Source: Enterobacteria phage GiZh. From it: a stretch of 64,000 nucleotides of DNA. A program made the position numbers and the translations under genes. The stretch lies in sequence record NC_054903.1; one strand, written 5' to 3'. The notes below the pieces were generated by a model, which worked only from the letters and a program-made list of their open reading frames with translations, had not been told where the DNA came from and did not search any database. The stretch's first letter is position 1, and each line of letters opens with the position of its first letter. Below, in pieces: positions 1 to 64,000 of this stretch.

Positions 1-2933
1 GTCCAAACGAAGAAGTTATGGTATTTGGTGCGAATAACGGAACAACCCAAACAATTGAGCTTCAGCTTCCAACTAATATTTCTGTTGGTGATACTGTTAA
101 AATTTCCATGAATTACATGAGAAAAGGACAAACAGTTAAAATCAAAGCTGCCGGTGAAGATAAAATTGCTTCTTCAGTTCAATTACTGCAATTCCCAAAA
201 CGCTCAGAATATCCGCCTGAAGCTGAATGGGTTACAGTCCAAGAATTAGTTTTTAACGGTGAAACTAATTATGTTCCAGTTTTGCAACTTGCTTACATAG
301 AAGATTCTGATGGAAAATATTGGGTTGTACAGCAAAACGTTCCAACCGTAGAAAGAGTAGACTCTTTAAATGATTCTACTAGAGCAAGATTAGGCGTAAT
401 TGCTTTAGCTACACAAGCTCAAGCTAATGTCGATTTAGAAAATTCTCCACAAAAAGAATTAGCAATTACTCCAGAAACATTAGCTAACCGTACTGCTACT
501 GAAACTCGTAGAGGTATTGCAAGAATAGCAACTACTGCTCAAGTGAATCAGAACACCACATTCTCTTTTGCTGATGATATTATCATCACTCCTAAAAAGC
601 TGAATGAAAGAACTGCTACAGAAACTCGCAGAGGTGTCGCAGAAATTGCTACGCAGCAAGAAACTAATACAGGTACTGATGATACTACAATCATTACTCC
701 TAAAAAGCTTCAAGCTCGTCAAGGTTCTGAATCATTATCTGGTATTGTAACTTTTGTATCTACTGCAGGAGCTACTCCAGCTTCTAGTCGTGAATTAAAT
801 GGTACAAATGTTTATAATAAAAACACTAATAATTTAGTTGTTTCGCCTAAAGCTCTGGATCAGTATAAAGCTACTCCAACACAACAAGGTGCAGTAATTT
901 TAGCAGTTGAAAGTGAAGTAATTGCTGGAAAAAGTCAAGAAGGATGGGCAAATGCTGTTGTAACGCCAGAAACGTTACATAAAAAGACATCAACTGATGG
1001 AAGAATTGGTTTAATTGAAATTGCTACACAAAGTGAAGTTAATACAGGAACTGATTATACTCGTGCAGTCACTCCTAAAACTTTAAATGACCGTAAAGCA
1101 ACTGAAAGTTTAAGTGGTATAGCTGAAATTGCTACACAAGTTGAATTCGACGCAGGCGTCGACGATACTCGTATCTCTACACCATTAAAAATTAAAACTA
1201 GATTTAATAGTACTGATCGTACTTCTGTTGTTGCTCTATCTGGATTAGTTGAATCAGGAACTCTCTGGGACCATTATACCCTTAATATTCTTGAAGCAAA
1301 TGAGACGCAACGTGGTACACTTCGTGTAGCTACACAAGTTGAAGCTGCTGCAGGAACATTAGATAATGTTTTAATAACTCCTAAAAAGCTTTTAGGTACT
1401 AAATCTACCGAATCGCAAGAAGGTGTTATTAAAGTTGCAACTCAAGCTGAAACCGTAGCTGGAACATCAGCAAATACTGCTGTATCTCCAAAAAATTTAA
1501 AATGGATTGTGCAGAGTGAACCTACCTGGGCAGCTACTACTGCAATAAGAGGTTTTGTTAAAACTTCATCTGGTTCAATTACATTCGTTGGTAATGATAC
1601 AGTCGGTTCTACCCAAGATTTAGAACTGTATGAGAAAAATAGCTATGCGGTATCACCGTATGAATTAAACCGTGTATTAGCAAATTATTTGCCATTAAAA
1701 GCAAAAGCTGCTGATACAAATTTATTGGATGGTCTAGATTCATCTCAGTTCATTCGTAGGGATATCGCACAGACGGTTAATGGTTCACTAACCTTAACAC
1801 AACAAACGAATCTGAGTGCCCCTCTTGTATCATCTAGTACTGCTACGTTTGGTGGTTCAGTTTCGGCAAATAGTACATTAACTATTTCTAATACTGGAAC
1901 GGTAACTCGTCTGATTTTTGAGAAAGGACCTCAAACTGGAACTAACCCAGCGCAGACGATGACTATTAGAGTTTGGGGAAATCAGTTTGGTGGCGGATCA
2001 GATACAACACGTTCTACTGTATTTGAAGTTGGTGATGAAACATCTAATCACTTTTATTCTCAACGTAATAAAGCTGGTAATATTACGTTTAGCATTAATG
2101 GTACTGTGATGCCAATAAATGTTAACGCTTCCGGTTCATTGAATGCGAATGGCGTAGCAACATTTGGTAGTTCAGTTACAGCCAATGGTGAATTCATTAG
2201 CAAGTCTGCAAATGCTTTCAGAGCAATAAACGGTGATTATGGATTCTTTATCAGGAATGATGGCGGCAGCACATATTTTATGCTTACTGCATCGGGTGAT
2301 CAGACTGGCGGATTTAATGGATTACGTCCTTTAGCTATTAATAATGCATCTGGTCAAGTAACTATTGGTGAAAGCTTAATCATTGCCAAAGGTGCTACTA
2401 TAAATTCAGGTGGTTTAACTGTTAACTCGAGAATTCGTTCTCAGGGCACTAAAACTTCTGACTTATATACCCGTGCGCCAACATCTGATACTGTAGGATT
2501 CTGGTCAATCGATATTAATGATTCAGCTACTTATAACCAATTCCCGGGTTATTTTAAAATGGTTGAAAAAACTAATGAAGTGACTGGACTTCCATACTTA
2601 GAACGTGGCGAAGAAGTTAAATCTCCTGGTACATTGACTCAGTTTGGTAACACACTTGATTCGCTTTACCAAGATTGGATTACTTATCCAACGACTCCAG
2701 AAGCACGTACCACTCGCTGGACACGTACATGGCAGAAAACCAAAAATTCTTGGTCGAGTTTTGTTCAGGTATTTGATGGAGGTAACCCTCCTCAGCCGTC
2801 TGATATCGGTGCTTTGCCATCTGATAATGCTACAATGGGGAATCTTACTATTCGTGATTTCTTACGAATTGGTAATGTTCGCATTATTCCTGACCCAGTG
2901 AATAAATCTGTTAAATTTGAATGGATTGAATAA
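1..2933 (+). CDS. 34: long tail fibre proximal subunit gp34, C-terminal ~970 aa (5' end upstream of window)
   Basis: ORF 18..2933 stays open back to window start; repeated ~40-aa motifs (TPKKL..ATQ..); sits directly upstream of 35-36-37-38-t as in T4. Confidence 0.85.
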   Translation, partial: PNEEVMVFGANNGTTQTIELQLPTNISVGDTVKISMNYMRKGQTVKIKAAGEDKIASSVQLLQFPKRSEYPPEAEWVTVQELVFNGETNYVPVLQLAYIEDSDGKYWVVQQNVPTVERVDSLNDSTRARLGVIALATQAQANVDLENSPQKELAITPETLANRTATETRRGIARIATTAQVNQNTTFSFADDIIITPKKLNERTATETRRGVAEIATQQETNTGTDDTTIITPKKLQARQGSESLSGIVTFVSTAGATPASSRELNGTNVYNKNTNNLVVSPKALDQYKATPTQQGAVILAVESEVIAGKSQEGWANAVVTPETLHKKTSTDGRIGLIEIATQSEVNTGTDYTRAVTPKTLNDRKATESLSGIAEIATQVEFDAGVDDTRISTPLKIKTRFNSTDRTSVVALSGLVESGTLWDHYTLNILEANETQRGTLRVATQVEAAAGTLDNVLITPKKLLGTKSTESQEGVIKVATQAETVAGTSANTAVSPKNLKWIVQSEPTWAATTAIRGFVKTSSGSITFVGNDTVGSTQDLELYEKNSYAVSPYELNRVLANYLPLKAKAADTNLLDGLDSSQFIRRDIAQTVNGSLTLTQQTNLSAPLVSSSTATFGGSVSANSTLTISNTGTVTRLIFEKGPQTGTNPAQTMTIRVWGNQFGGGSDTTRSTVFEVGDETSNHFYSQRNKAGNITFSINGTVMPINVNASGSLNANGVATFGSSVTANGEFISKSANAFRAINGDYGFFIRNDGGSTYFMLTASGDQTGGFNGLRPLAINNASGQVTIGESLIIAKGATINSGGLTVNSRIRSQGTKTSDLYTRAPTSDTVGFWSIDINDSATYNQFPGYFKMVEKTNEVTGLPYLERGEEVKSPGTLTQFGNTLDSLYQDWITYPTTPEARTTRWTRTWQKTKNSWSSFVQVFDGGNPPQPSDIGALPSDNATMGNLTIRDFLRIGNVRIIPDPVNKSVKFEWIE

Positions 2934-2941
2934 GAGGTATT

Positions 2942-4057
2942 ATGGAAAAATTTATGGCAGAGTTTGGACAAGGATATGTCCAAACGCCATTTTTATCGGA
3001 AAGCAATTCAGTAAGATATAAAATAAGCATAGCGGGTTCTTGCCCGCTTTCTACAGCAGGACCATATGTTAAATTTCAGGATAATCCTGTAGGAAGTCAA
3101 ACATTTAGCGCAGGTCTTCATTTAAGAGTTTTTGATCCTTCTACAGGAGCATTAGTTGATAGTAAGTCATATGCTTTTTCGACTTCAAATGATACTACAT
3201 CAGCTGCTTTTGTTAGTTTCATGAATTCTTTGACAAATAATAGAATTGTTGCTATATTAACTAGTGGAAAGGTTAATTTTCCTCCTGAAGTAGTATCTTG
3301 GTTAAGAACCGCAGGAACGTCTGCTTTTCCATCTGACTCTATATTGTCAAGATTCGACGTATCATATGCTGCTTTTTATACTTCTTCTAAAAGAGCTATC
3401 GCATTAGAGCATGTTAAATTAAGTAATAGAAAAAGCACAGATGATTATCAAACTATTTTAGATGTTGTATTTGACAGTTTAGAAGATGTCGGAGCTACCG
3501 GGTTTCCAAGAAGAACGTATGAAAGCGTTGAGCAATTCATGTCAGCGGTTGGTGGAACTAATAACGAAATTGCGCGTTTACCGACTTCATCCGCGATAAG
3601 TAAACTATCTGACTACAATTTAATTCCTGGTGATGTTCTTTATCTTAAAGCACAGCTATACGCCGATGCTGATTTACTTGCTCTTGGAACTACAAATATA
3701 TCTATCCGTTTTTATAATGCATCTAATGGATATATTTCCTCGACACAAGCTGAATTTACTGGGCAAGCTGGGTCATGGGAATTAAAGGAAGATTATGTAG
3801 TTGTTCCAGAAAACGCAGTAGGATTTACGATATACGCACAGAGAACTGCTCAAGCGGGACAAGGCGGTATGCGAAATTTAAGCTTTTCTGAAGTATCAAG
3901 AAATGGCGGCATTTCAAAACCTGCTGAATTTGGCGTCAATGGTATTCGTGTTAATTATATCTGTGAATCTGCTTCACCTCCGGATATAATGGTACTTCCT
4001 ACGCAAGCATCGTCTAAAACTGGTAAAGTGTTTGGGCAAGAATTTAGAGAAGTATAA
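2942..4057 (+). CDS. 35: long tail fibre hinge connector gp35
   Basis: 371 aa (T4 gp35 ~372 aa); position between 34 and 36. Confidence 0.85.
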   Translation: MEKFMAEFGQGYVQTPFLSESNSVRYKISIAGSCPLSTAGPYVKFQDNPVGSQTFSAGLHLRVFDPSTGALVDSKSYAFSTSNDTTSAAFVSFMNSLTNNRIVAILTSGKVNFPPEVVSWLRTAGTSAFPSDSILSRFDVSYAAFYTSSKRAIALEHVKLSNRKSTDDYQTILDVVFDSLEDVGATGFPRRTYESVEQFMSAVGGTNNEIARLPTSSAISKLSDYNLIPGDVLYLKAQLYADADLLALGTTNISIRFYNASNGYISSTQAEFTGQAGSWELKEDYVVVPENAVGFTIYAQRTAQAGQGGMRNLSFSEVSRNGGISKPAEFGVNGIRVNYICESASPPDIMVLPTQASSKTGKVFGQEFREV

Positions 4058-4062
4058 ATTGA

Positions 4063-4089
4063 GGGAGCCTTCGGGTTCCCTTTTTCTTT
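4063..4089 (+). terminator. hairpin (GGGAGCC-UUCG-GGUUCCC) plus T-run after gene 35
   Basis: stem-loop with UUCG tetraloop followed by tttttcttt. Confidence 0.5.
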
Positions 4090-4096
4090 ATAAATA
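4089..4096 (+). promoter_or_regulatory. T4-type late promoter TATAAATA upstream of gene 36
   Basis: exact TATAAATA ~24 nt upstream of ATG at 4120. Confidence 0.5.
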
Positions 4097-4119
4097 CTAT
4101 TAAAATAAAGGGGCATACA

Positions 4120-4785
4120 ATGGCTGATTTAAAAGTAGGTTCAACAACTGGAGGCTCTGTCATTTGGCATCAAGGAAATTTTCCATTGAATCCAGCCGGT
4201 GACGATGTACTCTATAAATCATTTAAAATATATTCAGAATATAACAAACCACAGGCTGCTGATAACGATTTCGTTTCTAAAGCTAATGGTGGTACTTATG
4301 CATCAAAGGTAACATTTAACGGTGGAGTTCAAGTTCCGTATGCTGTAAACAACACAAACCTATGCGGTGTTTATCCAGGTAACGGTGATAATGCTACTTT
4401 TGCTGTAGCAAATATCGATATTGTTTCGTGGAATGGTATTGGTTTTAAATCATCACAAGGTTCAGCAGCTCGAACTGTTGTAATTAATGCACGTAATGGT
4501 GATATTAGTACAAAAGGCGTTGTGTCGGCAGCAGGTCAAGTAAGAAGTGATGCGGCTGCTCCTATAGCAGCGAATGACCTTACTAGAAAGGACTATGTTG
4601 ATGGAGCAATAAATACTGTTACGGCAAATGCAAACTCTAGGGTGCTACGGTCTGGTGACACCATGATAGGTAATTTAACAGCGCCAAACTTTTTCTCGCA
4701 GAATCCTGCATCTCAACCTTCACACGTTCCACGATTTGACCAAATCGTAATTAAGGATTCTGTTCAAGATTTCGGCTATTATTAA
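4120..4785 (+). CDS. 36: long tail fibre distal subunit gp36
   Basis: 221 aa, same as T4 gp36; synteny. Confidence 0.85.
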
Positions 4786-4793
4786 GAGGACTT

Positions 4794-7700
4794 ATGGCTA
4801 CTTTAAAACAAATACAATTTAAAAGAAGCAAAACCGCAGGTGCACGTCCTGCTGCTTCAGTATTAGCCGAAGGTGAATTGGCTATAAACTTAAAAGATAG
4901 AACAATTTTTACTAAAGATGATTCAGGAAATATCATCGATTTAAGCATTTCTGCTGGTGGTAATATCAGTGGTAATATTACTCAAACTGGTGATTATACA
5001 CAGACTGGAAAATTTAATTTAATTGGTCCGCAAATTGTAGAAAGCGGTGGATATATTGAGTTTAATTATCGTACTACTGGAAGTGGGGCTTGGTCCGGTC
5101 AACATACTGCGAAAGCTCCAATTTTTGTAGATTTAAGCTCAGCTACTTCCACATCTGAATATAATCCTATAATTAAACAGCGCTTTAAAGATGGAACTTT
5201 TTCATTAGGTACTTTAGTTTCTGAAGGTTCGTTGAAGATTCATTATATCAATGAATCTGGCGATTCGAAATATTGGACGTTTCGACGTGACGGCGGATTT
5301 ACTGTTGACGGTGGAGGTTTAGGAGTATCAGGAGGTAGTATAACTACATCTGGAAATATTGCAGCTCTCGGAAATATTACTTCGCCTCAGATTAATACTA
5401 AAAATATTATTTTAGATACAAAAGCATTTGGACAATACGATTCGCAGTCATTAGTTCAATATGTTTATCCTGGAACCGGTGAAGAAAACGGTATAAACTA
5501 TCTTCGTAAAGTTCGAGCTAAATCAGGCGGAACTATTTACCATGAAATCGCTTCAGCTCAAACCGGTAAAAATGATGAAATTTCTTGGTGGACCGGAAAT
5601 ACACTTACTACTAAATTAATGGGTCTTCGTAATGATGGCGCAATGGTATTACGTCGTTCACTTGCTATTGGCACAATTACCACTGACGAAAATACTAACA
5701 ACTATGGTTCTCCTACTCCAATGGGAGAAAGATATATTGCTTTGGGCGATGCTGCCACTGGTTTAAAATACATTAAGCAGGGCGTTTATGATTTAGTAGG
5801 TAATTGGAATTCTGTTGCGTCTATTACTCCTGATAGTTTCCGTAGTACTCGTAAAGCGATATTTGGACGTTCAGAAGACCAAGGCGGAACCTGGACAATG
5901 CCTGGAACGAACGCTGCCTTTTTATCAGTTCAAACACAGGCTGATGAAAACACTGCTGGAGACGGCCAGACGCATATTGGCTATAACTCAGGCGGAAAAA
6001 TGAACCACTATTTCCGTGGTAAAGGCAAAACTAATATTAATACTCAGGAAGGTATGGAAGTTAATCCGGGTATTTTGAAATTGGTAACTGGCTCTAATAA
6101 TGTAATGTTTTATGCTGATGGCGGTATTACATCTGTTAAGCAGCTTTCAATATATAATGGCATATATTTAGCAGCTAATAATTCTACTGCTGGGCTAACA
6201 TTCGCTCCAACTACTACAATTGATGGCACTAAGCAAATTTTGTGGGAAGGCGGTACTCGTGCTGGTCAGAATAAAAGCTATGTAACTGTTAAAGCATGGG
6301 GTAATTCATTTAACGCATCTGGCGATCGTAATCGTGAAACGGTTTTTGAAGTAGCTGATGGACAAGGATATTATTTTTATTCACAGCGTGTGGCTCCAAG
6401 TGGCTCTGAAACTACTGGGCCTGTTGTAACCCAGTTCAATGGACAAGTTAATGCTAGAGGAAGTATTATTACTGACGGAAGTTTTAAAGTTAATGGATTA
6501 AGCACTTTAGTCGGTAATGTTACCATGTCTAATGGTTTGTTTGTCCAAGGTGGTTCTTCTATTACTGGACAAGTAAAAATTGGTGGAACTGCTGATGCAT
6601 TAAGAATTTGGAATGCCGAATACGGTGCTATTTTCCGTCGCTCAGAAACAGCATTACATATTATCCCGACTCCTAAAGATGCCGGTGAAAGTGGTGGAAT
6701 AAGTAATCTCCGCCCACTTAGTATTAGTCTTAATAATGGTATGGTACAAATGCGCCATTCTGTTACGTTAGGCGATGATGGCGCTGGCGGTAATATGATT
6801 ACTGTGGACAACGATACCAAACTTGTTGTTGTTACTAGTCATAGTCGTATTTCTCCTAATTACCGTATGCAGGTAGGACAAGCAGCTTATATTGATGCTG
6901 AATGTACTGACACCGTTCGCCCGGCTGGCGCAGGGTCTTTTGCTTCACAAAATAATGAAAACGTTCGTGCTCCGTTCTATATGAATATTAATCGCACAGA
7001 TACAAGTACTTACGTTCCTATTTTAAAACAACGTTATGTTCAAGGAAATAGCTGTTATTCTTTAGGTACTTTAATAAATGGCGGTAACTTCAGAGTTCAT
7101 TATCATGAAGGTGGAGACGGAAGTTCAACAGGCGCAATTATAAAAGATTTAGGCTGGGAATTTACACGTTCTGGTGATTTTATATCTCCTAAGCGCATTT
7201 CTGCTGGGGGTTCAGTTTATTTAGGTACAGACGGTAACATTACTGGTGGTTCTGGTAATTTTGCCAACTTAAATAGTACAATTGAATCACTTAAAACTGA
7301 TATTGTTTCAAGTTATCCTATTGGAGCTCCGATTCCTTGGCCTACTGATACACCTCCTGAAGGTTATGCCATAATGGAAGGTCAAACATTTGATGTTGGC
7401 TTGTATCCTAAGTTAGCTGCGGTGTATCCTTCCGGCTCTCTGCCTGATATGCGCGGGCAAACTATCAAGGGTAAACCATCTGGGCGTGCTGTATTAAGTA
7501 CAGAAGCAGACGGTGTTAAGTCACATAGTCATAGTGCAAGTGCATCAAGCACGGATTTGGGTACTAAGACCACATCAAGCTTTGACTATGGTACTAAGAC
7601 GACAAGTAGTTTCGACTATGGTACTAAGACCAGTAATAATACTGGTGCTCATACGCATAGTTTGAGCGGTTCCACAAACACCGCCGGTGCGCACAGCCAC

Positions 7701-8015
7701 ACAAGCGCTCTTTATGCGGGAAGTAACAACTCTCCTGGTACTGGTTCTATAAGAGGATCCGCCGGTGGTGGTAATACGCTTGGAACTTCTTCTTCTGGGG
7801 CACATTCGCACTCTATATCTGGTACTGCTGCAAGCGCAGGCGCTCACGCGCATACTGTTGGTATTGGTGCTCATACCCATACTGTAGGTATCGGTGCTCA
7901 TACCCACACGGTAGCAATTGGCTCGCATGGTCATACTATCACTGTAAATAGTACAGGTAATACAGAAAACACGGTTAAAAACATTGCTTTTAACTATATT
8001 GTTCGTTTAGCATAA
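4794..8015 (+). CDS. 37: long tail fibre distal subunit / receptor-recognising gp37 (T4-type, His-box tip)
   Basis: 1073 aa; C-terminal HxH repeats ([16 protein letters not shown]...) typical of T4-type gp37 needle tip; synteny. Confidence 0.9.
7560..7640 (+). repeat. tandem 30-bp coding repeat (~2.7 copies) in gp37 tip region, encoding [10 protein letters not shown] units
   Basis: ggtactaagacNacaNcaagNtttgactat repeated head to tail. Confidence 0.8.
7845..7935 (+). repeat. tandem ~30-bp coding repeat encoding AHTHTVGIG His-box units in gp37
   Basis: ggtgctcatacccaYacNgtaggtatc repeated. Confidence 0.75.
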
Positions 8016-8042
8016 GGAGAGGGGCTTCGGCCCCTTCTAAAT
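8014..8042 (+). promoter_or_regulatory. gene 38 translation initiation region: SD (AGGAG) separated from AUG by a GGGGC-UUCG-GCCCC hairpin
   Basis: SD at 8014-8018 is ~24 nt from ATG 8043 with a stable hairpin in between; T4 gene 38 is known for a structured split RBS. Confidence 0.5.
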
Positions 8043-8594
8043 ATGAAAATCTATCATTATTATTTTGACACTAAAGAATTTTACAAAGAAGAAAATTACA
8101 AACCTGTTAAAGGTCTCGGTCTTCCTGCTCATTCAACAATTAAAAAACCTTTAGAACCTAAAGAAGGATACGCAGTTGTATTTGATGAACGTATTCAGGA
8201 TTGGATTTATGAAGAAGACCATCGCGGTAAACGGGCTTGGACTTTTAATAAAGAAGAAATCTTAATAACTGACATAGGAAGCCCGGTTGGTATAACTTTT
8301 GATGAACCCGGCGAATTTGATATATGGACTGATGATGGTTGGAAAGAAGACGAAACATATAAACGCGTTTTAATTCGCAATAGAAAAATTGAAGAATTAT
8401 ACAAAGAATTCCAAGTTTTAAATAATATGATTGAAGCTTCTGTCGCGAATAAAAAGGAAAAATTCTATTATAAAAACCTTAAGCGGTTCTTTGCTCTTTT
8501 AGAAAAGCATGAGCATTTAGGTGGTGAATTTCCTAAATGGCCTGAAAAAGAACAGAAGCCTTGGTATAAGCGTTTATTCAAGCATTACGTATAA
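8043..8594 (+). CDS. 38: tail fibre assembly chaperone gp38 (T4-type)
   Basis: 183 aa, same as T4 gp38; sequence recognised; follows gene 37. Confidence 0.85.
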   Translation: MKIYHYYFDTKEFYKEENYKPVKGLGLPAHSTIKKPLEPKEGYAVVFDERIQDWIYEEDHRGKRAWTFNKEEILITDIGSPVGITFDEPGEFDIWTDDGWKEDETYKRVLIRNRKIEELYKEFQVLNNMIEASVANKKEKFYYKNLKRFFALLEKHEHLGGEFPKWPEKEQKPWYKRLFKHYV

Positions 8595-8597
8595 ATA
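8590..8597 (+). promoter_or_regulatory. T4-type late promoter TATAAATA upstream of holin gene t
   Basis: exact TATAAATA overlapping gene 38 stop, 18 nt before ATG 8615; SD AAGGAGG. Confidence 0.5.
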
Positions 8598-8614
8598 TCT
8601 TAAAAGGAGGGTCT

Positions 8615-9271
8615 ATGGCAGCACCTAGAATATCATTTTCGCCCTCTGATATTCTATTTGGTGTTCTAGATCGCTTGTTCAAAGATAACGCTACCGGGAA
8701 AGTTCTTGCTTCCCGGGTAGCTGTCGTAATTCTTTTATTTATGATGGCGATTGTTTGGTATAGGGGAGATAGTTTCTTTGAGTACTATAAGCAATCAAAG
8801 TATGAAACATACAGTGAAATTATTGAAAAGGAAAGAAATGCACGCTTTGAATCTGTCGCCCTGGAACAACTCCAGATAGTTCATATATCATCTGAGGCAG
8901 ACTTTAGTGCGGTGTATTCTTTCCGCCCTAAAAACTTAAACTATTTTGTTGATATTATAGCATACGAAGGAAGATTACCTTCAACAATAACTGAAAAATC
9001 ACTTGGAGGATATCCTGTTGATAAAACTATGGATGAATATACAGTTCATTTAAATGGACGTCATTATTATTCTGACTCAAAATTTGCTTTTTTACCAACT
9101 AAAAAGCCTACTCCCGAAATAAACTACATGTACAGTTGTCCATATTTTAATTTGGATAATATCTATGCTGGAACGATAACCATGTACTGGTATAGAAATG
9201 ATCATATAAGTAATGACCGCCTTGAATCAATATGTGCTCAGGCGGCCAGAATATTAGGAAGGGCTAAATAA
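8615..9271 (+). CDS. t: holin T
   Basis: 218 aa, same as T4 holin; sequence recognised (MAAPRISFSPSDILFG..). Confidence 0.9.
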   Translation: MAAPRISFSPSDILFGVLDRLFKDNATGKVLASRVAVVILLFMMAIVWYRGDSFFEYYKQSKYETYSEIIEKERNARFESVALEQLQIVHISSEADFSAVYSFRPKNLNYFVDIIAYEGRLPSTITEKSLGGYPVDKTMDEYTVHLNGRHYYSDSKFAFLPTKKPTPEINYMYSCPYFNLDNIYAGTITMYWYRNDHISNDRLESICAQAARILGRAK

Positions 9272-9544
9272 TTATTTGTTCGTATACATCTCTAGATATC
9301 GATATACACCCTCAAAACCCTCGTTGAATTCGTCGATGAGGGTTTTCTTATCTTCTTGGGTTAATTCAGAAACAATTTTACGGAATGAATTTTGATTTAA
9401 CTTTCTACCTTCATGCGTTACTCCAATCTCATTCAGAAATGCAATAAAATTAGCACGATTTTCAACAATATCTTCTCTGGAAAATTTAATCAAAATAGAC
9501 GCAACAGTAATAATTTCACGAACTGTATCAATGTTTTTATTCAT
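9272..9544 (-). CDS. asiA: anti-sigma70 factor AsiA
   Basis: 90 aa; sequence recognised (MNKNIDTVREIITVASILIKF..). Confidence 0.9.
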   Translation of the reverse strand: MNKNIDTVREIITVASILIKFSREDIVENRANFIAFLNEIGVTHEGRKLNQNSFRKIVSELTQEDKKTLIDEFNEGFEGVYRYLEMYTNK

Positions 9545-9556
9545 TAACTATACCAC

Positions 9557-9709
9557 TCAATTAGTTGACTTTGTTATAATATCATCAGACGTTTGATTTG
9601 TAAACTGGTCTGTATTATTTTCTTCAAAAATTTTTTCTACGAATTCTTTGAACGACTCACGTTCCTGAGCTACATTATGCTCGATTACTTTTTCAAGATT
9701 ATGACTCAT
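9557..9709 (-). CDS. small acidic ORF (50 aa), hypothetical
   Basis: ATG overlaps arn stop (ATGA coupling); below ORF-track size cut-off. Confidence 0.3.
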   Translation of the reverse strand: MSHNLEKVIEHNVAQERESFKEFVEKIFEENNTDQFTNQTSDDIITKSTN

Positions 9710-9984
9710 TCGAAATAATCTTCAATTTCATAATCATGGACATAAATCATTATAGTTTTTAATACATCATCGATACTTTTTCCTGGAGCTGGAATTACGT
9801 AAAAATATCCTGCTTTTGAGAGGTCTTTATAAGTTCCAATCAAGAAATCATTATTCTCAAGATGCAGTTCTTCAACTAATTCATTGACAATTGAATGGTA
9901 TAAATTTGGTAGAAACTTATATAGCTTTTCTAGAATATCAATTTTGATTGTGTATTGAACCACGGACTGAGAATCAATAATCAT
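9706..9984 (-). CDS. arn: Arn-like anti-restriction protein
   Basis: 92 aa, acidic; position next to asiA as in T4. Confidence 0.7.
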   Translation of the reverse strand: MIIDSQSVVQYTIKIDILEKLYKFLPNLYHSIVNELVEELHLENNDFLIGTYKDLSKAGYFYVIPAPGKSIDDVLKTIMIYVHDYEIEDYFE

Positions 9985-10067
9985 AGACCTTCCCCTTATG
10001 TTTCTGTTTGCGATTAGATTCTTTAAACGCTTTCTTCTTATCCTTATGAACAGAAGCTTTATTAAAA

Positions 10068-10286
10068 TTATGTTTTGCGACTAAATTGTTCATAGTGCTG
10101 AATTACCTCTCTCAAACATTTGCATGTGAATGAAAACTTTTTAGCTACACCACATTCAAATATATGTTCTCTTAAATCACGTGTATCGGTATATCCCATC
10201 TCAACAATAAAATGCCGTATTAGATTTTTATCTTTATCATTGAGAGAATTAAAATAATCAGATTTTGAATTAATTTCCCTGGCCAA
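10068..10286 (-). CDS. hypothetical protein (72 aa)
   Basis: ORF in asiA-motA early cluster. Confidence 0.4.
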   Translation of the reverse strand: MAREINSKSDYFNSLNDKDKNLIRHFIVEMGYTDTRDLREHIFECGVAKKFSFTCKCLREVIQHYEQFSRKT

Positions 10287-10566
10287 ATTGAATCACCTTC
10301 AGTTGACGTTTTAGTTCTTTTATCATCTCTTCGTTCATCGCAATATAAAGATCGCGTAAAGCAGGCTTTAGCATTCCATTTATTGGGGAACTAAATGGAC
10401 ATACATAATCTTTTCCTACGAGCTTTTTAGTGAATTCCATATTACAGAACTGAAATGCCGGTTCATTGGCATAAATTCCCCATTTGGTTGACATCATTTT
10501 ATTGGCATATTCCAATGCCTGGATTTGATTCATAATTCCATCAATTTGAAACTTTTTAATATTCAT
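10270..10566 (-). CDS. hypothetical protein (98 aa)
   Basis: ORF; tight packing. Confidence 0.5.
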   Translation of the reverse strand: MNIKKFQIDGIMNQIQALEYANKMMSTKWGIYANEPAFQFCNMEFTKKLVGKDYVCPFSSPINGMLKPALRDLYIAMNEEMIKELKRQLKVIQFGQGN

Positions 10567-11027
10567 TAGTAAAGGTCCTCAGAGTAAAGTTCTTTTTCAC
10601 TACCACCGCGTTCAATACGTACTTGTCCAGCGTAAGTTGCAATAATCATTGCTTCTTCACGTGTCCAATAATTACTATATTGGTCAATAAACCCTTGGTC
10701 ATCATCACAAACTTGTTGAGTAACTAATTGAGGTTTAACTACATCTAAAACTGCTGCCATATCTTTAGAATAATGACGAGCACCCGGAATAACAAGAATT
10801 CGTCCATCTTTTAATTTAAAACGGTTGGCTGCGCAAACAATCCGTCGTTGGTACTTTTGGTTTTCATCCCAGTATGCAGACTGCCAACAGATTTCCGGAA
10901 CTTCTGCAAGAATATCTTCTTCTGTGCATTTATAACCATGTGCTTTAAACTTTTGAACAAGACTTTCTGGAGTCTCACGAGATAAAGGAATATTCAACAT
11001 TTTTAAACGATTAATAAATGGGTTCAT
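10566..11027 (-). CDS. hypothetical protein (153 aa)
   Basis: ORF; ATGA coupling with neighbours. Confidence 0.55.
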
Positions 11028-11353
11028 TTAAACCATCCTTTAATACGCTGCCACAAAGTTTTCTGTTGAGCTTTGTTAACACCAATTGAGCGAATAACTG
11101 GTTGAGATTCCTGGAATTCTTTATAATCGGCAAGGTAAATTTCGTAAGCTGCATCCGTAAATGAACTTATCGCTGCCATAAAATTATTGCGAATACCTAC
11201 TGGAGCATCTTTACTTTCACGAATAATCATGTATTTACCAGTCTTAATCTTTACAATAGTTCCAAGATAAGCTCCATGGTACCAAATATCCCAGCCCTCT
11301 TGAGTAGGTTCTGCGCAACGACGAAGTTCATTGACAATTTCTAACTTGTTCAT
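11024..11353 (-). CDS. hypothetical protein (109 aa)
   Basis: ORF upstream of motA-distal cluster. Confidence 0.55.
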
Positions 11354-11363
11354 TATTTATTCC

Positions 11364-11999
11364 TCACAGTTCAGATGCTACAGTGATTACAGCTTCAATG
11401 TTTTCTACTGAGCGTTTAATGTCAAGATACACATTACCGTTTTTAGCGATTTTACATGACATTCCGATATCAGTAAATTTCTGAATATGATGTTCCATCA
11501 TTTTGTATCCAAAAATTCGCATGTTTCCATTGTTGTTAATTTCAAAATTACGAATTCCGTGAGTGCGTTTTTCTAAAATAGCGAGATAGTTACTGCGATA
11601 AGTTTCGACCTTTTTAAGAACAAATCCATTTTCATCTAAAAGTTTTAACATGAGGTCTTTATCTTCTTCCATATCAGAAGTAATCTCACGAGCTTTACGA
11701 GTTGCTCGTTTTTTCAGCAGTTCCGGAGCATTTTCCTGCGCGTATAAAGTTGCTGCGTTTGAAATAATATCCTGAGCTTCACCTGTAATGATTAATCCAT
11801 CACCAGATTTCTCCACCAGGCCTTTTTTAATCAATACCCCAATATTACTATTAACTACTGCGTTACCTAAATCTGGATGCACCTCACGAACTTCTGCAGC
11901 TGTAATGAAATCTTTCTTAGCAATGGTAATTAAAATCGCAGCAGTTTTTTCATTCAGAACATCGTTAGAAGCTTTGATGATGTAAGTTACTTTAGACAT
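11364..11999 (-). CDS. motA: middle-transcription activator MotA
   Basis: 211 aa; sequence recognised. Confidence 0.9.
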   Translation of the reverse strand: MSKVTYIIKASNDVLNEKTAAILITIAKKDFITAAEVREVHPDLGNAVVNSNIGVLIKKGLVEKSGDGLIITGEAQDIISNAATLYAQENAPELLKKRATRKAREITSDMEEDKDLMLKLLDENGFVLKKVETYRSNYLAILEKRTHGIRNFEINNNGNMRIFGYKMMEHHIQKFTDIGMSCKIAKNGNVYLDIKRSVENIEAVITVASEL

Positions 12000-12035
12000 T
12001 TTCTAATCTCCGTAATTCTGTATCAGTAGTTGATA

Positions 12036-12092
12036 GTTGTATAGTACCACAGTATGCTTTGGTTGTAAACCGTTTTGTGAAAAAATTTTAAA
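12036..12092 (-). promoter_or_regulatory. early (sigma70-type) promoter with A/T-rich UP region, -35 GTTTAC and TGG-TACTAT -10 region, upstream of motA
   Basis: GTTTAC at 12065-12070 (- strand), TACTAT about 18 nt downstream, GGAG SD before ATG 11999; same cassette recurs elsewhere. Confidence 0.6.
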
Positions 12093-12120
12093 ATAAAAAA
12101 GGGAGAGCCTCGGCTCTCCC
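12090..12120 (-). terminator. rho-independent terminator (GGGAGAGCC-GAGG-CUCUCCC + U-run)
   Basis: perfect hairpin followed on - strand by ttttttatttt. Confidence 0.65.
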
Positions 12121-12125
12121 TAAAA

Positions 12126-12275
12126 TTACTGCATGACAGTTATCACAGTCATGATAACACGTTGAATTCCGAACGCAAGAAGACCTCCTGCTATGGCTGG
12201 AACAACGCCTAAACCCGCCAGTAAAATGCTACCAGATACTAATGCAGCGCTTGTAATACCAATGAATGGACTCAT
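12126..12275 (-). CDS. small hydrophobic membrane peptide (49 aa)
   Basis: ATG overlaps gene 52 stop (ATGA); below ORF-track cut-off. Confidence 0.4.
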   Translation of the reverse strand: MSPFIGITSAALVSGSILLAGLGVVPAIAGGLLAFGIQRVIMTVITVMQ

Positions 12276-13600
12276 TTGATTTCCTCTAAATCTTTGGTGT
12301 ATTCGGTAACTACATCAGTAGTTTTCCAATATTCGTTTTCTTCTTTTTTAGCTTTAGCTTCTTCAGCAAGTTTCTTTGCTTCATCGGAAGTCATATGAAA
12401 AATATTCATTCCAACTAGTTTATCAACATAAGAAGAATACATATCGATTTTCGAAAGTTCTTCGGTCAGTTCTTTACGAGTTTTACCCTGTACAACAATT
12501 TCACCTGAAATTACTTTCTTAATGAAATGTGCCTTGGCAAAGGCTAAACGAAAAGCTGACTCAGTTTCTTTGATTTTGTTATCAATTCGTTTTTGGACAT
12601 AAGTTTTACGAACTTCAACAAAGTCTTTAATTAAATCGACTACGTTATCGTAAACTTGTAGTTTTCCTTTCTCATTAATAACCGTAATATTCTGAGAACG
12701 ACGCTCAATCAACCCAAAGTCTTTCATAATTTTTGCATGGCGTTCTTCTTCATTATCGCTCAAAGAATATTCTTTACGGAATTTAACTTTAAAGCCAAAA
12801 CCATGCTCACCACAAGCATCATCCCATGTAATGAAGCCTTTATCTTCAAGTGGGTCTAAGATTTTACTCACATAAGTTTCACGATCATACTTATACGGAA
12901 TCTCAGTGATATGCATTTGAGTTCGTGAAGTAAACTTATATGTTCCACGAATTTCATATTGCCCATCAATTTCAACGACTTCACCACGAAATTCTGGGAA
13001 TTCTACCTTCGGTTTAGTTACTTTCTTTCCTTGAAGAGCTTGCAGTACAGCTTTCTTAACAGAAGAAACACTATGAGGAAGAATGTAAGTTGCATAACCA
13101 GTTGCAATACCGGAAACGCCATTAAGAAGAACAGTAGGAATAATAGGCAAATAGAAAGCAGGCGGAATGTGTTCTTTATCTTGATGTACCGGAGCATATT
13201 CAGTATCTTTATATACGTTATAGAAATTTTTACTTACACGAGCAAAAATATAACGACTTGCTGCTGCTTTTTGGACGGTACGAGAACCAAAGTTTCCTTG
13301 ACCATCTAACAGAGGAAAATTATTATTCCAAGTGTTAGCCATCAAAGCACCTGCGTCTTGCGCAGAGTTTTCACCATGATGATATCCAAGGTCCGCTACA
13401 CCACCTGCAATAGAAGCGAGTTTGTGAAATTTATCTTTATTTCCTCGTGCCAAATCAAGAGCTCGAGCAATAACAAATCGTTGAACTGGCTTAAATCCGT
13501 CAATCATGTTTGGGATAGCACGATTTTCAACCGTGTACATAGCATAAGCCAATGCTTCATTATCAATGATACTTTTTAAATCGCGATTATTCAGTTGCAT
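12272..13600 (-). CDS. 52: DNA topoisomerase II medium subunit gp52
   Basis: 442 aa, same as T4 gp52; type II topoisomerase A-subunit-like sequence. Confidence 0.9.
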   Translation of the reverse strand: MQLNNRDLKSIIDNEALAYAMYTVENRAIPNMIDGFKPVQRFVIARALDLARGNKDKFHKLASIAGGVADLGYHHGENSAQDAGALMANTWNNNFPLLDGQGNFGSRTVQKAAASRYIFARVSKNFYNVYKDTEYAPVHQDKEHIPPAFYLPIIPTVLLNGVSGIATGYATYILPHSVSSVKKAVLQALQGKKVTKPKVEFPEFRGEVVEIDGQYEIRGTYKFTSRTQMHITEIPYKYDRETYVSKILDPLEDKGFITWDDACGEHGFGFKVKFRKEYSLSDNEEERHAKIMKDFGLIERRSQNITVINEKGKLQVYDNVVDLIKDFVEVRKTYVQKRIDNKIKETESAFRLAFAKAHFIKKVISGEIVVQGKTRKELTEELSKIDMYSSYVDKLVGMNIFHMTSDEAKKLAEEAKAKKEENEYWKTTDVVTEYTKDLEEIK

Positions 13601-13604
13601 AAAT

Positions 13605-13745
13605 TTACCATACTAGTGAATGTAGTGCCATAATAACATCAGAAATGAAAAGCACGACTTGAATTAATCCGAACATTACTCCATAATATAGTGCTACTAA
13701 TAAAGTAGCAAGGGCTAATGAATAGCCCAAGATTTTCTTAATCAT
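13605..13745 (-). CDS. small hydrophobic peptide (46 aa)
   Basis: ATG/stop coupling with neighbours; resembles T4 small membrane ORFs (ac/52.1 region). Confidence 0.3.
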   Translation of the reverse strand: MIKKILGYSLALATLLVALYYGVMFGLIQVVLFISDVIMALHSLVW

Positions 13746-13896
13746 TAGTAGATAACAACACAAATGTTAAATATGCACACATACCCTGGGCTAAAGCTTG
13801 TGAAAACACACTGCTAGCATCGATACAGATAGTTAAAACACATGCTACTATCCAACAAATAAATGAAATAACTCCTAATAATTTTGCGATATTCAT
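13738..13896 (-). CDS. small hydrophobic Cys-containing peptide (52 aa)
   Basis: RBS GAGGA upstream; membrane-like. Confidence 0.35.
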   Translation of the reverse strand: MNIAKLLGVISFICWIVACVLTICIDASSVFSQALAQGMCAYLTFVLLSTND

Positions 13897-13983
13897 ATTT
13901 TCCTCACTGGCGTCCGAAGACGCCTTTAGTTTTAAGATTGTTACGATAAAACTGCATCACATGTTCGTTGTGGAAATTACTCA

Positions 13984-14427
13984 TTAATATGCCTGCAAAA
14001 CGAATTTAAAGTTATCAGCCAACATACGGTTCATTTCTTCAAGTGTTTGATACTCAGAATGATGATTACGAGTAAACGCCAAAGCTAACTGACCTTTACC
14101 AAATCCTGTCGTCAGAGGTTTCATCTTAGAAGCAGGCAGATAAAATACTGTGTATGGAACATTGTTATTTGCAATAGTACGCGCAAGTTGAGACCGGCGT
14201 TGACGAATATGACTTAGAACTGCGCTGAATCCTTGCTTAGAACGCTGATTACCCACATAAAATCGTGCGGATACGCATGAACCATCGAATTCATTTACTA
14301 AAAAGTAAAATCCAGGTTTAGATAAAATATCTTTATGCGGAGTTCCCAAAAACCACTCACCGCCCTTGATTGTACCAATAACAGTAGCGCCTGCGTTGTT
14401 CAGATCAGTAACAGCCATATATTTCAT
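13984..14427 (-). CDS. ndd: nucleoid disruption protein Ndd
   Basis: sequence recognised from [19 protein letters not shown]..; RBS GAGGAAA; ORF-track start 14475 probably too long. Confidence 0.8.
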
Positions 14428-14487
14428 TTTAATTTCCTCTAAATTATTTTCTACTCCAAGGCCGCATGAATACATACGGCCGATAAA

Positions 14488-14703
14488 TTAATCGTCGCAG
14501 TCGACGCTCAATTCCCAAAACTCTTCTACAGTATAAGTTTCAGTATCATTTTCAATACAGAAACGTTCATTACTATTATTTGCTAAAGTAGCATTAACTG
14601 TCGGTTTCTCGCTAGTGCTCTTAAGAGGTGAAATACGAATTAACTGATCACCATTATCTAAACAGAAAATTTCACCAACTTTTACATCTTTAAAACTTTT
14701 CAT
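14488..14703 (-). CDS. hypothetical protein (71 aa)
   Basis: ORF. Confidence 0.5.
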   Translation of the reverse strand: MKSFKDVKVGEIFCLDNGDQLIRISPLKSTSEKPTVNATLANNSNERFCIENDTETYTVEEFWELSVDCDD

Positions 14704-14818
14704 AATTCACCTCAAGGAGTATAAAATCCAAATGCAGTTGTTGACCATCCCATCCAATATGGGAAATTTGCACCAATGTAAAACATGAGAATATAAAACC
14801 AACCACTCAGCAAATTCA

Positions 14819-15037
14819 TCATTTTACACCATTCCAAATTGTTTCAACCACAGATTTTAAACCATTTTGATGAATATCCATTCCGACTACCGCCATCAAA
14901 TAGATTCCAACTACAACTGAACCTAAGGCAAAAATCAGCATGAAAATGAATAAAGCCGGAAAAATATTATCGAAAAACCATTCAATAAATGTAAAAGCAC
15001 TACGTTTACGCTTCATATTTTCCTCACATAAATCCAA
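14819..15037 (-). CDS. hypothetical membrane protein (72 aa)
   Basis: hydrophobic segment. Confidence 0.45.
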   Translation of the reverse strand: MDLCEENMKRKRSAFTFIEWFFDNIFPALFIFMLIFALGSVVVGIYLMAVVGMDIHQNGLKSVVETIWNGVK

Positions 15038-15137
15038 AATAAGCGTTTAATACATCAATCATTAAAACGATTGGGAATATACTCAAAACTACTAGTATTA
15101 TAACTACATTCCATATAGCTTTAATAATCTTTTTCAT
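15024..15137 (-). CDS. small membrane peptide (37 aa)
   Basis: ATG with GGAGGAA RBS just downstream of an early-promoter cassette; ORF-track 69-aa version would overlap the promoter. Confidence 0.3.
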   Translation of the reverse strand: MKKIIKAIWNVVIILVVLSIFPIVLMIDVLNAYFGFM

Positions 15138-15159
15138 TTTCTGTTCCTCCGTAGTTGAT

Positions 15160-15215
15160 AGGGTAATAGTACCACGGAAGAACAGTCTTGTAAACAACTT
15201 TTTAAAAATATTCGT
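15160..15215 (-). promoter_or_regulatory. early promoter cassette (GTTTAC ... TACTAT)
   Basis: repeat of the motA-type promoter sequence. Confidence 0.5.
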
Positions 15216-15379
15216 AATAAATGTGAATACCAACTACTACCGCTGAAACCTGTGCAACCCACCACGCACAAGCAATAAGTACAGAATTCAAAATTTTCAT
15301 AATAACCTCATCACAAAAGTAAATGTTAAACAAATTACTGGAATACTAATTAACCAAACAAAACACCACCATAATGAAC

Positions 15380-15643
15380 TCATAGCTCAATCTCAGCGAT
15401 TTTCATTTCATTACTATTAATAGCCTCTTTAAGACTATCTGAAAGAATTACATTCCAGTGGTCATTCATATGACCATTAACTAAGCGTGTAATTTCTTCA
15501 GGAGTTGAAAAATAAGGCTGATCAGACTCCCAATGCGATAATCCTAAGCGAGTATAAATCATGCCTTCATCATCGCTCGAATATTCAACTGACACAAACT
15601 CATCAGTTATTTTATGCTTAGCATAATAAAATTTAAATTTCAT
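15380..15643 (-). CDS. hypothetical protein (87 aa)
   Basis: start set at ATG with GGAGAG RBS downstream of promoter cassette. Confidence 0.5.
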   Translation of the reverse strand: MKFKFYYAKHKITDEFVSVEYSSDDEGMIYTRLGLSHWESDQPYFSTPEEITRLVNGHMNDHWNVILSDSLKEAINSNEMKIAEIEL

Positions 15644-15669
15644 TTTACTCTCCAAATCCGTATCAGTTG

Positions 15670-15725
15670 ATAGTTGTATAGTACCACGGTCCTTGTGGTA
15701 TGTAAACCGTTTTGTGAAAATTTTT
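15670..15725 (-). promoter_or_regulatory. early promoter cassette (GTTTAC ... TACTAT)
   Basis: near-identical to the motA promoter region. Confidence 0.5.
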
Positions 15726-16281
15726 AAATGGAAAGATACCATCCGTTGTAGTTGCTTTTTCTTACAACCTTACGAAGGTCTTCTCTGTCACCGATGAACT
15801 TCGGAGTGTACTGGATGACACCTGGATGAATTTCTTTAGTGTTGAATATAATTATACAGTCGGCGACTTGATGATTTAGAATGGGCCCTAGATTTATTCC
15901 AGAACCATATGGATACTCTCCGCTGCATCCTGTTGTTACCGAAATCCAACGTGAGTCAGTTTGATGTGTCTTAACTTCTACACGAAGCCCACAGTATTTT
16001 GGATGCGCCAATACATCCCATGCGTATGTATACGGGTCATTAACATCCTCTTGGCCTTTATTAACATACCCGCTTAGCCAATCTGCTACAAAAAATTCTG
16101 CGTACACAGCGATACGGCATCTTTCGATAACTTCTGCCTTATCCTGATTTGGATTTTGTTTTAAAGAGTATCTTGCTGTATCAGCAATTTTGACCTTCAT
16201 TTCACTAGTCAAGTCACTGTTCGATAGGGTAAATGTCGGAATCTGAAATAGTCTCTGTAAACCCGGATTCGTTTTCTGCAT
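15724..16281 (-). CDS. denB: endonuclease IV DenB
   Basis: 185 aa, same as T4 DenB; position next to rIIB. Confidence 0.8.
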   Translation of the reverse strand: MQKTNPGLQRLFQIPTFTLSNSDLTSEMKVKIADTARYSLKQNPNQDKAEVIERCRIAVYAEFFVADWLSGYVNKGQEDVNDPYTYAWDVLAHPKYCGLRVEVKTHQTDSRWISVTTGCSGEYPYGSGINLGPILNHQVADCIIIFNTKEIHPGVIQYTPKFIGDREDLRKVVRKSNYNGWYLSI

Positions 16282-16344
16282 TAAACTTTCCTTTTACGTC
16301 GGAATCACTGATATTCATACAATAAATCATAGTTTCCCTTAAAA

Positions 16345-16366
16345 CAAAAGGGCCGAAGCCCCTTAT
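16345..16366 (-). terminator. hairpin (GGGGCUUCGGCCC) + U-run
   Basis: stem-loop with UUCG loop and ttttgtttt. Confidence 0.5.
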
Positions 16367-16367
16367 T

Positions 16368-16562
16368 TTATTTGAATTGTGCAATTCTTTTTTCTAAACA
16401 CTCTGCGTAAGATTTCATTGAGATGAACTGTGAAAGTAGAAGTTCTTGCTCAACTGCACTAACTGTTAGAAACTTTGTGCTTTCTAAAAATTTGCTCAGT
16501 GCATTAATTTTGAGCATTAATTGATCGTATTCTTCTTTTACTCGTGCTTGATAACCTAACAT
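16368..16562 (-). CDS. hypothetical protein (64 aa)
   Basis: ORF between rIIB and denB. Confidence 0.5.
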   Translation of the reverse strand: MLGYQARVKEEYDQLMLKINALSKFLESTKFLTVSAVEQELLLSQFISMKSYAECLEKRIAQFK

Positions 16563-16590
16563 AATTTTCCTTAGTTAAGGGCCAAAGCCC

Positions 16591-17529
16591 TTATTTAAAT
16601 TGTTCAGTAACGTCTTCAACTACTTCGTATTGGCAGGTACGCATTTTAGCATCGTTGTAATCAATCGGAATTGATACTACATCACGTGGATGTACTTTAA
16701 CTTTTACAACTCGGCTGGTTGAACTGCCAAAGTGACGAATATAAGATTTAGAACACACATGCAGACCACGAGAACAAGTTTGTGTATCATCGTCATTCAC
16801 ACGAGTACGCGGCATTTTAACTACTTTACCAGGACTGTTATCAAAGGTGTTTGAGTGACAGTCAAAGTAGTTGTCACGAACTACTTTCCAAGCATAGAAG
16901 TAACCATCTTCTGTAATTTCAATATCGTTTGCTACCAAGAAATCAAAGAGTCGAGATACCGCTTTCTGGCTTGGGTTTTCCAGCAGATTTTCCAAGAACG
17001 GAAAATAAAATTCAAAGTTTTCACCTTTTTCCATCGAATCGAGAATACGATCAACTAAACCAGACCGTAATTCGATATTTTGATAGAACAAGCTTCCGCC
17101 TTCAATTCGAACATCGCCGGAAATATATTTTTCAACAGCGCGACGAACATTAATTTTTTGTGCCGCTTCTTCCAACTTATCTGCTACAAGCAGATTAAGA
17201 ATTTCCTGGAAGTTTGAATGAGTATTAGGAGTTGCGTTATAAGTTACACCGTCAACAGTAATTGAAATGAATTTTTTAGATGCATTCCAAATAATGTCAG
17301 ATTTAGCAACTGGAGCAATAACTGCATCGCTATTAACTTTAATTGTAATATCACCGCTAATAGTAACTTTAGAGCGTTTAGCTTCTTCAGCATTTTTCAA
17401 AACACGACGAATTGTGTCAACCGATACACCTTGCCAATCAGCCAATTCCTGTTGGGTGTAATTACCACTTGAATACAGCTTAACAATTTCAGCTTGTTCG
17501 TTTTTGGTCAGGCATTTAATATTGTACAT
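16591..17529 (-). CDS. rIIB: rIIB (membrane-associated rapid-lysis / Rex-exclusion protein)
   Basis: 312 aa, same as T4 rIIB; directly downstream of rIIA. Confidence 0.9.
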   Translation of the reverse strand: MYNIKCLTKNEQAEIVKLYSSGNYTQQELADWQGVSVDTIRRVLKNAEEAKRSKVTISGDITIKVNSDAVIAPVAKSDIIWNASKKFISITVDGVTYNATPNTHSNFQEILNLLVADKLEEAAQKINVRRAVEKYISGDVRIEGGSLFYQNIELRSGLVDRILDSMEKGENFEFYFPFLENLLENPSQKAVSRLFDFLVANDIEITEDGYFYAWKVVRDNYFDCHSNTFDNSPGKVVKMPRTRVNDDDTQTCSRGLHVCSKSYIRHFGSSTSRVVKVKVHPRDVVSIPIDYNDAKMRTCQYEVVEDVTEQFK

Positions 17530-17540
17530 AATTTTCCTTA

Positions 17541-19718
17541 TTAGGCCGCAAGGGCCTTCATAGTTTTAGCGATTTGGGAAACTTCATCATCACTTAAAGA
17601 GTTGCGATAACCGATGAAGTCGGAAACAATACGGAATTTCTTGGTAAACTCAGCAACCATTTTATCACTATTTTTTGAAGCATTACGTGATAATTCATCA
17701 AAGAGATTAGTTACTGTCCAGATATCATGACCGATGGTATCTTTTCCACCATTGAAATACACACCGCGTAATGAACTAACCATATTACCAAGTCGTGTAT
17801 ATTCTTCAGAAACTTCATCTGTACTGAAGTACTTCATCATAAAATCTAGTTCAGGATACTTGATAATTTTATCAATATATCGTTGAGCTGAACTTGAATA
17901 ACCTACATACTTATCATAATCTACATCATCAAAAGCATCTACATATAAATCACGCAAAGCTTCAAAAATACATTGGCACTGACCGAGTTCTTTTACCTTT
18001 TTCTGTAAAAGCGGACGAATAACATAAAATTCATTAATGCCAATAAGATTAGCCATACGAATCAAAATATTCATAGATGGATGACAAAGTGATGTAGTAC
18101 CATCCATAGAGAAAATATCAGAACGATGCATATACGCTACATAACCAGTAATTTCATCTGCTTCTGACGTAAGTGTAAATAATTCCTCTTTTTCCCAACG
18201 CCCATCTTTAATTTCAAACTTAAATGCTGTAGCAGCTTTAGGACGAGGAGCTTTACTTTTAACTACCTTTGGAATATAGCTTTTAACTAAAGCTTCAATT
18301 TCTGACAAATAATGAATGTTAACTTCATCACTTTCAAACATTGCCATAATATCAGGTAGTAAATCAATCTGCGATTCTACTTCCGGATTAATAAACAGAA
18401 GACGCTCATTGTGATGAATATTTAAAGTGTTATTAAATTCACTATCATCTAGCGCATGTGCTAATCCACGGACAATATTAACACGATTTTTAATATTATC
18501 AATAACGATATTAATTTTTGTTGTATTAATACCAAACAGACGATAACTTGACGCAACGGCTGATGTTTCATGACTTTGCTTAATGCGCTTCAGTCGAGGG
18601 TCAAGATTTACTTCATACACAACTCCTGCATTACATAACTTACTGTCAGGTTCAAACATGCTCTGCATTTTCTTATATGACAGATTTTTAGTCGTGAATT
18701 TGACTGAATTACTAATCATATAATCTCGAGCAGAATACCCCATCTTCATCAATTCACGATATGTGTGACGAGGAGATGTAGATTCTTTAAATCGTTTTAC
18801 ATCTTCATTAAATGCTTTCTCACTAAGCTCTTTAACTCGTTCAATGATATTTTTACGAGTGCGATCATCTAGTGAAAGAGCCTCGCGAGATGGAGCAATA
18901 TCAAGTGAACCCATTGGAAACTTAATGTAATTCACTTCATTGCGAATGCTTAGCCAGTTACGGTCTCTAATAACACCATCGATAGGATAAACAATACCGC
19001 CATAGATAGCATATAATCCACCACGATCAGGCCAGTATCTTTCTGGATTTACACCATAATAATCATCAAAATCAGGAAAATAATCAATTTCGCGGTCAAG
19101 ACCATTAATGATAGCCAAATCTTTGAACGGTCGCATGATATAAGAAACTTCATAAGCAAAGTTTCTAAAGTCTTTTTCTTCAACTGGAACTACGATTTCA
19201 ATACCAGTTTTATCATCTGGACCCATTTCTTTTACGAATGTAGGTTTAATCTGTGGGCCATCACCATCCATGTAAGCTACATAACCACGAATTTCACCTT
19301 TATGATACGAAGTAATACTAAACGTATCAGTATAACTAAACGGAGATTTAGAACCTAAACCAAATCCGCCAATAAAGTCATTAGATTCAGCCTTAGATGA
19401 ACTGAAGTATGAATTATACAGCCCAGGAGAATTATCATCACCCTGAATATCAAAATCACTCATACCCGGACCAAAATCTCGACAAACAAATCGTGGATCT
19501 AATCGTCCTGGAACTTGAATGATAAATTTTTCAGGATTTCCATTAAGTGCATGAGCATCAATCATGTTAGTAATCAATTCACGGACTACTGCGCGAATCT
19601 TGTTTGTATACAAATCAGATGACAGAATTTTAAATACTTTAGGATTTGCTGCGATGCTAAATGCTTTTGATTTAGAACCATTGCCAAGAATTGTTTCTTT
19701 TTCAGTGGTGATAATCAT
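17541..19718 (-). CDS. rIIA: rIIA
   Basis: 725 aa, same as T4 rIIA; GHKL-ATPase-like N-terminus. Confidence 0.9.
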
Positions 19719-19728
19719 AATTTCCTCA

Positions 19729-20001
19729 TTAATTCATATTACGTTTAATAACTTCAGCAACTTCTAGTAGTTCATCTTTAGTTGCGGTGTCGGATTGAAT
19801 TTTATCTCTAATATCTTTAAAGCGGTTTTTAAATTCTTCGGCTTCTCCCATATCGAAAAAGCGTTGAATGATTCTATATTCTCGATGAACTGCTTTATCA
19901 AAAAGTTCTAAATTTACTCTATATGATTTCATTTCAATATCCTCATTTGCCCAATTAATTATACCACATCCTTGTGTAAAGTAAACTACTGGCTCATCCA
20001 T
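19729..20001 (-). CDS. hypothetical protein (90 aa), rIIA.1-like
   Basis: ORF between gene 39 and rIIA. Confidence 0.55.
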
Positions 20002-21806
20002 TCTTTACGAAGGTCAGCATTATCTCCCATGAGCATTTCAAAAAGCTCTTTCCAATTCTCAGGAAGTTTAACAACATCATATACTGGATTTTGAATCATC
20101 TCACGATATTCAGATTTTTCCAAAGAGCCAAGTCCCTTAATATAACGGATGCTATGTTTAGGTAGAGCATCTTTGGCACTCTCATATTCAGCGACTGTAT
20201 AAAACCATTCTTGTTTTTTACCGACCTGAGCGATGATTACAGGAGTTTTGACAAAGCGAATTCGTCCTTGCTCAAACAATTCTGGCCAATTACTAAAAAA
20301 TCCGAGCAGAGAAGGATAAATGCTTCCTAGACCATCATGGTCAGCATCAGTCATAATAGCAATATTGCGATAATTCAAGTTTTCAGCTTTTTCACCAAGA
20401 ACTAGACCAGTGATTGCGCAAATATCAAATAGTTCTTTGTTTTTAAGCATATCGGCATATGACATACCCCAGCTATTAAGAACTTTACCGCGCAATGGAT
20501 AACCACCATGAAGTTCTTTATCGCGAACATCAATAAGATATCCGATAGCTGAATCACCCTCAGTCAAGAACAATGTAGTGTCAGCATCTTTACCGCAAAG
20601 ATTCGCTTTAATATGTTTATGAACCTTAGCTTTAGAAGCCTTTTTAGCTGCTTTAGTTTCTGCTGCTTTTTCTGCCGCCAATTTACGAGCCAAAGCAGCT
20701 TCAATAATCGGCATCAGAATTGCTTCATTATTTAGAATAGCGCGTGAAATCTTTTTAGCGTCAAGTTGAATATGACTACGAATTTCGCCAAATGGAGAAG
20801 TCAAACGCTCTTTAGTTTGAGAATCAAATCGCATGTTTTTCATATCACGAACAAACATAACGATAGTCAAACATTCTTTAACGCGTGCTTTAGTTACATC
20901 AATTTTGAACTTACGTTTGATTTGTGGAATAAGGTCTTCACAAATATCATCCATAACACAGTCAATGTGATGGCCACCATTCTTAGTATGAATGTTATTG
21001 ACGTATGTTAATTGACGAAAACCATCCGGTGAACGACCAACCGCAATAGAACAATTTTCTTGTTCTTGAACGATAGCATGTTCATCATATTGGCGTGCGT
21101 ATTTCTTAAAATTACCCTGAACCTTTTTACCATTAAAGGTAAATTGAATATCAGGATAAACAACAGCAAGTGTTTGGAGACGATCTAGTGTAATGTCAAG
21201 ATAAACTTGGGACAGCTCATTAGTTTCAAATGACATAAAATCAGGAATGAAAGTAACACGGGTTCCTTTCCATTTTCCAGGAATATCTTCCCATGATTTA
21301 TTTTCCATGCCGTTTGAACAACGAACTACAATATTATTTTGACCATCACCAGTTTCACCGACAAACATCACAGAAAAAATGTTTGTCAAACTAGAACCAA
21401 CACCATTCATACCACCGGTGACGCGTTCTTTATCATCACCGAAGTTACCACCTGCTTTTGGAATAGTCCACGCAGCAACAGGACCAGGAATTTCTTCACC
21501 GGTAGGTGTTTTAACCATCGCCTGTGGAATACCACGACCGTTATCTTCAACTGTTACTTGATTATTTTTAATAGTAACATTAATTTTATTCGCGAATTTA
21601 AACTTAGTACGAATACCTTCATCTACTGAGTTATCGATAATTTCATCAATAAGCTTAACAAGACCAGGTACATACTGAACACTTTCCCATTTACCAAACA
21701 GAAAGCGCTCATGCATTTCATTAGCTGAAGAGCCAATGTACATGCCGCTACGCTTTTTGATATGTTCAATATCGCTCAGAATTTTAATTTCATTCTTAAT
21801 CATCAC
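19986..21806 (-). CDS. 39: DNA topoisomerase II large (ATPase, GyrB-like) subunit, uninterrupted 39/60 form
   Basis: 606 aa single ORF; GHKL ATPase and TOPRIM-like motifs; T4 splits this into 39 + 60 with a translational bypass. Confidence 0.9.
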   Translation of the reverse strand: MMIKNEIKILSDIEHIKKRSGMYIGSSANEMHERFLFGKWESVQYVPGLVKLIDEIIDNSVDEGIRTKFKFANKINVTIKNNQVTVEDNGRGIPQAMVKTPTGEEIPGPVAAWTIPKAGGNFGDDKERVTGGMNGVGSSLTNIFSVMFVGETGDGQNNIVVRCSNGMENKSWEDIPGKWKGTRVTFIPDFMSFETNELSQVYLDITLDRLQTLAVVYPDIQFTFNGKKVQGNFKKYARQYDEHAIVQEQENCSIAVGRSPDGFRQLTYVNNIHTKNGGHHIDCVMDDICEDLIPQIKRKFKIDVTKARVKECLTIVMFVRDMKNMRFDSQTKERLTSPFGEIRSHIQLDAKKISRAILNNEAILMPIIEAALARKLAAEKAAETKAAKKASKAKVHKHIKANLCGKDADTTLFLTEGDSAIGYLIDVRDKELHGGYPLRGKVLNSWGMSYADMLKNKELFDICAITGLVLGEKAENLNYRNIAIMTDADHDGLGSIYPSLLGFFSNWPELFEQGRIRFVKTPVIIAQVGKKQEWFYTVAEYESAKDALPKHSIRYIKGLGSLEKSEYREMIQNPVYDVVKLPENWKELFEMLMGDNADLRKEWMSQ

Positions 21807-21830
21807 TTATCCTCGTTTGGTTTCGGGAAT

Positions 21831-21858
21831 ATTATACTCCGGTAATCATAAAGCTAAA
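21831..21858 (-). promoter_or_regulatory. putative MotA-dependent middle promoter (AGCTTTA box, 12-nt spacer, TATAAT) upstream of gene 39
   Basis: - strand reads ttAGCTTTA-N12-TATAAT; same arrangement recurs at 54435..54459. Confidence 0.4.
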
Positions 21859-21872
21859 GGCCCGAAGGCCTT

Positions 21873-22142
21873 TTATTTAAAACGAATAGTTGAATCCTTA
21901 AAGAACAGCCCAGAACATACTGTTCCTTCTACTTTCTGCCCGGTAGGTCCAATAGCACGAAATCCAGTATGTTGGAAATCATTTTCAGAACAACCGAACC
22001 AGTTATATCCAGTGATTTCAATATTAGTAAAACCGCTTGAAGATAAAACTTTGGTTGCATTATCAGCATCAGTACATCCTACTAAAGACACTGTTAATAC
22101 TAATGCTGCAATAGAACGATTAATATATTTCATAATTTTCAC
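21873..22142 (-). CDS. small lipoprotein (89 aa)
   Basis: signal peptide ending in lipobox LVGC. Confidence 0.6.
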   Translation of the reverse strand: MKIMKYINRSIAALVLTVSLVGCTDADNATKVLSSSGFTNIEITGYNWFGCSENDFQHTGFRAIGPTGQKVEGTVCSGLFFKDSTIRFK

Positions 22143-22510
22143 TTAAATTTAATGGCTTGAAGAAGACTAATAATTCTCAAGCGACTTCTTTCATCTTTAA
22201 CTGTAAAAGAAAGAGGGTCACCAGATTTCATAGTAATAGTACATTCAAAATCAAAATCTTCGGAAACTTCTTTGAAGAAGTCAAATTCTTCATCATAAAT
22301 TAGAACATTACTCTGACAACTATGAAGAATTTTTCCATCATTTCCAGATGCTGTACTAATCATTGTAACATTATGACCTTTCATATCTTCAATGATAAAT
22401 TCACTAGTCAATATTACAGCATTAATAGAACTATTCCTATTACTAGCAGAAAGTAGATATTTCTGTTCTTCACCTTCACGAATGCAATATTTCTTACCGA
22501 TTTTAAACAT
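22139..22510 (-). CDS. hypothetical protein (123 aa)
   Basis: ORF, ATGA coupling. Confidence 0.55.
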   Translation of the reverse strand: MFKIGKKYCIREGEEQKYLLSASNRNSSINAVILTSEFIIEDMKGHNVTMISTASGNDGKILHSCQSNVLIYDEEFDFFKEVSEDFDFECTITMKSGDPLSFTVKDERSRLRIISLLQAIKFK

Positions 22511-22512
22511 AA

Positions 22513-22689
22513 TTATCCTTTAAGTAAGTCGTAAAATCCGCCATTCACATGCTTAGGAGCAGAAGGCCGACGAGTAGACAAACGATGACATTTAGGGCAA
22601 ACATCATTTTCTCGTTCAGAAATCTTTTTAATTTTTTCATATTCATGCCCGCAATCTTCGGATTGGCATTTATAATCATACATTGGCAT
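22513..22689 (-). CDS. small zinc-ribbon protein (58 aa; CxxC...CxxC)
   Basis: MPMYDYKCQSEDCGHEY...CPKCH; below ORF-track cut-off. Confidence 0.45.
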   Translation of the reverse strand: MPMYDYKCQSEDCGHEYEKIKKISERENDVCPKCHRLSTRRPSAPKHVNGGFYDLLKG

Positions 22690-22691
22690 AA

Positions 22692-23117
22692 TTATTCCTT
22701 AAAGTGTGCTTTCAGCATTTGATACAAGGACCATGCCTGTTCATTATTTTCAATAGTAACTTTCATGACAGGAAATTCTGTGAAATCTTCTATTTGTTCT
22801 TGCTCTTTCTCTTCCTGCTCTTGCTCTTCAGCTGCCTGATATGGATTTTCCACTTCATCAAAGAACTCGGCTTCGTTAGTAGAGAGCCAGATAAAGTTTT
22901 CGTCAAGGATATCACCATGTGTTGCATATCCAATTGTGCCAGTAAATGACATAATTTTAGTAGGACGACCAAGATGGTCAACATCTAAAATTTTAAAAGG
23001 ATGCATACCTAAACGGCGTGCATAGATTCCGTTATCAGTATGATCTTTAATAAAATTTTCTTGAGCTTGTTTATTTTTAAATTGATACCATTTATTAACT
23101 TCAAATCTAATAGCCAT
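22692..23117 (-). CDS. goF: hypothetical acidic protein (141 aa), goF-like by position and size
   Basis: 141 aa ORF adjacent to cef; acidic [11 protein letters not shown] stretch. Confidence 0.4.
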
Positions 23118-23332
23118 TAATAAATTTCCTTCCAGTAAGTTGTGCCATCTTCAGTAATTTCACGAAATACACCGTAAATTGGTTGTTTATCACCAACCTT
23201 TTCATACACATAAACCGAAGTCAAGTGAGTAAACTTAACGGTATGTTCCTTTTGAACCACTACCAAATCTGGATCAAATAATACATCTTCAAATTCGTCA
23301 TTAGTGCAATTCTGAACAATTTTACGTTTCAT
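23117..23332 (-). CDS. cef: Cef-like protein (tRNA processing modifier)
   Basis: 71 aa, same length as T4 Cef; position. Confidence 0.55.
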
Positions 23333-23345
23333 TACAATTTCCTCA

Positions 23346-23615
23346 TTAATTAAACATTGGAGCGATACGTTTCAGAAGAGTAGCAGCACCTTTAGCGAAT
23401 TTTACATCATGAAAAACAGTTTCTTCTTCTGTAACAACTCGAACTTTAATATTTTCACAATCCCAATTTTTACGAACAATCTTCAAAAGCTGCAGTAAAT
23501 CTTTACATTCAGCAATATCGATAACACATCCACGAGAATCTTCCATTATCGCACGATAACCGTAAGCCATACCATAATCATTAAAAGATTGCTCGATGAT
23601 AATTAAGTTTTCCAT
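23346..23615 (-). CDS. hypothetical protein (89 aa)
   Basis: start chosen at ATG with GGAGAA RBS downstream of promoter cassette. Confidence 0.5.
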   Translation of the reverse strand: MENLIIIEQSFNDYGMAYGYRAIMEDSRGCVIDIAECKDLLQLLKIVRKNWDCENIKVRVVTEEETVFHDVKFAKGAATLLKRIAPMFN

Positions 23616-23633
23616 TTTATTCTCCAAGTTTTT

Positions 23634-23700
23634 CTGTATCAGTAGTTGATATTGATATAGTACCATAATCAACTACTGATGTATATAGTTTTATGAAAAA
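23634..23700 (-). promoter_or_regulatory. early promoter cassette variant with A/T-run UP element
   Basis: shares the conserved leader CAACTATCAACTACTGATACAG. Confidence 0.45.
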
Positions 23701-23725
23701 AAAAAAATTTAAACTTTATGCAAAT

Positions 23726-24145
23726 TTATGCTAAAGCTGCTTCGCACCATTTTTTAATTTGGAATTCAGGAACTACCATGAACTGGCCTGCAAAAACAAT
23801 ATTGTAGAGCTTGACACCATCTTCTACCCAACGGTCCGAAATAAAACCAGCGACTTGATTCGTTGTCCATGGAGTTCCATCTGTTGCCGCCGCAATTGTG
23901 AATTTATGGTCTTTTACAACTAAAACTGAAGAACAAAGTTTCCATTTAAATGCGCGTTCTTCTGGCTCAATGAACTGACTTGAGACATAACCAATGTTAC
24001 CATCAGCGTCACGAACTTTAACCTCGTTACGACCAAAAACTGGATCACTTACAGAAAGAACTTCAACCAGCTTTCCTGCAACTTTAGAACGAGAAGCAAC
24101 GGATACATATACGTAATCACCAGTAGAGAGATTTACAATATTCAT
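23726..24145 (-). CDS. paralog-family protein A (139 aa; C-terminal DRWVEDGVKLYNIVF motif)
   Basis: shares N- and C-terminal similarity with the next ORF. Confidence 0.6.
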   Translation of the reverse strand: MNIVNLSTGDYVYVSVASRSKVAGKLVEVLSVSDPVFGRNEVKVRDADGNIGYVSSQFIEPEERAFKWKLCSSVLVVKDHKFTIAAATDGTPWTTNQVAGFISDRWVEDGVKLYNIVFAGQFMVVPEFQIKKWCEAALA

Positions 24146-24154
24146 AATAATTCC

Positions 24155-24628
24155 TTAAGCTTTACGAGGAGAAGCATAACGAGTGATTTCAGATTCTTCA
24201 ACAACCCGGAAGTCACCTAAGAATACGATATTGTAGAGCTTTTCACCATCTTCAACCCATTGGTCTGTGATGAAGCCACACATCCTATCAGTTTTACTTG
24301 GACCAGCGAAATCATCAATATAATCGAATTCTTCATCAGTTACAAATTCAACGCCTTTACACAACGCCCATTTAAATTGTGTATTAGACTCAGTGGATTC
24401 AACTTCTTCAACAGAAGCAAAATGAGAGCTAACACGAGTTTCCAGAAATTTAGGACTTACGTAAGCGTACTGAGTTTCAGTTTTTCCAGAACTAGGAATG
24501 ATTCGAACTTTAACTTCTTTAACACGACCAGTACCATTAGTACGAAGTCCTACCACTTCAACTAGACGACCTGCAGCTTTAGAACGAGATGCAGACGATA
24601 CACGCTTAATTTCACCGATAGTAATCAT
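24155..24628 (-). CDS. paralog-family protein B (157 aa)
   Basis: start set at ATG 24628 (ORF-track 24673 lacks RBS); SASRSKAAGRLVEV and DQWVEDGEKLYNIVF motifs. Confidence 0.6.
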   Translation of the reverse strand: MITIGEIKRVSSASRSKAAGRLVEVVGLRTNGTGRVKEVKVRIIPSSGKTETQYAYVSPKFLETRVSSHFASVEEVESTESNTQFKWALCKGVEFVTDEEFDYIDDFAGPSKTDRMCGFITDQWVEDGEKLYNIVFLGDFRVVEESEITRYASPRKA

Positions 24629-24700
24629 AATTTTTCTCTCTTTGTTGTTAAGATTTATACTCCGCAGGACCATTATACTCTGGTCCCAAGAGTTTGTAAA

Positions 24701-25138
24701 CTAGCTTACACGAACATTAATCACTGCGCTGCGAGGAACTACAGAGTACTCTCCAGCATGAACTACGTTCAGAAGTTCAACACCATCTTCAATCCACTGA
24801 TCAGTCACCCATCCACCCACAGGATTCGCGAATGGACGACGAATATAAACTGCCTTACACAGCAGATCAGTTGGATCTTCAGGTTTTTCAATTTCTGTCA
24901 ATAGACTAAAATCTTTTTCATAAATAATAAGCGGTGATACCATTCCATAATAGTTTCTAATTTCAATATACATCATACCGATAAGAATTCCGCTATTAAC
25001 ACTAATAACAGTAAAAGGATATCCGCCAGTTAAACCAAGAAGTTCACAAAACTTATTATGAGCTGTATTAGACAGTACCGAAAAATTCTTAATTTCATCA
25101 AATTTTTTCAATTGATAAACAGCATTATTTTTAATCAT
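24701..25138 (-). CDS. paralog-family protein C (145 aa; shares only the C-terminal motif)
   Basis: C-terminal TDQWIEDGVELLNVVHAG. Confidence 0.55.
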   Translation of the reverse strand: MIKNNAVYQLKKFDEIKNFSVLSNTAHNKFCELLGLTGGYPFTVISVNSGILIGMMYIEIRNYYGMVSPLIIYEKDFSLLTEIEKPEDPTDLLCKAVYIRRPFANPVGGWVTDQWIEDGVELLNVVHAGEYSVVPRSAVINVRVS

Positions 25139-25148
25139 AATTTTCTCT

Positions 25149-25652
25149 TTAATCTAAGGTAATAAAGCCTTTTAATTCGGCATGGGATTTACGGAACATT
25201 ACTTGGTGCCCGCCAATGATAACTTGATCATCTGGAACTTCGTATACAGCAAGATAAAATCCTTTAGAAGATAATTCTTCACGCTCTTCTCGTGTGAACC
25301 ATCTCATCATATCATATTCACTAGCAAAAGCAAAATGATAAAGAGCTATAAACCATCCGGGAATATAATGATCTACGCCTACATATTCTTCTTTCTCAAA
25401 GTTAGTATTAATTGCTATATTAGCATTTTTAACTAATAATTTGTCTTCGTGTGGAAGAGGAATTCTTTTATTATCATTACTATGATGCATAAAATTAGGT
25501 CTGTCATAACCTACGTGTAATAACCACTCTTCGCTCCATGAATCTATTATACTCCTGTATGGCGTTATTTGAACACAAAGATCTCGACGTATTGTTATAG
25601 CATCTTCATAATTAAGAATACTAAACGATGATTCAACACGATAAATTTTCAT
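25149..25652 (-). CDS. hypothetical protein (167 aa)
   Basis: start at ATG with GAGGA RBS downstream of promoter cassette. Confidence 0.55.
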   Translation of the reverse strand: MKIYRVESSFSILNYEDAITIRRDLCVQITPYRSIIDSWSEEWLLHVGYDRPNFMHHSNDNKRIPLPHEDKLLVKNANIAINTNFEKEEYVGVDHYIPGWFIALYHFAFASEYDMMRWFTREEREELSSKGFYLAVYEVPDDQVIIGGHQVMFRKSHAELKGFITLD

Positions 25653-25669
25653 TTTATTATCCTCAGTAG

Positions 25670-25725
25670 CTATGGTGTTATAGTACCACAACTAACCGAG
25701 GAAGTAAACAACTTTTTATCGTTTT
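25670..25725 (-). promoter_or_regulatory. early promoter cassette
   Basis: GTTTAC ... GGTACTAT arrangement. Confidence 0.45.
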
Positions 25726-26399
25726 GTTGGAAGAGATAGAGGATCGCAATCTTCCTCTGATGGAGCATCTTCAAGACCCATAGCATATCGCAAAGCATAC
25801 TTCATCATCAGGATGTCTTTCGCACAGTCATGAATAGAATCATGTGCAACGAATCCATCTAAAGTTCCCTTTGGAAGAGGACATGTGGTCATATCACGAA
25901 CAAGCAAAAGTGCTTCAATTCTAGTACGAATATCACGTTGATTCCAGAATTTACATGGTTCTAACTTAAATGTGTCAAGTTCATTCTCGGAAACGCCGTT
26001 AAGACGCTGAATATCGCGAATGAGATCGACTAAAATTGGAAAATCAAACGACATTCCACGGCACCAGCCTTGAGATTTCCAAGGATCGATGTTATGTGCA
26101 TTGATGTAATCATTAAATTTTGCAATACCATCGATAGTGCTTACATCTTCATCTGATGGCGCAATATTTTTTCGAGCTTCAGGAGATTGATTCTTCCACC
26201 ATTCGATAGTGCTTTTAGTAAAAAGACGATGTCCTTTTTGGCTTTTTAAATCAAATTTGATTTTAATGCCACGTGAAACTAATTCATCAAATGTTTCAAC
26301 GACTTCTGGGTTAGGGTCAAAAGCAATTACAGCCAAATCAATAACAGCTGCTTTTTCACCGCTTCCCATTGTTTCAAAATCTATAATAAAATCAAACAT
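25716..26399 (-). CDS. dexA: exonuclease A DexA (DnaQ-like 3'-5' exonuclease)
   Basis: 227 aa, same as T4 DexA; DEDD-type motifs (FDFETMG). Confidence 0.85.
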   Translation of the reverse strand: MFDFIIDFETMGSGEKAAVIDLAVIAFDPNPEVVETFDELVSRGIKIKFDLKSQKGHRLFTKSTIEWWKNQSPEARKNIAPSDEDVSTIDGIAKFNDYINAHNIDPWKSQGWCRGMSFDFPILVDLIRDIQRLNGVSENELDTFKLEPCKFWNQRDIRTRIEALLLVRDMTTCPLPKGTLDGFVAHDSIHDCAKDILMMKYALRYAMGLEDAPSEEDCDPLSLPTKR

Positions 26400-26656
26400 T
26401 AAATTTTCCTCGCTAAATCACGAATTTGACCTACAGTATAGTCTTGAATATAAACTTTATTAATAGGCTCATCAATAAATTTTGCCATAGATTCAATGTC
26501 TTTTTGTATCTCTTCAAGACTGTATACTATCTTTAAAGCTTTTTCGCGAATAGTAACATTATCAGGTCCTGAATTTTCTTGAATGACAGCTTTAACATTT
26601 GCCATAAGAGATTTAAACTGGTACCAACTTAATTCAATCATTAATAATCGCCTCAT
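26399..26656 (-). CDS. small paralog 1 (85 aa)
   Basis: first of three tandem similar ~85-aa ORFs. Confidence 0.5.
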   Translation of the reverse strand: MRRLLMIELSWYQFKSLMANVKAVIQENSGPDNVTIREKALKIVYSLEEIQKDIESMAKFIDEPINKVYIQDYTVGQIRDLARKI

Positions 26657-26894
26657 AAAGATAGCTAATTTCGCCTAAAACGTAATCATTGATTGTAACA
26701 GTTTTCACTTCACCACAAAAGAATTCTAACGCAATTAAATCTCGTTCAATTTCTTCTAATTGAAGCATCAACTTACTAGATTCAATTTTTACAGTTTCAC
26801 GATTTTTACCATGAGCAATTTCATAAATTTCGCTAACTTTATCCTGAAGAAGATAAAACTGGTCTTTAGTTATTTCCACGAATAGCTTCCTCAA
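26634..26894 (-). CDS. small paralog 2 (86 aa)
   Basis: clear similarity to paralog 1 (MRRL/MRKL, LEEIQKDI/LEEIERDL). Confidence 0.5.
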   Translation of the reverse strand: MRKLFVEITKDQFYLLQDKVSEIYEIAHGKNRETVKIESSKLMLQLEEIERDLIALEFFCGEVKTVTINDYVLGEISYLYEAIIND

Positions 26895-27126
26895 ATTTAA
26901 TTAGTAATTTACAGACACTTTCATCTAGTGTAATTACCGTATCTGTATTACTGTGATATGATTGTTTTTCAATTCGTTTAATTGCTAATATAGTATCACT
27001 TATAAGATAAAGCTTATGAAGGAGCTCAGCTCCTGTTACCATAACATCGAGATTATCTTGCTTATTAGTATGCTTCCTTATACCATCTATTAGACGATTT
27101 AAATATTTTGAATTGATGTTAATCAT
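26866..27126 (-). CDS. small paralog 3 (86 aa, divergent)
   Basis: same size and position, weaker similarity. Confidence 0.45.
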   Translation of the reverse strand: MININSKYLNRLIDGIRKHTNKQDNLDVMVTGAELLHKLYLISDTILAIKRIEKQSYHSNTDTVITLDESVCKLLIKFEEAIRGNN

Positions 27127-27132
27127 ATAGCC

Positions 27133-28452
27133 TCACACATAAAACACATCATAACGACCACGTGTTACACCAACATAAAGAAGTTGTTGAGCTAATTCAG
27201 CATCTGCATAATGAATACAAGGCGTATAAATGAAAGCACGGTCTACAGACATACCCTGTGCTTTATGGAATGTTGATGCAGGAAGTGCTTTCACTTTACT
27301 AAACTGTGATTTAGCATCCCAAAAATCACTCCATGGAGCTTTTCCGCCTTTGTTCCAATTTTTATAAGTTTCTGCTGTTTTACCTAAAAATAGGTTAAAC
27401 TTATACAATTCTTCATCAGATGAAATTATTTTAATCTTTTCACGATAATATTCATCATCGCCGTAAGTTTCTACTGTTAAATCCCAATGACGAATTAAGT
27501 ATTCTCCTGGAACACCACGAGCTTTAACAAACGTTGATGTATACTCTGCTTCTATAATACGAACTAATTGTCCGTTATTAAAAATAATTTCTGACACAGG
27601 CTTTCCATCAATTTTATATGTTTTAATTAATGGTTCCTGCATTACAATAATTTCACCGACAATAAAATCTTTATCAGTTTCAAAAATCTTTTTACGAATA
27701 ATGCTATTTAACTTGTCAACAGATTTATTCGTAAATGCCATTACGCGATTTTCAAACAAATCATCTAGTGATTTGACGATTGAAAAATAATTTACCATAA
27801 AATCGCGTAAAGCGGTATCACCAGTAAATCCACGTACTCCATGCCCGTCAACAACTTTATCATAAATCCACTTACCGTTGCGAACATCAGTAGCTACATC
27901 AATAATAGGAGCATTACTGCGTTTAACTTCAGTGAGTTCACACTGATAAAAATCTTTATGTGTAAAGAATGGACTGATATAAGCAGTGTTTTCTCCTGGG
28001 TCAACAGGTCTAATTTGCTTATTATCACCTATTCCAATTATAGTACACCACGGCGGGATAGTTGAAAGCAGAATTTTAAATAGCTTTCTATCATACATTG
28101 ACACTTCATCGCAGATTAATACTCTGCATTTAGCTAAATCTGGTACTTCCTTCTGCTCAAAGAGGACATTTTCTTCATATGTTACCGGGTTAATTTTGAG
28201 AATACTGTGAATAGTACTCGCTTCTTTCCCTGATAGTTTTGAAAGAATCTTTTTAGCTGCATGAGTAGGAGCTGCTAAAATAATGCCAGTTTCGCCCGTA
28301 GATATTAAGGCTTCAATGATGAACTTAGTAAGAGTAGTCTTACCAGTACCAGCAGGTCCATTAATAGTTACATGATGTTTCTTTTCTTTAATAGCCCTCA
28401 TAACGATGTTAAAGGCATTTTTCTGGCCTTCTGTCAAATCATCAAATGTCAT
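27133..28452 (-). CDS. dda: Dda DNA helicase (SF1B)
   Basis: 439 aa, same as T4 Dda; Walker A GPAGTGKTT. Confidence 0.9.
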   Translation of the reverse strand: MTFDDLTEGQKNAFNIVMRAIKEKKHHVTINGPAGTGKTTLTKFIIEALISTGETGIILAAPTHAAKKILSKLSGKEASTIHSILKINPVTYEENVLFEQKEVPDLAKCRVLICDEVSMYDRKLFKILLSTIPPWCTIIGIGDNKQIRPVDPGENTAYISPFFTHKDFYQCELTEVKRSNAPIIDVATDVRNGKWIYDKVVDGHGVRGFTGDTALRDFMVNYFSIVKSLDDLFENRVMAFTNKSVDKLNSIIRKKIFETDKDFIVGEIIVMQEPLIKTYKIDGKPVSEIIFNNGQLVRIIEAEYTSTFVKARGVPGEYLIRHWDLTVETYGDDEYYREKIKIISSDEELYKFNLFLGKTAETYKNWNKGGKAPWSDFWDAKSQFSKVKALPASTFHKAQGMSVDRAFIYTPCIHYADAELAQQLLYVGVTRGRYDVFYV

Positions 28453-28760
28453 CGGAAAGTCCCTGCAATTGGAATACTAACAATACGCCCAGTATCTAGA
28501 ATTCGTTGATATAATCTTTGTGTATCTACATCAGGCTTAACATGTTTAACTTCTATTTTATTAAACCAAAACTTACGTGGAGTCTCAACTAATCTTGGAA
28601 TTCCTTTACCTAAAGCTAGTTTATATTGGTCTTTGAGAGTAGTAAAAACTCTATCAGCAATCTCTCTTTCAAAAAACACAGCAGGACGATGTTCATCAAG
28701 TGGAACTGGCGCCGTAAATCCGTCTTTGTCTCGGTAAACTATCGCATATACATAAACCAT
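28449..28760 (-). CDS. hypothetical protein (103 aa)
   Basis: ORF, ATGA coupling with dda. Confidence 0.55.
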   Translation of the reverse strand: MVYVYAIVYRDKDGFTAPVPLDEHRPAVFFEREIADRVFTTLKDQYKLALGKGIPRLVETPRKFWFNKIEVKHVKPDVDTQRLYQRILDTGRIVSIPIAGTFR

Positions 28761-28761
28761 A

Positions 28762-29508
28762 TTATCCTCGGATAAGTTTAAAAATTGAACAATTTAGCGG
28801 GTATCCTCTTTTCAGTTTAAGTTTATCAATAAAAGACAAGTTTTGATACCGCTCTACACCTTGAATAATTTTATCACACATATCATATTGCATTTCTGCT
28901 TCTGACAACTTTTTCACAATTTTCCAATCCGAGCCTTTAAGAAGAACGTTCAGTTTAACAACTTCAGCGCCTTCTGCTATGCGAGAACCATCAATACGAG
29001 CTTTAAGTGCTATAATCCTTAGCTTAATGTCAGAGGTCTGTTTTGATTTAGAAAGCTGAGAAATATGTTCAATTCGATTTTCACGCTTTTTCTGTATAGC
29101 TTTAATTTGATTATAAGTCTTTTTGATTTTAGCCCATTTCTTTTCATCTAAATTTAGTTTATGAACTTTTTTCGCAGATGAACGACCAATTCGCAAAGCA
29201 AATAAATCCCGTTTTTCAATCAACTCTTCTAAAGTATAATCAGAACGAAATGTATTATACTTTTTCTTTACTGCAATAACATTCCCTTTAATGTATCCAA
29301 TGTTATTATCAAAACGTTCTAATGATAATTTCTCTCCTTCAATACGATTATCAAAAGGTTCTCCCGAGTAAGCACAAACTTTTTGATCTAAAATGTTCTT
29401 AATGTAATTGAAGTCTAAGTTAAAATCTTTAGAACGTCTTTTTGCAGATGCCTGAGTATGCTCTAAACGACGTTTAATTTTACGAATTTGGTTATTAGAC
29501 AGCTTCAT
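28762..29508 (-). CDS. srd: basic protein (248 aa), Srd-like by position
   Basis: Lys/Arg-rich; located between dda and modA/modB. Confidence 0.4.
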   Translation of the reverse strand: MKLSNNQIRKIKRRLEHTQASAKRRSKDFNLDFNYIKNILDQKVCAYSGEPFDNRIEGEKLSLERFDNNIGYIKGNVIAVKKKYNTFRSDYTLEELIEKRDLFALRIGRSSAKKVHKLNLDEKKWAKIKKTYNQIKAIQKKRENRIEHISQLSKSKQTSDIKLRIIALKARIDGSRIAEGAEVVKLNVLLKGSDWKIVKKLSEAEMQYDMCDKIIQGVERYQNLSFIDKLKLKRGYPLNCSIFKLIRG

Positions 29509-29631
29509 ATTTTTCTCACATCTTACGGACGGTTAACTACTTATACTATAACATTTTTACTTTAACTTGTAAACAACTTTATGTAAAAATGCTTTAAAAA
29601 TTTCATGGTATAATGAATCTAAGTCCTTCCA

Positions 29632-30234
29632 TTATAGATTAAATCCTTCAAAATCAAGAGTATAGATAGTGTATGTTGAATACTTTTTGTACTCATATCT
29701 ATCTGCAATTCTAAATACACTTCCAGCTGGTATCATTACTTCTTGTTCATCTGAAACTAATTCCATATTACGATAACGATGGCTATCCGGAAACTTAAAG
29801 TTTGGATTGTATTCTTTACAGCGTAGAGCTTTTATAGCATACTCCTGGAAATTGAATACCATAGGAGCTTTGAATTCAAAAATAACTTGTGTGTTATACT
29901 CTAAACCGGAAGCAAAATGTAGAGCTATATTTTTATCATATGAAGCTGATACGACTTTATCAAATGTAATAATATCAATTCCTTGATTTAATACTTGCTT
30001 AGTCTCAGCTGGAACACCTCTCCAAAGAGGTTTATCGTTTGGAACCAAACGAGATTTGATTATTTCATTTAACCAAGTATGGTCATCTGGTTTATTAGTA
30101 ATACAATGAATTAAAAGTTCAATTTCAGATAAATTAAACCCTTCAGAAAGTAATTCTTCACGAATAGAAGCACGCACCGATGCATCCATTGATTTTATTT
30201 TAAAATCTTTTAGTTGCATTACTGAGTATTTCAT
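29632..30234 (-). CDS. modA: ADP-ribosyltransferase ModA-like
   Basis: 200 aa; adjacent paralogous 207-aa gene; R...S...E pattern. Confidence 0.6.
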   Translation of the reverse strand: MKYSVMQLKDFKIKSMDASVRASIREELLSEGFNLSEIELLIHCITNKPDDHTWLNEIIKSRLVPNDKPLWRGVPAETKQVLNQGIDIITFDKVVSASYDKNIALHFASGLEYNTQVIFEFKAPMVFNFQEYAIKALRCKEYNPNFKFPDSHRYRNMELVSDEQEVMIPAGSVFRIADRYEYKKYSTYTIYTLDFEGFNL

Positions 30235-30854
30235 TCAACTACCTCAATATCATAAACTTTAAATGTTCCAAATGAATCGTGTAATTTTTCTTTTGAAATA
30301 GAAGTTATTCTATACTTTCCAATTGGAATCATCCATTCTTGTTCATGTACAATCATCATTAAGTTATCAGTTCTTTCTGAATCTAACCCATCAGTATCTT
30401 CATACGTGTACTTAAACTCAGTATTAGGAGAAGAAAGTATAATATCGCTGATATGGTCAGAATAATTAAAAGCTTTATCAGTTTTTAAGCGAAGTACTAT
30501 TTCAGTGAAATATTCATCATAAGAAAAAGAACACGCTGTATGCAAACTAGTAGTAAATGAATCTACCCTGTTCGTTGAAAACACTTCTCCAACTTGCAAA
30601 TCTTTAATAAGTTCTTTTGTCGATTTTGATATACCACGATATAATTGATAAGGCGATTTAGTTAAATGCTTTTTAATGATTTTATTCAACTGTCTGTGAA
30701 GAGCTTCATTCTTTTTGGCTTCCATACATTGCCAAAGAACAGACTGCTCAAAGTCAGTAAATTTTTCACAGACTTTTTTATACATATCATATTGAAAATC
30801 AACGCTTTCAGCTTTTATAGATAACTGTTCAACATCTACAGGATTAATAATCAT
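30231..30854 (-). CDS. modB: ADP-ribosyltransferase ModB-like
   Basis: 207 aa; tandem with modA. Confidence 0.6.
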   Translation of the reverse strand: MIINPVDVEQLSIKAESVDFQYDMYKKVCEKFTDFEQSVLWQCMEAKKNEALHRQLNKIIKKHLTKSPYQLYRGISKSTKELIKDLQVGEVFSTNRVDSFTTSLHTACSFSYDEYFTEIVLRLKTDKAFNYSDHISDIILSSPNTEFKYTYEDTDGLDSERTDNLMMIVHEQEWMIPIGKYRITSISKEKLHDSFGTFKVYDIEVVE

Positions 30855-30921
30855 GATAGCCTCCGTATACTTCAGAAGCTATCATATCATCGTTAGAAAG
30901 GAAAGTAAACAACTTTTTGAA

Positions 30922-31104
30922 TTATTTTGCCCAGGGAGCCCAAGGCGGAGGGTCAAGATGGTATGAAGCTAGTTCTTCTAGAAGAGCATCTGGGGCTTCA
31001 ATTCCATAATTCTGTAATACTATACGGTACTCTTTCTTATAATCACTAGAATCATTCTGGTTATTCGTAGAATGATTATCTTCTAACATCTCAAATAAAT
31101 CCAT
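30922..31104 (-). CDS. hypothetical protein (60 aa)
   Basis: ORF. Confidence 0.4.
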   Translation of the reverse strand: MDLFEMLEDNHSTNNQNDSSDYKKEYRIVLQNYGIEAPDALLEELASYHLDPPPWAPWAK

Positions 31105-31112
31105 ATTAATTC

Positions 31113-31583
31113 CTAGCGATAAAAACCAAAGTGACGATTAGCTTCAATGATCTTTCTTTCTTCTTCGGACATTCTCCAGCGTAGTCCAACATCAAAATGA
31201 GCCCAGACCATCCTAACAAATGCATTTATATCTTTAATATCTTCAATAATGAATGTTTTACTTTTAGAAGGTTGACTCGCTAATTTAACTTTATCGTCTT
31301 CAAACATGTCAAAAAGACCATATTCATGAGCTCTTTTATAGCCTTTAATAGTTAAAGCTTCAGAAGAAGAAAATGGTGAATCTGTATTCTGCAAAATATC
31401 TTCAGTATGCTTTATAATTAGAATAACATTTTCTGGATATTTTCTTTCTTTTATATCTTTAATTAAAATATCCGGATTTTCTGCTAAAGGAATAATTAAC
31501 GAGCATTTTTTATCAAGTGTATTTACTGATTTACCTTCTTTAGACATAAATTCTATTGAATATAATTTTGCTACTTCAATCAT
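31113..31583 (-). CDS. hypothetical protein (156 aa)
   Basis: ORF. Confidence 0.55.
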
Positions 31584-31740
31584 GTGATTTCCTTTTGCCT
31601 ACTAATGGACCGTCAGGAATTTTGTTTTCCTGAATGTATTTCTCATTTTCTTCCATCATTTTACTACCGATTTTAAGAAGCAAATCCATTGCTTCATTTG
31701 CTTTAGCCTTTGCCTCTTCTAACGTCATATCTTTGGTCAT
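31576..31740 (-). CDS. small hypothetical protein (54 aa)
   Basis: ORF overlapping neighbours by a few nt; below ORF-track cut-off. Confidence 0.35.
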
Positions 31741-31940
31741 GATTTATCACCATAGATGTCTCTCATCAATTTAAGCGCTGAGCGTTCTAATTTCTTTTCT
31801 TTCTCAGCACTAATCATTGATTTCATCCATTCTTCTGACTCGTTCTGTATTTCTTTATTTGCCTGTTCAACCCAACCATCATCAATATACATTGAGTTTG
31901 GTCTATTGAACCATTCAAGCATTTTCTTCAGAACTTTCAT
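31737..31940 (-). CDS. hypothetical protein (67 aa)
   Basis: ORF. Confidence 0.45.
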
Positions 31941-32400
31941 TTGTTTTACCTAAAACAATAGTAGGAGCATCGTCAAATTCATGAATTTTTAGCAATTTTG
32001 GATTTAAATTATTCCATACATAATAAATAAAGTATGATAAAGCATCTTCACTCGCAATTATAAATTTATTTCCTTCATTTATTTTCCAGTCATATACTGA
32101 ATCGTACGAATAAAAAGATAAAGGATTACCATTATATTGTTCTGCGCTAACATTAATGTATTCGGATTTAGTAAATGCTTCAATTGCTCTAAACGGACTA
32201 TTTGGCACAGTTTCAATAATTCCGATCTTTTTAAGTTTTATTTCAACATCTTCTGGAACTGGCATTGAAACGAAATTTTCTACGAGATACATAGGGTTAC
32301 AATAACCCTTATCAATCACTACGGCTACAGTAATTGGAACATCTTTAGCAAACGACATGCTATTACTGCTAATATACATTTCAAACAAAATCGCTTCCAT
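31915..32400 (-). CDS. mrh: hypothetical protein (161 aa), Mrh-like by size and position
   Basis: start at ATG with GAGGAAAA RBS gives 161 aa. Confidence 0.4.
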
Positions 32401-32408
32401 AATTTTCC

Positions 32409-32750
32409 TCAATCACAAGATGTAGATGAACAACTAGAATCACAAGAACTTCCACATGAATCACCTGCCCATACATGAACAGGAACATTGGTGTCATATG
32501 AATCAGAACTAGACTGTGTATTCTGTGCATTAGATGATGTAGTAGGTACTGACCAGCGCCAAGGATTTTTATAATATTCTTGGGCTTCTTCATAAGTCAT
32601 AGTAACTGCTTCTACTGTTCCATCTCCCATATAAACATATTCAACTACAGTTAAAGGAAGATAGTCATTTGAAATAGGAACTACACCTTCTCCCGGAGTT
32701 GTAGAGAAAAAATCTGTAAAGAAATTTTTAAACCAATTAAAGATAAACAT
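32409..32750 (-). CDS. hypothetical protein with Cys/Ser-rich C-terminal tail (113 aa)
   Basis: C-terminus [18 protein letters not shown]. Confidence 0.55.
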
Positions 32751-32962
32751 TACAAAAAGCCTCTTTGAAATTCGACTCTTTGAAATCCACCCCAGTCAGT
32801 ATATCGCATTTCAGCATTGAACTCGACTGAACCATCTGCATGCATCATGAATGAATGCGTGACGACATCACAATCCCAGCTTTTCATACCCCATTTATCA
32901 GAGATAGCTTTATCAAGAACCTTCTGAAGGTCTTCATTTGGTTTAATCCAACGATTTAACAT
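32750..32962 (-). CDS. hypothetical protein (70 aa)
   Basis: ORF. Confidence 0.5.
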   Translation of the reverse strand: MLNRWIKPNEDLQKVLDKAISDKWGMKSWDCDVVTHSFMMHADGSVEFNAEMRYTDWGGFQRVEFQRGFL

Positions 32963-33060
32963 AGTGTTCTCCTCTATAAGATATTTTTATTATACCACAC
33001 TCATTTTGACATGTAAACCATAAAATGAAAAAAGGAATCCCGAAGGATTCCTTAAATTAT

Positions 33061-33318
33061 TTAACCACCTACACCAGGTGTAGGTGTAACAGTCCAAAGA
33101 CCTTCATTAGCAGTGATCCATTCAGTACGCTGATTTTCTTCATATACTGTAGAATATGCTGCTTTTTCAGAAGGGAATGTCTGATAATGAGCACCAGAAA
33201 TTTTGTGAACATCAGAATAAAGAGGGAAAGCTACAGAAATTTCTTTACCCTGAATTGTACCACCATCAACTGCTTGGTCAAATGTTTTGATATTAACATA
33301 ACCGCGAGTACTAGCCAT
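33061..33318 (-). CDS. soc: small outer capsid protein Soc
   Basis: sequence recognised (MASTRGYVNIKTF...AFPLYSDVHKISGAHYQTF); 85 aa vs 80 in T4. Confidence 0.85.
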   Translation of the reverse strand: MASTRGYVNIKTFDQAVDGGTIQGKEISVAFPLYSDVHKISGAHYQTFPSEKAAYSTVYEENQRTEWITANEGLWTVTPTPGVGG

Positions 33319-33334
33319 GTAATTCTCCTTTTAT

Positions 33335-33544
33335 TTAAATTACATGATTATTTATAATAAATTCTCGCGGAACGTTAAAATACCCGATTTTAGTTAATAT
33401 AACAACATCGCCGTTAATAATTACCGGAGAATAATCTTCTGGAGCATTAAATTTCCAATGGGCTCTAATATTATATCCATCAGAACCAAATGCTCGCGTA
33501 GCTGGTCTCCCAGCTTTTTGCCATGCGTAGAAATCAAATTTCAT
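33335..33544 (-). CDS. hypothetical protein (69 aa)
   Basis: ORF between soc and 56. Confidence 0.5.
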   Translation of the reverse strand: MKFDFYAWQKAGRPATRAFGSDGYNIRAHWKFNAPEDYSPVIINGDVVILTKIGYFNVPREFIINNHVI

Positions 33545-33735
33545 TTTGAATGCTCTATAATTAATTTTAAAGCTTCTTCACTGACAAAAATTTCGTCAGG
33601 ACCTTCTATAACTTCAACCATACGAAGTTGATTAGTTAAGAGCTCACATACGAGCTCCTTGTTATAATCTTTAAATAGCTGGTCAATACGTTTCTTATGG
33701 GCTTTCTTGAGCTGACGCTTATTTAAACGAGCCAT
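33541..33735 (-). CDS. hypothetical protein (64 aa)
   Basis: ORF. Confidence 0.5.
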   Translation of the reverse strand: MARLNKRQLKKAHKKRIDQLFKDYNKELVCELLTNQLRMVEVIEGPDEIFVSEEALKLIIEHSK

Positions 33736-34253
33736 TAATAACCTCGGTCTTGACGAGCGAAGTTTTCAGCATTTTTCAGATAATAAAGTTTAAATATTTC
33801 TTCAGCTGACATTCCAAGAGCAATGAATTTATTCATGAAAAAGTGAAATTGATCAATCAGTTCAAATTTAATTTCAAGCTGATCTTCAGGAGATAAATCT
33901 TGAATTTTCTTGGATTGCATTTCAGAATAACGTTTCTTCCAAGGTTTCCATACAGCAGAAGCTTCTTTTTCGCCATTACTCATACCACCGAGAGAAGTAT
34001 ATAGCTCGCGAGTTTCGTCTGCGATATAATCGTCTTGGTTTCGCAACCAAGCAAGAACTTCTCCCGCAGTTTCAAGTGAATCAGGATGACGATTTGTTTC
34101 TGGTTTATCATTAGCCAAACGAATCTGTAAATGCCGCTGCATGTCAAGCATAACCTGCAGTGGGTCAATATTGTGCATAATATTCTCAGCATATGCACGA
34201 TTTGCTTTATCAACACCTTCGATCAAATGAGCACATTCATTAAAGTAAGCCAT
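33735..34253 (-). CDS. 56: dCTPase/dUTPase gp56 (MazG-like)
   Basis: 171 aa from ATG 34253 with RBS (ORF-track N-terminal extension not used); same length as T4 gp56. Confidence 0.8.
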   Translation of the reverse strand: MAYFNECAHLIEGVDKANRAYAENIMHNIDPLQVMLDMQRHLQIRLANDKPETNRHPDSLETAGEVLAWLRNQDDYIADETRELYTSLGGMSNGEKEASAVWKPWKKRYSEMQSKKIQDLSPEDQLEIKFELIDQFHFFMNKFIALGMSAEEIFKLYYLKNAENFARQDRGY

Positions 34254-34324
34254 TATTTTTCCTTTCAATTCATGGGTTAGTAGATTAATTATACAATAAA
34301 TATATAAAGCAATAAGGAGGACAT

Positions 34325-34525
34325 ATGGTACAAAAATTAATGGCACTTGTTAATGCCATCAAAGGTAATAAGAAACGTATAGCTTTTACTATTTCTGCTA
34401 TGGTAGGAATTTTACTCTGGAACTTTATTTTATCACCAATTGCAATTGCACATGGTGTTAATATTCCAGTAGTTACTCTTGATACATTTGTAGATTTAGC
34501 ATTTGCTTTAGTTGGGTTAATTTAA
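34325..34525 (+). CDS. small two-helix membrane protein (66 aa), the only + strand ORF in the early region
   Basis: perfect SD AAGGAGG 5 nt before ATG; hydrophobic; stop overlaps gene 61 stop on opposite strand. Confidence 0.5.
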   Translation: MVQKLMALVNAIKGNKKRIAFTISAMVGILLWNFILSPIAIAHGVNIPVVTLDTFVDLAFALVGLI

Positions 34526-35550
34526 ATCTTAGCATATTTAGATAACCGCATTTTAGCCATCAACCCCTGGGCAATATTATTTTTCATATATTCCATAATT
34601 TGTTCAGGGGTTGCACCTTCCTTTCTAATCATATCATTAACATCTTTTGATTTCCAGGGAGATTTATCCCAAAACATAACCCTTTCTCCTGCATCAACTA
34701 ATTTAGTCATTCGCTTAATAGTGTCAGGATGACGAGGTTCATTATCTAAGACCCACACACGCCTATCTTTAAATGGAACAACTTCTAGGTCTAATTGACC
34801 ACCCGTAATAGCTATACCATTTTCAATAAAAAGTGAATCTATAGGTCCTTCTAAAACATATACATCACCATCTTTAACTCGTTCGACTCCATATATTTTT
34901 GTTGCCTCAGGATAAGCTTTGATGGTGATATATTTTTGAGGAGCATCTTTCTTTAATGCACGTCCTTGAAAAGACTCAGCTTTTCCATTAGCATTATAAA
35001 TTGGAATAACAAGACGAGGCTCAGAAATTTCCTTTTTGTATGTTCCCGGTGCTATGCTATTAACTAATTTAGGCCATTCAGTTGTAAACCAAAGATATTT
35101 CCATTTATCCTTTGGAATACAACGAGCTTTTACATATTTTATAATTGCATGGTCTTCCGCCAGTTTATCTAATCGAACACATGACGGAAGAGATTTAATT
35201 ATTTTCTTCTCAGGTTGTTTAGGAAGTTCTTTAGGTTTTTCTACTGGACGACTTTTACCTTTTTCTTTTCTTATTTCAAAGATATACTCACGATATAAAT
35301 CAGGTTCAAACTCCTTTAAATATATTCCGATTGGTGCATGATAGTTACAGTTATAACAATGAATATTTCCTTCATTATTATCACCATAATACCATCCACG
35401 AGCTTTATTCTGGTCGGTTTTTGAATCTCCACAAACAGGACATCTAAACCGTAATTTAAAAGTTGAACTATTATTTACTTGTGTGAATTTAGGTAAATGA
35501 GCTAATGCACGGTATGCAAACTCATTATCAATCCAAGGTATTGATGACAT
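34522..35550 (-). CDS. 61: DNA primase gp61
   Basis: 342 aa, same as T4 gp61; N-terminal zinc ribbon CPVCGDSK...CYNC and TOPRIM region. Confidence 0.9.
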   Translation of the reverse strand: MSSIPWIDNEFAYRALAHLPKFTQVNNSSTFKLRFRCPVCGDSKTDQNKARGWYYGDNNEGNIHCYNCNYHAPIGIYLKEFEPDLYREYIFEIRKEKGKSRPVEKPKELPKQPEKKIIKSLPSCVRLDKLAEDHAIIKYVKARCIPKDKWKYLWFTTEWPKLVNSIAPGTYKKEISEPRLVIPIYNANGKAESFQGRALKKDAPQKYITIKAYPEATKIYGVERVKDGDVYVLEGPIDSLFIENGIAITGGQLDLEVVPFKDRRVWVLDNEPRHPDTIKRMTKLVDAGERVMFWDKSPWKSKDVNDMIRKEGATPEQIMEYMKNNIAQGLMAKMRLSKYAKI

Positions 35551-35713
35551 TTTTACTCTTCTTTTTCTTTAGATTCCTCTTTTTTTTAGGAATCTGTTCA
35601 GGACCTTTATTTACTACAGCGCCTGATGTTGTTCCAGTAGAGATATTTTCAGGATTACCACCTGAATCTCCAGCTACCATATCTTCTTTAATAAATTCTT
35701 TATATGTTTTCAT
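35528..35713 (-). CDS. hypothetical basic protein (61 aa)
   Basis: ORF overlapping gene 61 start by 23 nt. Confidence 0.4.
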   Translation of the reverse strand: MKTYKEFIKEDMVAGDSGGNPENISTGTTSGAVVNKGPEQIPKKKRNLKKKKSKNVINTLD

Positions 35714-35760
35714 ATTAACCTCTATTCATAAAAGCATTAAAAATTTGGTCATCAATAGAT
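35711..35760. repeat. ~50-bp direct repeat copy 1 (3' end of 118-aa gene and downstream)
   Basis: about 48/51 identical to 36069..36118. Confidence 0.8.
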
Positions 35761-36071
35761 GGAATAGCAACCTTTTCGGCATCATTTAGCAAATCATTAA
35801 TTTCATCAGATAGCATAACACATGTGCCTTTATTTCCTGTAATTGTTACTGCGCAATTACGAACGTTTTCTTTATCAAATTTTAGGTTAATATTTTCGTA
35901 GTGAAAATCCTTTAATGCCGAATATATCTTTAAAATGAAATTGTCTTTTACTACAATAAACCCAACCTCACTATTAAAACGCGGTTCATGGAAACTGTAA
36001 TAAACCTTTTCATCTATAAAATCGTATGAAATTTTTTCCATTTTTAAATATGAAAATTCAGAACTATACAT
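35715..36071 (-). CDS. hypothetical protein (118 aa), one copy of a repeated domain
   Basis: homologous to C-terminal half of the neighbouring 210-aa protein; ends DDQIFNAFMNRG. Confidence 0.5.
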   Translation of the reverse strand: MYSSEFSYLKMEKISYDFIDEKVYYSFHEPRFNSEVGFIVVKDNFILKIYSALKDFHYENINLKFDKENVRNCAVTITGNKGTCVMLSDEINDLLNDAEKVAIPSIDDQIFNAFMNRG

Positions 36072-36118
36072 ATTAACCTTTATTCATAAAAGCATTAAAA
36101 ATTTGATCGTCAATAGAA
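36069..36118. repeat. ~50-bp direct repeat copy 2
   Basis: matches 35711..35760. Confidence 0.8.
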
Positions 36119-36705
36119 ACTTTTACTTTAGGCTGTTCTTCAAACGGTAATTCATATCCACATATTACAATTTTGTGATCGATACCAAAATACACAGAAG
36201 CAATATTATTAATATTATTTTCAGTGAAATCTAAATCAACATCAATATCTTTTTGACTAACGCTCAAAGGATAATTAATACGAATAATTCGATTATCTTT
36301 AACAAAGATTCCACCGACATACTCTGTGCTGCGTTTAAAGTTTACACGTTTCCTAAATGAAAAATATTCAGGTTCTTTATGCGCTCGACTCATAGGGCTT
36401 AAAGTGTATTCCGAATATGAAATATCAAATCCTACACCTTCAATATGAGCCAAAGTGTCATGATTAAACCAATTATAATCGTATGCCAAATCCATTAAAT
36501 TGTAATATGTGAAAGGCACCGGATTAACATCATATGTTGTACCTTTAAAATCTGCCCAGGCAACGATTTCGTTATCTTTAACAATTACAAAAATTGTGCC
36601 AATAAGATATCCACGGTTATTTTCATCAGGTGTTATATTATAACATTGTGCATCAGGAAATTTACCGTATTTAAACGGTGGATTTTTGTGCATATAATAA
36701 ATCAT
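36073..36705 (-). CDS. hypothetical protein (210 aa) with internal domain duplication; positional equivalent of T4 61.2
   Basis: two (F/I)VKDN-containing repeats; ends DDQIFNAFMNKG. Confidence 0.55.
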   Translation of the reverse strand: MIYYMHKNPPFKYGKFPDAQCYNITPDENNRGYLIGTIFVIVKDNEIVAWADFKGTTYDVNPVPFTYYNLMDLAYDYNWFNHDTLAHIEGVGFDISYSEYTLSPMSRAHKEPEYFSFRKRVNFKRSTEYVGGIFVKDNRIIRINYPLSVSQKDIDVDLDFTENNINNIASVYFGIDHKIVICGYELPFEEQPKVKVSIDDQIFNAFMNKG

Positions 36706-36706
36706 A

Positions 36707-37000
36707 TTATTCGCCTGTGATTTCGGTTACGATATTTTTGTTATTAAAGTTTTTATCGCAATACAGAACATAATTATACTGCATTACACCACCAGACTTA
36801 AGCTGTTTTTGTACTTCAGCTTTCATTTCAGGACGATCGCGCTCAACGATATTCATAATATCCGCTTCAATTTGAGTTTCAACTTCAGTCTGATCTGCAG
36901 TCATAGACCATTCACACAAATCTTTATCATAGCCTGCCATAGCAGGCTGAGCAGCACAAGAAGCCAAAGTAAAAATTGTAGCAAAAATAAATTTTTTCAT
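36707..37000 (-). CDS. sp: Spackle (Sp), periplasmic superinfection-exclusion / lysozyme-inhibitor protein
   Basis: 97 aa with signal peptide; same length and position as T4 sp. Confidence 0.8.
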   Translation of the reverse strand: MKKFIFATIFTLASCAAQPAMAGYDKDLCEWSMTADQTEVETQIEADIMNIVERDRPEMKAEVQKQLKSGGVMQYNYVLYCDKNFNNKNIVTEITGE

Positions 37001-37060
37001 GATAATCTCCTCAGTAGTTTATGTTTATATAGTATCTCAATTTCCAACAAAAGTAAACAG

Positions 37061-37318
37061 CTATTTTAAAACTTCTGCGTAATCACATGTTACAAACTGT
37101 TTCTCTAGCTTAACGATTTTACGAAAATGCCTTTTACACTGACGAATCTGCCTCTTCGTAGGACGTACAACAAACTTAATAAATTCCACTCGACCAAATG
37201 GAGGACTTTCTTCTGCTGGAATATCTAACACCAATTCCCATGTATCCGCAATAAGCGCTTTGAATTGCGTATTTTTCCTGACGTTATACGGAGTAGGTTT
37301 AAATAAAACAATATGCAT
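37061..37318 (-). CDS. hypothetical basic protein (85 aa), positional equivalent of T4 61.4
   Basis: immediately upstream of dmd. Confidence 0.5.
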   Translation of the reverse strand: MHIVLFKPTPYNVRKNTQFKALIADTWELVLDIPAEESPPFGRVEFIKFVVRPTKRQIRQCKRHFRKIVKLEKQFVTCDYAEVLK

Positions 37319-37319
37319 A

Positions 37320-37502
37320 TTATCCTCGGCAATCTACTTCACATACTTTCTTGTCATCAATGAAAGCTTTAACTAATGCTTTATTAACTTCAGCATATTG
37401 AGTAGTAGCCCATTGAACGTCATCTTTCATCATTGTGATTTCTTTAGTAAACATGCTTTCATTCTTAAACCACCCCATAAAAACTACCTTTACCAATTCC
37501 AT
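37320..37502 (-). CDS. dmd: Dmd, inhibitor of host RnlA/LsoA toxins
   Basis: 60 aa; sequence recognised. Confidence 0.85.
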   Translation of the reverse strand: MELVKVVFMGWFKNESMFTKEITMMKDDVQWATTQYAEVNKALVKAFIDDKKVCEVDCRG

Positions 37503-37560
37503 AACAATCTCCTCATTTAACCAACAAGACTACTATACCATAGTCTTGTCAGCTTGTAAA

Positions 37561-38988
37561 CTAAAATTTTAATTCATTTGCCAAAGCATCTAACTGAGCT
37601 CGAGCGGATTCGTTTCTTTGATAGCGATTCTGTTCAGCCTGAATCTGCTGTGAACCTGCTACTTCGTTCACTTCAGTTGGAGTAGAATCTTGTTCAATTT
37701 CTACCCATTTTTGATTTCCTTTTTGAACACCCATCAAAAACTTATTCCACTTATTCTTATCACCATATCGTGATTTGATTTGCTTAATAAGTTGTTGTTC
37801 AGCAGCTGCCAACTCCTCGGTTTCAATGACCGCAAGCATAAAATCGGCTGTCGCTGGAAGACCAGCAGATTCTGCGATATCACTCATGTTAACATCAGAA
37901 GAATCCCAAGCTTGTTTACCAACCTGTGCTGCAGTCCAAAGAACAGTTTCGGTTTCAACAGCAAGAGCACGCAATTCCTCTGCAATAGCTTTAACAGTTG
38001 TGTAACTATTTTCTGAATAAACTCTAATGCGGCAAGATTTACAAATACCTAGATAGTCGACAATAATGATTGTTGGAACAAAATTCTTTTTGAGCTTCAA
38101 TTCATTCAAGAGAGACCTGAATGTGTTAGCATCTGCTCCACCAGTAGGGTACTGTTTAACGATTAAACGACCAAGAGTAGATTTCTCACGCCATTTTTCC
38201 ATTTTTCCTTTATACTCAGCGTAAGAAATATGTCCATCATCAATATCGTCAAGAGAAACATCGAGCATGTTAGCATCAATACGTTTAGCACAGACTTCTT
38301 CTGCCATTTCCATGGAAATGTAAAGAACATTATGTCCGAGCTGTAAATAATCTGCTGCCAATGAACACAATCCTAATGACTTACCAACGTTAACGCCAGC
38401 CATTAAAACGTTCAGCGTTCCAGTTTCAGCTCCGCCTTTCGTAATTTTGTTTAGAATTCTGAGTTTAAATGGAACCTTACGAGCTTTATTCATATAAGAT
38501 AGCCAACGTGCTTCGTAGTCATCCATCCAATCATGACCAACGTAGCTATCAAATGAAATTGATAATGCTTGACGCATGATGTCAGGAATAGCACCAACAT
38601 CCGGCATTTTCTTATTTCGTTTTTCCGGAGGAAGCTCAGCATTAGTTTGAATTTCGATTATTTTAGACGTAGCATTAAACATCGCCCTTTGCTGAACATA
38701 TTTTTCTGTTTCTTTTACTAACCAGCTGTGGTCTTCTGGAGAATCGGCTAGTTTTGAAATAAGTGTTTTTACACCAGAATATTCCGTTTCAGTAAATGAA
38801 CTATTTTCTAATGCAACATTTAACGCATTAATAGATGGAACGCTATGATACTCATTAACATGAGATTTAATTAATTTGAATGTATTTTTAGCTGGACCAC
38901 TTTCAAAATATTCTGAATCCATATATGGCCAAACTTTTGAAAAATAAGCTTGATCAAATATGAGATGAGAAAGAATAATTTCTACCAC
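37561..38988 (-). CDS. 41: replicative DNA helicase gp41 (DnaB-like)
   Basis: 475 aa, same as T4 gp41; Walker A GVNVGKS. Confidence 0.9.
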   Translation of the reverse strand: MVEIILSHLIFDQAYFSKVWPYMDSEYFESGPAKNTFKLIKSHVNEYHSVPSINALNVALENSSFTETEYSGVKTLISKLADSPEDHSWLVKETEKYVQQRAMFNATSKIIEIQTNAELPPEKRNKKMPDVGAIPDIMRQALSISFDSYVGHDWMDDYEARWLSYMNKARKVPFKLRILNKITKGGAETGTLNVLMAGVNVGKSLGLCSLAADYLQLGHNVLYISMEMAEEVCAKRIDANMLDVSLDDIDDGHISYAEYKGKMEKWREKSTLGRLIVKQYPTGGADANTFRSLLNELKLKKNFVPTIIIVDYLGICKSCRIRVYSENSYTTVKAIAEELRALAVETETVLWTAAQVGKQAWDSSDVNMSDIAESAGLPATADFMLAVIETEELAAAEQQLIKQIKSRYGDKNKWNKFLMGVQKGNQKWVEIEQDSTPTEVNEVAGSQQIQAEQNRYQRNESARAQLDALANELKF

Positions 38989-38997
38989 ACTTACTCC

Positions 38998-39342
38998 TTA
39001 AAAGAATTTAAATTTTTTCTTTGACCTTTTATTAAATGCATCTTGTAGTTGCATTGTAATACATTTTTCTACATGAGGAGCTAACTCAGCTTTTCTTTCT
39101 TGGTCAAGAACAGCAAAGTCCATTACGACTTTTCCATCAACCCAATCTAATTTTGTCACATACACAATGTGTGTAGAACCGTCTTCTAGTTTAATGACAA
39201 TCTCCTGGATAACATTTTCCATGGCAGATTTAATTATCTTAAGAGATTCATTAAAAAGACGTTCTTTTCTTTCTTCTTCCCCCTCCGAAGAGGGGGATTC
39301 ATCGATAATTTCTAGATCTAAATCTAAATCATCTTTATTCAT
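38998..39342 (-). CDS. 40: gp40-like protein
   Basis: position between 41 and uvsX; ~114 aa from internal ATG. Confidence 0.5.
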   Translation of the reverse strand: MNKDDLDLDLEIIDESPSSEGEEERKERLFNESLKIIKSAMENVIQEIVIKLEDGSTHIVYVTKLDWVDGKVVMDFAVLDQERKAELAPHVEKCITMQLQDAFNKRSKKKFKFF

Positions 39343-40516
39343 TAAATTCTTCCATATCACTTAACTGCTCGAGGTCAGTTTCTAAATCAGCAGCTGATTT
39401 ACTTTTACTTTCTGGAGATTTAAATTTTTCAACCTTTGAGTTAATCAATTCATCAACTTCAGCTTCAACAATTTCATTACTATCAATAGCACCTAACTGA
39501 TAAGCACGTTTAATAGCATCTCGGAATGGTTGATGCTTAAATAAAGGACCCCAGAATGTGGTGCAGTTGGTATCTTTTGCACGCCAAGATTTTTCTTCGC
39601 GAATCATCTCACCGGTTTCTTCATCAAGAAATTCACGAGCATACCAACCATTTTTAGGTTTTACCACGAATCCTAATTCTAGAGCCATATCTAACAATCC
39701 AGAATAAGGATCGATACCGCCGTCAAATTTAACATCAATAAAGAATTTACTTTTTTCTTTAACGGTACGAGATTTTTCTACATTTAGAACAAATTGATAC
39801 CCCTGAAGATCAGAACCATCTTTAATCTGGCGTTTACCGATAATGAATACAGTATCAGCCGAATACATTACGCCTGTACCACCTGTCATCACGGTTTTAC
39901 TAAACATTTCAATTGTTTCAATTGTATGGTTAACCGCAACACATGGAATATTTTTAATGCTAAAATAAGGAGTAACAATACGGAATAATGACTTCAGTGA
40001 TTTAGCACGAGTCATATCTGCCACAGATTTTTCATTCAAGGCATCTTCCGTTTCTTTCTTAGAAGCCATATTACCGATTGAGTCGATGAATACAATAACC
40101 TTTTCACCACGCTCAATAGCTTCAAGCTGATTCACCATATCAATTTTCAGCTGTTCAACTGACTGGATTGGCGTATGAATTACTCGTTCCGGGTCAACTC
40201 CCATGGATCGCAAATAAGCTGGAGTAATACCAAATTCGCTATCATAGAATAGACAAACCGCGTCAGGATATTTGTTCAAATACGCCGCAACCATAGTCAA
40301 AGACATATTTGATTTAAAGTGTTTAGAAGGACCTGCAAAAATAGTTAAACCAGACTGCATGCCGCCATCAATCGCACCAGAAATAGCAATATTAAGCATT
40401 GGAATTTTTGTACGAATTACATCCTTTTCATTAAAGAATTTAGATGTAGTCAGTTCAGCAGTCATTTTAGAAGTGGAAGCTTTAATCAAACGGGATTTTA
40501 AATCTGCAATAGACAT
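39335..40516 (-). CDS. uvsX: UvsX recombinase (RecA-like)
   Basis: 393 aa; RecA-fold motifs; T4 UvsX ~391 aa. Confidence 0.9.
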   Translation of the reverse strand: MSIADLKSRLIKASTSKMTAELTTSKFFNEKDVIRTKIPMLNIAISGAIDGGMQSGLTIFAGPSKHFKSNMSLTMVAAYLNKYPDAVCLFYDSEFGITPAYLRSMGVDPERVIHTPIQSVEQLKIDMVNQLEAIERGEKVIVFIDSIGNMASKKETEDALNEKSVADMTRAKSLKSLFRIVTPYFSIKNIPCVAVNHTIETIEMFSKTVMTGGTGVMYSADTVFIIGKRQIKDGSDLQGYQFVLNVEKSRTVKEKSKFFIDVKFDGGIDPYSGLLDMALELGFVVKPKNGWYAREFLDEETGEMIREEKSWRAKDTNCTTFWGPLFKHQPFRDAIKRAYQLGAIDSNEIVEAEVDELINSKVEKFKSPESKSKSAADLETDLEQLSDMEEFNE

Positions 40517-40593
40517 TCATTTTTTCCATAGGCATCATTATATTTTCCTCACTGGTTAAAGATAGAGTAATTATAACACAATAAATTTAGGCA

Positions 40594-41442
40594 TTAATCA
40601 ACTGCTATTGGATGAATAGCATTAAACTTATGAAATGCTTCTGATTTTTCTTTACGCGAAACACACATGCGAAGAACCTTTAGTGGTTCATCTTCTTCAC
40701 CCAACGATTTTCGTTTTTCAATATTAGAAGTTTTCCAACGAGCTTGCTCTGGAAACTCTCTATTGATTTGCTCAAGCGCTCTATTATGTTTAGAATTACT
40801 GCGAATTGAACTGCACCCGCCAGGAGCTTGTGCTTTTCCAGATACAACCAGATATTTGAACAAGGCCAAATGCGGATAACCTTGATTAATTAAATTGAGA
40901 AATGCATACATATCTTCGCACAAATCAATTTTTCCATACCCAATTTGTTCTGTCGTAAGTTTTCCAAGGTCATACCATGTATTCGTGAATCCATATGAAT
41001 TTTCACGATAATTACCCCAAGATGAAGTAATTTTAAAAATAGGTAGACGAGCATGGCCATGATAATACCCACAATCCATGGCATCCTCAACATATTGAAT
41101 CAATTCATAGAACTGTTCACGAGTCAATTGATTGACTTTATCCACACAACGACGATCATCTCTTTTTCGCATTGAACTCATACGAATAGTAGTATCATCG
41201 TCAATCATCCAGATTCGTTGACCTGCATACATATCAGTAATTGCTTTACGAGTGCCGGCAATTCCGTTTACATCATCAGGAATAGTTACAATTTTAGCTC
41301 TAGACCCGTAAGCGTCATAATAAGCTTTTTCTTCGTGTTCACGCACTACAATATGGGGTTCATAATCAGTCGGAAACATATCAAGGGCAGAAACTGCCCC
41401 TACACGTTGATAGCTCGGAATTACGAATTGAATCATTTCCAC
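40594..41442 (-). CDS. putative DNA-hydroxymethylcytosine glycosyltransferase, GT-A type (not T4 beta-gt)
   Basis: 282 aa at the locus where T4 has beta-gt (351 aa); DDD (DxD-like) motif in IWMIDDDTTI; no resemblance to T4 beta-gt as I recall it. Confidence 0.4.
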   Translation of the reverse strand: MEMIQFVIPSYQRVGAVSALDMFPTDYEPHIVVREHEEKAYYDAYGSRAKIVTIPDDVNGIAGTRKAITDMYAGQRIWMIDDDTTIRMSSMRKRDDRRCVDKVNQLTREQFYELIQYVEDAMDCGYYHGHARLPIFKITSSWGNYRENSYGFTNTWYDLGKLTTEQIGYGKIDLCEDMYAFLNLINQGYPHLALFKYLVVSGKAQAPGGCSSIRSNSKHNRALEQINREFPEQARWKTSNIEKRKSLGEEDEPLKVLRMCVSRKEKSEAFHKFNAIHPIAVD

Positions 41443-42173
41443 TCACCGTTATAATCTTTTTTCACAATATGAGTTTCGCCAGTATTCCACCAATGATCAA
41501 CCAAGTAAAAATGACGAGAATATACATGAAGACTTCCAACATTCCATATAATAGAACCTGCTTTATACTGACGAGTTGAATCGCCTGCATTCAAATCAGA
41601 TACTAATTTATCTAATACGTATTTTTGCCATGCATAATCATTACGGAATCCGAAGACCACGTCATTTGAGCGCATGCTTACTACTGCATTGACTTTCTTA
41701 TCACGAATCAGGTACTGTACTGTATTAGTACACATGAAATCTGACATACCATCTTTATTGTAGTCAAATTGCATGGATGGACGAGTATAAATCATGATAC
41801 CACGTCGAGAATCAGGATTTTGACCAAGTTCAGCTAAACACATATCATACTGGGCATAGTTATCTTCTGACCAAATAGCCCAACCATAATTCGAGTTAAT
41901 TTCGCCTTTAGAAGATGCTACCTGCTGCCAAATCTTTGGTGTTTCACCTGGAATATCTTTAACAAACAAGCTCTTAGATTTATACCATTCAAGTTCACGC
42001 TGAATGTATTCATCATTAAGAGCGCCAAAAATAAACGGTTCATCTGCTACAAATGATGCGCCAATAATTTCAATAGTTTTAACACCAGTTTTATCAACTA
42101 CGAAATCTTTTTCCTTTAATGCAAGCCCCAAATGAAGACGGATTTCTTCAACTGTCATAGAGTCACTAATCAT
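41433..42173 (-). CDS. 42: dCMP hydroxymethylase gp42
   Basis: 246 aa, same as T4 gp42; thymidylate-synthase-like fold motifs. Confidence 0.85.
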   Translation of the reverse strand: MISDSMTVEEIRLHLGLALKEKDFVVDKTGVKTIEIIGASFVADEPFIFGALNDEYIQRELEWYKSKSLFVKDIPGETPKIWQQVASSKGEINSNYGWAIWSEDNYAQYDMCLAELGQNPDSRRGIMIYTRPSMQFDYNKDGMSDFMCTNTVQYLIRDKKVNAVVSMRSNDVVFGFRNDYAWQKYVLDKLVSDLNAGDSTRQYKAGSIIWNVGSLHVYSRHFYLVDHWWNTGETHIVKKDYNGEWK

Positions 42174-42180
42174 TTAAACC

Positions 42181-42330
42181 TCAATTGATGCATTCATATT
42201 TAAATTGTAACAGTAATAAACCCCACCCTATGATAAGAGTTGGAATCATAGCAGGAACTGTTACGCTATAGTATATACTTATTATAACCATCAAGATTAA
42301 AAGCAACACTGTTATAATTTTGCTTTTCAT
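42181..42330 (-). CDS. small membrane peptide (49 aa)
   Basis: hydrophobic; ATG overlaps imm stop; below cut-off. Confidence 0.3.
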   Translation of the reverse strand: MKSKIITVLLLILMVIISIYYSVTVPAMIPTLIIGWGLLLLQFKYECIN

Positions 42331-42578
42331 TCTTTCTCTCTGATGATAATTACCTGATTTGGCTGTGCAGACTTTTTAGTTTCACTAGCAATTGACCAAA
42401 TAAATGTAATAAACCAACCAATAATTGACCAGTTAAACAGTAAAGACGTGAAAAAGATTCCTACTGTCGATTTTGACCCACGCATCAAGGCGATAAACCA
42501 TGGAAGCATGTATATAATAATAGCCAACACACCTGAAACTAAAACCATAAAAATTGAACCTGCTACTAAAGTTTCCAT
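42327..42578 (-). CDS. imm: immunity (superinfection exclusion) protein Imm
   Basis: 83 aa; sequence recognised; two TM helices. Confidence 0.85.
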   Translation of the reverse strand: METLVAGSIFMVLVSGVLAIIIYMLPWFIALMRGSKSTVGIFFTSLLFNWSIIGWFITFIWSIASETKKSAQPNQVIIIREKE

Positions 42579-42593
42579 GTTTTCCTCACTTAG

Positions 42594-42968
42594 TCAATTT
42601 TTTTTTACACATGAATTATAAGAATTCACTACATACTCCATCGGAGCATTTTTACCAGTACGCCATTGGTAATTATTAGCCCAATTAGCCCAAATTTCGG
42701 CGCAGTAGTTTTCAATTTTTTCTTCGCGTGTAATTACATCAGAATTACGATATGCTTGAGCAGATTCATCTGGACGAATAGCTTCGTCAAAATTCGCCTG
42801 CATTTGTTCTACTGTTTGCTTTGGAGCTTCTTTATAACACTTGACATTAGGATTATAAAATTTGCTTGAACAGTTTACAATTTTTCCTACACCAGACTGA
42901 TTTACTACCGGTCCTTGAGCTACACAACCAGTAAGACCTAATGCAATAACCAAAATAGCGATTTTCAT
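42594..42968 (-). CDS. lipoprotein (124 aa)
   Basis: signal peptide with lipobox LTGC. Confidence 0.55.
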   Translation of the reverse strand: MKIAILVIALGLTGCVAQGPVVNQSGVGKIVNCSSKFYNPNVKCYKEAPKQTVEQMQANFDEAIRPDESAQAYRNSDVITREEKIENYCAEIWANWANNYQWRTGKNAPMEYVVNSYNSCVKKN

Positions 42969-42978
42969 AATAATTTCC

Positions 42979-43215
42979 TCAAATGCAAGTAGTAATTACT
43001 CCAGTAGTGCTTATGCAGGTATTACCCATTTGCACACCTAAAGATCCATTTGTATTCACATGAAGATTATCATCAATTTTAACTGATATTTTACCATTAG
43101 TGTGAATAACGGTGCTAGATTCAATCACAGGTTGAGTATCATTTTCAACACTAACAAATGGAACTGCTGCTAATGCAACTAAACAAACTGCTAAGCATCC
43201 CATAACAATTTTCAT
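42979..43215 (-). CDS. secreted/envelope protein (78 aa)
   Basis: signal peptide; start at ATG with GGAGAA RBS. Confidence 0.5.
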   Translation of the reverse strand: MKIVMGCLAVCLVALAAVPFVSVENDTQPVIESSTVIHTNGKISVKIDDNLHVNTNGSLGVQMGNTCISTTGVITTCI

Positions 43216-43244
43216 TTTATTCTCCAAATCTGTATCAGTAGTTG

Positions 43245-43305
43245 ATAGTTGTATAGTACCATGGAAGAACAGTCTTGTAAACAGTTTTGTGAAAATTTTT
43301 TAGGG
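43245..43305 (-). promoter_or_regulatory. early promoter cassette
   Basis: GTTTAC at 43277-43282 (- strand) and GGTACTATAC; conserved leader. Confidence 0.55.
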
Positions 43306-43360
43306 AATTCTAAAGGTCCAGAATCATCTGTTTTTCATAAGTATAGATTTATATTACTTG

Positions 43361-43386
43361 TATGAAAAAGGGACCCGGAGGTCCCT
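43361..43386 (-). terminator. hairpin (GGGACC-UCCG-GGUCCC) + U-run after gene 43
   Basis: stem-loop followed by tttttcata on - strand. Confidence 0.55.
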
Positions 43387-43398
43387 AGATTTATTCTA

Positions 43399-46095
43399 TC
43401 AGCCAAACAGGAAGTCTAACGAAGCTTTTTCTTCATAGTCCATACCAGCCGATTCACACATGCCTGCAAGCGGTTTAACAAACGATTTTTGGAACAAAGT
43501 TGAGTAGTCAATCCAAGACAATACGTCAGAACGAATTTCTTTTGGAAGTTCTGTGCCCGACGGCCAAGCAATGCACTTGTCACCAAATGGATTTCCTTCA
43601 CGCAATGGAAGAACCATTACTTTATTTCCATCCAAAATTGGAGCTACACCTAAACCGTTAACAGCTCGACGATAAGTTAGCACACCACGAATATGGAACG
43701 GGCATTTAAATCCTGGCCAACCTTTATCATCATATTTCGCTATATCGTTCGCAGTTTTTACTTCAGCGATAACTTTATAGTCAAGTTGACGATATTCTTT
43801 CTCGAAGTTCTTGTAGTATTCTTGAACAGACTCTTCACCTTCCTGAAGAATACGACGAATACTTTCTTCGAGTGCTTCTTGCACTGCTTTTGGTGTTGAA
43901 CTCTGCTGAGTTTCCATACCCATGATTTTTAGATGCGGTTCAGCAAATCGCTTATCTTCCATATCATAAACGTTCAGAGCATAACGCTTTTTCGCTTTCC
44001 AAAATCCGCCAACGCCCTTTGAACCAAGTGGAGGGCAAGAAATAGCTTCACGGTCCATATGCATCAGATGCTCGCGGTTATTCATATAATCACATAACTC
44101 ACGATATGCAACATCAATCATAGGTTCCATCTTTTTCTTACCGAATTGATTCATGAATTCAACTAAATCGTTCTGCTCTTTGAATCGGTCAAGACCAACT
44201 TTTTCAATAACTTTATCTACACAAACATATACCGAATCAGTATCACCTGCTGCGATGAAATCTTCGCCATTAGTTCCACATACTTTATTCAGATACTCAT
44301 TAATTTTACGAGCAATCCACTGAATACCAACTTGACCAAAAATTGTGATAGCAGTAGCATTTCGCAAATCATAGTAACGGAAATGAATGTTACCAAGAGC
44401 ACCATAAAGACTATTAATAAGAATTTTACGGTTCAGCTGATTTGTGTTAGCAAGTGTAGCTGCTTTTTCACATTCTTCAATCAAACTATTGAGAACAGAT
44501 TCAGTATAATTCGATAGTTCATTTAAGAAATCATCACTGAACTTAACATATCGTTCAACTTCAGGTTTAGTTGAACAAGACCCTGCGCCTTTCATAATAA
44601 TCTTTTTAATAGCTTCGGCATTCATTTCTTCAGCGAACATTTTCTTTTTCCAATCTTTACGCTGGAAAAATACTTTAGCGATTTCCTTTGGAATGATACC
44701 TTCTTGATGCTTATCGTACATCCATCCATTCGGAGAACAAGAATATTCATCACTCGGTTTAGGAGCTGTTCCTGCGATATATTCATGAATTGGATGAACT
44801 TTAAACTGCCCACGAATAGTCTCAGGACTAATGTTAACCTGACGAATAATGCTCGGATACAGAGACGTCAAGTCAAAACTCATAATATATCGACGAGCAA
44901 TTGGTTTAGGTTCAAACACAAATGCACCCGGAAAACTCTGTTTAACATGCGAACCTTGTTGAGGAATAACCTTATGTTCACCTTTCAATGAGTTAAAAAT
45001 AATAGCATCCCAGGTTTTAATAGGACTCATTACACCAGAAAAAGGCATTTTAGCGTAATAAGACATACTTAAAACTAGATCGATAAACCCGCGGATTTTA
45101 TCAATTGCTTGAACTGATTCTACGTCAATGATGTTATAACTAATGTATCGTTGATGATTAGTCTCACGAAGTTTATTAATAGGACCGTCGTATGGTAATT
45201 TACCTTTTTTGGTTTCATGCTGAGCAACTGATTCCAAAGAGAATGACGGCAAATTAGTAAATGCGAATTTCTTATACAAATCTAAATAATCAAGAATAGA
45301 TACGCCATCAATAGAATAAATTTCTTTGCTACCGTACATATTTTGGATAAGTTTAGATTTTACTCGACCGATTGGAGAGAAGCGTTTCATACTACGTTCA
45401 CCGAGAACCATTTTAACGCGATTCATGATATACGGAACGTCAAATCCCTCAATATTCCAACCAGTAAAAATAGCAGGTCGTTTCTGTTCCCAAAGATTGA
45501 TATATTCCATGAGCATATCACGCTCGTTATCGAATGGCATATAAATTACTCGGTCAAGAATTTCTTGAGGAACTTCATCACCACCTTCACAGTCAAGCTT
45601 AGCAGCTAACTTTGCATCCCATTTTGATACTGAACCGTACATTGAATTCAAAAGGTCGAAAACATAAAAACGGTCATCAATTGAATCGTAATGAGTGATA
45701 GCATCAATTTCATATTCTGCTTTCATTGGGTCAGGAAATTTATCACCAGTAACCTCAATGTCACAGTTAGCTACACGAACAAATTTTCGGTCATAAACAA
45801 TTTCTGAACCATATGTATCACTGATATAAGCGAGTTTAAAATCGTTCATACCGAGAGCTTCGAGACCGATGTCTTCCATTCGCTTCATCCAGTCTCGAGC
45901 ATCTTTCATTGATGGAAATTTTTGAGGAGCGCAATTTTTACCATAGATGTCTTTGTATTTTGACTCTTCCTTACAATGTCTAAACATAGTTGGAAGATAT
46001 TCTACTTCACGAGTACGTTCCTTTCCGTTTTCATCAATATAACGTTCAACAATGTTATTTCCGACTGTTTCAATAGAGATATAAAATTCTTTCAT
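43399..46095 (-). CDS. 43: DNA polymerase gp43 (family B)
   Basis: 898 aa, same as T4 gp43; exonuclease and polymerase motifs. Confidence 0.95.
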   Translation of the reverse strand: MKEFYISIETVGNNIVERYIDENGKERTREVEYLPTMFRHCKEESKYKDIYGKNCAPQKFPSMKDARDWMKRMEDIGLEALGMNDFKLAYISDTYGSEIVYDRKFVRVANCDIEVTGDKFPDPMKAEYEIDAITHYDSIDDRFYVFDLLNSMYGSVSKWDAKLAAKLDCEGGDEVPQEILDRVIYMPFDNERDMLMEYINLWEQKRPAIFTGWNIEGFDVPYIMNRVKMVLGERSMKRFSPIGRVKSKLIQNMYGSKEIYSIDGVSILDYLDLYKKFAFTNLPSFSLESVAQHETKKGKLPYDGPINKLRETNHQRYISYNIIDVESVQAIDKIRGFIDLVLSMSYYAKMPFSGVMSPIKTWDAIIFNSLKGEHKVIPQQGSHVKQSFPGAFVFEPKPIARRYIMSFDLTSLYPSIIRQVNISPETIRGQFKVHPIHEYIAGTAPKPSDEYSCSPNGWMYDKHQEGIIPKEIAKVFFQRKDWKKKMFAEEMNAEAIKKIIMKGAGSCSTKPEVERYVKFSDDFLNELSNYTESVLNSLIEECEKAATLANTNQLNRKILINSLYGALGNIHFRYYDLRNATAITIFGQVGIQWIARKINEYLNKVCGTNGEDFIAAGDTDSVYVCVDKVIEKVGLDRFKEQNDLVEFMNQFGKKKMEPMIDVAYRELCDYMNNREHLMHMDREAISCPPLGSKGVGGFWKAKKRYALNVYDMEDKRFAEPHLKIMGMETQQSSTPKAVQEALEESIRRILQEGEESVQEYYKNFEKEYRQLDYKVIAEVKTANDIAKYDDKGWPGFKCPFHIRGVLTYRRAVNGLGVAPILDGNKVMVLPLREGNPFGDKCIAWPSGTELPKEIRSDVLSWIDYSTLFQKSFVKPLAGMCESAGMDYEEKASLDFLFG

Positions 46096-46135
46096 AGATA
46101 TTCCTTAGTTTATAGCCCGAGTTATTAGGCTCTTG
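46096..46135 (-). promoter_or_regulatory. gene 43 translational operator hairpin (GAGCC-UAAUAACUC-GGGCU) plus SD
   Basis: matches the T4 gp43 autoregulatory RNA hairpin with loop AAUAACUC followed by AAGGA and AUG. Confidence 0.65.
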
Positions 46136-46153
46136 ATATATTATACTCCAAAT

Positions 46154-46171
46154 AAGGGGCCGAAGCCCCTT
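46154..46171 (-). terminator. hairpin (GGGGCUUCGGCCCC) between the 73-aa ORF and gene 43
   Basis: perfect UUCG-loop stem; weak U-run; TATAAT follows on - strand. Confidence 0.4.
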
Positions 46172-46173
46172 GC

Positions 46174-46395
46174 TTAAATTAGTACTATTTGTCGGTGAAA
46201 AATTGTCATTCCATCTGCATTAATTGACTTAACGACTGCAGTAAAGTGTTTTTGTTCTGGGTGAATTAATTTTTGAAATTCTACCTGAAATTTTAGTTGA
46301 AGGTTTTCTGGTAAATCGAAAAGTGTTTCTGTTGCAGAAAGATTATATTTTTCTTTAAGAGACGCCATGTATTCTTGTGGAGTTATAGCAGTCAT
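46174..46395 (-). CDS. hypothetical protein (73 aa) between regA and gene 43
   Basis: ATG overlaps regA stop region; ORF-track 87-aa version overlaps regA. Confidence 0.45.
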   Translation of the reverse strand: MTAITPQEYMASLKEKYNLSATETLFDLPENLQLKFQVEFQKLIHPEQKHFTAVVKSINADGMTIFHRQIVLI

Positions 46396-46396
46396 A

Positions 46397-46765
46397 TTAA
46401 TTACCAATCGTATATTTAGGAACGAGTTTCCATTCATGTTTTTGTTTAAAAGAAATAACTCGGAAGTTATTAGTTAAATCTTTCATAAAAGTTCTTTGAC
46501 CAGGAACGATTTCAATCAGCCCCCAATCTTCTAACAACCATGCAATCGAATCACGACGAACTTCATCTTCTTCTGTCATTTCAACTTGACGACCATCCAT
46601 ACGAAGCATTTCTTTAAAATGAACGATATAGTATAGTCCTTTTTTCTGAAGAATATGACAGGACTGATACAGAACTTTATCTTTATTATTAGCAATTCCC
46701 ATACGAGTCAAAGTTTCTTTTACTTTCAGAAAATCTTCAGGTTTTTTAAGAGTAATTTCAATCAT
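46397..46765 (-). CDS. regA: translational repressor RegA
   Basis: 122 aa; sequence recognised. Confidence 0.85.
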   Translation of the reverse strand: MIEITLKKPEDFLKVKETLTRMGIANNKDKVLYQSCHILQKKGLYYIVHFKEMLRMDGRQVEMTEEDEVRRDSIAWLLEDWGLIEIVPGQRTFMKDLTNNFRVISFKQKHEWKLVPKYTIGN

Positions 46766-46766
46766 T

Positions 46767-47330
46767 TTACCATTCCAATGCTAGTTTTTTGAGTTGTTTC
46801 TGTTCTTTTACGTTCTTAGTCACTTCTTTCAAAAAATCATCCGTGACTAAACCTTTTAGTTCTTTTAATACTAAAGGAAGTTTTCCATTTTTAGTAAGAA
46901 TTGATTTATAGTTAATTGCATCATTTGTATTAACTTGATACCGCTTAGCAATTAACTTAATAATCAATACTTCGGTGGAATCTTCAACTAGTTTTGCCCA
47001 TTTACCATATCTTTTACCACGAGGAACTGCAGCCATTAGATAATTAAAATGAGCTTCATCACTTAAGCCTGATCCAATTAAATTCATAGCATATACAGCT
47101 GGCATGCACTCTGGAAATTGTGATAATGCATTTTCAACCATGAATTTTGAATAATCTTTTTGAGCAATAGAGCATTTAGTTTTATTATTAATAGCTCCAA
47201 TTATTTCAAAAAACTCATTTTCAGCTTTTTCTTTAAAAGAATCAGCAGCGGATTGGACAGCTGTCCAATCTTTTGAATACCAAGCAACTTGATGCTCGTT
47301 TAATTGAATATCATCTTCAAATAAGCTCAT
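46767..47330 (-). CDS. 62: clamp loader small subunit gp62
   Basis: 187 aa, same as T4 gp62. Confidence 0.85.
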
Positions 47331-47331
47331 A

Positions 47332-48291
47332 TCACTTCCACTGCATTTCGCATGCTAATTGAATGAAAAGATATGCTAAATGTAATTCCGTATTAGCCGC
47401 AATTCCATGATACTGGTTATTTTCACCAACAATTTCATACATACGAATAATACTTTGCGGAGTTACGCGTGTATAGATTTCTTCGGCAAGTTTACCAACG
47501 AACCACGAATAATCAGCCGCATATTTTGGTGCTAAAGCTCTGAGTTGTTTAACATCTTTATTTTTGAGAGACTCAAGAACATCATCAATAGCACCACGAT
47601 CGTTAGTAACCAGTGATAAAATACCAGCATCCAAAACACCTTTAGACGAATAACTATCGAGCTCGCCAATAGTTTTACGAAAATCAGGAAAATTCTTTTT
47701 AACCAAAGCTGCTACAACTTTCATATCAGCTATAGCAATTCCTTCATGCTTACAGATTTCAGTCAATCGACGAATCATCTGCTTCATCATTTCAATTTTA
47801 TCTTCATCGGTTGGTTGACCGAACGTAATAACTCGGCAGCGTGACTGAAGTGGTTTAATAATACCATCAATATTGTTAGCAGTAATAATAATACTACAGT
47901 TTGAACTATAAGCTTCCATAAAGGAACGAAGATGTCGCTGAGACTCTGCTAACCCTGAACGGTCAAATTCATCAATAACGATTACTTTTTGACGACCATC
48001 AAATGAAGCTGCACTAGCAAAATTAGTTAAAGGACCACGAACGAAATCAATTTTACAATCTGACCCATTCACAAACATCATATCAGCATTTACATCATGA
48101 CACAATGCTTTTGCTACAGTTGTTTTACCTGTTCCTGGAGAAGGAGAATGAAGAATAATATGTGGAATCTTACCTTTACTTGTAATAGATTTAAAGGTTT
48201 CTTTATCAAAGGCGGGAAGAATACATTCATCGATAGTAGATGGACGATATTTCTGTTCAAGAATGTGTTCTTTTTCATTTACAGTAATCAT
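47332..48291 (-). CDS. 44: clamp loader ATPase gp44
   Basis: 319 aa from ATG with GAGGAAA RBS; Walker A GTGKTT. Confidence 0.85.
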
Positions 48292-48322
48292 AATTTCCTC
48301 ATTCAAGTTTTAGTGTAAATTA

Positions 48323-48342
48323 TAAAGGGCCGAAGCCCTCTA
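48323..48342 (-). terminator. hairpin (GAGGGCUUCGGCCCUU) after gene 45
   Basis: UUCG-loop hairpin immediately after gene 45 stop. Confidence 0.4.
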
Positions 48343-49029
48343 TTAAAAATCGTGGGTAGAATCAGCTTCAAGAGCTACTACATAATTCGCATGTTCACCT
48401 TCAAATTTAGCAGCACCTTGTTTACCTTTTGCCCAGAGCAGAAGTTTATAATTTCCTGGTTGCATTTTCATATTTGCCATATTGATAATGAAATTAAATG
48501 TATTTTCACCATCATAATCACCAAGAGTCAAAGAATATTTAACACGAGTCAAAGCAGAATCTTCTACTTTATTAAAACCGTTAATTACGATTTTACCTTC
48601 TTTTACCGTGATAGCAATTGTATCAATTTGCAGACCACGAGATACACGCAACAGTTGTTGAAGGTCTTCAGCTTTAATTTCAGTAACAACAGATGCTACC
48701 GGGAATGGAATTGGTTTATTAGGAGCAACTACTGTACTCGGATCGGCTGCTGGCCAAAAAATTGTTGAACGAGCATCAGCAATTTTAATATTTCCATCTT
48801 CTGACTGGGAAATTTCTGCATCATCATTAACTAGAGACAGAATACCAAGAAAACCGTTCAAATCGTAAATCGCTACATCAAAATCAATAGTGTCAGAAAT
48901 ATTTGCTTCTGCATAAGTTGTACCATTAACTGCGCGAGTCATAATAAATTGACCTGATTTAAGCATAATGCCAGAGTTAATAGTAGCGAAATTTTTCAAA
49001 ATATTCAGTGTGTCTTTAGATAATTTCAT
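48343..49029 (-). CDS. 45: sliding clamp gp45
   Basis: 228 aa, same as T4 gp45. Confidence 0.9.
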   Translation of the reverse strand: MKLSKDTLNILKNFATINSGIMLKSGQFIMTRAVNGTTYAEANISDTIDFDVAIYDLNGFLGILSLVNDDAEISQSEDGNIKIADARSTIFWPAADPSTVVAPNKPIPFPVASVVTEIKAEDLQQLLRVSRGLQIDTIAITVKEGKIVINGFNKVEDSALTRVKYSLTLGDYDGENTFNFIINMANMKMQPGNYKLLLWAKGKQGAAKFEGEHANYVVALEADSTHDF

Positions 49030-49913
49030 TTCAATTTCCTATTTACATAATAGTTAGACCAGGACCGTACAGCACCCTGATAAGATTCGTCGTTAAACCC
49101 ATTAGCTACTGCAATTTTACGAAATTTATTATAACTTGGTTTTCCGTAAGCATGCCATAAAGATTTTAATTCATCTTCATGTTCAATCCAAGTTCCTCTA
49201 GCTTTAGATTTTCTAAATTTTGATTTGAATTCCGGTAAATTATTTCTAACAGTTGCTTGAATTGAAGCTCTCTGTCTTCTTTCAGCATTATTCCATAATT
49301 CTTTTTGAGATTTAGAAATTTTTGATCTTACACTTTCTGAATTCATTATATCACTAAACTTTTTAGCATAACTACAATCAAGATATTTCAATTTCATCTT
49401 ATTTGAGAGTTTAAGCTTTTTCTCATCGGTCCAGTGATTCTTCATTGAATTAGATATTTTGTATTTTACTTCAGAACTATGTTTGTAACCTTTACGAATA
49501 CCGACATACTCAGGCGTAATTTCAGATTGCGAAAGCTTTACAATTTTTCCAGTTAAAACATTTTTATATGTTCCATATCCTTTAGCACCAATTAAAGTAT
49601 TTTCATCTGCGTATGCTTTATTAAAATATTTTATATTACTCTTTGCTTTAACTTTTAATTGAAAAAATCTCTCCAATTTTCTTGGATCTAATATAGTTTC
49701 AGCTAAAATTTTGACGGTATATTTAGTGGTTTTAATAAGTTCAAAATATTCATCGCTATAACTCGATGACACGCTTCCAGTATAAATCTTTCCAGCTGAA
49801 TCAATTATATTTGTTCCATCGAAAATTGCGTTAATTTTTGAACCTATATAATAACACGGAAAAATATTTTTAGCTTCCCGCTCTGGAAAGCTAATAAGAT
49901 ATACTAAATTCAT
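49026..49913 (-). mobile_element. putative Seg-like GIY-YIG homing endonuclease gene (295 aa)
   Basis: N-terminal VYLIS...YYIGS (GIY-YIG-like) and repeated basic K/S-rich C-terminal motifs; T4 has no large gene here. Confidence 0.45.
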
Positions 49914-50299
49914 TTATTAAACTCGGCCACAATTGTTTCCGCAACAATTTGTGCAGCAACAATCAGACGTTCATCTGCATTACCGCAATAATCATCTTCA
50001 AGGCGTTCACCACATGAAGTCATAATAAATTTAGCACCGGCGTTTAGGGATTCTGTAGTATGTTTGCGCATTAGTTCAATCCATTTATTACTTACTTCAC
50101 GATCGATAGCTTCATAATACGCATGACGAGCAGGTGCAGATTTAATTTTGTTCTGAATAACTTCCATTGCGTTATCAGAAAGAGACAAAACCCATGCGCG
50201 ACGAATTTTATTTTGGTTTTGTGGATTTGATTCAGAACGCACGTGTTTTGGCTGAATATCTTTTACATCAACAGTATAATTCACAGTAATTTTAGTCAT
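49910..50299 (-). CDS. rpbA: RNA polymerase-binding protein RpbA
   Basis: 129 aa, same as T4 RpbA; position upstream of 45. Confidence 0.7.
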
Positions 50300-50308
50300 A
50301 ATACACCT

Positions 50309-50497
50309 TTAGTCATAATAATCAGTAACAGTCCAAGCTTCATTTCTATTGGACATTATTTTTGTATATTCTGCTTTAAATGCATTCCTAAGCATAGATT
50401 CAGTAACTATATGCTCTTCATTAGAAAAATTATTTCTCAGAATATATCGTTTTATTTCAGGAAAAGTTAATAAATGCTGTCCAGTTGAATATTCCAT
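50309..50497 (-). CDS. hypothetical protein (62 aa)
   Basis: ORF. Confidence 0.45.
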   Translation of the reverse strand: MEYSTGQHLLTFPEIKRYILRNNFSNEEHIVTESMLRNAFKAEYTKIMSNRNEAWTVTDYYD

Positions 50498-50552
50498 GTT
50501 TTTCCTCCATAGAGATTATACTCTAATAAATTAAAGCATAATCTCTTATAAA

Positions 50553-52235
50553 TTAAACCATTACAGTAAATCGACCAACTTTCTTCATTTGAAGATGCTG
50601 ACCATATTCTTGCGGGTCATGGTCTTTATGCGAAATTATAAAAACATTAGTGTTTTTCATTGAATTTATAATATTAGCTACACCTTTAATACCTTCGGCA
50701 TCAAATGACCCATCAAACACTTCATCGAGTATTAACGTACTAATACTAACACCAGATACAATAGAAGCAATATCACGCCAAGTAAATAAAAGAGCAATAT
50801 CAATTCGTGCTTTTTCACCTTCACTAAATGAAGCATAACTAAAATCTTCACGACCACGGGATTTAATTGTCTCATTAAATTCTTCATCTAATGTAAACAC
50901 ATAATCCGCTTCCATTATTTTAAGATAATGGTTAATCTGCTTATTAAATAATGGAATGTACTTTTTAATAATAGCACCTTTAATACCAGAATCTTTGAGC
51001 ATATCAGTCAAAATTCCTCGGTGGTATTTTTCCATTACTAAATTAGTTTTTGTCTTAACAATTTTATCAAGTTCTTCTTGAAGCAGTGCTATTTCATCAG
51101 CATGGTCAATAAACTCAGAAGATGCTTTTTCTATAGCTGCTTTAACTTTTTTAGCTTTATCTACCGTCGTGATTAGAGATTGCTTTTTATTGCGAATATC
51201 ATTTGCCAACGACTGCTGGGTTTTAATATTATCTCGGTATTCATCAACAAGAACTTTTAAATTATCACGGTGCGTTGAAAGCTGTTCAAACGAATGCGTA
51301 CATTCAGAAACTTTATCTTTAATTTTAGAAACAACTTTATCGCCGGAACTTAATTGTGACAAACAGGTTGGACATAATCCACCTTCGTGATACATATTAA
51401 TGACTTTATTATACGAGTCAATTTTTGATTTAATTAAAACTGCTTCTTGACCGATTTTATTAAATGCATCAGTCGGGTCTTCATCTAAAACAATATTAAC
51501 TAATCTTTCGTTAGCTTCTTCTATTTCCGATTTTAACGTTCTAGCTTCTTTTGCCAAATCATCATACATATTTTGCAGACGAGTAAGGTTGTCACCAGAC
51601 AATTTTTTCTGGCGTTCAACATTATCATTATATATTTTAATTTGTTGGATAATACTATCTTTTTTAACATCAAGCACTTGGTTTTGTGAATTTAATTCAC
51701 GTATTAGTGCTTTATTAAGCTTATCCATTTCAGCTAATGTTCCTACCTCAAGCAGGTCTTCCACAAGCTTTCTTCGTGCAGGGGTCGACAAACCCATGAA
51801 AGGGGTATACCCTGCTGTACCAAGGACAACAATCTGCTTGAAACTGGCATATGACATTCCGATAAGCTGTTCAAATTCTGCTTGGAAATCTTTACTGCTG
51901 GCAGATTCATTAAGACGTGTACCGTTAACGGTGATTTCGAAAACGTTCGGTTTTTGTCCTCTTTTGATATAGTACTTTTTCTCATCATATTCCATCCACA
52001 ATTCAACTAAAAGTTCTTTCTTATTTGTGCTGTTTATTAATTGACCTTTCTTTACATCACGAAATGGCTTGCCAAAAAGCCCAAATGTGATGGCTTCTAA
52101 CATAGTAGACTTACCACCGCCATTTCGTCCAGTAATAAGAGTTTTTTGAACCTTATCTAATTGAATGTCAATAGGATTTCCACCTACTGACATTATATTT
52201 TGATACCTAACTCGGTTTAGTTTAAAATTCTTCAC
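50553..52235 (-). CDS. 46: recombination endonuclease subunit gp46 (Rad50/SbcC-like)
   Basis: 560 aa, same as T4 gp46; Walker A GRNGGGKST, coiled coil, CPTC zinc hook. Confidence 0.9.
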   Translation of the reverse strand: MKNFKLNRVRYQNIMSVGGNPIDIQLDKVQKTLITGRNGGGKSTMLEAITFGLFGKPFRDVKKGQLINSTNKKELLVELWMEYDEKKYYIKRGQKPNVFEITVNGTRLNESASSKDFQAEFEQLIGMSYASFKQIVVLGTAGYTPFMGLSTPARRKLVEDLLEVGTLAEMDKLNKALIRELNSQNQVLDVKKDSIIQQIKIYNDNVERQKKLSGDNLTRLQNMYDDLAKEARTLKSEIEEANERLVNIVLDEDPTDAFNKIGQEAVLIKSKIDSYNKVINMYHEGGLCPTCLSQLSSGDKVVSKIKDKVSECTHSFEQLSTHRDNLKVLVDEYRDNIKTQQSLANDIRNKKQSLITTVDKAKKVKAAIEKASSEFIDHADEIALLQEELDKIVKTKTNLVMEKYHRGILTDMLKDSGIKGAIIKKYIPLFNKQINHYLKIMEADYVFTLDEEFNETIKSRGREDFSYASFSEGEKARIDIALLFTWRDIASIVSGVSISTLILDEVFDGSFDAEGIKGVANIINSMKNTNVFIISHKDHDPQEYGQHLQMKKVGRFTVMV

Positions 52236-52495
52236 AAAAGATTCCTTTTAATGTATCTTTTAGACCATTCTATCATATCATCATAATCTAAAAAGTATTC
52301 ATCAAATTCAGCCATGCAAACAACACCTTGTGCTGTTTTTGATGTAATATAAATTATTCCAACATATCTAGAATCTTCTTCGGTATAATCAATATTTGCT
52401 ATGAATTCATCATTAATGTCAAATGTCGAAAACTTCACAGTATGCATCCTTAATACAAGATACAGCCATATCTCGTAATGATTTAGGTGTGTCAT
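52232..52495 (-). CDS. hypothetical protein (87 aa)
   Basis: ORF between 47 and 46. Confidence 0.5.
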   Translation of the reverse strand: MTHLNHYEIWLYLVLRMHTVKFSTFDINDEFIANIDYTEEDSRYVGIIYITSKTAQGVVCMAEFDEYFLDYDDMIEWSKRYIKRNLL

Positions 52496-52682
52496 TATCT
52501 AAAATGTTGAAGTTAAAAGATACAGCCCAGTCAGTGCAGACTGTAACCTTTTTAATACAATTATCTTCAACCTCTAGCGGTTCAAACCAATATTCAATAA
52601 TTTCTTTATGTCCAATATCATCTTTTACTTCGCATTCAAAATGCTGACTCATCATAACATTTTTAAATTCATCAAAAGTCAT
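52419..52682 (-). CDS. hypothetical protein (87 aa or shorter)
   Basis: ORF; overlaps previous, true start uncertain. Confidence 0.4.
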   Translation of the reverse strand: MTFDEFKNVMMSQHFECEVKDDIGHKEIIEYWFEPLEVEDNCIKKVTVCTDWAVSFNFNILDNDTPKSLRDMAVSCIKDAYCEVFDI

Positions 52683-53698
52683 TGTGTTGCCTCTACATAT
52701 AGCTGATTTGCATATTGAATAAGTGCTTCGCGATCAGAATCAGTGATGTCTGGAATTGCATTAATGTATTCTTCCATCAATGTCTGAAGAGATTGAACTT
52801 CAACTTCTTCACTGTCATCTGACTCAACAGAGTTATCAATCTTTGACACAACTCGTAATGAATGCACAACTTTTTCTAGTTCAGATTCGAACTTCGTTAG
52901 ATTTTTGTCTACTTCAGTTACTATAACACGTACTGATAGATTTGTAAAATCTTTATAGTCAATTTTTCCTTTAAATGGATAATGAATTCTACGATGCCAT
53001 GTAGTATTGTTTGGAATAAATTCCATTCGTTCTGTTTCTGTATCAAACATCCAGAACCCGCGAGGGTCATTCTCGTCACCTGCAGTTAGTGTCCATGGTG
53101 TCCCAATATATCTGACGTTAGCAGCCTCAGAAATAGTATGGAAGTGACCAGACCACACTTCCTTATAAGTCTTAAGGAAATCAGGTTCAAGACCGTGAGA
53201 TTTCATTCCTTTATAAAAATAAAATCCGTTCAGTTCCCAGTGACCAACACAAAAAGAAGCAGAAGAAGTTTTTATGTGCTCGAGAATTTCACCAGTATTT
53301 TCTTCACACATCCAAGGAATTAAATCAATTAAACATCCGTCAAAATCTACTGTAGTAGGCTTATCATATACTTTAACATTAGGATATTTAGCCAAAAGCT
53401 CAGTAGAGGCATTTGGATGCATTACATTTTTGTAGTGGAGATCGTGATTTCCTACAATAGTATGTAATGTGATTCCAGCATCATCAAGCATTTGAACTAT
53501 TTCACGAGCAAACTCCATAGTTTTATGCGTGATTGCTTTTCGCACATCAAAAATATCACCGTATTGAATCCAGGTAGTAATTCCATTTTTCTTAGAATAT
53601 TCTATCGCTTGTTTAATTCCATCAATTTGAATACCGCGAATCCACTCATCATCAGCTTTAACGCCTAAATGCCAATCACCCAAGTTTAGTATTTTCAT
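52679..53698 (-). CDS. 47: recombination endonuclease subunit gp47 (Mre11/SbcD-like)
   Basis: 339 aa; sequence recognised (MKILNLGDWHLG..). Confidence 0.9.
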   Translation of the reverse strand: MKILNLGDWHLGVKADDEWIRGIQIDGIKQAIEYSKKNGITTWIQYGDIFDVRKAITHKTMEFAREIVQMLDDAGITLHTIVGNHDLHYKNVMHPNASTELLAKYPNVKVYDKPTTVDFDGCLIDLIPWMCEENTGEILEHIKTSSASFCVGHWELNGFYFYKGMKSHGLEPDFLKTYKEVWSGHFHTISEAANVRYIGTPWTLTAGDENDPRGFWMFDTETERMEFIPNNTTWHRRIHYPFKGKIDYKDFTNLSVRVIVTEVDKNLTKFESELEKVVHSLRVVSKIDNSVESDDSEEVEVQSLQTLMEEYINAIPDITDSDREALIQYANQLYVEATQ

Positions 53699-54299
53699 GG
53701 TGTCTTTTCCATCCTAATTTAGCTGCTTTTGAAACCAGTTCTTTAATTTTTCCTTTTGTCCATTCAGGACCAGGAGGTTCATGACATAACATTTGCTTAA
53801 CTCCGTTATTATACCATTTTTTACCTTTATTATGTGATGAAGCTTTAAATTTATTTGACCTTCCTTTTACATAACCTTCTGGAATATAAGGTAAAAATGC
53901 AGATTTTCCTGTTAATGGATCATGTGAATGTATATTTCCTTTACAATTATGAGAACCATATAATGGATGATTTTTTCCTTTAATATCTCTTCCAAATGAA
54001 CCTTTTGGAGCAGCATATGACATATTAAAGAATAATGGATTTTTAACTGCATCATGCAATCGTTGATAATATAACTCGCATTTAATAGCTTCTTCACGCG
54101 TATCAAATTCAGCTAAAATGCATGAATCAAATAAGTGAGGATTATCTGAAAGCTCTTTATTATAAATTTTCTTATACTTTTTAGATAAAACTGAACCATG
54201 ATATCCAGCTAAATGCCTATCTAAAGACGTAGATCCAATATAAAAAGGAGGAAGTTTATCTCCACTATATATTGTTAAATAAGTTATATATTTTTTCAT
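53676..54299 (-). mobile_element. Seg-like GIY-YIG homing endonuclease gene (207 aa)
   Basis: YITYLTIYSG...FYIGSTS...R...E...N pattern; C-terminal KKWYNNG motif; overlaps gene 47 start by 23 nt. Confidence 0.6.
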
Positions 54300-54434
54300 A
54301 TATCAAGAACCGTCATTGAAATGCAAAATAAAATTATTGAAATAAATCCATCTGGCGTGCTAAAGAACCCAATCCAACATGCTCTAGCAAATAGATAAAA
54401 TGCAAGAAAAAGTATCACATATCCAAGAAATATC

Positions 54435-54459
54435 ATTATATCAAACTCCGTATAAAGCT
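54435..54459 (-). promoter_or_regulatory. putative MotA-dependent middle promoter (AGCTTTA-N12-TATAAT)
   Basis: same box, spacing and -10 as the gene 39 upstream element. Confidence 0.4.
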
Positions 54460-54461
54460 AA

Positions 54462-54479
54462 AGGGCCGAAGCCCTTTAT
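54462..54479 (-). terminator. hairpin (AAGGGCUUCGGCCCUU) at the 3' end of a-gt
   Basis: UUCG-loop hairpin overlapping the a-gt stop codon. Confidence 0.4.
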
Positions 54480-55678
54480 TTTGTAATAATGTCAAACTGT
54501 TCTTTAAAGCAGAAGCTTGAATCTTGGTGCTGATACAAAAATTCATATGCTTTTTCTCGCTCACGGTCATAAAGAGCTCGGTCAGATGACAGTTCTTTAA
54601 TACGTTCAAATGTTGATTCCATATCATTTTCATCAAACCAAATGATACCGCTATCATGCGAGGTCAAAGGAGTATTATCAACACGGAATTTTAAATTTTC
54701 GCCAGTAGATTTCCAAAATACCGGAATTGTTCCACATGCACCAAGCTCGAGATGAGTATATTCTAAAGAGCGCTGTAGATATTTTTTATCCAACTTACTC
54801 AACTGATAACCAAAACCGGATTTACTCATACGTTCAAGCATTTCGCTATTTACATAACGGTCAAGAATTTGCGTTGGCAAATTAGGAGCAATTTTAATTT
54901 GGTCTACTTGATGAAGACGATAATACTCGTATGGAATTCCTTTTTCTTTAATAGGAATGAACGCTGGAGAACGTTCCAGACCTTCCATAATAGTACTTAG
55001 TCCTGCAGGTTTAAGATGTTTTTCATGAAAATCAAACATCTGATAAAAACCTTTCCATGTAGTCGTACGACCAATCCAACGGTTGATATTCATGTTAATT
55101 TCAGAAACATCTTTCCAGTAGGTTGATCGAACCTTCGCAATATCCATAGGAGGCTGAAAGTTATATACTGTCGGTGCTTCTTCAATATCATCAAACAGAG
55201 AAACAGTTTCTGGATACCACTCTTTCATCAGAACTTTATTAAAATCACCATTATCAGAATGGCTAAAAATAACATCAGCTCGACGAACAGTTTCTTCTAA
55301 TCCCAAATTTCGACGCAAAGAAAGAGAAGAATGGTCATGCTGATAAACTACAACACGAACAGAAGGTTTAATGTTATCAATAATTTTTTTATAGTTATTA
55401 ATAGTGTCTTCTTCAACCGAAGTAGCAGGAACTGAATTGATAATTAGAATATCACAATCATTTACCAGCTTAAGTGTTTTATCGTATTCTTTTGCCAATA
55501 AAACCGGAATTGAAAATGATTTATAATCATGCGCGCAATTACGAGTAAATGATTTATCTTTAGCATAAACCAAAGTTACTTCATGACCATTTTTAATAAA
55601 CCAATCACGTTGCTCGAGTGAGAATTTTGTTACACCACAACCTTCAAGACCTCGAGCCATAAAAATACATACTTTCAT
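54476..55678 (-). CDS. a-gt: DNA alpha-glucosyltransferase
   Basis: 400 aa; near-identical to T4 alpha-gt as recalled. Confidence 0.9.
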   Translation of the reverse strand: MKVCIFMARGLEGCGVTKFSLEQRDWFIKNGHEVTLVYAKDKSFTRNCAHDYKSFSIPVLLAKEYDKTLKLVNDCDILIINSVPATSVEEDTINNYKKIIDNIKPSVRVVVYQHDHSSLSLRRNLGLEETVRRADVIFSHSDNGDFNKVLMKEWYPETVSLFDDIEEAPTVYNFQPPMDIAKVRSTYWKDVSEINMNINRWIGRTTTWKGFYQMFDFHEKHLKPAGLSTIMEGLERSPAFIPIKEKGIPYEYYRLHQVDQIKIAPNLPTQILDRYVNSEMLERMSKSGFGYQLSKLDKKYLQRSLEYTHLELGACGTIPVFWKSTGENLKFRVDNTPLTSHDSGIIWFDENDMESTFERIKELSSDRALYDREREKAYEFLYQHQDSSFCFKEQFDIITK

Positions 55679-55921
55679 TTAATATCCTCATTGTTTTGGT
55701 TTATTTTACCAAAAATTTATAAAGCAATATAGGAGCCGAAGCTCCTATCCGCATAATACACCGTATAGAGGCTCATTAGAGCTTCTAAATTTTATACGCT
55801 TATATGTTATAGTTCCTTCTGCTTTAGCTTTATCATGAGACTCTTTAAAGCGTCTCATCATTTCCTCTTTAGAGGAACGAATTTTATTATAATCTATTTC
55901 AGAAGTCTGGGTGTTCATCTT

Positions 55922-56128
55922 TCATAGTTGCCACCATTTTTTGACTTGATAGGAATCAACCCACACTTTCATATTAGGGTCTGCTCTTACAATAGGAGGA
56001 TTAACTTCTTTAATTGAACTATCATGGTATTCTTTTTCAGAAATTTTCACACAAAGATGACCATTCAAAGATTCAGTAAATCCTGCATTAATTTTAAGAC
56101 GCTTGAATTTTACGTGTGTAAGCATCAA
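55922..56128 (-). CDS. hypothetical protein (68 aa)
   Basis: ORF. Confidence 0.45.
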   Translation of the reverse strand: MMLTHVKFKRLKINAGFTESLNGHLCVKISEKEYHDSSIKEVNPPIVRADPNMKVWVDSYQVKKWWQL

Positions 56129-56411
56129 TCATATCCTCAATTTGCGATCTAGTAGTCTTCCAAAGAATACTGATGAGTTCATCGTTATATGGCTGTTTTA
56201 GAATATCCCGACTTTTCTTGATAGCATATTCGTATTGAGCAAAATTATTATTTTCAGCTGCGATCTGAGCGTGCTTATAAAGACGATTCAGTTCACGTTT
56301 GTTTTTAGACAATAACTTATTTGCTTTTCTTTCTGCTTCAAGACGGTTCTTTTCTTCAATAGAAGAAATAAGCTTTTCCACTTCATCATTAATTTCGGGT
56401 TTATCAGTCAT
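56094..56411 (-). CDS. hypothetical protein (105 aa)
   Basis: ORF. Confidence 0.5.
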   Translation of the reverse strand: MTDKPEINDEVEKLISSIEEKNRLEAERKANKLLSKNKRELNRLYKHAQIAAENNNFAQYEYAIKKSRDILKQPYNDELISILWKTTRSQIEDMIDAYTRKIQAS

Positions 56412-56412
56412 A

Positions 56413-56631
56413 TTATTTCTCTAATATAAAATAAAAATCATCATCTGTTAAATGATACCTGTAATTTAATTCTACACCATTAGATTTAAAAGCGGTATCA
56501 TACGGATTTTCTGGATCAATATCAATGTCAAGAGCTAAAACTTCCCTGAGATACATTTTAAGCAAATAGGGAATAGCTTCAACTTCAGGTATTTCTTCCA
56601 AGAATCCGGAGAGGTTAATCGTTAGCCTCAT
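56413..56631 (-). CDS. hypothetical protein (72 aa)
   Basis: ORF. Confidence 0.5.
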
Positions 56632-57172
56632 ATAAAAAATCCAAACTAGGAGAATCGTCTACAACACTTTTCTTTTCAGCCCCCGGTGTTCTATAGGTTG
56701 ATTCTTCGTAATGCGTCATTTTATCGTAGATGTCTTGAATAAAAGTTTCATCTACTAACGCAACCATATCGTCGTCACGACTGTCATAGACATTGTGAAC
56801 GAAGTAACTATATTTCTTTGCAACTTCCTTACGTTCTTTTTTAATACGCTGGACGAATGCATTAAAACAAGCTTGAGTTATATACGCATGTGGGTTTTTA
56901 TATTTCGTTTCATCAAAATTATGAAGCCCCTTAATAGAAGCTTCTATACCATCTGCAATCATTTCTTGTTTCCAAGACTGGGTGTATCCTGAAAAGTTGA
57001 AACGTTTAGATAAGCCTTCTGCAATAAGCATAATGGCTAATCCGATAGTATCATTCTGACGAACTACTTTATTTGGGTCTTTATTATTTGCTAATTCTGT
57101 TTTCCAATCAATAATAGCTTGTAAAAGCTCTTTATTGTTTACGTAATTATATTTAGGCTTAGTTTCTGACAT
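56615..57172 (-). CDS. 55: late-transcription sigma factor gp55
   Basis: 185 aa from ATG with AAGAGGTGA RBS; sequence recognised. Confidence 0.9.
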
Positions 57173-57250
57173 TTTCACCTCTTAGCTCAATTCATAGATC
57201 TATTATATCATAATATTTGAAGATCTATCTTAAAGCATAGAGGATATCAG

Positions 57251-57520
57251 TTATCTAAGTAAACAGTATGCTTGGAATACTTTCTCCATCATCTTTTTAA
57301 ATTCATGAATATCTATATAATGACTAGTTAGATCAGCATGATATAAAAAGTCTAAAAACTTTTCATGTGTACTAACATATTCACTTTCATTTAATTCAGA
57401 AACATGGCTTTCCCAATATCCAACACCAGTCTTATTTGGGAAAAATGAAATTTTCATGTATTGGTCAACATAGAAAATGCCATAATTTTCAATAGTAATA
57501 GAAATATTAATAAATTTCAT
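57251..57520 (-). CDS. hypothetical protein (89 aa)
   Basis: ORF. Confidence 0.5.
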   Translation of the reverse strand: MKFINISITIENYGIFYVDQYMKISFFPNKTGVGYWESHVSELNESEYVSTHEKFLDFLYHADLTSHYIDIHEFKKMMEKVFQAYCLLR

Positions 57521-57732
57521 ACATTCATCAACTTAGCCGCTCCAAGAGCTGCATCTAGTGAATCAAATTGGTCAACATATTCAATCAATTCGCCGTAATT
57601 GGCATATAACCACCATTGGCTAAATTCATACTCAAGGATGAATCCATTTCCTTCAATTTGAGTTAAACCATTGCCGTTTGTATTTACTTCATATCCGGCA
57701 AGACGCAAATCGTTAATAAGAGCTTCGTTCAT
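57517..57732 (-). CDS. hypothetical protein (71 aa)
   Basis: ORF. Confidence 0.5.
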   Translation of the reverse strand: MNEALINDLRLAGYEVNTNGNGLTQIEGNGFILEYEFSQWWLYANYGELIEYVDQFDSLDAALGAAKLMNV

Positions 57733-57734
57733 AA

Positions 57735-58061
57735 TTATACCTTAGTAATTTTCAGGTCTGCAAATTTTTTCTTGCGTTGATTTTTCATGCGACGAATAGT
57801 TTTATCGGAAATTTCATGCTTTTGATAAGCTTTAGATTCTACACCAAAAGCTTTAACATCAAATTCTGACAAGATATATTGAACCAACAATTCACGGACA
57901 GTATTGCGTCCAATCTTCTGATCATTCTGTTTCATCATTTGATGAAGCTCTTTTTCCCATTTATCCAAAATTTGAGGAGTTACAATATCGCCTTTTTCTA
58001 GCAAAGAAACTACTTTATCATATGCGTAAGAATTGATGGCGTTTTTAATTTGAATAGTCAT
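57735..58061 (-). CDS. hypothetical protein (108 aa)
   Basis: ORF. Confidence 0.5.
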   Translation of the reverse strand: MTIQIKNAINSYAYDKVVSLLEKGDIVTPQILDKWEKELHQMMKQNDQKIGRNTVRELLVQYILSEFDVKAFGVESKAYQKHEISDKTIRRMKNQRKKKFADLKITKV

Positions 58062-58100
58062 ACATTATCCTCAATTGCATTAAAATTTTATTATCCAAAA

Positions 58101-58125
58101 AGGGCCGAAGCCCTTAGCTAAACTT
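58101..58125 (-). terminator. hairpin (AAGGGCUUCGGCCCUUU)
   Basis: UUCG-loop hairpin, U-run on - strand. Confidence 0.45.
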
Positions 58126-58314
58126 TTTGGCACCCTTCCAGCCTTCGTACATCATTGCGGCTGATATTAATATTGCTCCTGAGCAACTTGAATATTTGTG
58201 ATTCCAAAACCAGTTTAGAAAAACTTCATCATCAATACCTTGGGCTATCATATTTTCAAAGAACTGACGACGAGATTCGGCAATTCGTTGTGATAATTTA
58301 GATTCAGGATTCAT
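58114..58314 (-). CDS. hypothetical protein (66 aa)
   Basis: ORF. Confidence 0.45.
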   Translation of the reverse strand: MNPESKLSQRIAESRRQFFENMIAQGIDDEVFLNWFWNHKYSSCSGAILISAAMMYEGWKGAKKFS

Positions 58315-58446
58315 TTAAATTTTCCAGTTACCATTTTCATCAATAAATTTAATCCAGTCATTTACTGACCACTTAGTTGTATCGCCTTTTGGAGTAACAT
58401 TTAAAGTATATAGCCCTTGCTTAAAAAGCATTCGTTTGATATTCAT
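58315..58446 (-). CDS. small hypothetical protein (43 aa)
   Basis: ATG with GAGGAAAA RBS; ORF-track 71-aa version overlaps upstream gene. Confidence 0.3.
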   Translation of the reverse strand: MNIKRMLFKQGLYTLNVTPKGDTTKWSVNDWIKFIDENGNWKI

Positions 58447-58453
58447 ATTTTCC

Positions 58454-58747
58454 TCAGCTGTAACGATAACACTCGTTTGATTTACGTTTAGCAACTCGTT
58501 GAGAAGTATTATAATCAAAATCATCGTCAATGTAAACTGATTTTTTCAACTTTCTTACTTCACCACGTAATTGGCGATTTAGCTCATCTTTAACTTCTGA
58601 ATCAATACCTTTCATTCTACGCCATTTATCTGAGCGAAAAATGTTTTCAACCATATCTTTATGACTTACCCCATCAGGAGCTTTACGCTTTCCGAAATAG
58701 TCATAATCACGAACTTTCAAGTCTTTACGACGATACGTTTTACCCAT
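58454..58747 (-). CDS. hypothetical basic protein (97 aa)
   Basis: ORF, Lys/Arg-rich. Confidence 0.45.
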   Translation of the reverse strand: MGKTYRRKDLKVRDYDYFGKRKAPDGVSHKDMVENIFRSDKWRRMKGIDSEVKDELNRQLRGEVRKLKKSVYIDDDFDYNTSQRVAKRKSNECYRYS

Positions 58748-58922
58748 GGAGTTTAATTTCCTTAGCAACTGAACTAAATACAGCACGATCACAAATCATG
58801 TGTTTATGTAACTTGAGTATAATATAGCAAACTTCAAAACTATTTACATGAGTAACACGAACAGCATTACCATTAATGAGATAATACTGTCCCTTTTTAA
58901 TTTCTTTATCAACCACAACCAT
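58740..58922 (-). CDS. hypothetical protein (60 aa)
   Basis: ORF downstream of promoter cassette at 58945..59005. Confidence 0.4.
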   Translation of the reverse strand: MVVVDKEIKKGQYYLINGNAVRVTHVNSFEVCYIILKLHKHMICDRAVFSSVAKEIKLHG

Positions 58923-58944
58923 ATCAATTCCTCAAAGGTAATTC

Positions 58945-59005
58945 ATGTGTTAATAATACCACAGTTTGAGCTCGTTGTAAACAACTTTGTGAAAATTATT
59001 TTAGG
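58945..59005 (-). promoter_or_regulatory. early promoter cassette (GTTTAC ... TGGTATTA)
   Basis: shares the UP/-35 block of the other cassettes. Confidence 0.4.
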
Positions 59006-59080
59006 GAATGATAAGAAGGGAACGATAGCTTAGAATGGTAATATACAGAATGTAAGAAAGAAAGGCCCAGAGGGCCCGTC

Positions 59081-59389
59081 TTAGTCTTCTATGATATCTC
59101 TATCATATCCAAGTGAAATGAGAGTTTCTTTGAAGTGTTTAATGTTCTTTTGTCTAGAATCATTAATGAAAATGACTGGATAACGAATGTTAAGAGATGT
59201 GAATCCAGCGCGTTTAGCAAGAGATACAATCAGCGGACGATCATACTCAATCTTACCATTATTTGTAAGAACTTTATAGAAAGTAAAAGGAGCATTGAGC
59301 TCCTTTAGAAGTTTTGTAACTGATTGACATCCAGGACAACGACCTACTTCATCTGGAATTCCATAAACTTCAATCTTATTTTGTTTCAC
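59081..59389 (-). CDS. nrdH: glutaredoxin-like protein NrdH
   Basis: 102 aa; CPGC redox motif; next to nrdG/nrdD. Confidence 0.7.
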   Translation of the reverse strand: MKQNKIEVYGIPDEVGRCPGCQSVTKLLKELNAPFTFYKVLTNNGKIEYDRPLIVSLAKRAGFTSLNIRYPVIFINDSRQKNIKHFKETLISLGYDRDIIED

Positions 59390-59391
59390 AA

Positions 59392-59604
59392 CTATTCCTT
59401 ACTAAGAGCAGCATTCAGCTTGTTAGTAATTTTATCCAGACGCTTATTGAACTCACTAGAAGATAAGCCCTTTTCTGGAGAAATTAAACTAATAACGAAA
59501 AATACAACAATAAAAGGAATAAGGAAAATAGCTCCAACTGCCATGAACAAAAAGAATGTTACAGTTGTAAGAAAATCAGCTAAACCTTTACGAAATTTAT
59601 ACAT
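59392..59604 (-). CDS. small membrane protein (70 aa)
   Basis: one TM segment. Confidence 0.5.
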   Translation of the reverse strand: MYKFRKGLADFLTTVTFFLFMAVGAIFLIPFIVVFFVISLISPEKGLSSSEFNKRLDKITNKLNAALSKE

Positions 59605-59719
59605 ATTTTACCCTTAATTGATTAACCAAGCATTGATAAGCACTAAACTATACTGTGAATAAAATTCTGGACCAAAATGAAAAATCATATCATTTATAGT
59701 ATCCATAATATAATTCAAT

Positions 59720-60190
59720 TTAATCATGTTTCCACACCCCATCGGTATTTGACCAAAGTCGCTGATTATCTGATCCTCGCCACAGCTTTTTGGTCGGAAG
59801 ATTTTTCTCATACTTCCCATCAATAATAACATCAACATATTTAAGCATTTCTAGTTGTTTAATATCTTCAAACTTATATCCTGTCCACAACCAAATGCTT
59901 TTACTGGGATAAAGATTTTTTACTGTTTGAACGATGCAATGAATAACATCTCGGTTATCAGGATAGAGAGGGTCTCCTCCAGTTATAGTTAATCCTTCTA
60001 TATAATCATTATTCAAACATTCAATTAATTGCTCTAGTGTTTCACCAGTGAATGGAATACCATTTCTAGCATTCCATGTTGATTTATTATAACACCCTTC
60101 ACATTTATGCAAACAACCTGTAACGAAAAGAACGACCCTGCAACCAGGGCCATTCACAAAATCACAGGGATAAAATCTATCGTAATTCAT
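59720..60190 (-). CDS. nrdG: anaerobic ribonucleotide reductase activase NrdG (radical SAM)
   Basis: 156 aa; CxxxCxxC cluster (GCLHKCEGCYN). Confidence 0.85.
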   Translation of the reverse strand: MNYDRFYPCDFVNGPGCRVVLFVTGCLHKCEGCYNKSTWNARNGIPFTGETLEQLIECLNNDYIEGLTITGGDPLYPDNRDVIHCIVQTVKNLYPSKSIWLWTGYKFEDIKQLEMLKYVDVIIDGKYEKNLPTKKLWRGSDNQRLWSNTDGVWKHD

Positions 60191-62004
60191 TGGTGTTTAA
60201 CCCTATGCATGATTTCTTTATTTTTACCGAGATTAAATCCGCGCTCGTTCGGATTTCCCAAATAACCACATGTTCTTCTTATGGTATTCATCTTTTTAGG
60301 ATCAGTTTCTCCACAAATAGAACAAACAAATCCGTTTTCAGTAGGAGTCATTTCATGGGTACTTCCACATGTAAAACATTTATCTACTGGCATATTAACA
60401 CCAAAATAATCTAAATGTTGTGCAGCATAATCCCATACGGCCTCAAGACCTTTTAAGTTATTTTTCATATCAGGAAGTTCAACATAAGAAATGTGACCAC
60501 CTGTCGCAATGAAATGATATGGCGCTTCACGAGAAATCTTTTCAAACGGAGTAATATTTTCTTCTACTGAAACATGGAAACTGTTAGTGTACCAGCCTTT
60601 ATCAGTAACATCTTTTACACTTCCATATTTTTCTGTATCAAGTTTACAGAAGCGATAACAAAGGTTTTCAGCAGGAGTCGAATATAAACTAAAAGCAAAT
60701 CCAGTTCTTTCAGTCCACTGTTTAAGATGAGCATTCATTTTAGTTAAAATTTCTCGTCCAATATCACGACCGACAAGAATATTCAATTCGTGAATACCAA
60801 TGTATCCTAAAGACACTGAACTTCTACCGTTTTTAAATAACTCAATTATGTCGTCATCAGGTTTAAGACGAACCCCGAATGCACCTTCTTGGTAAAGAAT
60901 AGGAGCAACAGTAGCTTTAACTCCTTTTAAGGAACTAATTCTACACATCAAAGCTTCAAAACACAGATCCATTCGTTCATTGAATAATTCAACAAATTTC
61001 TGTTCATTGAACTGTGTTCCAATATAAGAATCTAACGCGATGCGAGGAAGATTCAGTGTTACAACACCAAGATTATTACGTCCATCAAGAATTTCATTAC
61101 CAGTCGAATCTTTCCATACGCTCAAGAAACTACGGCAGCCCATTGGAGAAACCGGAACTGAAGAACCAGTAATAGCTTTATTATTCTTAGCTGAAATAAT
61201 ATCAGGATACATTCTTTTGCTTGCACATTCTAGAGCAAGCTGTTTAATATCATAGTTCGGATCGTCTTTATAAAGATTAACACCTTCTTCAACGAACATA
61301 ACAAGCTTAGGGAAAATAGGAGTTATCCCATCACGACCGAGACCTTTAATACGATTTTTCAGAATTGCTTTCTGAATCATTCGTTCAGTCCAGTCAGTTC
61401 CTGTACCAAATGTAATTGTTACAAAAGGTGTTTGTCCGTTTGAACTAAAGAGAGTATTTACTTCATATTCATAAGCTTGGAATGCATCGTATACGTCTTT
61501 TTCTGTTTTAGATTGAGCATAATTCAACGCATCAGCGATTTGCCATTTTTCTGCATCCTCAATATGTTTTGCATAGGTGCGTTTAACATAAGGAGAAAGT
61601 ACTTTATCTACATTCGCAAAAGTCGTTCCGCCATATTGATGGGAAGCAACTTGCGCAGTAATTTGTGCCATAATTGCAGTAGCAACGCCAATTGATTTAG
61701 GAGTTTCAATCTGTGCATTACCAAGCTTAAATCCGTTCTCAAGCATTCCTTTTAAATCTACTAAACAGCAATTAGTAAATGGAAGAGCAGGGGAATAATC
61801 AATATCATGGAAATGAATAATTCCGCTTTCATGCGCTTTCATAATAAAAGACGGGACCATATTTTTGGCAATGTGTTTAGACACAATACCAGCCATAAGG
61901 TCCCGTTGAGTTGGAAAAACACGAGAATCTTTATTAGCATTCTCGTTTAAAAGGTCTTTATTAGTTTTATGAATCAATCCTTCAATTTCTTTTTCAATTG
62001 TCAT
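60187..62004 (-). CDS. nrdD: anaerobic ribonucleotide reductase NrdD, uninterrupted
   Basis: 605 aa contiguous ORF; glycyl-radical C-terminus (RTCGYLG); C-terminal Zn site CFTCG...CSICG. Confidence 0.9.
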   Translation of the reverse strand: MTIEKEIEGLIHKTNKDLLNENANKDSRVFPTQRDLMAGIVSKHIAKNMVPSFIMKAHESGIIHFHDIDYSPALPFTNCCLVDLKGMLENGFKLGNAQIETPKSIGVATAIMAQITAQVASHQYGGTTFANVDKVLSPYVKRTYAKHIEDAEKWQIADALNYAQSKTEKDVYDAFQAYEYEVNTLFSSNGQTPFVTITFGTGTDWTERMIQKAILKNRIKGLGRDGITPIFPKLVMFVEEGVNLYKDDPNYDIKQLALECASKRMYPDIISAKNNKAITGSSVPVSPMGCRSFLSVWKDSTGNEILDGRNNLGVVTLNLPRIALDSYIGTQFNEQKFVELFNERMDLCFEALMCRISSLKGVKATVAPILYQEGAFGVRLKPDDDIIELFKNGRSSVSLGYIGIHELNILVGRDIGREILTKMNAHLKQWTERTGFAFSLYSTPAENLCYRFCKLDTEKYGSVKDVTDKGWYTNSFHVSVEENITPFEKISREAPYHFIATGGHISYVELPDMKNNLKGLEAVWDYAAQHLDYFGVNMPVDKCFTCGSTHEMTPTENGFVCSICGETDPKKMNTIRRTCGYLGNPNERGFNLGKNKEIMHRVKHQ

Positions 62005-62474
62005 TTTAAACTCTTTCTAAGCTGCTTCTTAAATGAAGCTATTAATTGTGTTTTAGTGTCAGATTCATTATATTCAAATCCTCTTTGAAGCATCTCAGCC
62101 ATCATTTCCTCTTTTCCTAAACGAGAAAATTCCTTTGATTTATCTCCAACGAAGTTAGGGTGAATATTATTTTGGGTGTAATCGGATTTTAAATAAGTAA
62201 GTAAATTTTCTAGCCATTCAAGATAATCAACGCCTTGTCCCTTTAAGCCAGAACGATTAAATTTATGCTTCATTTGACCTTCCGCAGCATTGCAGAGATT
62301 ACAGAGCAATCCACGTACCTTTCCTGCTTTTGGTCCATTTAATTCATGGTCATGGTCAAGGTGATTAGCTTGAACATCAGGATTTAGTTCTCGTTGGCAA
62401 ATTAAGCATTTACCGTTTTGTGCATTATAAAATTTTTGTTTTTCTTCTTTATATAATTTGCCAGTCAATAACAT
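62001..62474 (-). CDS. 49: endonuclease VII gp49 (Holliday junction resolvase)
   Basis: 157 aa; Zn-binding CLICQ...CNLCN and HLDHDH motif. Confidence 0.85.
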   Translation of the reverse strand: MLLTGKLYKEEKQKFYNAQNGKCLICQRELNPDVQANHLDHDHELNGPKAGKVRGLLCNLCNAAEGQMKHKFNRSGLKGQGVDYLEWLENLLTYLKSDYTQNNIHPNFVGDKSKEFSRLGKEEMMAEMLQRGFEYNESDTKTQLIASFKKQLRKSLK

Positions 62475-62523
62475 AATAAAACCCTTACCTTAAATAGATA
62501 AGGGTATTTATTATTTTCAAGTA

Positions 62524-62988
62524 TTAAAACGCTCGGTCAGAAAAAGAAATTTGAGTTTCAAGCCATTCAATATATTCTGCCGCGGCTTGCATTAAATTTC
62601 CTTCATAATCATCAATATCTTTTTTCAACGCCGATTTAGATAATGCATATGAAATTCGTTCACCCTGAAATCCAGCTTTAGGTTTATGAAGAACTTGATC
62701 AATTCGTTCTACAACTTCTTCAATTTCGCCATTTTCTGCGGATTCAGTATTCCACAAGCACCAATACGTAATTGGCTTATCATAGATGTTAATAATCTTT
62801 CCATCAGAAAGTTCAATTTCAATAATTCCAGTATCAGGTTCTATATCATCTTCGCATTCTTTTGCAAGTTCACGAACTTTAAAGACAGTACCTGCACTAA
62901 GTTCCGGCCAGTAATTACACAGCCCTTTATCAGCACGATTAATTCTAAACCACTTATCTACTGCAATCATGTCCCATCTCCATATCAA
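62524..62988 (-). CDS. hypothetical protein (154 aa)
   Basis: ORF between 49 and nrdC. Confidence 0.5.
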   Translation of the reverse strand: MIWRWDMIAVDKWFRINRADKGLCNYWPELSAGTVFKVRELAKECEDDIEPDTGIIEIELSDGKIINIYDKPITYWCLWNTESAENGEIEEVVERIDQVLHKPKAGFQGERISYALSKSALKKDIDDYEGNLMQAAAEYIEWLETQISFSDRAF

Positions 62989-63093
62989 TTAAGTCATTTA
63001 TTGTTGGTTCATTATATACTGTTTCTTCATCAGTGTAAACCGGTTCTTCCGGCTCTGGCTCTACAGTTTCCCATCTAGCCGCCCACCAAGGTT

Positions 63094-63414
63094 TTATAGC
63101 GTAATCCATTCTCGTACTGTCTGAGTTACTACACGTTCATGGGGCTCGACTAGTTCAACAGTCGGAACTGCATAATACCAGTCAGAATGATAAGAACCTG
63201 ACCGAGATTCATTTACAGCCACATGTACATTATGTTTTGGACTAAAGTAAACACACTGACGATATTGACATTTACCATCTTGCACCCAGTCTTCTATTTC
63301 GACAGGTTTAAGATAATCGGAAAAATCGAAATCATAGTTTTCCGAAAATGCATCATGGTCTTCAATGATTTCGCTCAGAACTGCATCAACATCTAATTTA
63401 TTTTCAATAGTCAT
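63094..63414 (-). CDS. hypothetical acidic protein (106 aa)
   Basis: ORF. Confidence 0.5.
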   Translation of the reverse strand: MTIENKLDVDAVLSEIIEDHDAFSENYDFDFSDYLKPVEIEDWVQDGKCQYRQCVYFSPKHNVHVAVNESRSGSYHSDWYYAVPTVELVEPHERVVTQTVREWITL

Positions 63415-63415
63415 T

Positions 63416-63595
63416 TTTCACCAATTAATTTCGCAATTTATTAAGTTCTTCATCATCAATCCAGGATTCTAGTCCTGATGGCAGGGCACATTCAATTTCC
63501 CAAAGAAGTTCTTCAATTTTCTGAAGACGTTCTAGTTCTTCGGCTGGAATAGCAACCATTGACGGAGCTCGTGATACATTAATATCGTAAATCAT
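63416..63595 (-). CDS. small hypothetical protein (59 aa)
   Basis: below ORF-track cut-off. Confidence 0.3.
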
Positions 63596-63597
63596 AT

Positions 63598-63813
63598 TTA
63601 CCCCAATTTAACCATACAATCGCCGTATTTCCACTTAGAAATAGACTTTTCACCATTAGAATAATAAACTTCGAGTTTAGCACGATTATTTTTAATTTGA
63701 ATAACCTTTGCTGTCATCAAAGTTCCATACCCATAATAAACTGCAACTTCATCACCTACATATACCGCGCTTCCACGATAATCATGGATATAATCAGTTC
63801 CTTCGAGCATCAT
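63598..63813 (-). CDS. hypothetical protein (71 aa)
   Basis: ORF. Confidence 0.5.
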   Translation of the reverse strand: MMLEGTDYIHDYRGSAVYVGDEVAVYYGYGTLMTAKVIQIKNNRAKLEVYYSNGEKSISKWKYGDCMVKLG

Positions 63814-64000
63814 TTAAAGTATTCTCGCAGTTGGTCAAATCCACCAATATGACTTCCATCAGGAGCAAATACCTGAGGCATTGTCAAGCCGATTTGAGTA
63901 TCACGACCTAGTTTAGTCAGAAGCTCAGCGATTTTCTCATCATCAAAAACACCTTTTTCCGGCATAATGTTGATAAATTCAAACGGCTGTTTCTTCACAG
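63810..64000 (-). CDS. nrdC: thioredoxin/glutaredoxin NrdC, 3' part (start lies beyond window end)
   Basis: C-terminal 62 aa recognised (..PQVFAPDGSHIGGFDQLREYFK); ORF continues to window edge. Confidence 0.8.
   Translation of the reverse strand, partial: VKKQPFEFINIMPEKGVFDDEKIAELLTKLGRDTQIGLTMPQVFAPDGSHIGGFDQLREYFK

Follow-up and report, generated by a model that had tools for sequence, protein, structure and literature searches.

Gene 39.1 of a T-even phage: a predicted outer-membrane lipoprotein of a large phage-borne family, with a tentative receptor-independent role at the cell envelope

What do the small open reading frames beside topoisomerase gene 39 encode, and does the lipoprotein among them block a phage receptor? 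The question arises from a 64,000-nucleotide stretch of the Enterobacteria phage GiZh genome (NC_054903.1), the whole of which is referred to here as the window. The first-pass annotation described three small ORFs at this locus, one for a lipoprotein and one for a zinc ribbon, and compared the lipoprotein with receptor-blocking exclusion proteins of other phages. Judged by its sequence, the window comes from a Tequatrovirus. Over the 1.2 kb around the locus its identity is 99.8% to Shigella phage ESh18, about 98.7% to RB18 and, when other Tequatrovirus genomes are included, 98-99.8% overall, and 531 phage records match this region around 39.1, the 123-aa ORF and 39.2. The genes of the neighbourhood are as follows:

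17541-19718, minus strand: rIIA
19729-20001, minus strand: rIIA.1
19986-21806, minus strand: gene 39, an unsplit topoisomerase gene
21873-22133, minus strand: gene 39.1, encoding a predicted 86-aa prolipoprotein (ORF and phrog_902 match, E = 6.5e-37)
22139-22510, minus strand: 123-aa ORF, the RB18ORF005 or RB69ORF005c-like orthologue (phrog_622 match)
22513-22689, minus strand: gene 39.2, encoding a 58-aa zinc ribbon of the FmdB family (PF09723, TIGR02605)
22692-23117, minus strand: goF (phrog_622 match, E = 1.1e-40)
23117-23332, minus strand: cef (Pfam T4_Cef, E = 5.5e-35)

The three ORFs were found where they had been placed, with the reported lengths of 89, 123 and 58 aa and all on the minus strand. 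Their description as lying "downstream of gene 39" has to be turned round, because gene 39 is also on the minus strand and the three ORFs are therefore transcriptionally upstream of it. The minus-strand run goF, cef, 39.2, 123-aa ORF and 39.1 is arranged head-to-tail and tightly packed, with Shine-Dalgarno-like sequences and with each stop 2-5 nt from the following ATG. In the proposed scheme, 39.1, the 123-aa ORF and 39.2 would be co-transcribed with goF and cef upstream of gene 39. The same three ORFs are annotated in RB18, T6 and T2 as 39.1, ORF005 (RB69ORF005c-like) and 39.2. They are real, already catalogued, conserved early genes of T-even phages, and the locus is largely ordinary, a set of annotated orthologues of the T-even genes 39.1, ORF005 and 39.2.

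The interval between 39.1 and gene 39 contains several elements as well:

21856-21873, minus strand: stem-loop AAAGGCC-UUCG-GGCCUUU, its first base being the final one of the 39.1 stop codon
21831-21856, minus strand: candidate gene 39 promoter, read from the sequence
21849-21856, minus strand: MotA-box-like TAGCTTTA, with a 12-nt spacer to the -10 element
21831-21836, minus strand: TATAAT, the -10 element

RNA folding gives the stem-loop a 7-bp stem and a UUCG loop, and its 61-nt context is unexceptional against shuffles (z = -1.35). A terminator scan did not list it, because its T run is interrupted. From its position in the sequence we infer that it probably marks where the goF-cef-39.2-ORF123-39.1 transcript ends, or else stabilises that transcript. 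The octamer TAGCTTTA is one that we take to resemble the MotA box of the T4 middle-promoter consensus, and from its combination with TATAAT we infer a candidate middle-type promoter for gene 39, which a promoter scan with a model devoid of MotA boxes did not flag.

Gene 39.2 is readily classified. Its product scores 45.7 bits against Pfam PF09723 Zn_ribbon_8 (cut-off 34.4, E = 6.7e-12) and 44.9 bits against TIGR02605 (cut-off 31.3, E = 8.7e-12), so that the zinc ribbon proposed at first holds, whereas the proposed CxxC...CxxC spacing gives way to Cx4C...Cx2C, with the two knuckles C8-x4-C13 and C31-x2-C34. All four cysteines are invariant in T2, T6 and T4. Compared with the window protein, that of T2 shows no difference and that of T6 shows 79% identity, and the phage-specific C-terminal tail, PKHVNGGFYDLLKG, is conserved in both. 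Searches by tblastn found gp39.2 in 853 phage records, nearly all full-length and uninterrupted. The label "transcriptional regulator" that gp39.2 carries is evidently inherited from the FmdB family name, and the product would be a cytoplasmic FmdB-type mini-protein with a predicted zinc ribbon. In T4 the RNA of 39.2 was classed as early, and its protein was given no class (PMC9697503, supplementary files 4 and 6).

The 123-aa ORF matches phrog_622 over residues 1-123 (profile positions 3-131 of 132, E = 2.8e-29), the same PHROG to which the window's goF belongs. A pairwise BLASTP comparison of the ORF with this goF was not significant; the ORF is thus read, from the shared PHROG profile alone, as a distant paralogue within the goF family. 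It is present in 592 phage records by tblastn, again nearly always full-length and uninterrupted, and is absent from both versions of T4 (the reference and MT984581), where the junction is clean and the 39.2 stop is directly followed by the TTATG of 39.1.

The more demanding member of the locus is 39.1, for which the following parts can be delimited:

21873-22142, minus strand: 39.1 read from an alternative GTG start at 22142, giving 89 aa
22077-22133, minus strand: predicted signal peptide, codons 1-19
22074-22076, minus strand: codon of Cys20 in the lipobox L17-V18-G19-C20
21876-22076, minus strand: predicted mature domain, 67 aa
21873-21875, minus strand: stop codon

The reported length of 89 aa depends on the GTG start. 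The ATG at 22133, giving 86 aa (MKYINRS...), is the start found in RB18, T2, T6 and re-sequenced T4 and in most homologues. The lipoprotein assignment stands; the length does not. The N-terminus of gp39.1 carries K2 and R6, followed by the hydrophobic segment IAALVLTVS and then by L-V-G-C20. It passes a PROSITE PS51257-type lipoprotein rule, which asks for a positively charged n-region, a hydrophobic h-region and [LVI][ASTVI][GAS]C with the cysteine at position 15-35. By itself the lipobox pattern is weak evidence. In the window the rule is passed by five ORFs, where shuffled windows average about 1.45 lipobox-like patterns each, and this background is what speaks for an alternative in which the lipobox arose by chance and the three ORFs are non-functional. 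Against it stands conservation: the ORF at full length, its lipobox and its paired cysteines recur in phage genomes numbering in the hundreds and in over 2,000 clusters, and gp39.1 protein is detected in T4 infection. We regard the chance or non-gene reading as refuted by the conservation data, its residual probability being negligible.

It is this conservation across homologues that makes the lipobox call well supported. The rule was passed by 52 of 53 homologue clusters, and an alignment of 197 family representatives has the lipobox-column cysteine in 180; 15 of the 17 representatives without it have a hydrophobic N-terminal anchor directly before the domain. The signal peptide and LVGC lipobox proposed for the window protein are thereby upheld, and gp39.1 is well supported as a predicted Sec-exported prolipoprotein that would undergo lipidation and cleavage by signal peptidase II. 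Residue +2 is threonine in 164 of the 197 representatives, serine in 18 and aspartate in none, and it is threonine in the window protein. Under the Lol rule of E. coli, aspartate at +2 leads to retention in the inner membrane; other hosts may differ. Threonine at +2, with aspartate never seen in the family, therefore predicts sorting to the outer membrane on E. coli rules, in agreement with the "outer-membrane-directed" protein of the first-pass annotation.

The mature domain also bears marks of a periplasmic protein. Among the 197 representatives, C48 and C73 occur together in 183, are both missing in 8 and occur singly in 6 (Fisher p = 5e-10). C74 and C81 form another such pair, complete in 21, missing in 176 and never represented by one cysteine alone. 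Pairs that are gained and lost together suggest disulfides, and hence a periplasmic location; a putative C48-C73 disulfide stapling the mature domain fits these counts. An AlphaFold2 model built on a 30-sequence alignment has a mean pLDDT of 78, low over the signal peptide and with block means mostly of 78-94 over the mature part. It places a helix over the signal peptide, a second helix at residues 23-32 and then four antiparallel strands. In the model, then, the mature fold is one helix packed on a four-stranded antiparallel sheet, which is a generic arrangement, and with a helix from residue 23 the folded domain would begin about 3 residues past the lipidated cysteine. Structure searches with gp39.1 returned solely family members or generic folds.

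How widely is this small protein distributed? Its sole PHROG match is phrog_902, functionally unannotated, which covers residues 3-89 of the 89-aa form at the E value given above. The mature domain had no match in Pfam, NCBIfam, PADLOC or PDB sequences, and when 45 family members were scanned against Pfam no match was at domain level, the hits being limited to one to the lipoprotein attachment site and a weak one to UBA_4. When 1.84 billion representative proteins were searched with the family profile, clusters being taken at 50% identity, 2,212 clusters passed E <= 1e-3 and 1,101 passed E <= 1e-10; their members are nearly all 80-120 aa long. By tblastn, gp39.1 was found in 1,068 of 50,697 phage records, nearly all matches being full-length and uninterrupted; they come from Straboviridae of many enterobacterial hosts and from phages of Aeromonas, Stenotrophomonas, Serratia and Rhizobium. 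The BFVD holds relatives in jumbo phages of Agrobacterium, Klebsiella and Edwardsiella, and one metagenomic relative lies behind the Q antiterminator of an N15-like protelomerase phage. On the other hand, when the genomes of 185,579 bacterial and archaeal species were scanned with a degenerate DNA motif, just 2 true family matches emerged, the first on a contig of an Acutalibacteraceae MAG and the second at a contig end in Flagellimonas, which indicates that the family is essentially phage-borne. As these searches delimit it, the family is very large, almost exclusively phage-borne and not described in Pfam. Entries of the phrog_902 type bear the label "Lipoprotein" in UniProt and GenBank, for example in JS98 and Klebsiella phage KP185.

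In all contexts inspected, the neighbours of family members are early or nucleotide-metabolism genes and never tail-fibre genes. About 8% of the family are non-lipoproteins, with a transmembrane anchor or a signal that may be cleaved; the N-terminus of one resembles that of a prepilin. The existence of such members implies that the outer membrane is not obligatory and that a target of the family need not be an outer-membrane component.

The T4 reference sequence (NC_000866 / AF158101) departs from the gene structure described above. It is annotated with a signal-less gp39.1 of 65 aa and a gp39.2 of 45 aa, and it agrees with the old entries X06220 and M89919; its upstream reading frame still encodes MKYISRSIAALVLAVSLINSTDAD, followed by a stop. 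At least 11 other T4 genome records, which include T4T, KJ477684-6, MT984581, OL964735 and OZ209023, carry a version that is 2 nt shorter and 93% identical over a 171-nt stretch. MT984581, the one T4 record translated in full, has an intact 86-aa gp39.1 with the lipobox LIGC and a 58-aa gp39.2, from which the reference differs by two single-base insertions and a clustered ATAGGATGT to ATTAATAGT change. A loss of 39.1 in T4 through frameshift and lipobox mutation was considered and rejected, since at least 11 independent T4 genomes differ from the reference and the gene is intact in MT984581. The simplest explanation of the reference differences is that they are errors, or that the clone first sequenced carried a lesion of its own. 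This apparent error, which truncates both 39.1 and 39.2, has spread into annotation and into the guides designed for a genome-wide knock-down screen of T4, and the family may have gone unnoticed because the reference mis-encodes 39.1 as a signal-less 65-aa ORF.

Time-course omics of T4 infection classed 39.1 as "early-RNA_late-Protein", with the protein detected (PMC9697503, supplementary files 4 and 6). A CRISPRi-ART screen of T4 called both genes "Not Fit", scoring 39.1 at -0.45 and 39.2 at 0.08, and their knock-down caused no fitness defect (PMC11879866, supplementary file 15). The 39.1 guides of that screen cover reference coordinates 5565-5615, where they address the annotated internal start and contain reference-specific bases (PMC11879866), and because they were built on an erroneous start the result for 39.1 is weak either way. 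A literature search on gp39.1, T-even lipoproteins and FmdB proteins in phages found no functional study. The protein is a conserved, expressed and functionally unstudied member of a large phage-only family.

Does gp39.1 block a receptor, as was first suggested? In this alternative it would be an analogue of T5 Llp or of phi80/N15 Cor and would inactivate the phage's own receptor from the periplasm, so that neither superinfection nor loss of progeny on debris would occur. Its general features are compatible with such a role, for it is small, early-transcribed and predicted to be an outer-membrane lipoprotein with a putative disulfide and a very short tether. Llp itself is a small, outer-membrane-anchored periplasmic lipoprotein with cysteines in its mature part, the same general kind of molecule, and it binds the periplasmic side of FhuA and refolds the extracellular loops of that receptor (PMC9586334). 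But the likeness ends at "small phage lipoprotein". When a 45-sequence gp39.1 profile was aligned to T5 Llp with hhalign, 18 columns were matched, all within the signal peptide and lipobox (gp39.1 residues 4-22 against Llp residues 1-18), and there was no sequence or profile similarity beyond them. Pfam and PHROG scans gave phrog_902 only and nothing annotated as Llp, as exclusion or as Cor, the lipoprotein type of phi80, N15 and HK022, a comparison made at the level of library annotations; the fold hits in BFVD were all family members. The gene context differs too, 39.1 not being adjacent to the genes for gp37 or gp38 whereas llp abuts oad.

Receptor usage adds a further argument. The mature gp39.1 sequence is identical in T2, differs by one residue in T6 and is invariant in RB18, and the whole protein is 97.7% identical to that of FL08. 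T6 uses Tsx as its receptor and FL08 requires OmpA, and the Gp38 adhesins switch among Tsx, OmpA, OmpF and OmpC (PMC12032242). A blocker fitted to the phage's own receptor would be expected to change along with it; as gp39.1 is near-constant across phages with differing receptors, such a blocker is unlikely, and the occurrence of the family in phages of Stenotrophomonas, Rhizobium, Agrobacterium and Aeromonas and in Bacteroidota contexts speaks against an Llp or Cor analogue as well. We consider such an analogue improbable. The earlier reading of gp39.1 is therefore partly supported: the type of molecule and its likely location hold, and the receptor-blocker analogy does not.

Our best guess, with a probability of roughly 0.35-0.4, is that gp39.1 has a receptor-independent role in envelope protection or exclusion. 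In this scheme the prolipoprotein would be lipidated and processed by Lgt, LspA and Lnt and then moved by the Lol system, and its domain would rest flat against the inner leaflet of the outer membrane, on the periplasmic side. There this small domain may bind or inhibit a conserved target near the envelope. Building up as infection proceeds, it would protect the infected cell or the progeny, broadly as superinfection-exclusion or envelope-protection factors do, and without masking the phage's own variable outer-membrane-protein receptor. Several observations favour this receptor-independent role: the early expression and accumulation through infection, the confinement of the family to phages, the strong conservation whatever the host receptor, and the transmembrane-anchored or possibly soluble variants, which point to a periplasmic target. 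Somewhat more speculatively, gp39.1 may found a large phage-specific family of membrane-tethered periplasmic mini-domains that serve as receptor-independent envelope effectors. Such mini-domains may block a conserved genome-entry step of competing phages, or alternatively may neutralise a conserved host envelope factor.

Two other roles deserve consideration. The protein could act in the periplasm to inhibit some enzyme or stress sensor of the host envelope, such as a protease, peptidoglycan hydrolase, phospholipase or envelope-stress lipoprotein, and would thereby keep the envelope intact or silent until programmed lysis; we hold this to be rather unlikely, though a good deal less so than a part in lysis itself. 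As a component of the lysis machinery, gp39.1 would be an o-spanin-like lipoprotein or a lysis-timing factor, a proposal that draws on its small size, its predicted outer-membrane location and the late-accumulating class of the T4 protein. Its RNA, by contrast, is early, and its gene sits among early genes and far from the lysis genes, with ORF005, 39.2, goF, cef and gene 39 as neighbours and no adjacent or embedded i-spanin gene. O-spanins are typically short and largely unstructured, whereas the mature part of gp39.1 is modelled as a compact, putatively disulfide-stapled fold, and the sole o-spanin match in BFVD was non-significant (E = 1.3). A lysis function is accordingly very improbable, and the receptor-independent envelope role is the reading that we carry forward, the remaining probability going to roles other than those named here. 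The value of the locus lies in a gp39.1 family that is large and little noticed, and in the apparent T4 reference error, rather than in any peculiarity of the window.

Compared with known systems, T5 Llp resembles gp39.1 in that both are small phage lipoproteins with cysteines in the mature part, gp39.1 being predicted to be periplasmic as Llp is. The two differ in that llp adjoins the receptor-binding gene oad, whereas 39.1 sits between ORF005/39.2 and gene 39, and in that gp39.1 does not vary with receptor usage. A second point of comparison is Spackle (Sp, gp61.3), an exported periplasmic exclusion protein of T4, the same phage. The window contains its gene:

36707-37000: Spackle gene (phrog_1586, E = 3.9e-47)

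By their PHROG assignments alone (phrog_1586 against phrog_902), Spackle and gp39.1 have no family relationship. Signal peptidase I releases Spackle as a soluble protein; gp39.1, by contrast, is predicted to keep a lipid anchor and, in the model, has an alpha+beta fold.

The neighbours have their own counterparts. The gp39.2 protein exceeds both curated cut-offs of the FmdB / Zn_ribbon_8 family and has its four cysteines in two knuckles, but departs from the family in the Cx4C of the first knuckle and in its phage-specific tail. The 123-aa ORF shares both its PHROG (phrog_622) and its gene cluster with T4 GoF (comC-alpha). As for gp39.1 itself, its orthologues in ESh18, T2, T6, RB18 and re-sequenced T4 are 98-100% identical to the window protein, and T4-type 39.1 occupies the same place between 39.2/ORF005 and gene 39 as it does in the window, with no material difference.

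In the region of the lipoprotein gene 39.1 and the zinc-ribbon gene 39.2, the T4 reference sequence (NC_000866) and re-sequenced T4 (MT984581) provide different versions of the same locus, with reference positions 5570-5740 compared with MT984581 positions 2050-2340 as the counterpart of window 22060-22560. At least 11 re-sequenced T4 genomes disagree with NC_000866 over 171 nt (93% identity), while the old entries X06220 and M89919 side with the reference. The differences in NC_000866 comprise clustered substitutions together with two 1-nt insertions, and the RefSeq annotation therefore gives only 65 aa, lacking a signal, for gp39.1 and 45 aa for gp39.2. In MT984581 the lipoprotein is 86 aa long and the zinc ribbon 58 aa.

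This discrepancy bears on functional data for T4 39.1, which was scored as "Not Fit" by CRISPRi-ART with guides at reference coordinates 5565-5615, corresponding to approximately window 22050-22100 (PMC11879866, including its supplementary files 15 and 25). Because these guides were placed at the mis-annotated internal start and include reference-specific bases, the "Not Fit" result may reflect poor knock-down instead of dispensability of the gene.

Between 39.1 and 39.2 lies a further ORF:
22139-22510, 123-aa ORF of the goF family.
It is present in GiZh, RB18 and T6 as well as in T2, where it is annotated at about 105 aa, and absent from T4. It behaves as a clean presence/absence cassette flanked by two ...TTATG junctions.

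Besides gp39.1, the ORFs of the window picked up by the PROSITE-type lipobox rule include two more:
42594-42968, minus strand, 124-aa ORF with a lipobox, beginning MKIAILVIALGLTGC, then VAQG.
36707-37000, minus strand, Spackle (phrog_1586, E 3.9e-47), the superinfection-exclusion protein that acts in the periplasm.
The former matches phrog_1754, a PHROG of unknown function (E 3e-43). What makes Spackle pass the simple rule is a Cys within the signal peptide, and its flag is probably a false positive.

Within the gp39.1 family itself, two members are unusual. One is located directly after the Q antiterminator on a metagenomic contig of an N15-like protelomerase phage (L010, 8001-8303). The other, P0165, has in place of the lipobox a fused prepilin-like N-terminus (GFTLVEMLIVL) plus a Cys-rich segment, likewise N-terminal.

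Reading of the translations in the motB region revealed:
23726-25138, minus strand, three ORFs in a row (139, 172 and 145 aa).
All three have the C-terminal motif ...WVEDG.KLYN(I/V)V..G.F.VV... in common, which suggests that they form a small paralogous family.

Our own reading of the sequence on the other side of 39.1 yielded candidate signals upstream of the topoisomerase gene 39:
21831-21873, minus strand, hairpin GGCC-UUCG-GGCC, then promoter-like elements.
19986-21806, minus strand, gene 39, one ORF; its annotated ATG gives about 605 aa, a GTG start 606.
The end of the 39.1 stop codon falls within the hairpin, which is followed on its 3' side by TAGCTTTA, 12 nt and TATAAT, an arrangement that looks like a MotA-dependent middle promoter of gene 39. 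Neither the hairpin nor this promoter candidate was flagged by the automatic terminator/promoter scan of the window. Gene 39 of GiZh is unsplit, as it is in T2, T6 and RB18, without the mobA/gene 60 split of T4.

Follow-up and report, generated by a model that had tools for sequence, protein, structure and literature searches.

Even in T4, studied more closely than any other large lytic phage, many small genes of the early and middle classes are without a known role. Two of these, dexA.1 and dexA.2, lie between the helicase gene dda and the exonuclease gene dexA, and full-text searches of the literature returned no function for either. In T4 both are reported on a single polycistronic mRNA of the middle mode (dda.1, dda, dexA.2, dexA.1) in which dexA is not named, and a 101-nt leader and a −1 adenine have been reported for this operon (bioRxiv 10.1101/2024.04.04.588121). 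Knock-downs of dexA.1 and dexA.2 were scored 'Not fit', that is, as having no fitness effect on the laboratory host (PMC11879866, supplementary file 15), and those of dda and dexA were likewise without fitness cost (PMC11879866). This result is uninformative on conditional roles; the same screen also missed 13 known essential genes (PMC11879866). DexA.2 has also been detected as protein in T4-infected cells, where only DexA.2 and one other T4 protein were found in covalent linkage to cGAS, the link to DexA.2 being made at K5 by the host immune enzyme Cap2 (PMC10097602). The protein may simply be abundant and have been labelled incidentally.

The window analysed here, 64,000 nt of Enterobacteria phage GiZh (NC_054903.1), comes from a T4-like phage (Tequatrovirus) that is ∼97.5 per cent identical to RB51 and RB68. 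On its minus strand, three consecutive ORFs are flanked by dexA on one side and dda on the other (Table 1). By sequence, the first two are dexA.1 and dexA.2 of T4, uncharacterised genes of that phage: the dexA.1 protein is 97.5 per cent identical to that of RB51 and 92 per cent to the T4 copy, and the dexA.2 protein is about 96 per cent identical to the T4 copy and identical to cluster P0079. Their position and overlapping starts are those of T4, and the window adds a third copy, here called ORF3, that T4 lacks. The comparison with the 'dda.1 region' of T4 suggested in the initial annotation was misdirected: the T4 counterparts are dexA.1 and dexA.2, and dda.1 lies beyond dda, away from the slot.

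Table 1. Features of the dda–dexA interval and its operon in the window.
Feature	Position	Strand	Remarks
dexA exonuclease A	25716..26399	(-)	downstream neighbour
dexA.1	26399..26641	(-)	80 aa; ATG start at 26641; pI 5.4
dexA.2	26634..26879	(-)	81 aa; GTG start at 26879; pI 4.4; net charge -9
ORF3 (RB51 name RB14ncORF017c)	26866..27126	(-)	86 aa; pI 7.9
Longest-ORF calls of the three genes	26399-26656 / 26634-26894 / 26866-27126	(-)	85, 86, 86 aa
dda DNA helicase	27133..28452	(-)	upstream neighbour; operon common with ORF3
dda.1	28449..28760	(-)	opens the middle-mode transcript of T4 (dda.1-dda-dexA.2-dexA.1)
Probable middle promoter of the operon	28861..28895	(-)	read from sequence

The three tandem ORFs were found exactly where they had been placed, with the first two begun five codons too early: dexA.1 had been extended 5' to 26656 and dexA.2 to a TTG at 26894. 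The internal ATG and GTG are almost certainly the true starts. Both are the annotated starts in T4 and RB51, and each is preceded at 6–9 nt by a GAGG Shine-Dalgarno sequence (GAGGAAG 6 nt 5' of the dexA.2 GTG). The dexA.1 ATG is invariant, whereas the upstream ATG of the longer ORF is ATA in five of the nine related loci. The shared 'MRRL/MRKL' opening that had been read as a resemblance between the two proteins is therefore the GAGG of both genes read as codons. After start correction the overlaps are 14, 8 and 1 nt, the dexA.1 stop and the dexA ATG having one base in common (TAATG). The GAGG ribosome-binding site of ORF3 is overlapped by the TGA stop of dda, and the ribosome-binding sites are conserved across the compared genomes. 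All three are real, translationally coupled genes.

The relationship claimed between the first two ORFs is solid. Their proteins share 30 per cent identity over 83 aa (BLASTP, E=3e-10), and both match PHROG 1700 (dexA.1 E=1e-43, dexA.2 E=6e-49). Near-identical clusters of both carry the precomputed Pfam tag PF26837, an accession for which a literature search turned up no paper. The paralogy is thus already encoded in databases. Many GenBank and RefSeq records label these proteins 'exonuclease' or 'dextranase', names for which Pfam, NCBIfam and PDB gave no nuclease or glycoside-hydrolase match. Such a domain is absent from an 80-aa helical bundle. The labels are unfounded and seem to have spread by mistake from the gene symbol.

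We put at about 0.9 the probability that dexA.1, dexA.2 and ORF3 are homologous members of a gene family that occupies the dda–dexA interval (the slot) across the Tevenvirinae, with ORF3 lost in T4. Of ten Tevenvirinae genera sampled, nine have the slot filled by this family (PHROGs 1700, 5263 and 4967). In the window all three genes are co-oriented with dda and dexA, lie between them and have coupled translation, an arrangement repeated in the other eight genera with a slot gene. Copy number varies from none (RB69) through one (six genera) and two (T4, fHe-Yen9-01 and Cronus) to three in the window. Slot proteins are ∼76–86 aa long with a predicted β-α-α-β-α three-helix bundle, a description that the window proteins fit. 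PHROG 5263 is matched by dexA.1 (E=8e-4), dexA.2 (E=2e-7) and ORF3 (E=1.8e-5), and a profile of slot proteins from other genera matches the dexA.1/dexA.2 profile with a probability of 97.5 (E=7e-12).

Single slot proteins assigned to PHROG 5263 are found in Karamvirus, Jiaodavirus, Gaprivervirus, Moonvirus and Gelderlandvirus (e.g. CC31p016; the CC31 slot protein matches the PHROG at E=3e-28). They resemble those of the window in position between dda and dexA and in predicted fold, and are 76–84 aa long, but identity is only 24–35 per cent where BLASTP detects any, and there is one copy instead of three. Tandem coupled copies, as in the window, occur in the Tegunavirus fHe-Yen9-01 (gp23 and gp24) and the Roskildevirus Cronus (86 and 77 aa); sequence divergence among them is too great for a tree to tell independent from orthologous expansions reliably. 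In leave-one-out HMM scoring, mainstream members reached 46–62 bits, Cronus copies 22.5 and 28.7 bits, and fHe-Yen9-01 gp23 7.4 bits, scores by which each multi-copy locus carries at least one strongly diverged copy. A profile search with HMMER of 1.84 billion representatives returned only four full-length clusters, all of Tequatrovirus or Dhakavirus types. Aeh1 was considered as a further carrier and rejected: dexA does not adjoin dda there, no slot gene is present, and weak Foldseek matches fall elsewhere in the genome. The family claim is accordingly restricted to the Tevenvirinae.

The initial annotation had called the third ORF a divergent member of the same set, to be abandoned if no pairwise similarity appeared. 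Compared directly with its neighbours, ORF3 shows none (E=21 and 22, against E=3e-10 between those two), nor any direct similarity to the dexA.1/dexA.2 profile (hhalign, E=0.3–0.6) or match to PHROG 1700 at E up to 10. Its clusters lack a Pfam tag, and the search of 1.84 billion representatives did not recover it. The membership holds by way of the wider family, through profiles, predicted fold, position and length, and is in that sense supported only indirectly. ORF3 belongs to PHROG 4967 (E=8e-59) and aligns over its full length with the profile from other genera (hhalign, E=1.7e-5), although its full-length profile similarity to those proteins is the weakest of the three window genes. A 13-member family HMM built without ORF3 scored it at 21.9 bits, whereas the best of 86 other window ORFs reached 8.5 bits, the best of 2000 shuffles 12.5 bits and the reversed sequence 0.9 bits. 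Another window ORF (11024-11353) gave a weak local match to the family profile over 21 columns only and was judged to be chance.

It might instead be supposed that ORF3 is an unrelated accessory gene that settled in the slot with a convergent helical bundle, leaving only two paralogs; small helical bundles can indeed converge. This is rather improbable. Three independent tests with profiles from other genera link full-length ORF3 to the family (E from ∼1e-5 to 1e-6), none of the 2000 shuffles reaches its score, and that score equals the one obtained on leave-one-out by an accepted extra copy of Cronus. Its length, order of structural elements and position are also those of the family, and it aligns to the family consensus through motifs that include LIDGI and ILAI. 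The 86-aa gene of the RB14/RB51 type can now be placed as the third member of the slot family.

The predicted structures are consistent with this placement. AlphaFold2 modelled dexA.2 with a pLDDT of 93.6 (E2-4, H5-24, H28-55, E60-62, H65-79) and ORF3 with a pLDDT of 85 (E2-5, H6-21, H26-52, E64-67, H69-84), in both cases a compact three-helix bundle predicted to be closed by two short β-strands; dexA.1 would fold like dexA.2, to judge by their 30 per cent identity. With Foldseek, the ORF3 model matched dexA.2 and slot proteins of CC31, Cronus and fHe-Yen9-01, the best matches after the Sf25 ortholog being the Cronus 77-aa protein and one 76-aa protein of fHe-Yen9-01. In BFVD, one and the same group of slot proteins was retrieved by the dexA.2 and ORF3 models (TM 0.69–0.86), while the ORF3 representative was not among the top 50 Foldseek matches of the dexA.2 model. 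No informative structural neighbour or enzyme motif was found for the three proteins. Pfam-A, scanned in a local copy without PF26837, gave nothing for them or for 14 family members; for the three proteins, NCBIfam gave sub-threshold noise only (MinE, ESAT-6) and the PADLOC defence-system models no match at E up to 1. In the PDB, neither single sequences nor the family profile found more than coiled-coil noise, at E of at least 0.08. Most family members are acidic (pI 4.3–5.4), ORF3 being an exception. DNA mimicry was considered as a family-wide property and rejected: dexA.2 is acidic, but dexA.1 has a net charge of -1 and ORF3 of +1.

The slot genes evolve under purifying selection that is 5–13 times more relaxed than that on dda and dexA (dN/dS of 0.21 for dexA.1, 0.11 for dexA.2 and 0.18 for ORF3, versus 0.022 for dda and 0.016 for dexA). 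These ratios are well below 1, with no sign of gene-wide positive selection, and the three frames are intact in the good-quality genomes compared. Between genera, slot proteins share at most 41 per cent identity, compared with 59–79 per cent for Dda and 60–69 per cent for DexA, and by this measure the family is a fast-evolving one in T4-like phages. A gene resembling the lone copy of Dhakavirus may have been duplicated in tandem to give dexA.1 and dexA.2, and ORF3 would be an older paralog or else a divergent allele that recombination stacked beside them.

ORF3 occurs in 307 phage records, all at 80 per cent identity or more, of about 495 Tequatrovirus-type records, and an IMG/VR scan found it at two loci only. 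Although the gene is absent from T4, that phage retains ATGATTAAATTTGAGGAAGCTATTCGTGGAAATAACTAA, reading MIKFEEAIRGNN*, which corresponds to ORF3 codons 1–2 fused to codons 77–86. Read against the window, this is a 12-codon in-frame remnant of ORF3, and the 21-bp spacer between dda and dexA.2 in T4 is largely its scar. The loss may have been an in-frame deletion between TGATTAA repeats.

What the slot proteins do can be proposed only tentatively, and we would give somewhat less than even odds to the reading we favour, namely that they are non-enzymatic binding modules directed at the host. They would dock onto and neutralise variable host proteins, in counter-defence or host takeover, while phage DNA replication and recombination start, and additional diverged copies would let a phage cover more targets or hosts. 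Fast divergence, a copy number of 0–3, the lack of an enzyme motif and the lack of a knock-down phenotype all fit such a role. Known phage inhibitors of this kind (anti-CRISPRs, Ocr- and Arn-type mimics, Gam-like binders) are small, without enzymatic motifs, often acidic and fast-evolving; they are variable in copy number, dispensable on laboratory hosts and expressed before the late genes. By analogy, slot proteins appear similar in size, absence of enzymatic motifs, frequent acidity, divergence, copy variation, laboratory dispensability and expression ahead of the late genes. They differ in having no sequence or specific structural similarity to anti-CRISPRs, Ocr/Arn or Gam-like proteins and no family-wide acidity, and for an anti-defence gene so fixed a place beside two conserved enzymes is unusual. 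No homology linking the family to a host target or defence system was found, which speaks against a host-directed role, as do the dN/dS ratios given above.

A sharper version of this idea, in which the slot is a counter-defence locus stacking divergent alleles, each against a different host immune protein, is a long shot. DexA.2 might on that account engage the Cap2–cGAS conjugation of CBASS, as a decoy substrate or as a conjugation target that primes cGAS.

The fixed position between dda and dexA, and the coupling to dexA, would equally be expected of an enzyme partner. The slot proteins could then be accessory adaptors or regulators of Dda and/or DexA (or of gp32 or UvsX) that tune activity at forks or DNA ends, with different paralogs serving different partners. 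The dda–X–dexA order (X being the slot gene or genes) is conserved in nine of the ten genera; X overlaps dexA at the stop and start codons, and its own start either overlaps the dda stop or lies no more than 10 nt from it, an arrangement that implies stoichiometric co-expression. The slot genes of T4 also share their middle transcript with dda, if not by name with dexA, and all of these genes can be knocked down without fitness cost. Obligate partners of conserved enzymes are, however, normally better conserved and not polymorphic in copy number, whereas X diverges far faster than Dda or DexA, near-identical Tequatroviruses differ in whether they have ORF3, and RB69 keeps DexA and a Dda that is 79 per cent identical without any X. 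A partnership of this kind is on balance unlikely.

More doubtful still is the suggestion that these are small DNA- or RNA-binding regulators, repressor-like or transcription-modulating in the manner of neighbouring early and middle genes (motB, srd, modA). The neighbourhood is rich in transcription modifiers, and the Dhakavirus homolog has a weak match to PHROG 11451, 'CI-like repressor' (E=2e-4), but the window proteins give no match to that PHROG at E up to 10. Neither they nor the 14 family members have a helix-turn-helix or ribbon-helix-helix match in Pfam, most members are acidic, and the predicted helices of 20–28 residues are unlike small DNA-binding motifs and too long for ribbon-helix-helix. 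That the three ORFs are non-functional filler or mis-called frames, as the lack of a phenotype in the T4 screen might suggest, is barely credible against their constrained and intact frames, conserved ribosome-binding sites and confident predicted folds, and the DexA.2 peptide detected in infected cells (PMC10097602).

As it stands, the result is one of tidy annotation and evolution rather than surprise. If the slot proteins are host-directed inhibitors, otherwise near-identical phages would offer a natural series of 0, 1, 2 and 3 copies with which to map targets and host range; should they partner Dda or DexA instead, missing components would be added to a classic replication and recombination system.

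A consensus scan for promoters and terminators returned no more sites than expected by chance. Upstream of dda.1, a candidate promoter can be read with a -10 element TAAAAT at 28873-28868 and a MotA-box-like aaTGCAATA around -30. The predicted transcription start, the A at 28861, lies 101 nt 5' of dda.1, and this position matches the leader length and −1 adenine of T4, which makes the segment a probable middle promoter.

The window is a segment of a Tequatrovirus genome, and the 2.8 kb around the locus shares 97.3–97.9 per cent identity with phages including Ge15, RB51 and RB68 and matches 653 phage records. The RB51 annotation gives the three small genes in the slot between dda and dexA as dexA.1, dexA.2 and 'RB14ncORF017c' (here ORF3); T4 has the first two only, with a 21-bp spacer separating dexA.2 from dda. 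These two genes, and not the dda.1 region on the opposite side of dda that the initial annotation had proposed for comparison, are the T4 counterparts. Their identity, and their placement in one database family, were already known; the membership of ORF3, a cross-genus view of the slot proteins (PHROGs 1700, 5263 and 4967), their copy-number series, the apparent scar in T4 and a correction of start codons are new.

Three minus-strand ORFs do lie between dexA and dda as first described, but the lengths then assigned (85, 86 and 86 aa) are those of the longest ORFs and do not hold for dexA.1 and dexA.2. In T4 and RB51 dexA.1 is annotated from its second ATG (26641) and dexA.2 from a GTG (26879), with GAGG 9 nt 5′ of the former and GAGGAAG 6 nt 5′ of the latter. 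The upstream 'ATG' of the MRRL reading is ATA in five of nine aligned Tequatrovirus loci and the annotated dexA.1 ATG is invariant; the sequence thus supports the annotated starts over the longest-ORF starts. Given this Shine-Dalgarno placement and the non-conserved upstream ATG, the 'MRRL/MRKL' resemblance originally read as protein similarity is therefore that of two ribosome-binding sites (aTGAGGcg, tTGAGGaa) translated as codons. From their junctions, dda, ORF3, dexA.2, dexA.1 and dexA form a translationally coupled chain. The names 'dextranase' (dexA.2) and 'exonuclease' (both genes) are common in GenBank and RefSeq records; no family, domain or structural evidence for them was found (Pfam, NCBIfam), and they look like errors spread from the gene symbol.

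Features of the locus in window positions, in order of transcription where linked. dN/dS (Nei–Gojobori) is summed over pairs of 8–9 Tequatrovirus loci; the pairs are not phylogenetically independent, and two genomes look low quality (KNP1, marked unverified; sb1, frameshifted).
Feature	Position	Strand	Length (aa)	dN/dS	Junction or context
Promoter-like elements	28861-28895	-			inside srd 3′ end
dda	27133-28452	-		0.022	borders small ORFs on ORF3 side; 6-nt gap to ORF3; dda stop and ORF3 ribosome-binding site overlap
ORF3	26866-27126	-	86	0.18	14-nt overlap with dexA.2 (corrected starts)
dexA.2	26634-26879	-	81	0.11	8-nt overlap with dexA.1 (corrected starts)
dexA.1	26399-26641	-	80	0.21	1-nt overlap with dexA (TAATG)
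dexA	25716-26399	-		0.016	borders small ORFs on dexA.1 side
motB-family series	23726-25138	-	139, 172, 145		three genes
Small ORF	11024-11353	-	109		weak local slot-profile match

Judged by sequence, dexA.1 and dexA.2 are clearly paralogs, as had been claimed: BLASTP aligns them at 30 per cent identity over 83 aa (E=3e-10), and PHROG 1700 and the precomputed Pfam accession PF26837 are common to both. The place of ORF3 as a divergent third member is less direct. It has no significant BLASTP similarity to either neighbor (E=21 and 22), the pairwise check named in the initial annotation; hhalign of a 21-sequence dexA.1/dexA.2/Dhakavirus profile gave no match to ORF3 or its alignment; and a HMMER profile run against 1.84 billion representatives recovered four full-length clusters only, ORF3 not among them. 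It joins instead through profiles of the wider family. PHROG 5263 matches dexA.1 (E=8e-4), dexA.2 (E=2e-7), ORF3 along its full length (E=1.8e-5) and the CC31 slot protein (E=3e-28), and a profile of slot proteins from five genera matches the dexA.1/dexA.2 profile (probability 97.5, E=7e-12) and ORF3 (probability 78.8, E=1.7e-5 over 77 columns). With a 13-member HMM from which it was excluded, ORF3 scores 21.9 bits, compared with at most 8.5 bits for the 86 other window ATG-ORFs of 60–130 aa, 12.5 bits for 2000 shuffles and 0.9 bits for the reversed protein. Mainstream members score 46–62 bits when left out in turn, and comparably low scores occur in two-copy genera (Cronus 28.7 and 22.5 bits; Yen9 gp23 7.4 bits), so that ORF3 is a member to the same degree as those copies. 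Elsewhere in the window, the 109-aa ORF matches the slot profile weakly (HMMER 8.5 bits; hhalign score 20.7 over 21 columns), probably by chance, and was rejected as a member.

Predicted structures are consistent with this placement. The dexA.2 model (pLDDT 93.6, 21 aligned sequences) has elements E2-4, H5-24, H28-55, E60-62 and H65-79, and the ORF3 model (pLDDT 85, from a shallow alignment of five near-identical sequences, two of five models being poor) has E2-5, H6-21, H26-52, E64-67 and H69-84. In a Foldseek search of BFVD the ORF3 model finds its own ortholog and then small proteins from T4-like phages, including those of Cronus (77 aa, TM 0.76/0.84), fHe-Yen9-01 (76 aa) and CC31 (80 aa), and BECP11 dexA.2 (TM 0.69/0.73, probability 1.0). 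The dexA.2 model finds largely the same set; the ORF3 representative is absent from its best 50 matches, and the predicted structural link is therefore one of shared neighbors rather than reciprocal.

T4 (NC_000866) appears to carry a remnant of ORF3. Its dda/dexA.2 junction reads ...TATGTATGATTAAATTTGAGGAAGCTATTCGTGGAAATAACTAA, and at ∼3376-3414 (-) a frame of 12 codons, MIKFEEAIRGNN*, starts at an ATG that overlaps the stop codon of dda. This frame equals ORF3 codons 1-2 joined in frame to codons 77-86, and its ORF3 tail aligns with the third helix of the slot family. ORF3 starts with ATGATTAA and in alleles L016-L018 ends in ...CTGATTAAATTT, so that in these alleles a 7-nt direct repeat, TGATTAA, flanks exactly the part missing from T4. 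T4 also lacks the 10 nt that hold the ORF3 ribosome-binding site. Most likely T4 lost ORF3 by deletion, a direction that we infer, and retained the stretch with the dexA.2 ribosome-binding site. In Shigella phage sb1 (PQ666539) dda is in three CDSs and a GAGG-to-GAGT stop truncates ORF3; this record probably has assembly or sequencing errors.

Counted per phage as genes of 76–86 aa between dda and dexA, copies number none in RB69 (Mosigvirus); one in Bp7 and PSD9 (Dhakavirus), CC31 (Karamvirus), JD18 (Jiaodavirus), SP18 (Gaprivervirus), Merlin (Moonvirus) and SEA1 (Gelderlandvirus); two in T4 (Tequatrovirus), fHe-Yen9-01 (Tegunavirus) and Cronus (Roskildevirus); and three in the window and other RB51-type Tequatroviruses. 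Outside the subfamily, in Aeh1, dexA does not adjoin dda and the slot gene is absent. ORF3 was found in 307 phage records, at ≥80 per cent identity in every one, and dexA.2 at ≥80 per cent in about 495. The one slot protein of Dhakavirus resembles an intermediate, with an N-terminus (TKDQFY) like dexA.2 and a C-terminus (DYxVGQIRDL) like dexA.1, a mosaic consistent with a tandem duplication and later asymmetric divergence. Because its profile is closer to proteins of other genera than to its neighbors, ORF3 may be either a paralog of older origin or a heterologous allele that recombination added to the slot.

In T4, dda.1, dda, dexA.2 and dexA.1 are reported to lie on one mainly middle-phase transcript with a single start site and a 101-nt leader; ∼35 per cent of this transcript is NAD-capped (bioRxiv 10.1101/2024.04.04.588121). 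A -10 element (TAAAAT) and a MotA-box-like aaTGCAATA in the window would match the position of that start, 101 nt upstream of dda.1. The CBASS enzyme Cap2 covalently links cGAS to K5 of DexA.2, one of two T4 proteins so found (PMC10097602), which shows that DexA.2 is made and accessible. Apart from a CRISPRi-ART screen described below, no further mention of dexA.1 or dexA.2 was found in the literature searched. In phage ime09 (NC_019503, 1961-2440) a 1-nt deletion just before the dexA.1 start creates a 159-aa dexA.2-dexA.1 fusion, which accounts for the 160 positions of PHROG 1700. The fusion may reflect an error in sequencing or may occur naturally and be tolerated; if real, it hints that DexA.2 and DexA.1 work side by side.

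All three small genes are genuinely coding and evolve under purifying selection that is 5–13 times more relaxed than in dda and dexA. Between genera, identity to the window proteins is 59–79 per cent for Dda and 60–69 per cent for DexA, and ≤41 per cent or undetectable by BLASTP for slot proteins. Most members are acidic (pI 4.3–5.4), and ORF3 has a pI of 7.9. Since no enzyme-family match was found for slot proteins and their conserved columns are mostly core hydrophobics and loop Gly/Pro, they are most likely binding modules, with no sign of catalysis. Among 32 cluster representatives, dexA.2 variation clusters at residues 21-35, where α1 turns into α2 and α2 starts, a region that may form a variable patch on the surface; there is almost no variation in most of α1 or in the second half of α2.

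There is reason to favor a role directed at the host, in which slot proteins would serve counter-defence or host takeover, and we put its probability at roughly 0.4. The family evolves far faster than Dda and DexA, copy number varies even among near-identical phages, and copies multiply in three lineages with at least one strongly diverged in each. Knock-down also leaves fitness on a laboratory host unimpaired: in the CRISPRi-ART screen of T4, whose sensitivity is imperfect, dexA.1 (-0.52), dexA.2 (-0.26), dexA, dda and dda.1 were all 'Not fit' (PMC11879866, supplementary file 15). The main rival, that slot proteins are partners of Dda or DexA, draws on their remarkably fixed position and translational coupling; RB69 lacks a slot gene yet keeps both enzymes, which favors the host-directed role, and we consider such a partnership rather unlikely.

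A second tandem paralog series adjoins the locus, its three motB-family proteins having in common a C-terminal motif, GF(I/V)TDQW(V/I)EDG (BLASTP 39 per cent identity at E=7e-29 and 32 per cent at E=3e-13); RB51 annotates them as motB-like ORF, motB and motB.1.

Follow-up and report, generated by a model that had tools for sequence, protein, structure and literature searches.

A 113-codon open reading frame on the minus strand of Enterobacteria phage GiZh (NC_054903.1) ends in a short Ser- and Cys-rich stretch, which raises the question whether this tail is a working part of a protein and, if so, by what chemistry it might act. A sequence-only reading of the 64,000-nucleotide stretch analysed here, referred to below as the window, had described the product as a small early protein whose tail could be a metal-binding or redox element or a target for host modification. 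Of the large lytic phages T4 has been studied most, and about half of its early genes are without known function. The features of the locus are collected in Table 1.

Table 1. Coordinates of the features of the mrh.1 locus within the window, in order of transcription
Feature	Coordinates	Strand	Remarks
Intrinsic terminator after soc	33032..33053	-	Lies between late soc transcript and mrh.2 operon
Early-type sigma-70 promoter	32989..33017	-	TTTACA-17-TATAAT with TG, GTTTACA in context; heads mrh.2-mrh.1-mrh-srh
mrh.2	32750..32962	-	70 aa; PHROG 1873; translationally coupled to mrh.1
Ribosome-binding site of mrh.1	32760..32765	-	AAGAGG, 9 nt upstream, within the end of mrh.2
mrh.1 CDS	32409..32750	-	113 aa; ATG start, TGA stop at 32409-32411; DUF7206 over full length; annotated in RB32 and T4
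N-terminal aromatic amphipathic helix	32703..32747	-	Residues 2-16, then conserved PGEG motif; AF2 helix 3-15; K8, F15 and P19 conserved
Folded core, beta-hairpin and helix	32568..32651	-	Residues 34-61; conserved columns; AF2 pLDDT 73-83
EYVYMGDG motif	32619-32642		Near-invariant; inside the core
S/T/N/Q-rich linker	32472..32567	-	Residues 62-93; variable; occupancy 0.25; indels among Tequatrovirus variants; predicted disordered
C-terminal arm	32412..32471	-	W94-D113; lowest-entropy, highest-occupancy region; Tequatrovirus differences synonymous only
Codon of C99	32454-56	-	Arm of mrh.1
Codon of C103	32442-44	-	Arm of mrh.1
Codon of C107	32430-32	-	Arm of mrh.1
Codon of C112	32415-17	-	Arm of mrh.1
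Codon of terminal Asp, D113	32412-14		mrh.1
Alternative-frame ORF	32381..32593	-	70 aa; not conserved; judged non-coding; overlaps mrh.1
mrh	31915..32400	-	Pfam T4_MRH; start 8 nt past the mrh.1 stop; GAGGA ribosome-binding site overlaps the mrh.1 stop

Identity of the gene

The ORF and its tail were found as first described, beginning with ATG on the minus strand, and the product was identified as the orthologue of T4 Mrh.1. Its only Pfam match at E<=0.1 was to DUF7206 (PF23836), with a score of 104.1 bits against a cutoff of 25.6 and with residues 3-113 aligned to positions 1-107 of the 107 in the profile. It also matched PHROG 2031 (E=1.8e-33); both families are without assigned function. 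T4 Mrh.1 (T4p027) differs from the window protein at a few residues, has an identical tail and occupies the same operon position, while the identical full protein is present in GenBank in phages PaulHMueller and SHBML-50-1. The window itself belongs to Tequatrovirus: over positions 31900-33400 it shares 100% identity with Escherichia phages ES12 and ES26 and >99% with several further phages. The name mrh.1 has already been given in the records of RB32, RB14, AR1, JS98 and T4, and the gene is thus a known, catalogued T4 ORF. Over 700 genomes of phages carry mrh.1. A full-text search of the literature found neither mrh.1 nor DUF7206 named in any main text.

Since the window ORF is overlapped by an alternative one (32381..32593), the first reading had considered that the frame might be supported only by that neighbor. 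The mrh.1 frame proved to be supported independently. In Tequatrovirus, and there alone, the alternative frame stays open over 61-62 codons, against 24-37 codons in other genera, and mrh.1 is a real protein-coding gene. Frameshifted copies of mrh.1 occur in phage ERS-1 (P0006) and in one metagenome contig (L008:1501-1587), as sequencing errors or rare pseudogenes; the ERS-1 product runs into the frame of the alternative ORF, which is read only in such frameshifted copies.

Gene order and expression signals

On the minus strand the order is soc, terminator, promoter, mrh.2, mrh.1, mrh, srh, modA.4, modA.3, modA.2 and a modB-like gene. The promoter upstream of mrh.2-mrh.1 (GTTTACA-17-TGnTATAAT) agrees with the consensus at 11 of 12 positions, and where this near-consensus early-type promoter follows directly on the soc terminator, the late transcript of soc gives way to an early operon of mrh.2, mrh.1, mrh and srh. 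The T4 cluster of modA, modB, srh and mrh has been listed among the genes 3' of early promoters (PMC6024815), and it has been described as part of host takeover (PMC6024815, PMC6070864). Based on the promoter in front and on this placement in T4, the designation as a small early protein is reasonable and plausible.

The mrh.1 start overlaps the mrh.2 stop, as TAATG in the window and as ATGA in Dhakavirus-type loci. This coupling behind mrh.2 was seen in Tequatrovirus as well as in Dhakavirus-type loci, and mrh.1 stays in place where mrh is absent. Its position after mrh.2, between soc and srh/mrh, is the same in the annotated records of RB32, FelixPlatter, T4 and RB14, and synteny was retained in 15 loci located by tblastn in T4-like phages of Enterobacterales. 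Mrh.2 may be a partner of Mrh.1. When Mrh.2 and its orthologues were scanned for Cys or His residues that could complete a shared metal site, the scan found no conserved Cys but did find a conserved HSFMMH motif.

Functional data are available from the CRISPRi-ART supplements, in which knockdown of T4 mrh.1 is classed as "Semi-fit" with a fitness of 0.79 against a threshold of 0.7 and a K-S P of 0.069 (PMC11879866). It is one of five Semi-fit T4 genes of purely unknown function, and knockdowns of mrh.2, mrh, srh and soc are all listed as Not fit (PMC11879866). The mrh.1 signal, a hint that the gene may add slightly to fitness, is gene-specific but marginal, and is not significant by the authors' own criterion.

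The cysteine tail of the window protein

The tail had been credited with six regularly spaced cysteines; four were counted, C99, C103, C107 and C112, in the pattern C-x3-C-x3-C-x4-C, and the rest of Mrh.1 is free of Cys. Cys accounts for 1.2% of the residues in the long ORFs of the window, and at this frequency a particular stretch of 15 aa would contain four or more with a probability of about 3e-5. Only one other stretch with at least four Cys per 15 aa was found in the window, in a spurious ORF antisense to soc. Among ATG ORFs of at least 40 aa in the 64-kb window, mrh.1 alone ends in CD or CN, which bears out the remark that the tail is unusual among the neighboring small early proteins. 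None of the classical metal motifs CxxC, CxC, CC and CxxxCxxC is present in it.

Conservation of the tail across homologues

Low-complexity masking hid the tail in tblastn searches of the phage collection, and its conservation was judged from full-length proteins instead. A single-sequence word-index search gave seven clusters, all from Tequatrovirus and all with the tail. Distant orthologues were obtained by exhaustive phmmer together with a scan of viral contigs, phmmer itself adding two distant members; two further phmmer matches (P0024 and P0027) were discarded as Ser-rich false positives. The profile search gave 124 clusters, which extended the family to JS98/IME08-type phages and to phages of Salmonella, Enterobacter, Serratia, Cronobacter, Klebsiella, Edwardsiella and Kosakonia, and found it only in lytic T4-like phages. 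The homologue set used below comprises 127 distinct full-length members from many T4-like genera. In a 150-aa metagenome protein (P0007), residues 1-30 of Mrh.1 follow an unrelated N-terminal sequence, most likely as the result of chimeric assembly.

Far from being lost in homologues, the tail is conserved more strongly than any other region of the protein. In the family alignment residues 93-113 have an entropy of 0.83 bits and an occupancy of 0.92, the lowest and the highest values, respectively, of all regions. The penultimate Cys is present in all 127 members, which end in SCD (117), GCD (7), TCD (1) and SCN or GCN (2), that is, in CD in 125/127 and in CN in 2/127. By column, C112 is conserved at 100%, D113 at 98% and C103 at 97%, with C103, D104 and S105 all in the range of 94-97%. 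RB69 (Mosigvirus), which lies outside the 127, ends in CE within SDCGSSSGSCE; Klebsiella phage F48 ends in SSCDSGSVSCD, and EcS1 has the end SCSNDGGSYDSGSSDSGSGSCD, which finishes in CD. The RB69 orthologue (RB69ORF025c, at L019:1201-1449) is shortened to 82 aa and is not annotated as mrh.1, and its GAA-TGA end forms an ATGA overlap with the next ORF.

Outside Tequatrovirus the tails nearly always have two Cys, with three in a few members. The columns of C99 and C107 hold Ser in the other genera, so that the four-Cys form appears to be a Tequatrovirus-specific gain through two Ser-to-Cys changes. The spacing of the cysteines, the conservation of which had been suggested as a check, is not kept: the spacer between them is 4-10 residues outside Tequatrovirus and 18 in EcS1. 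Selection therefore does not maintain the fixed-geometry chelate that regularly spaced cysteines would imply. What is kept, as read from the aligned sequences, is Cys at the penultimate position and an acidic residue at the very end of a chain that no homologue extends further, together with another Cys that precedes the penultimate one by 4-18 residues in a stretch rich in S, G, D and Y.

At the DNA level, the tails of Tequatrovirus copies differ by synonymous changes without exception. Across 21 loci the conserved Cys are encoded by TGT or TGC and the terminal acid by GAT, GAC or GAA, while the Ser residues of the tail use all six codons, with switching between TCN and AGY. This synonymous turnover indicates that selection acts on the peptide, and the end of the arm is, by these comparisons, under strong purifying selection. 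A DNA-level cause, such as a ribosome-binding site or overlap belonging to the downstream gene, was considered and rejected, as the junction types vary by genus while the peptide end is kept: Cys-Asp-stop is retained with an 8-nt gap, with TAAATG, TAATG or ATGA junctions, and with gaps of 16-266 nt.

A mosaic form of Mrh.1 (P0003; phage 235Ecol030PP and Yersinia phage fPS-90) has 164 aa with an insert of about 50 aa. It joins a Tequatrovirus N-terminal part, a Dhakavirus-type helix with a hydrophobic segment, and the four-Cys Tequatrovirus tail, which points to recombination within mrh.1 that spares the tail.

Given a conserved tail in an independently supported frame, the tail is very probably functional, and the pattern of conserved residues suggests that it is probably a working thiol-bearing arm.

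Protein architecture

AlphaFold2 (AF2) was run on the window protein, with the 127-sequence alignment, and on the JS98 orthologue, likewise with a deep alignment. For the window protein the model has a helix at residues 3-15, strands at 34-40 and 46-52 and a helix at 53-61, with pLDDT of 44-52 in linker and tail. The JS98 model has the same layout with an additional long charged helix at 60-80, and a charged helix replaces the linker in most other genera. Structure prediction, which had been proposed as a check on the tail, left it unfolded in both models (pLDDT 44-53, against 73-83 for the core). With overall pLDDT of 59 and 61 the models are too weak for fold inference. The hydrophobic moment of the N-terminal helix is 0.45-0.6 across orthologues, and the N-terminus (M.xWLKxLF...PGEG, 10-16 aa) by inspection does not have the n-region, h-region and cleavage-site layout of a secreted or periplasmic peptide, so that no signal peptide is obvious there. 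Searches with Foldseek against BFVD, with profiles against the PDB, and of NCBIfam (E<=1) found no relatives beyond the family. Based upon three alignments, Mrh.1 carries both hallmarks recognised here for the family, namely the EYVYMGDG core and a C-terminal end of the form ...C...C-[DEN].

Proposed function of the arm

As mrh.1 is already catalogued, what is new here is the exact conserved element, ...C-x4-18-C-[D/E/N]-COOH on an arm predicted to be disordered, together with the analogy that this element suggests. DsrC and TusE are small proteins in which a flexible C-terminus is active and carries a strictly conserved penultimate Cys, and in DsrC a second Cys lies 10 residues upstream (PMC3397948). 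Like these non-enzymatic proteins of about 12 kDa, Mrh.1 has a penultimate Cys, in 127/127 members and in RB69, F48 and EcS1, on an arm predicted to be disordered. The likeness is one of geometry only: Mrh.1 matches neither Pfam DsrC nor TIGR03342 and has no sequence or fold relation to them, and its Cys spacer is variable where theirs is fixed. The composition also differs, the DsrC arm having Pro, Lys and Gly (PKPxGCV) with a terminal Val, while that of Mrh.1 is acidic and Ser-rich (S/G-S-C-D). DsrC and TusE belong to sulfur relays, in which the penultimate Cys takes up a persulfide from a donor of the TusBCD/DsrEFH type.

Other C-terminal thiol arms are those of ribonucleotide reductase (RNR) R1 (C754/C759), MsrA (C198/C206), MerA and mammalian TrxR, through which electrons, sulfur or metal reach buried sites. 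In class Ia RNR R1 and in MsrA the tail is a Gly/Ser-rich, flexible segment whose Cys pair takes part in disulfide exchange both with thioredoxin or glutaredoxin and with the buried active site. Mrh.1 resembles them in having a C-terminal Cys pair on a predicted flexible tail. However, the tails of RNR R1 and MsrA serve their own enzyme, whereas Mrh.1 is without an enzymatic domain and its core is a hairpin and helix of only about 30 aa; those tails do not depend on a penultimate Cys with an acidic end such as Mrh.1 has.

A strict end position together with a spacer of variable length between the Cys is better accounted for by an arm whose terminus enters a partner than by a fixed chelate. Drawing on the conserved sequence, the AF2 models and these analogies, we tentatively propose, as a possibility that falls short of probable, a role for Mrh.1 as a small adaptor or carrier whose terminal Cys-Asp enters a site on a partner and engages it by thiolate chemistry. 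The free Cys-Asp terminus would reach into a host or phage protein, and its thiolate would engage that partner by mixed disulfide or persulfide exchange or through a shared metal ion, with the upstream Cys acting as resolving Cys or as second ligand. Localisation or binding of the partner would fall to the core and the N-terminal helix. The ancestral arm would have had two Cys, and the four-Cys form of Tequatrovirus would be a lineage-specific elaboration. Several points argue against this proposal. The acidic neighbors should raise the pKa of the Cys, which argues against a highly reactive thiol; metal-induced folding, which is beyond AF2 modelling, is compatible with the predicted disorder; and the Cys could be conserved for a purpose other than thiol chemistry.

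The likely active element of Mrh.1 is narrowed by the alignments to about 10 terminal residues, comprising two family-wide Cys and an obligatory free acidic end, and mrh.1 is a testable lead in a model phage rather than a surprise. If the arm acts on a host thiol, sulfur or metal pathway, a new strategy of host takeover would be at hand; otherwise the result is a well-annotated DUF. In a bolder and quite unlikely version, Mrh.1 would represent a phage-specific class of "thiol-arm" proteins in which the Cys-Asp arm traps or hijacks a host sulfur, redox or metal-handling enzyme early in infection. Candidate targets would be the IscS-Tus persulfide relay, a thioredoxin- or glutaredoxin-dependent enzyme, or a metalloprotein, and, if true, a mechanism like that of DsrC/TusE would have been reinvented on an unrelated scaffold.

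Alternative explanations

The tail might instead bind Zn, Cu, Fe or an Fe-S cluster by itself, as a mini-metallothionein or as a dimer bridged by two Cys per chain, with no partner active site involved. The invariant Cys are mostly each followed by Asp (SCDS...SCD), as would suit mixed S/O ligands; the four Cys of Tequatrovirus suffice for one tetrathiolate site, and the two per chain of other genera suit an inter-chain bridge. The Ser/Cys composition resembles that of metallothionein segments, and a low-complexity make-up of this kind is common to metallothioneins and the Tequatrovirus Mrh.1 tail. Mrh.1 differs from metallothioneins, however: among its 113 aa are only four Cys, and in most genera only two, clusters of the CxC, CC or CxxC type are absent, and the tail makes up only about 20 aa. 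In the zinc clasp and hook (CD4-Lck, Rad50) and in MerR-type loops (CueR), two Cys per unstructured chain segment are completed by a partner or by digonal metal, but at short fixed spacings (CxC, CxxC, or C-x7-C in a folded dimer), against 4 to 18 residues in Mrh.1. A zinc ribbon or knuckle was not found either, there being no CxxC, no fold of the tail in AF2 and no match to a Pfam zinc finger. AF2 usually folds conserved zinc sites, and yet the tail is disordered in both models; no metal-binding family was matched in Pfam, NCBIfam or the PDB search. Because the classical motifs are absent, the spacing varies and the tail is unfolded in AF2, a metal site of fixed geometry does not fit, and a structural metal site would leave the strictly penultimate Cys unexplained. 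We regard autonomous metal binding as rather unlikely.

Insertion of a terminal thiol into a partner also has to be weighed against a linear motif that acts independently of thiols, in which the acidic Ser-rich tail would be a docking, mimicry, degradation or modification signal read through the free C-terminus, for example by phosphorylation or other host modification of Ser, Tyr or Cys. A low-complexity, anionic tail that is predicted to be disordered, with semi-conserved Tyr and Trp (SSW.GDS, YDSG) and a fixed C-terminal end, is what such a motif would look like, and mrh.1 lies in a cluster for host takeover that also contains mrh, srh, modA and modB. Yet the residues that never vary are the Cys and the terminal acid and not the aromatic or Ser positions, and the change of Ser to Cys in Tequatrovirus points to thiols. 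Neither T4 nor E. coli is known to have a kinase or other enzyme that would modify a tail of this kind, and we consider this explanation unlikely.

That the Ser/Cys-rich C-terminus is the core peptide of a RiPP-like precursor, cyclised or cross-linked in the manner of a lanthipeptide, a thiazole/oxazole peptide or a ranthipeptide, is very improbable. A C-terminus rich in Ser, Thr and Cys (and Asp) behind a longer N-terminal region does superficially resemble a RiPP precursor, but the N-terminal region of Mrh.1 consists of a conserved core that folds in the AF2 models and is not a leader, no maturase-like gene lies in the immediate neighborhood (mrh.2, mrh, srh, modA.2-.4, soc and gp56), and the family occurs in lytic T4-like phages only. 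The radical SAM motif CxxxCxxC, which belongs to a TIM-barrel-like domain, was not found; the tail reads CxxxCxxxCxxxxC, is predicted to be disordered, and in this form is absent outside Tequatrovirus.

That the tail is meaningless low-complexity sequence, or that the real gene is the overlapping ORF, has in its favor the open alternative frame of Tequatrovirus and the frameshifted copies in the ERS-1 record and one metagenome contig, but it has next to no probability and is already refuted by a tail kept across genera with synonymous codon turnover, by closure of the alternative frame outside Tequatrovirus, and by Pfam and PHROG profiles that span the mrh.1 frame to its last residue.

Other features of the region

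Two gene starts in the region were corrected relative to the mechanical ORFs, both of which are too long at the 5' end. For mrh the annotated start is the ATG at 32400 and not the TTG at 32412 of ORF 31915-32412, and for gene 56 it is the ATG at 34253 and not the GTG at 34346 of ORF 33735-34346. Between soc and gene 56, at 33335-33735 on the minus strand, are two small ORFs of 69 aa (DUF7422/PHROG 5773) and 64 aa; the same site holds the homing endonuclease gene segF in T4 and nothing in RB32, which marks it as a mosaic, indel-prone spot. The product of modA.3 (156 aa; 31113-31583, minus strand) is annotated in PHROG 1234, as is that of mrh, and modA.3, which shares the operon with mrh, looks like its paralogue. 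A partial duplication of srh/mrh is also present in RB32.

Follow-up and report, generated by a model that had tools for sequence, protein, structure and literature searches.

A 66-aa open reading frame (ORF) on the plus strand of Enterobacteria phage GiZh, located between genes 56 and 61, is very probably the ortholog of T4 dam.1 and a genuine, conserved small gene of the Tevenvirinae. From position 9272 to the end of the window, by which we mean the whole 64,000-nt stretch of GiZh DNA that was analyzed (NC_054903.1), it is the sole credible plus-strand gene. The finding is real but ordinary: dam.1 is a known small gene of the T-even phages, and the gene and the dam-less layout in which it is found here are already annotated in the public genomes of T6, T4T, and RB18. 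With both annotated in classical phages, little is at stake. The T4 RefSeq record omits this gene, which is conserved and under selection in the subfamily, and analyses based on the RefSeq gene list therefore miss dam.1.

Layout of the gene 56-gene 61 interval

The ORF, its Shine-Dalgarno (SD) sequence, and its two minus-strand neighbors were assigned as follows.

34325..34525 (+): 66-aa ORF with an ATG start, very probable ortholog of T4/T6 dam.1 (ORF reading, 98.5% amino acid identity to T4T dam.1, match to phrog_2024, synteny)
34314..34320 (+): SD sequence AAGGAGG, 4 nt (ACAT) ahead of the ATG (read directly)
33735..34253 (-): gene 56 (dCTPase), a non-T4 allele as in T6 and RB18 (tblastn, annotation of relatives)
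34522..35550 (-): gene 61 (DNA primase), convergent with the ORF and overlapping it by 4 nt

The ORF ends in TAA at 34523-34525, and gene 61, read from the opposite strand, has its stop at 34522-34524. The minus-strand gene 56 begins at 34253, and its product is 69% identical to T4 gp56 at the amino acid level (tblastn), the allele being of the T6/RB18 type. In a greedy ORF map of the window, six plus-strand genes (the tail-fiber genes and t) are located up to 9271. Past 9272, the same map contains the dam.1 ORF and three further plus-strand ORFs (21736-22146, 33025-33357, and 58848-59033), which were rejected as shadows because they overlap better minus-strand genes. The closest complete genome, that of JLBYU31, matches 95% of the window at 97.3% identity. 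Its record has a single plus-strand CDS, the dam.1 homolog, in the initial 50 kb, which align from window position 13602 to the window end.

A preliminary description of this DNA had singled out the ORF as the lone plus-strand ORF past 9272, and the ORF map and the JLBYU31 annotation both bear this out. Most of its account of the locus stands as well: the 66-aa membrane-type ORF is real, its stop codon does overlap that of gene 61 on the opposite strand, with 4 nt shared by the two genes, and the 56-61 gap, put at about 270 bp, measures 268 bp. The perfect SD sequence was correctly read as AAGGAGG, with a spacer of 4 nt rather than the 5 nt originally given.

Several other features of the window were recorded. 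Two small ORFs of the T6ORF029/soc.2 type are present at 33335-34253 (-) in place of the T4 homing endonuclease gene segF. Two adjacent minus-strand ORFs of 118 and 210 aa (35715-36071 and 36073-36705) end in a near-identical C-terminal peptide, ...SIDDQIFNAFMN(R/K)G, and this shared ending suggests that a 61.2-like gene was duplicated in tandem. Five segments were either unaligned to JLBYU31 or only 80% identical to it. Two of these (4941-5810 and 6690-7844) fall within the distal tail-fiber gene, and the other three (46182-46396, 49041-49915, and 53699-54292) are indels of the early region.

Orthologs of dam.1 and absence of the dam methylase

When the GiZh peptide was compared by tblastn with 50,697 phage records, 866 were matched, approximately 501 of them at an identity of at least 90%, and T4 was among the matches. 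In T4T (HM137666, locus T4Tp032), the ORF is annotated as dam.1 at 17724-17924 (+), between dam and 61, and the proteins are 98.5% identical. The T4 RefSeq record (NC_000866) carries no dam.1 annotation, and the 309-bp gap between dam and 61 is left blank (17626-17934; 2627-2935 in locus L003). The preliminary description had placed the ORF where T4 has dam and gene 69. This does not hold, since T4 carries the same plus-strand ORF next to dam, the very observation named beforehand as counting against that reading. The T4 gene resembles the GiZh ORF in its equal length, its convergent 4-nt overlap with 61, its AAGGAGG SD sequence, and a comparable nATAAATA motif approximately 29 nt upstream, but differs from it in having dam as the upstream neighbor and nonhomologous sequence upstream of the SD sequence. 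In GiZh, as in T6, the upstream neighbor is gene 56, and the late motif is located within the putative 56 middle promoter. T6 (MH550421) annotates Dam.1 in the order soc, T6ORF029, soc.2, 56, dam.1, 61, a gene order identical to that of the window, with neither dam nor segF, and RB18 has the same order.

Beyond these close relatives, a small plus-strand ORF is found between 56 and 61 in Mosigvirus (JS09, noted as RB69ORF029w), JK45, Gaprivervirus (VR7ORF033w), Jiaodavirus (Mineola gp027), Kanagawavirus (CIP9_133), and Gelderlandvirus (S16 gp16.1); RB32ORF030w is another ortholog. The site, the orientation (opposite to that of all neighbors), and the size (63 to 69 aa) are kept in seven genera. 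RB69ORF029w, RB32ORF030w, VR7ORF033w, S16 gp16.1, Mineola gp027, and CIP9_133 share the map position, the orientation, and a W-N-[FY]...P...G...P core with the GiZh ORF, although their amino acid identity to it is only 27 to 55% and some orthologs are parted from gene 61 by a spacer or another ORF.

In profile comparisons, the GiZh protein matched phrog_2024, a family annotated as of unknown function, with an E value of 1.5e-31 (residues 2-66 against positions 1-65 of the 65-position profile). It had no Pfam family match, the NCBIfam and PDB sequence searches returned nothing meaningful, Foldseek against viral structures recovered only the protein's own family, and no publication on the gene came up in a literature search on dam.1 and RB69ORF029w-type names. 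The family is small: when 1.84 billion cluster representatives were searched with its profile, only 17 clusters scored an E value of ≤0.001.

Patterns of conservation indicate that the ORF is a real protein-coding gene. Pairwise Nei-Gojobori dN/dS values were 0.10 to 0.51 in 13/13 comparisons, and the ORF protein is therefore under purifying selection; synonymous sites were saturated between genera. Six residues (W32, N33, P38, G44, P48, and G64) are invariant in nine T4-like sequences, and in a 22-member alignment including distant relatives, P38 was invariant and W32 and N33 were at least 90% conserved. The family core, W-N-[FY]-x4-P ... G ... P within 60 to 70 aa, is represented in GiZh by W32, N33, P38, G44, and P48. 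An SD sequence of the GGAG(G) type was kept in 8/8 lineages examined. It could be argued that the frame arose by chance in spacer DNA and codes for nothing, because it is short, is left unannotated in the T4 RefSeq record, and lacks a Pfam family match. However, we find this scarcely credible: seven genera retain the frame, synonymous change is saturated while dN/dS stays below 1, the SD sequence and the promoter motif are both conserved, and unrelated prophage-like contigs carry homologs.

The suggestion that the phage lacks Dam is supported: tblastn with T4 Dam gave no match in the GiZh window and no homolog in the complete JLBYU31 genome (best E value, 0.31). T6 lacks dam at the 56-61 locus, and whole-genome absence of Dam was shown for JLBYU31. 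The alignment with the T4 56/dam/61 region, proposed in the preliminary description as a check, was run; the ORF is common to both phages and the dam cassette is present only in T4. On the side of gene 56, homology to T4 (74% DNA identity) ends at window position 34293; it begins again at 34314, at the SD sequence (97.9%), and between these two ends T4 has approximately 0.9 kb, comprising dam and its flanks. The T2 insert contains dam plus a further ORF of 181 aa. The inserts of T4 and T2 are both located between the putative 56 middle promoter and the putative late promoter of the ORF. The same alignment region was also said to hold gene 69, but the "gene 69" of the 1984 record X01416 is segF and 56 read as one frame, and its shorter form, 69*, is segF.

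Across the phage collection, Dam was found at an identity of at least 90% in 182 records, versus 501 records with the ORF at that level; therefore, about two-thirds of the ORF-bearing phage records lack dam. At the 56-61 locus, dam was absent from RB18 and from the examined representatives of Mosigvirus, Gaprivervirus, Jiaodavirus, Kanagawavirus, and Gelderlandvirus. Judging from the records compared, the order 56, ORF, 61 without dam is widespread and is the commoner one among T4-like coliphages. By outgroup comparison only, it is probably also the ancestral layout. Because T4 has the ORF alongside dam, the gene content of these phages indicates that the ORF is not a replacement for dam.

Promoter motifs and predicted transcription of the locus

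Two putative promoters of different types were identified in the spacer between gene 56 and the ORF.

34295..34302 (+): putative late promoter with the T4-like late motif AATAAATA, which departs from the consensus TATAAATA by an A at -13; located 30 nt ahead of the ATG
34288..34311 (-): putative gene 56 middle promoter, predicted from sequence, with MotA box TGCTTTA (34305-34311), 11-nt spacer, and TATAAT (34288-34293)

Late genes were recognized by a TATAAATA-type motif located approximately 6 nt upstream of the transcription start and near the gene, and the GiZh ORF has such a motif. From its position, we infer a gp55-type late promoter, with transcription starting near 34308 and a leader of about 17 nt. 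Of 50 listed T4 late promoters, 32 match the consensus perfectly and A at -13, the commonest variant, is found in nine; T4 late transcripts are of either polarity, and the early and middle transcripts are all counterclockwise (Geiduschek and Kassavetis, PMC2988020). The nATAAATA motif occurs at only 10 sites on both strands of the 64 kb. The window's three perfect TATAAATA sites are located 31, 25, and 38 nt before the starts of 36, t, and soc, respectively, which are known late genes. Other AATAAATA sites are present at 4608 (+), 32022 (+), 11361 (-), and 62512 (-) and could be variant late promoters.

The motif recurs upstream of the orthologs, where nATAAATA was found 20 to 41 nt before the ATG in 7/8 lineages with diverged flanks. 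Most lineages have a variant motif, with A, G, or C at -13.

GiZh window, T6, and RB18: AATAAATA
T4 and T2: GATAAATA
JS09 and JK45: AATAAATA
VR7 and pEC-M719: CATAAATA
Mineola: CATAAATA, plus GATAAATA further upstream; a related contig has GATAAATA only
CIP9: TATAAATA
S16: TATTAAATA only, with no exact nATAAATA match

When the 60 nt upstream of the ORF in each lineage were shuffled with their composition preserved, nATAAATA appeared in 1 to 11% of trials per lineage, and its presence in 7/8 lineages is therefore far above chance. The late expression guessed at in the preliminary description is consistent with this conserved late-promoter motif.

On the opposite strand, a GCTT(T/C/A) box and a TA-AAT -10 sequence were recognized upstream of 56 in most lineages examined, with only the -10 clear in Mineola. 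The GiZh site at 34288..34311 is the counterpart of T4 P(M)16.53, which is next to the annotated oriA. The T4 annotation puts the origin itself within the 5′-terminal part of gene 56 and not in the dam region, where it had been placed earlier. Within the 71-bp spacer, the plus-strand late motif is embedded in the spacer of the minus-strand MotA promoter. The two predicted promoters, of different classes and opposite directions, share approximately 25 bp. A conserved late motif is thus found within an otherwise early, opposite-strand region, and in the dam-less phages it is interleaved with an oriA-type 56 middle promoter.

A late plus-strand transcript would run toward gene 61, and two hairpins near the ORF bear on its fate and on that of the opposing transcript.

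34337..34362 (-): tentative terminator-like hairpin of 11 pairs, including two G-U pairs, followed by TTTTT, inside the 5′ end of the ORF
34561-34613 (+): stable hairpin with arms CAACCCCTGGGCAA and TTGTTCAGGGGTTG, inside the 3′ end of gene 61 (fold of 115 nt, z score of -3.3)

The main role of the locus might be regulatory: the late transcript would cover the 3′ end of gene 61 in antisense orientation, perhaps reaching further, and would lower late primase expression, the peptide being secondary. The genes are convergent with overlapping stops in Tequatrovirus, Mosigvirus, Gelderlandvirus, and Kanagawavirus, no canonical plus-strand terminator follows the ORF, and certain T4 sites are known to be transcribed from both strands, though at different times (PMC2988020). 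However, some lineages lack the overlap: the two genes are separated by approximately 120 to 210 nt in VR7 and pEC-M719 and by an 18-nt gap with a GC hairpin in Mineola. In GiZh, the stable hairpin located 36 to 88 nt past the stop could end the transcript early. Purifying selection, moreover, acts on the protein sequence itself. Weighing these observations, we regard a primarily antisense function as very unlikely and favor a function carried by the protein.

Hairpins resembling that at 34561-34613 fold in JS09, CIP9, and S16; its alignment contained no covariation, its arms encode conserved primase residues, and the Rfam search found nothing. The minus-strand hairpin at 34337..34362 was seen only in Tequatrovirus sequences, and chance alone would produce about 1.2 minus-strand terminator-like sites over the region scanned. 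This hairpin could end gene 61 transcripts ahead of the gene 56 promoter.

Predicted protein architecture and role

The best reading of the ORF is that it encodes a late-expressed inner-membrane protein, where both the late expression and the membrane location are predictions. In a 19-residue Kyte-Doolittle scan, hydropathy peaked at 2.02 from residue 23 and at 1.86 from residues 47-48. AlphaFold2, run on a 19-sequence alignment (pLDDT of 75), placed helices at residues 2-12, 16-42, and 52-63. The helix at 16-42 spans 27 residues and is followed by a short loop; the helix at 52-63 spans 12 residues and has D53 and D57 on one face. Residues 1-18 are basic, with five K/R residues (K4, K13, K16, K17, and R18) and no acidic ones. 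The two hydrophobic helices of the preliminary description are thus retained as two hydropathy segments, whereas the AlphaFold2 model has one long helix and casts doubt on a second membrane-spanning one. The models accordingly make one transmembrane helix clear and leave the second doubtful.

Taken together, the models suggest that the protein is anchored in the membrane with its N terminus inside and a tail that is periplasmic or re-entrant. Clockwise transcription would start at a gp55-type late promoter belonging to the ORF, and the translated product would be an inner-membrane protein. The predicted basic, amphipathic N-terminal helix would be on the cytoplasmic side. The predicted transmembrane helix (approximately residues 16-42) would bear the conserved W32-N33-[FY] and the invariant P38 and would be followed by a loop, HG..xP. 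The acidic-faced C-terminal helix (D53 and D57) would be periplasmic or would re-enter the membrane. The most likely role of the dam.1 protein would then be that of a nonessential accessory factor working at the cell envelope in the late stage of infection.

A more specific role, as a holin-like protein or a factor that sets lysis timing, was considered. The dam.1 protein would then be related to the 3TM holins (PF11351, GTA/TeaA type), corresponding to a shortened form of their C-terminal membrane portion, and would modulate membrane permeabilization or lysis inhibition alongside the T holin. It is a small membrane-type protein with a predicted late promoter, and one UniRef entry is named "Holin." Four distant members match PF11351 with E values of 0.03 to 0.1 over profile positions of approximately 66-117 of 123, but their scores of 13 to 15 bits are below the gathering cutoff of 24.8, and PF11351 was matched by no T4-like member, the GiZh protein being without any Pfam match. 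One member matches the holin family phrog_3427 (E value of 5e-4). An hhalign comparison of the family profile with the "GTA-like holin" of cyanophage Pan1 gave a probability of 91%, although the Pan1 protein itself reaches an E value of only 0.04 against PF11351, and the same comparison with the experimentally tested TeaA of ICP1 gave 0.2%. A further candidate, from Oceanospirillum phage PD0307, had no PF11351 match in the copy of Pfam used and was therefore set aside as a comparison.

The protein and its setting also depart from what a holin would lead one to expect. There is no charged C-terminal tail, as the protein ends in ...AFALVGLI with no charge after D57. The locus has no lysis-cassette context: the neighbors encode a dCTPase and a primase, t is 25 kb away at 8615-9271, and in JLBYU31, tens of kilobases separate the homolog from the lysozyme and spanin genes. 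The 3TM holins (PF11351, TeaA) are, like the dam.1 product, small phage membrane proteins, but they have three membrane segments and the dam.1 product has one or two. T4 t mutants fail to lyse, and the dam.1 protein is therefore not a sufficient holin. The similarity to 3TM holins consequently failed testing, on the sub-threshold PF11351 scores, the TeaA result, the missing tail, and the absence of a lysis context, and we judge a holin-like role to be unlikely. It is similarly improbable that the protein is an unrecognized late inner-membrane component of the T-even envelope or lysis program, perhaps a truncated 3TM-holin relative that tunes holin triggering, lysis inhibition, or membrane integrity. 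The broader reading, a late inner-membrane accessory protein, is preferred.

Distant relatives belonging to phrog_2024 were also found in contigs that are not T4-like (L017, 3001-3210; L021, 3001-3213; and L022, 129-308), with E values of approximately 1e-11 (some approximately 6e-11). No consistent partner gene was seen in these three neighborhoods. The settings, one each, were a position following tail genes and preceding a serine recombinase gene, a prophage end near host genes, and a position beside a gene with a RelA/SpoT domain.

Follow-up and report, generated by a model that had tools for sequence, protein, structure and literature searches.

A conserved C-terminal tail and a single-module paralogue of the anti-DarT factor AdfA at the sp-61.1 locus of Tequatrovirus phages

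Two adjacent genes of Enterobacteria phage GiZh, located between sp and 61.1, end in nearly the same stretch of DNA. Does this identity record a recent duplication or gene conversion, or does it reflect a constraint on what the genes encode, and what is the smaller of the two genes? The larger one encodes AdfA, a published counter-defence protein whose natural target in T4-type phages is unsettled, and the repeat raises the further question of rapid copy-number adaptation of the kind shown for the neighbouring tifA. The locus was analyzed within a stretch of 64,000 nucleotides of the phage genome (NC_054903.1; the window). It is probably a Tequatrovirus "anti-toxin island" in which adfA is followed by a translationally coupled single-module paralogue, and in which the tail common to both proteins doubles as a recombination joint.

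Organization of the locus

Many Tequatrovirus isolates match the region at 98.7% identity. Its features, with the module and repeat coordinates referred to below, are the following.

37561-38988, minus strand: gene 41.
37320-37502, minus strand: dmd (Pfam Dmd, E=2e-46), a known anti-toxin gene of the same co-oriented cluster.
37061-37318, minus strand: tifA (61.4; Pfam DUF7279), a known anti-toxin gene of the same co-oriented cluster.
36707-37000, minus strand: sp (spackle; Pfam T4_Spackle, E=6e-45), the upstream neighbour of adfA.
36073-36705, minus strand: adfA (T4 gene 61.2), 210 aa, assigned by Pfam PF23813, PHROG 3781 and synteny.
36469-36648, minus strand: probable N-terminal module of AdfA, about residues 20-79, with IFVIVKDNEIV (AlphaFold2, hhalign).
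36187-36366, minus strand: probable C-terminal module of AdfA, about residues 114-173, with GIFVKDNRII and the specificity helix 162-173 (AlphaFold2, hhalign).
36205-36207, minus strand: codon for AdfA Asn167, equivalent to position 164 of RB69 AdfA (alignment and translation).
36069-36117, minus strand: repeat copy 1, made up of the 14 terminal adfA codons (SIDDQIFNAFMNKG), the TAA stop, a single T and the mini-gene ATG.
35715-36071, minus strand: mini-AdfA, 118 aa, assigned by BLASTP, a partial Pfam AdfA match and PHROG 4122.
35711-35759, minus strand: repeat copy 2, made up of the 14 terminal mini-AdfA codons (SIDDQIFNAFMNRG), the TAA stop, a single T and the 61.1 ATG.
35528-35713, minus strand: 61.1, 61 aa here (PHROG 1823; alignment with T4 and T2).
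34522-35550, minus strand: gene 61.

The placement of adfA between sp and 61.1/61 is that expected for a T-even-type genome. The stop codon of sp lies 1 nt before the adfA ATG, and 61.1 is translationally coupled to the mini gene via TAATATG. T4 has the same gene order without the 118-aa ORF, and T2 has the 118-aa ORF, annotated as "61.2", with adfA absent. An association of the corresponding T4 region (61/61.1/61.2/sp/61.4/dmd) with anti-defence functions, proposed in the initial annotation of this DNA, is borne out by the genes themselves: 61.2 is AdfA (anti-DarT), dmd is anti-RnlA/LsoA and 61.4, which has been equated with tifA (10.1101/2022.04.14.488369), is anti-ToxN. The anti-defence role of adfA is already published; the mini gene is a new member of the AdfA family.

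A repeat search of the window reported one outstanding direct-repeat family, the pair at 35711-35759 and 36069-36117, which is 49 nt long, identical at 46/49 positions and spaced by 358 nt, in agreement with the near-identical repeat of about 50 bp noticed in the initial annotation. Its 30-nt core, allowing up to 3 mismatches, occurs at these two places only in the 64-kb window and in none of 100 shuffles. On the gene strand each copy runs through 14 terminal codons (SIDDQIFNAFMN[K/R]G), the stop codon TAA and a single T to the ATG that opens the next gene, and includes the Shine-Dalgarno sequence of that gene inside the last two tail codons. The two ORFs, of 210 and 118 aa, do share a common ending, their termini being ...SIDDQIFNAFMNKG and ...SIDDQIFNAFMNRG.

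AdfA and its single-module paralogue

The 210-aa ORF matches Pfam PF23813 (AdfA) over its full length (model positions 1-211, E=3e-139, 461.7 bits against a cut-off of 27), and is 73% identical to T4 gp61.2 and 81% identical to RB69-like proteins. Judged by these matches and by its position it is an AdfA orthologue. The window gene is mosaic, with an N-terminal half nearer to RB69-like alleles (dN 0.05) and a C-terminal half nearer to T4 (dN 0.06).

AdfA, or anti-DarT factor A, is gp61.2 of T4 and RB69 (LeRoux et al. 2022, as cited in PMC11825919) and binds DarT1, an ADP-ribosyltransferase toxin, directly, thereby neutralising it (PMC11257639 / PMC11825919). RB69 AdfA(R164H) and T4 AdfA neutralise DarT1 in trans, a two-hybrid assay detected binding of the active allele to DarT1, and position 164 of the RB69 protein is decisive for specificity, His being active and Arg inactive (PMC11257639 / PMC11825919). 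T4 AdfA is nevertheless dispensable against both DarTG1 and DarTG2, and the plaquing of T2 without adfN falls by 4 logs on DarTG1 (PMC11257639 / PMC11825919). In a T4 transposon screen, only adfN (against DarTG1) and tk.4 (against DarTG2) were conditionally essential.

The position equivalent to RB69 164 is residue 167 in the window protein, an offset derived from the primers of PMC11257639, according to which the RB69 gene starts MHKNAPFK. The window protein has Asn at this position, T4-like sequences have His and RB69-like ones Arg; in the AlphaFold2 model the position sits on the helix of the C-terminal module. The window AdfA therefore lacks the DarT1-neutralising His allele, a difference that bears on the activity of the allele and not on membership in the AdfA family.

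The VKDN motifs of AdfA are found in IFVIVKDNEIV (residues 38-48) and GIFVKDNRII (residues 132-141). The AlphaFold2 model of the protein, which is of low confidence (mean pLDDT only 65), shows two successive five-strand-plus-helix modules (~3-79 and ~100-173) followed by a tail helix. Alignment of the N-terminal half to the C-terminal half by hhalign, with very shallow profiles, gave P=0.002 and placed the (F/I)VKDN hairpins and the helices in pairs; a 13-nt exact DNA match at the VKDN motif (repeat family D5) is by itself not significant. As modelled, AdfA is probably a tandem of two five-strand-plus-helix modules with a 14-residue tail. The initial annotation had counted three copies of one domain in the two ORFs. 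This is probably right, since the module pattern is seen twice in the model and the two halves align by hhalign: the copy in the 118-aa ORF stands, as this ORF matches the C-terminal half of AdfA, whereas the two internal copies are probable and less secure, given the weak statistics of the N-terminal module.

BLASTP aligns the 118-aa ORF with residues 111-210 of AdfA (38% identity over 106 aa, E=9e-12), so that both points on which the initial annotation depended, the presence of the repeat and the similarity of the two proteins, held when checked. The ORF matches the Pfam AdfA model at positions 113-211 only (34.1 bits against a cut-off of 27), a segment that spans the specificity-residue helix and the tail, and it has its own PHROG, 4122, separate from the 3781 of AdfA. 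Its AlphaFold2 model, built on a 14-row alignment, is compact and confident (pLDDT 81.5, pTM 0.70), with five antiparallel strands, a helix (67-78), a short strand, a second helix (89-101) and a terminal helix (106-115) that corresponds to the tail and is of low confidence. Mini-AdfA thus has one module in place of the two of AdfA, the N-terminal one being absent. With both tails removed, hhalign of the AdfA C-terminal module against mini-AdfA gave P=0.014 with shallow profiles (Neff 1.3-1.9). At the position aligned with the AdfA specificity residue, mini proteins carry N, H or D.

At a threshold of 60% identity, 297 phage records of INPHARED contain the mini gene. Its dN/dS ratios of 0.17-0.32, between-lineage comparisons included, at dS values from 0.4 to over 2 (up to 2.2), indicate that it encodes a protein under purifying selection. 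By alignment, profile match and substitution pattern, mini-AdfA is a real gene and a single-module paralogue of the C-terminal half of AdfA. Word-indexed homologue searches recovered 16 clusters for AdfA and 5 for the mini gene, PF23813 being precomputed on clusters P0001-P0005 of the mini search. An exhaustive HMMER profile search for distant relatives of AdfA among 1.84 billion representative proteins returned only AdfA and five AdfA-length fragments, and the family appears restricted to T4-like enterobacterial phages.

The tail common to three protein families

In order to place the repeat in a wider context, related loci were drawn from IMG/VR, metagenomes and INPHARED. The tail, with consensus S[IV]DDQIFNAFM[NK][RK][GD], ends three gene types at the sp-61.1 locus, in sampled genomes of Tequatrovirus, RB69-like and Gaprivervirus-like phages.

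Tail family 1: AdfA, 208-216 aa, in Tequatrovirus and RB69-like phages.
Tail family 2: mini-AdfA, 116-122 aa, in Tequatrovirus and Gaprivervirus-like phages.
Tail family 3: a 145-aa "type-3" protein (MINRNLVIKKLRCKNPNAQAY...), PHROG 8539.

The type-3 gene stands alone or directly upstream of the mini gene. Pattern scans found one or two tails per genome, at the sp-61.1 locus only, and the gene starting 1 nt past the tail stop codon varies, being 61.1, the mini gene, a second tifA paralogue or a 63-aa ORF. A Foldseek search of BFVD with the mini-AdfA model gave four significant hits only, namely a mini homologue, an AdfA-like 212-aa protein, a 157-aa Yersinia phage protein and the 145-aa type-3 protein of VR25. 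Comparison of the tail-less type-3 body with either AdfA or mini-AdfA by hhalign was weak (P~0.1), owing to the very shallow profiles, so that it is the tail, together with synteny and the Foldseek hit, that links type-3 to the family.

Over the nine DDQIFNAFM codons of 51 tails, eight kinds of synonymous variant and 0 amino-acid changes were counted, and this exclusively synonymous variation points to selection on the peptide. As read from these alignments, the tail is an old motif conserved at the protein level. The last two codons are less uniform: a rule that the adfA tail before a mini gene always ends in NKG was discarded, since FL12 has NRD.

The C-terminal motif by which proteins bind the T4 gp45 clamp is (S/T)LDFL(F/Y). 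The tail was considered as such a motif and rejected, as comparison with the C-termini of the window gp43 (which ends in ASLDFLFG) and gp55 showed that it does not fit; SIDDQIFNAFMNRG and the clamp motif have only S-[IL]-D and the C-terminal location in common.

Several observations could be taken to mean that a recent tandem duplication, or gene conversion still going on between the two genes, left the repeat behind, so that its identity would reflect homogenisation and not function. Where the two window proteins have identical residues, the codons are the same at 10/12 tail positions and at 7/25 body positions (Fisher p=0.002), and the probability of two or fewer tail codon differences under independent codon draws is 0.04. 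The near-identical genomes L006 and L021 have two tails each that are identical over 36 nt, and GAT/GAC variants of the D-D codons are shuffled between copies 1 and 2 among Tequatrovirus genomes. However, strong codon and nucleotide constraint explains the codon sharing equally well as exchange. The bodies of the two genes are 38% identical with saturated synonymous sites, so that any duplication must be old; the tail also ends a third, barely related family; and single-copy genes elsewhere (RB69-like, and the type-3-only loci L012-L017) end in it without a conversion partner. General within-genome homogenisation was not seen when tail pairs within and between genomes were compared among the Gaprivervirus-like two-copy genomes: the tail pairs of L005, L019, L020 and L043 are no closer than tails of different genomes, and apart from L006 and L021 such pairs differ at 4-5 synonymous or conservative positions. 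Tails compared across lineages and families are as similar as the pair in the window, the type-3 tail of L012 differing from the distal window copy by 3 nt. As tail pairs are not systematically closer within than between genomes, their nucleotide identity is mostly attributable to constraint on the peptide, to AT-biased codons and to the Shine-Dalgarno and start that the repeat contains. The proposal of the initial annotation, a recent duplication or gene-conversion tract, is hence not upheld, the same tail, with synonymous variation only, ending three protein families across three lineages. Homogenisation is an unlikely source of the repeat; occasional tail exchange is possible and is not required.

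It was also considered whether the nucleotides, and not the peptide, are what is conserved, as a signal in RNA or in translation (a hairpin for coupling, for example, or the initiation region of the downstream gene). The last two tail codons constitute the Shine-Dalgarno sequence of the downstream gene (AGAGGT), the stop and start being 1 nt apart in every case, and their state correlates with the downstream gene: before mini genes the Shine-Dalgarno codons are always weakened (AAAGGT, AGAGAT or CGAGAT), and before other genes they usually read GAGGT, with one exception (L035). Yet this signal accounts for about 12 nt only, and at upstream third-codon positions the lineages differ while the amino acids are constant. 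Compared with shuffles, 86 nt around each junction yielded no stable RNA fold (z = +0.4 and +0.9). A signal of this type is accordingly a highly improbable explanation for the repeat as a whole. No terminator-like site was found on the gene strand from the promoter-like site of dmd (37560-37532) to gene 61, and a promoter scan gave only weak matches (9 of 12), no commoner than in shuffles, and nothing junction-specific. The PeSL (promoter/stem-loop) mobile cassettes of T4-type hyperplastic regions are flanked by an early promoter and a stem-loop. Assignment of the locus to this class was rejected, given the lack of a terminator-like hairpin on the gene strand, promoter matches at the level of shuffles and no stable fold at the junctions.

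The repeat would also be explained if it were the last homology left in a functionless, decaying remnant of a duplicated adfA. Frameshifts interrupt the mini gene in three assemblies (FL12 and L044, in both of which an A6 run has become A5, and BCH953P2), either through errors of sequencing or through genuine decay; the gene is missing from about 180 T4-type genomes; and T2 without adfN is sensitive to DarTG1 despite its mini gene. Against decay, the low dN/dS is maintained over dS up to 2.2 with lineages compared too, an uninterrupted ORF of 116-122 aa is found in most sampled genomes of two phage lineages, its coupled start and Shine-Dalgarno are kept, the predicted fold is compact and confident, and mini-AdfA is the sole family member retained in 141 T2-type genomes. 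That the 118-aa ORF is a remnant is thus quite improbable. The reading preferred here, of a paralogue under purifying selection that shares an old, protein-level tail with AdfA, is followed below.

Locus states, recombination and counter-defence

Comparison of copy number with T4 and its relatives revealed three states of the locus among INPHARED Tequatrovirus records. Both adfA and the mini gene are present in 156 records with a contiguous junction. The mini gene only (T2 type) is found in 141 records by junction, a count that agrees with the 297 mini-containing records minus 156. The state with adfA only (T4 type) comprises about 180 records, a figure derived from 485 full-length AdfA records less about 146 at 80-90% identity (mainly RB69-like alleles) and less those with both genes. 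Each state thus accounts for about one third of the sequenced Tequatrovirus genomes, and the combination of cassettes varies among otherwise near-identical phages.

A role of the repeat in copy-number change, first proposed as a capacity, can be tied to variation in nature. All four T4-type loci whose junctions were inspected (T4, L007, L008 and L009) join adfA to 61.1 by a single repeat, so that direct repeats flank the variable segment and T4-type variants keep exactly one of them, as in segmental deletion or amplification. In a three-way alignment with T2, the arrangement of T4 is that of the window with precisely the 358-bp segment between repeats missing. Over 45 nt and the 61.1 start, T4-type genomes have an adfA tail identical to the one that ends the mini gene in two-gene genomes, and repeat copy 2 of the window equals that T4-type tail over all 45 coding nt plus TATGAAAACA. 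T2-type genomes have one common junction, sp-TAAT/TAGAGGTTAGTATG-mini, which keeps 14 nt of the adfA tail. One genome (L047) carries the T4 allele of adfA together with the mini gene, with tails 1 nt apart, and by its sequence is an obvious substrate for a crossover between adfA and 61.1. As far as these junctions reveal, the DNA of the tail is a natural recombination joint. The three states may have arisen from an ancestor with both genes, by deletion, or from T4-type and T2-type genomes that recombined by unequal crossover, the presence or absence of a cassette being shuffled via homologous recombination at the tail.

Recombination at short homologies has been documented in the same region, where laboratory-selected dmd-tifA amplifications of T4 involve flanking microhomologies of 6-10 bp (Srikant et al., 10.1101/2022.04.14.488369). 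The present locus resembles the TifA/Dmd "anti-TA island" as a co-oriented cluster of small toxin-binding inhibitors with copy number changed via short direct homologies. It differs in that the homology is 49 bp long and coding, specifying a conserved protein tail, and in that its variants are natural presence/absence states. Unlike at T4 dmd-tifA, amplification was not seen at sp-61.1 among the two-copy loci, nor was the tandem product adfA-mini-mini, pattern scans finding at most two tails per contig.

A further parallel is offered by polymorphic toxins, in which VENN is the conserved junction motif of the CdiA cassettes. By analogy, the tail is a short invariant coding motif beside variable modules, usable as a joint for cassette exchange; in contrast to VENN, it lies at the 3' end of the cassette, the proteins are inhibitors and not toxins, and there are no orphan arrays. 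In the case of AdfB of Vibrio phage ICP1, a small protein appears to block DarT by interaction with the toxin in an allele-specific manner (PMC11481870). AdfB is like AdfA a small phage DarT blocker with allele-specific activity; both are described as lacking homology to known protein families, and the AdfA profile search recovered AdfA itself and its fragments only.

With respect to the published work on AdfA, the locus presents a 118-aa protein without the N-terminal module and in a separate PHROG (4122), a window allele with Asn at the His/Arg specificity position, and a mini paralogue in T2, which is described there as lacking adfA. Given that T2 with the mini gene and without adfN is DarTG1-sensitive, mini-AdfA at its native level does not neutralise that DarT1, and the dispensability of T4 AdfA against DarTG1 and DarTG2 leaves the natural target of the whole family uncertain. 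Mini-AdfA is a putative second binder or inhibitor of the AdfA type, directed against a different DarT variant or another toxin. Members of the family would be stoichiometric toxin binders, their modules setting specificity for DarT variants or other toxins, and the invariant tail would contact a constant partner or mediate oligomerisation.

A more speculative and rather unlikely reading is that the tail is a portable anchor peptide on a constant partner, which makes the modules exchangeable anti-toxin cassettes while its DNA serves as the joint for swapping, losing or stacking them. Such a partner could be a conserved surface of DarT-type toxins, the tail itself (in hetero-oligomers of AdfA, mini-AdfA and type-3 proteins) or a component of the replisome at the replication forks on which DarT acts.

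The family is larger than scoring by presence or absence of adfA implies, as it comprises three related cassettes that share a tail. T2 and 140 other phages scored as "adfA-less" carry the mini paralogue, and the specificity position of the window AdfA is occupied by a third residue, Asn; both observations change how the locus is to be scored. If the anchor reading were true, sp-61.1 would be a cassette system for counter-defence specificities, and T2, described as lacking adfA, would carry a different specificity.

Allelic variation in adfA and gene 61.1

The adfA allele of the window, the anti-DarT gene (36073-36705, minus strand), is an intragenic mosaic as judged by the divergence of its two halves. 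Its N-terminal half lies near RB69-like alleles (dN 0.05, dS 0.45) and is distant from T4 (dN 0.31, dS 1.21), and its C-terminal half is nearer to T4 (dN 0.06, dS 0.30) than to the RB69-like alleles (dN 0.15).

Downstream of the mini gene, which encodes the 118-aa single-module paralogue mini-AdfA, gene 61.1 also occurs in variant forms:

35528-35713, minus strand: gene 61.1, with an A-run near 35575-35590

Its product has 61 aa in the window versus 54 aa in T4 and T2. The poly-A/G run differs by 4 nt from that of T4/T2 (CCTAA----AAAAAAGAGG), which shifts the frame: the C-terminus becomes ...KKKRNLKKKKSKNVINTLD, and the ORF runs 23 nt into the start of gene 61. The same form as in the window is found in metagenome contig L041. 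In RB69-like loci (L010, 3079-3546, and others) the 61.1 homologue is not a free-standing 54-aa gene but forms the C-terminal third of a protein of 155 aa, where it corresponds to positions 109-154 of PHROG 2086.

Frameshifted mini genes and short type-3 ORFs

Three assemblies, L044, FL12 (L050) and BCH953P2 (L018), carry a frameshifted mini gene:

Equivalent to about 36036-36041 of the window: frameshift site of the mini gene

L044 and FL12 have A5 in place of the A6 run that follows Met11, and BCH953P2 carries two deletions of 1-2 nt each. Either these frameshifts are sequencing errors at homopolymers, or they are genuine cases of inactivation or slippage.

Several loci with type-3 (the third tail-bearing family) only, namely L012, L014, L017 and L045, hold a type-3 gene whose ATG-initiated ORF spans just 122 aa. 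It starts at an internal Met and lacks the MINRNLVIKKLRCKNPNAQAY N-terminus of its relatives; a disrupted N-terminus or a different start may account for this.

Genes following the tail and their Shine-Dalgarno codons

Gaprivervirus-like and related phages encode a second TifA paralogue (tifA2) of 73 aa:

L005 2859-3080; L006 2811-3032; L012-L017 about 2562-2783; also L035 and L045: tifA2

This paralogue, 35-43% identical to 61.4/TifA, directly follows a tail-bearing gene and coexists with the tifA copy that lies upstream of sp. After it comes a conserved 63-aa ORF (PHROG 3249), the same ORF that follows adfA in RB69-like phages.

Tails, the conserved 14-residue C-termini, were compared in all loci and FL12 for the codon pair that makes up the next gene's Shine-Dalgarno sequence. 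This pair is weakened in every case in which mini-AdfA is the next gene (AAA GGT, AGA GAT or CGA GAT, giving NKG, NRD or KRD), and reads GAGGT ahead of 61.1, the 63-aa ORF and tifA2, with the exception of one tifA2 case (L035) that has the weakened form. GAGGT also occurs in T2-type genomes, whose sole family member is the mini gene. This pattern suggests that expression of the mini gene is tuned when a partner gene precedes it.
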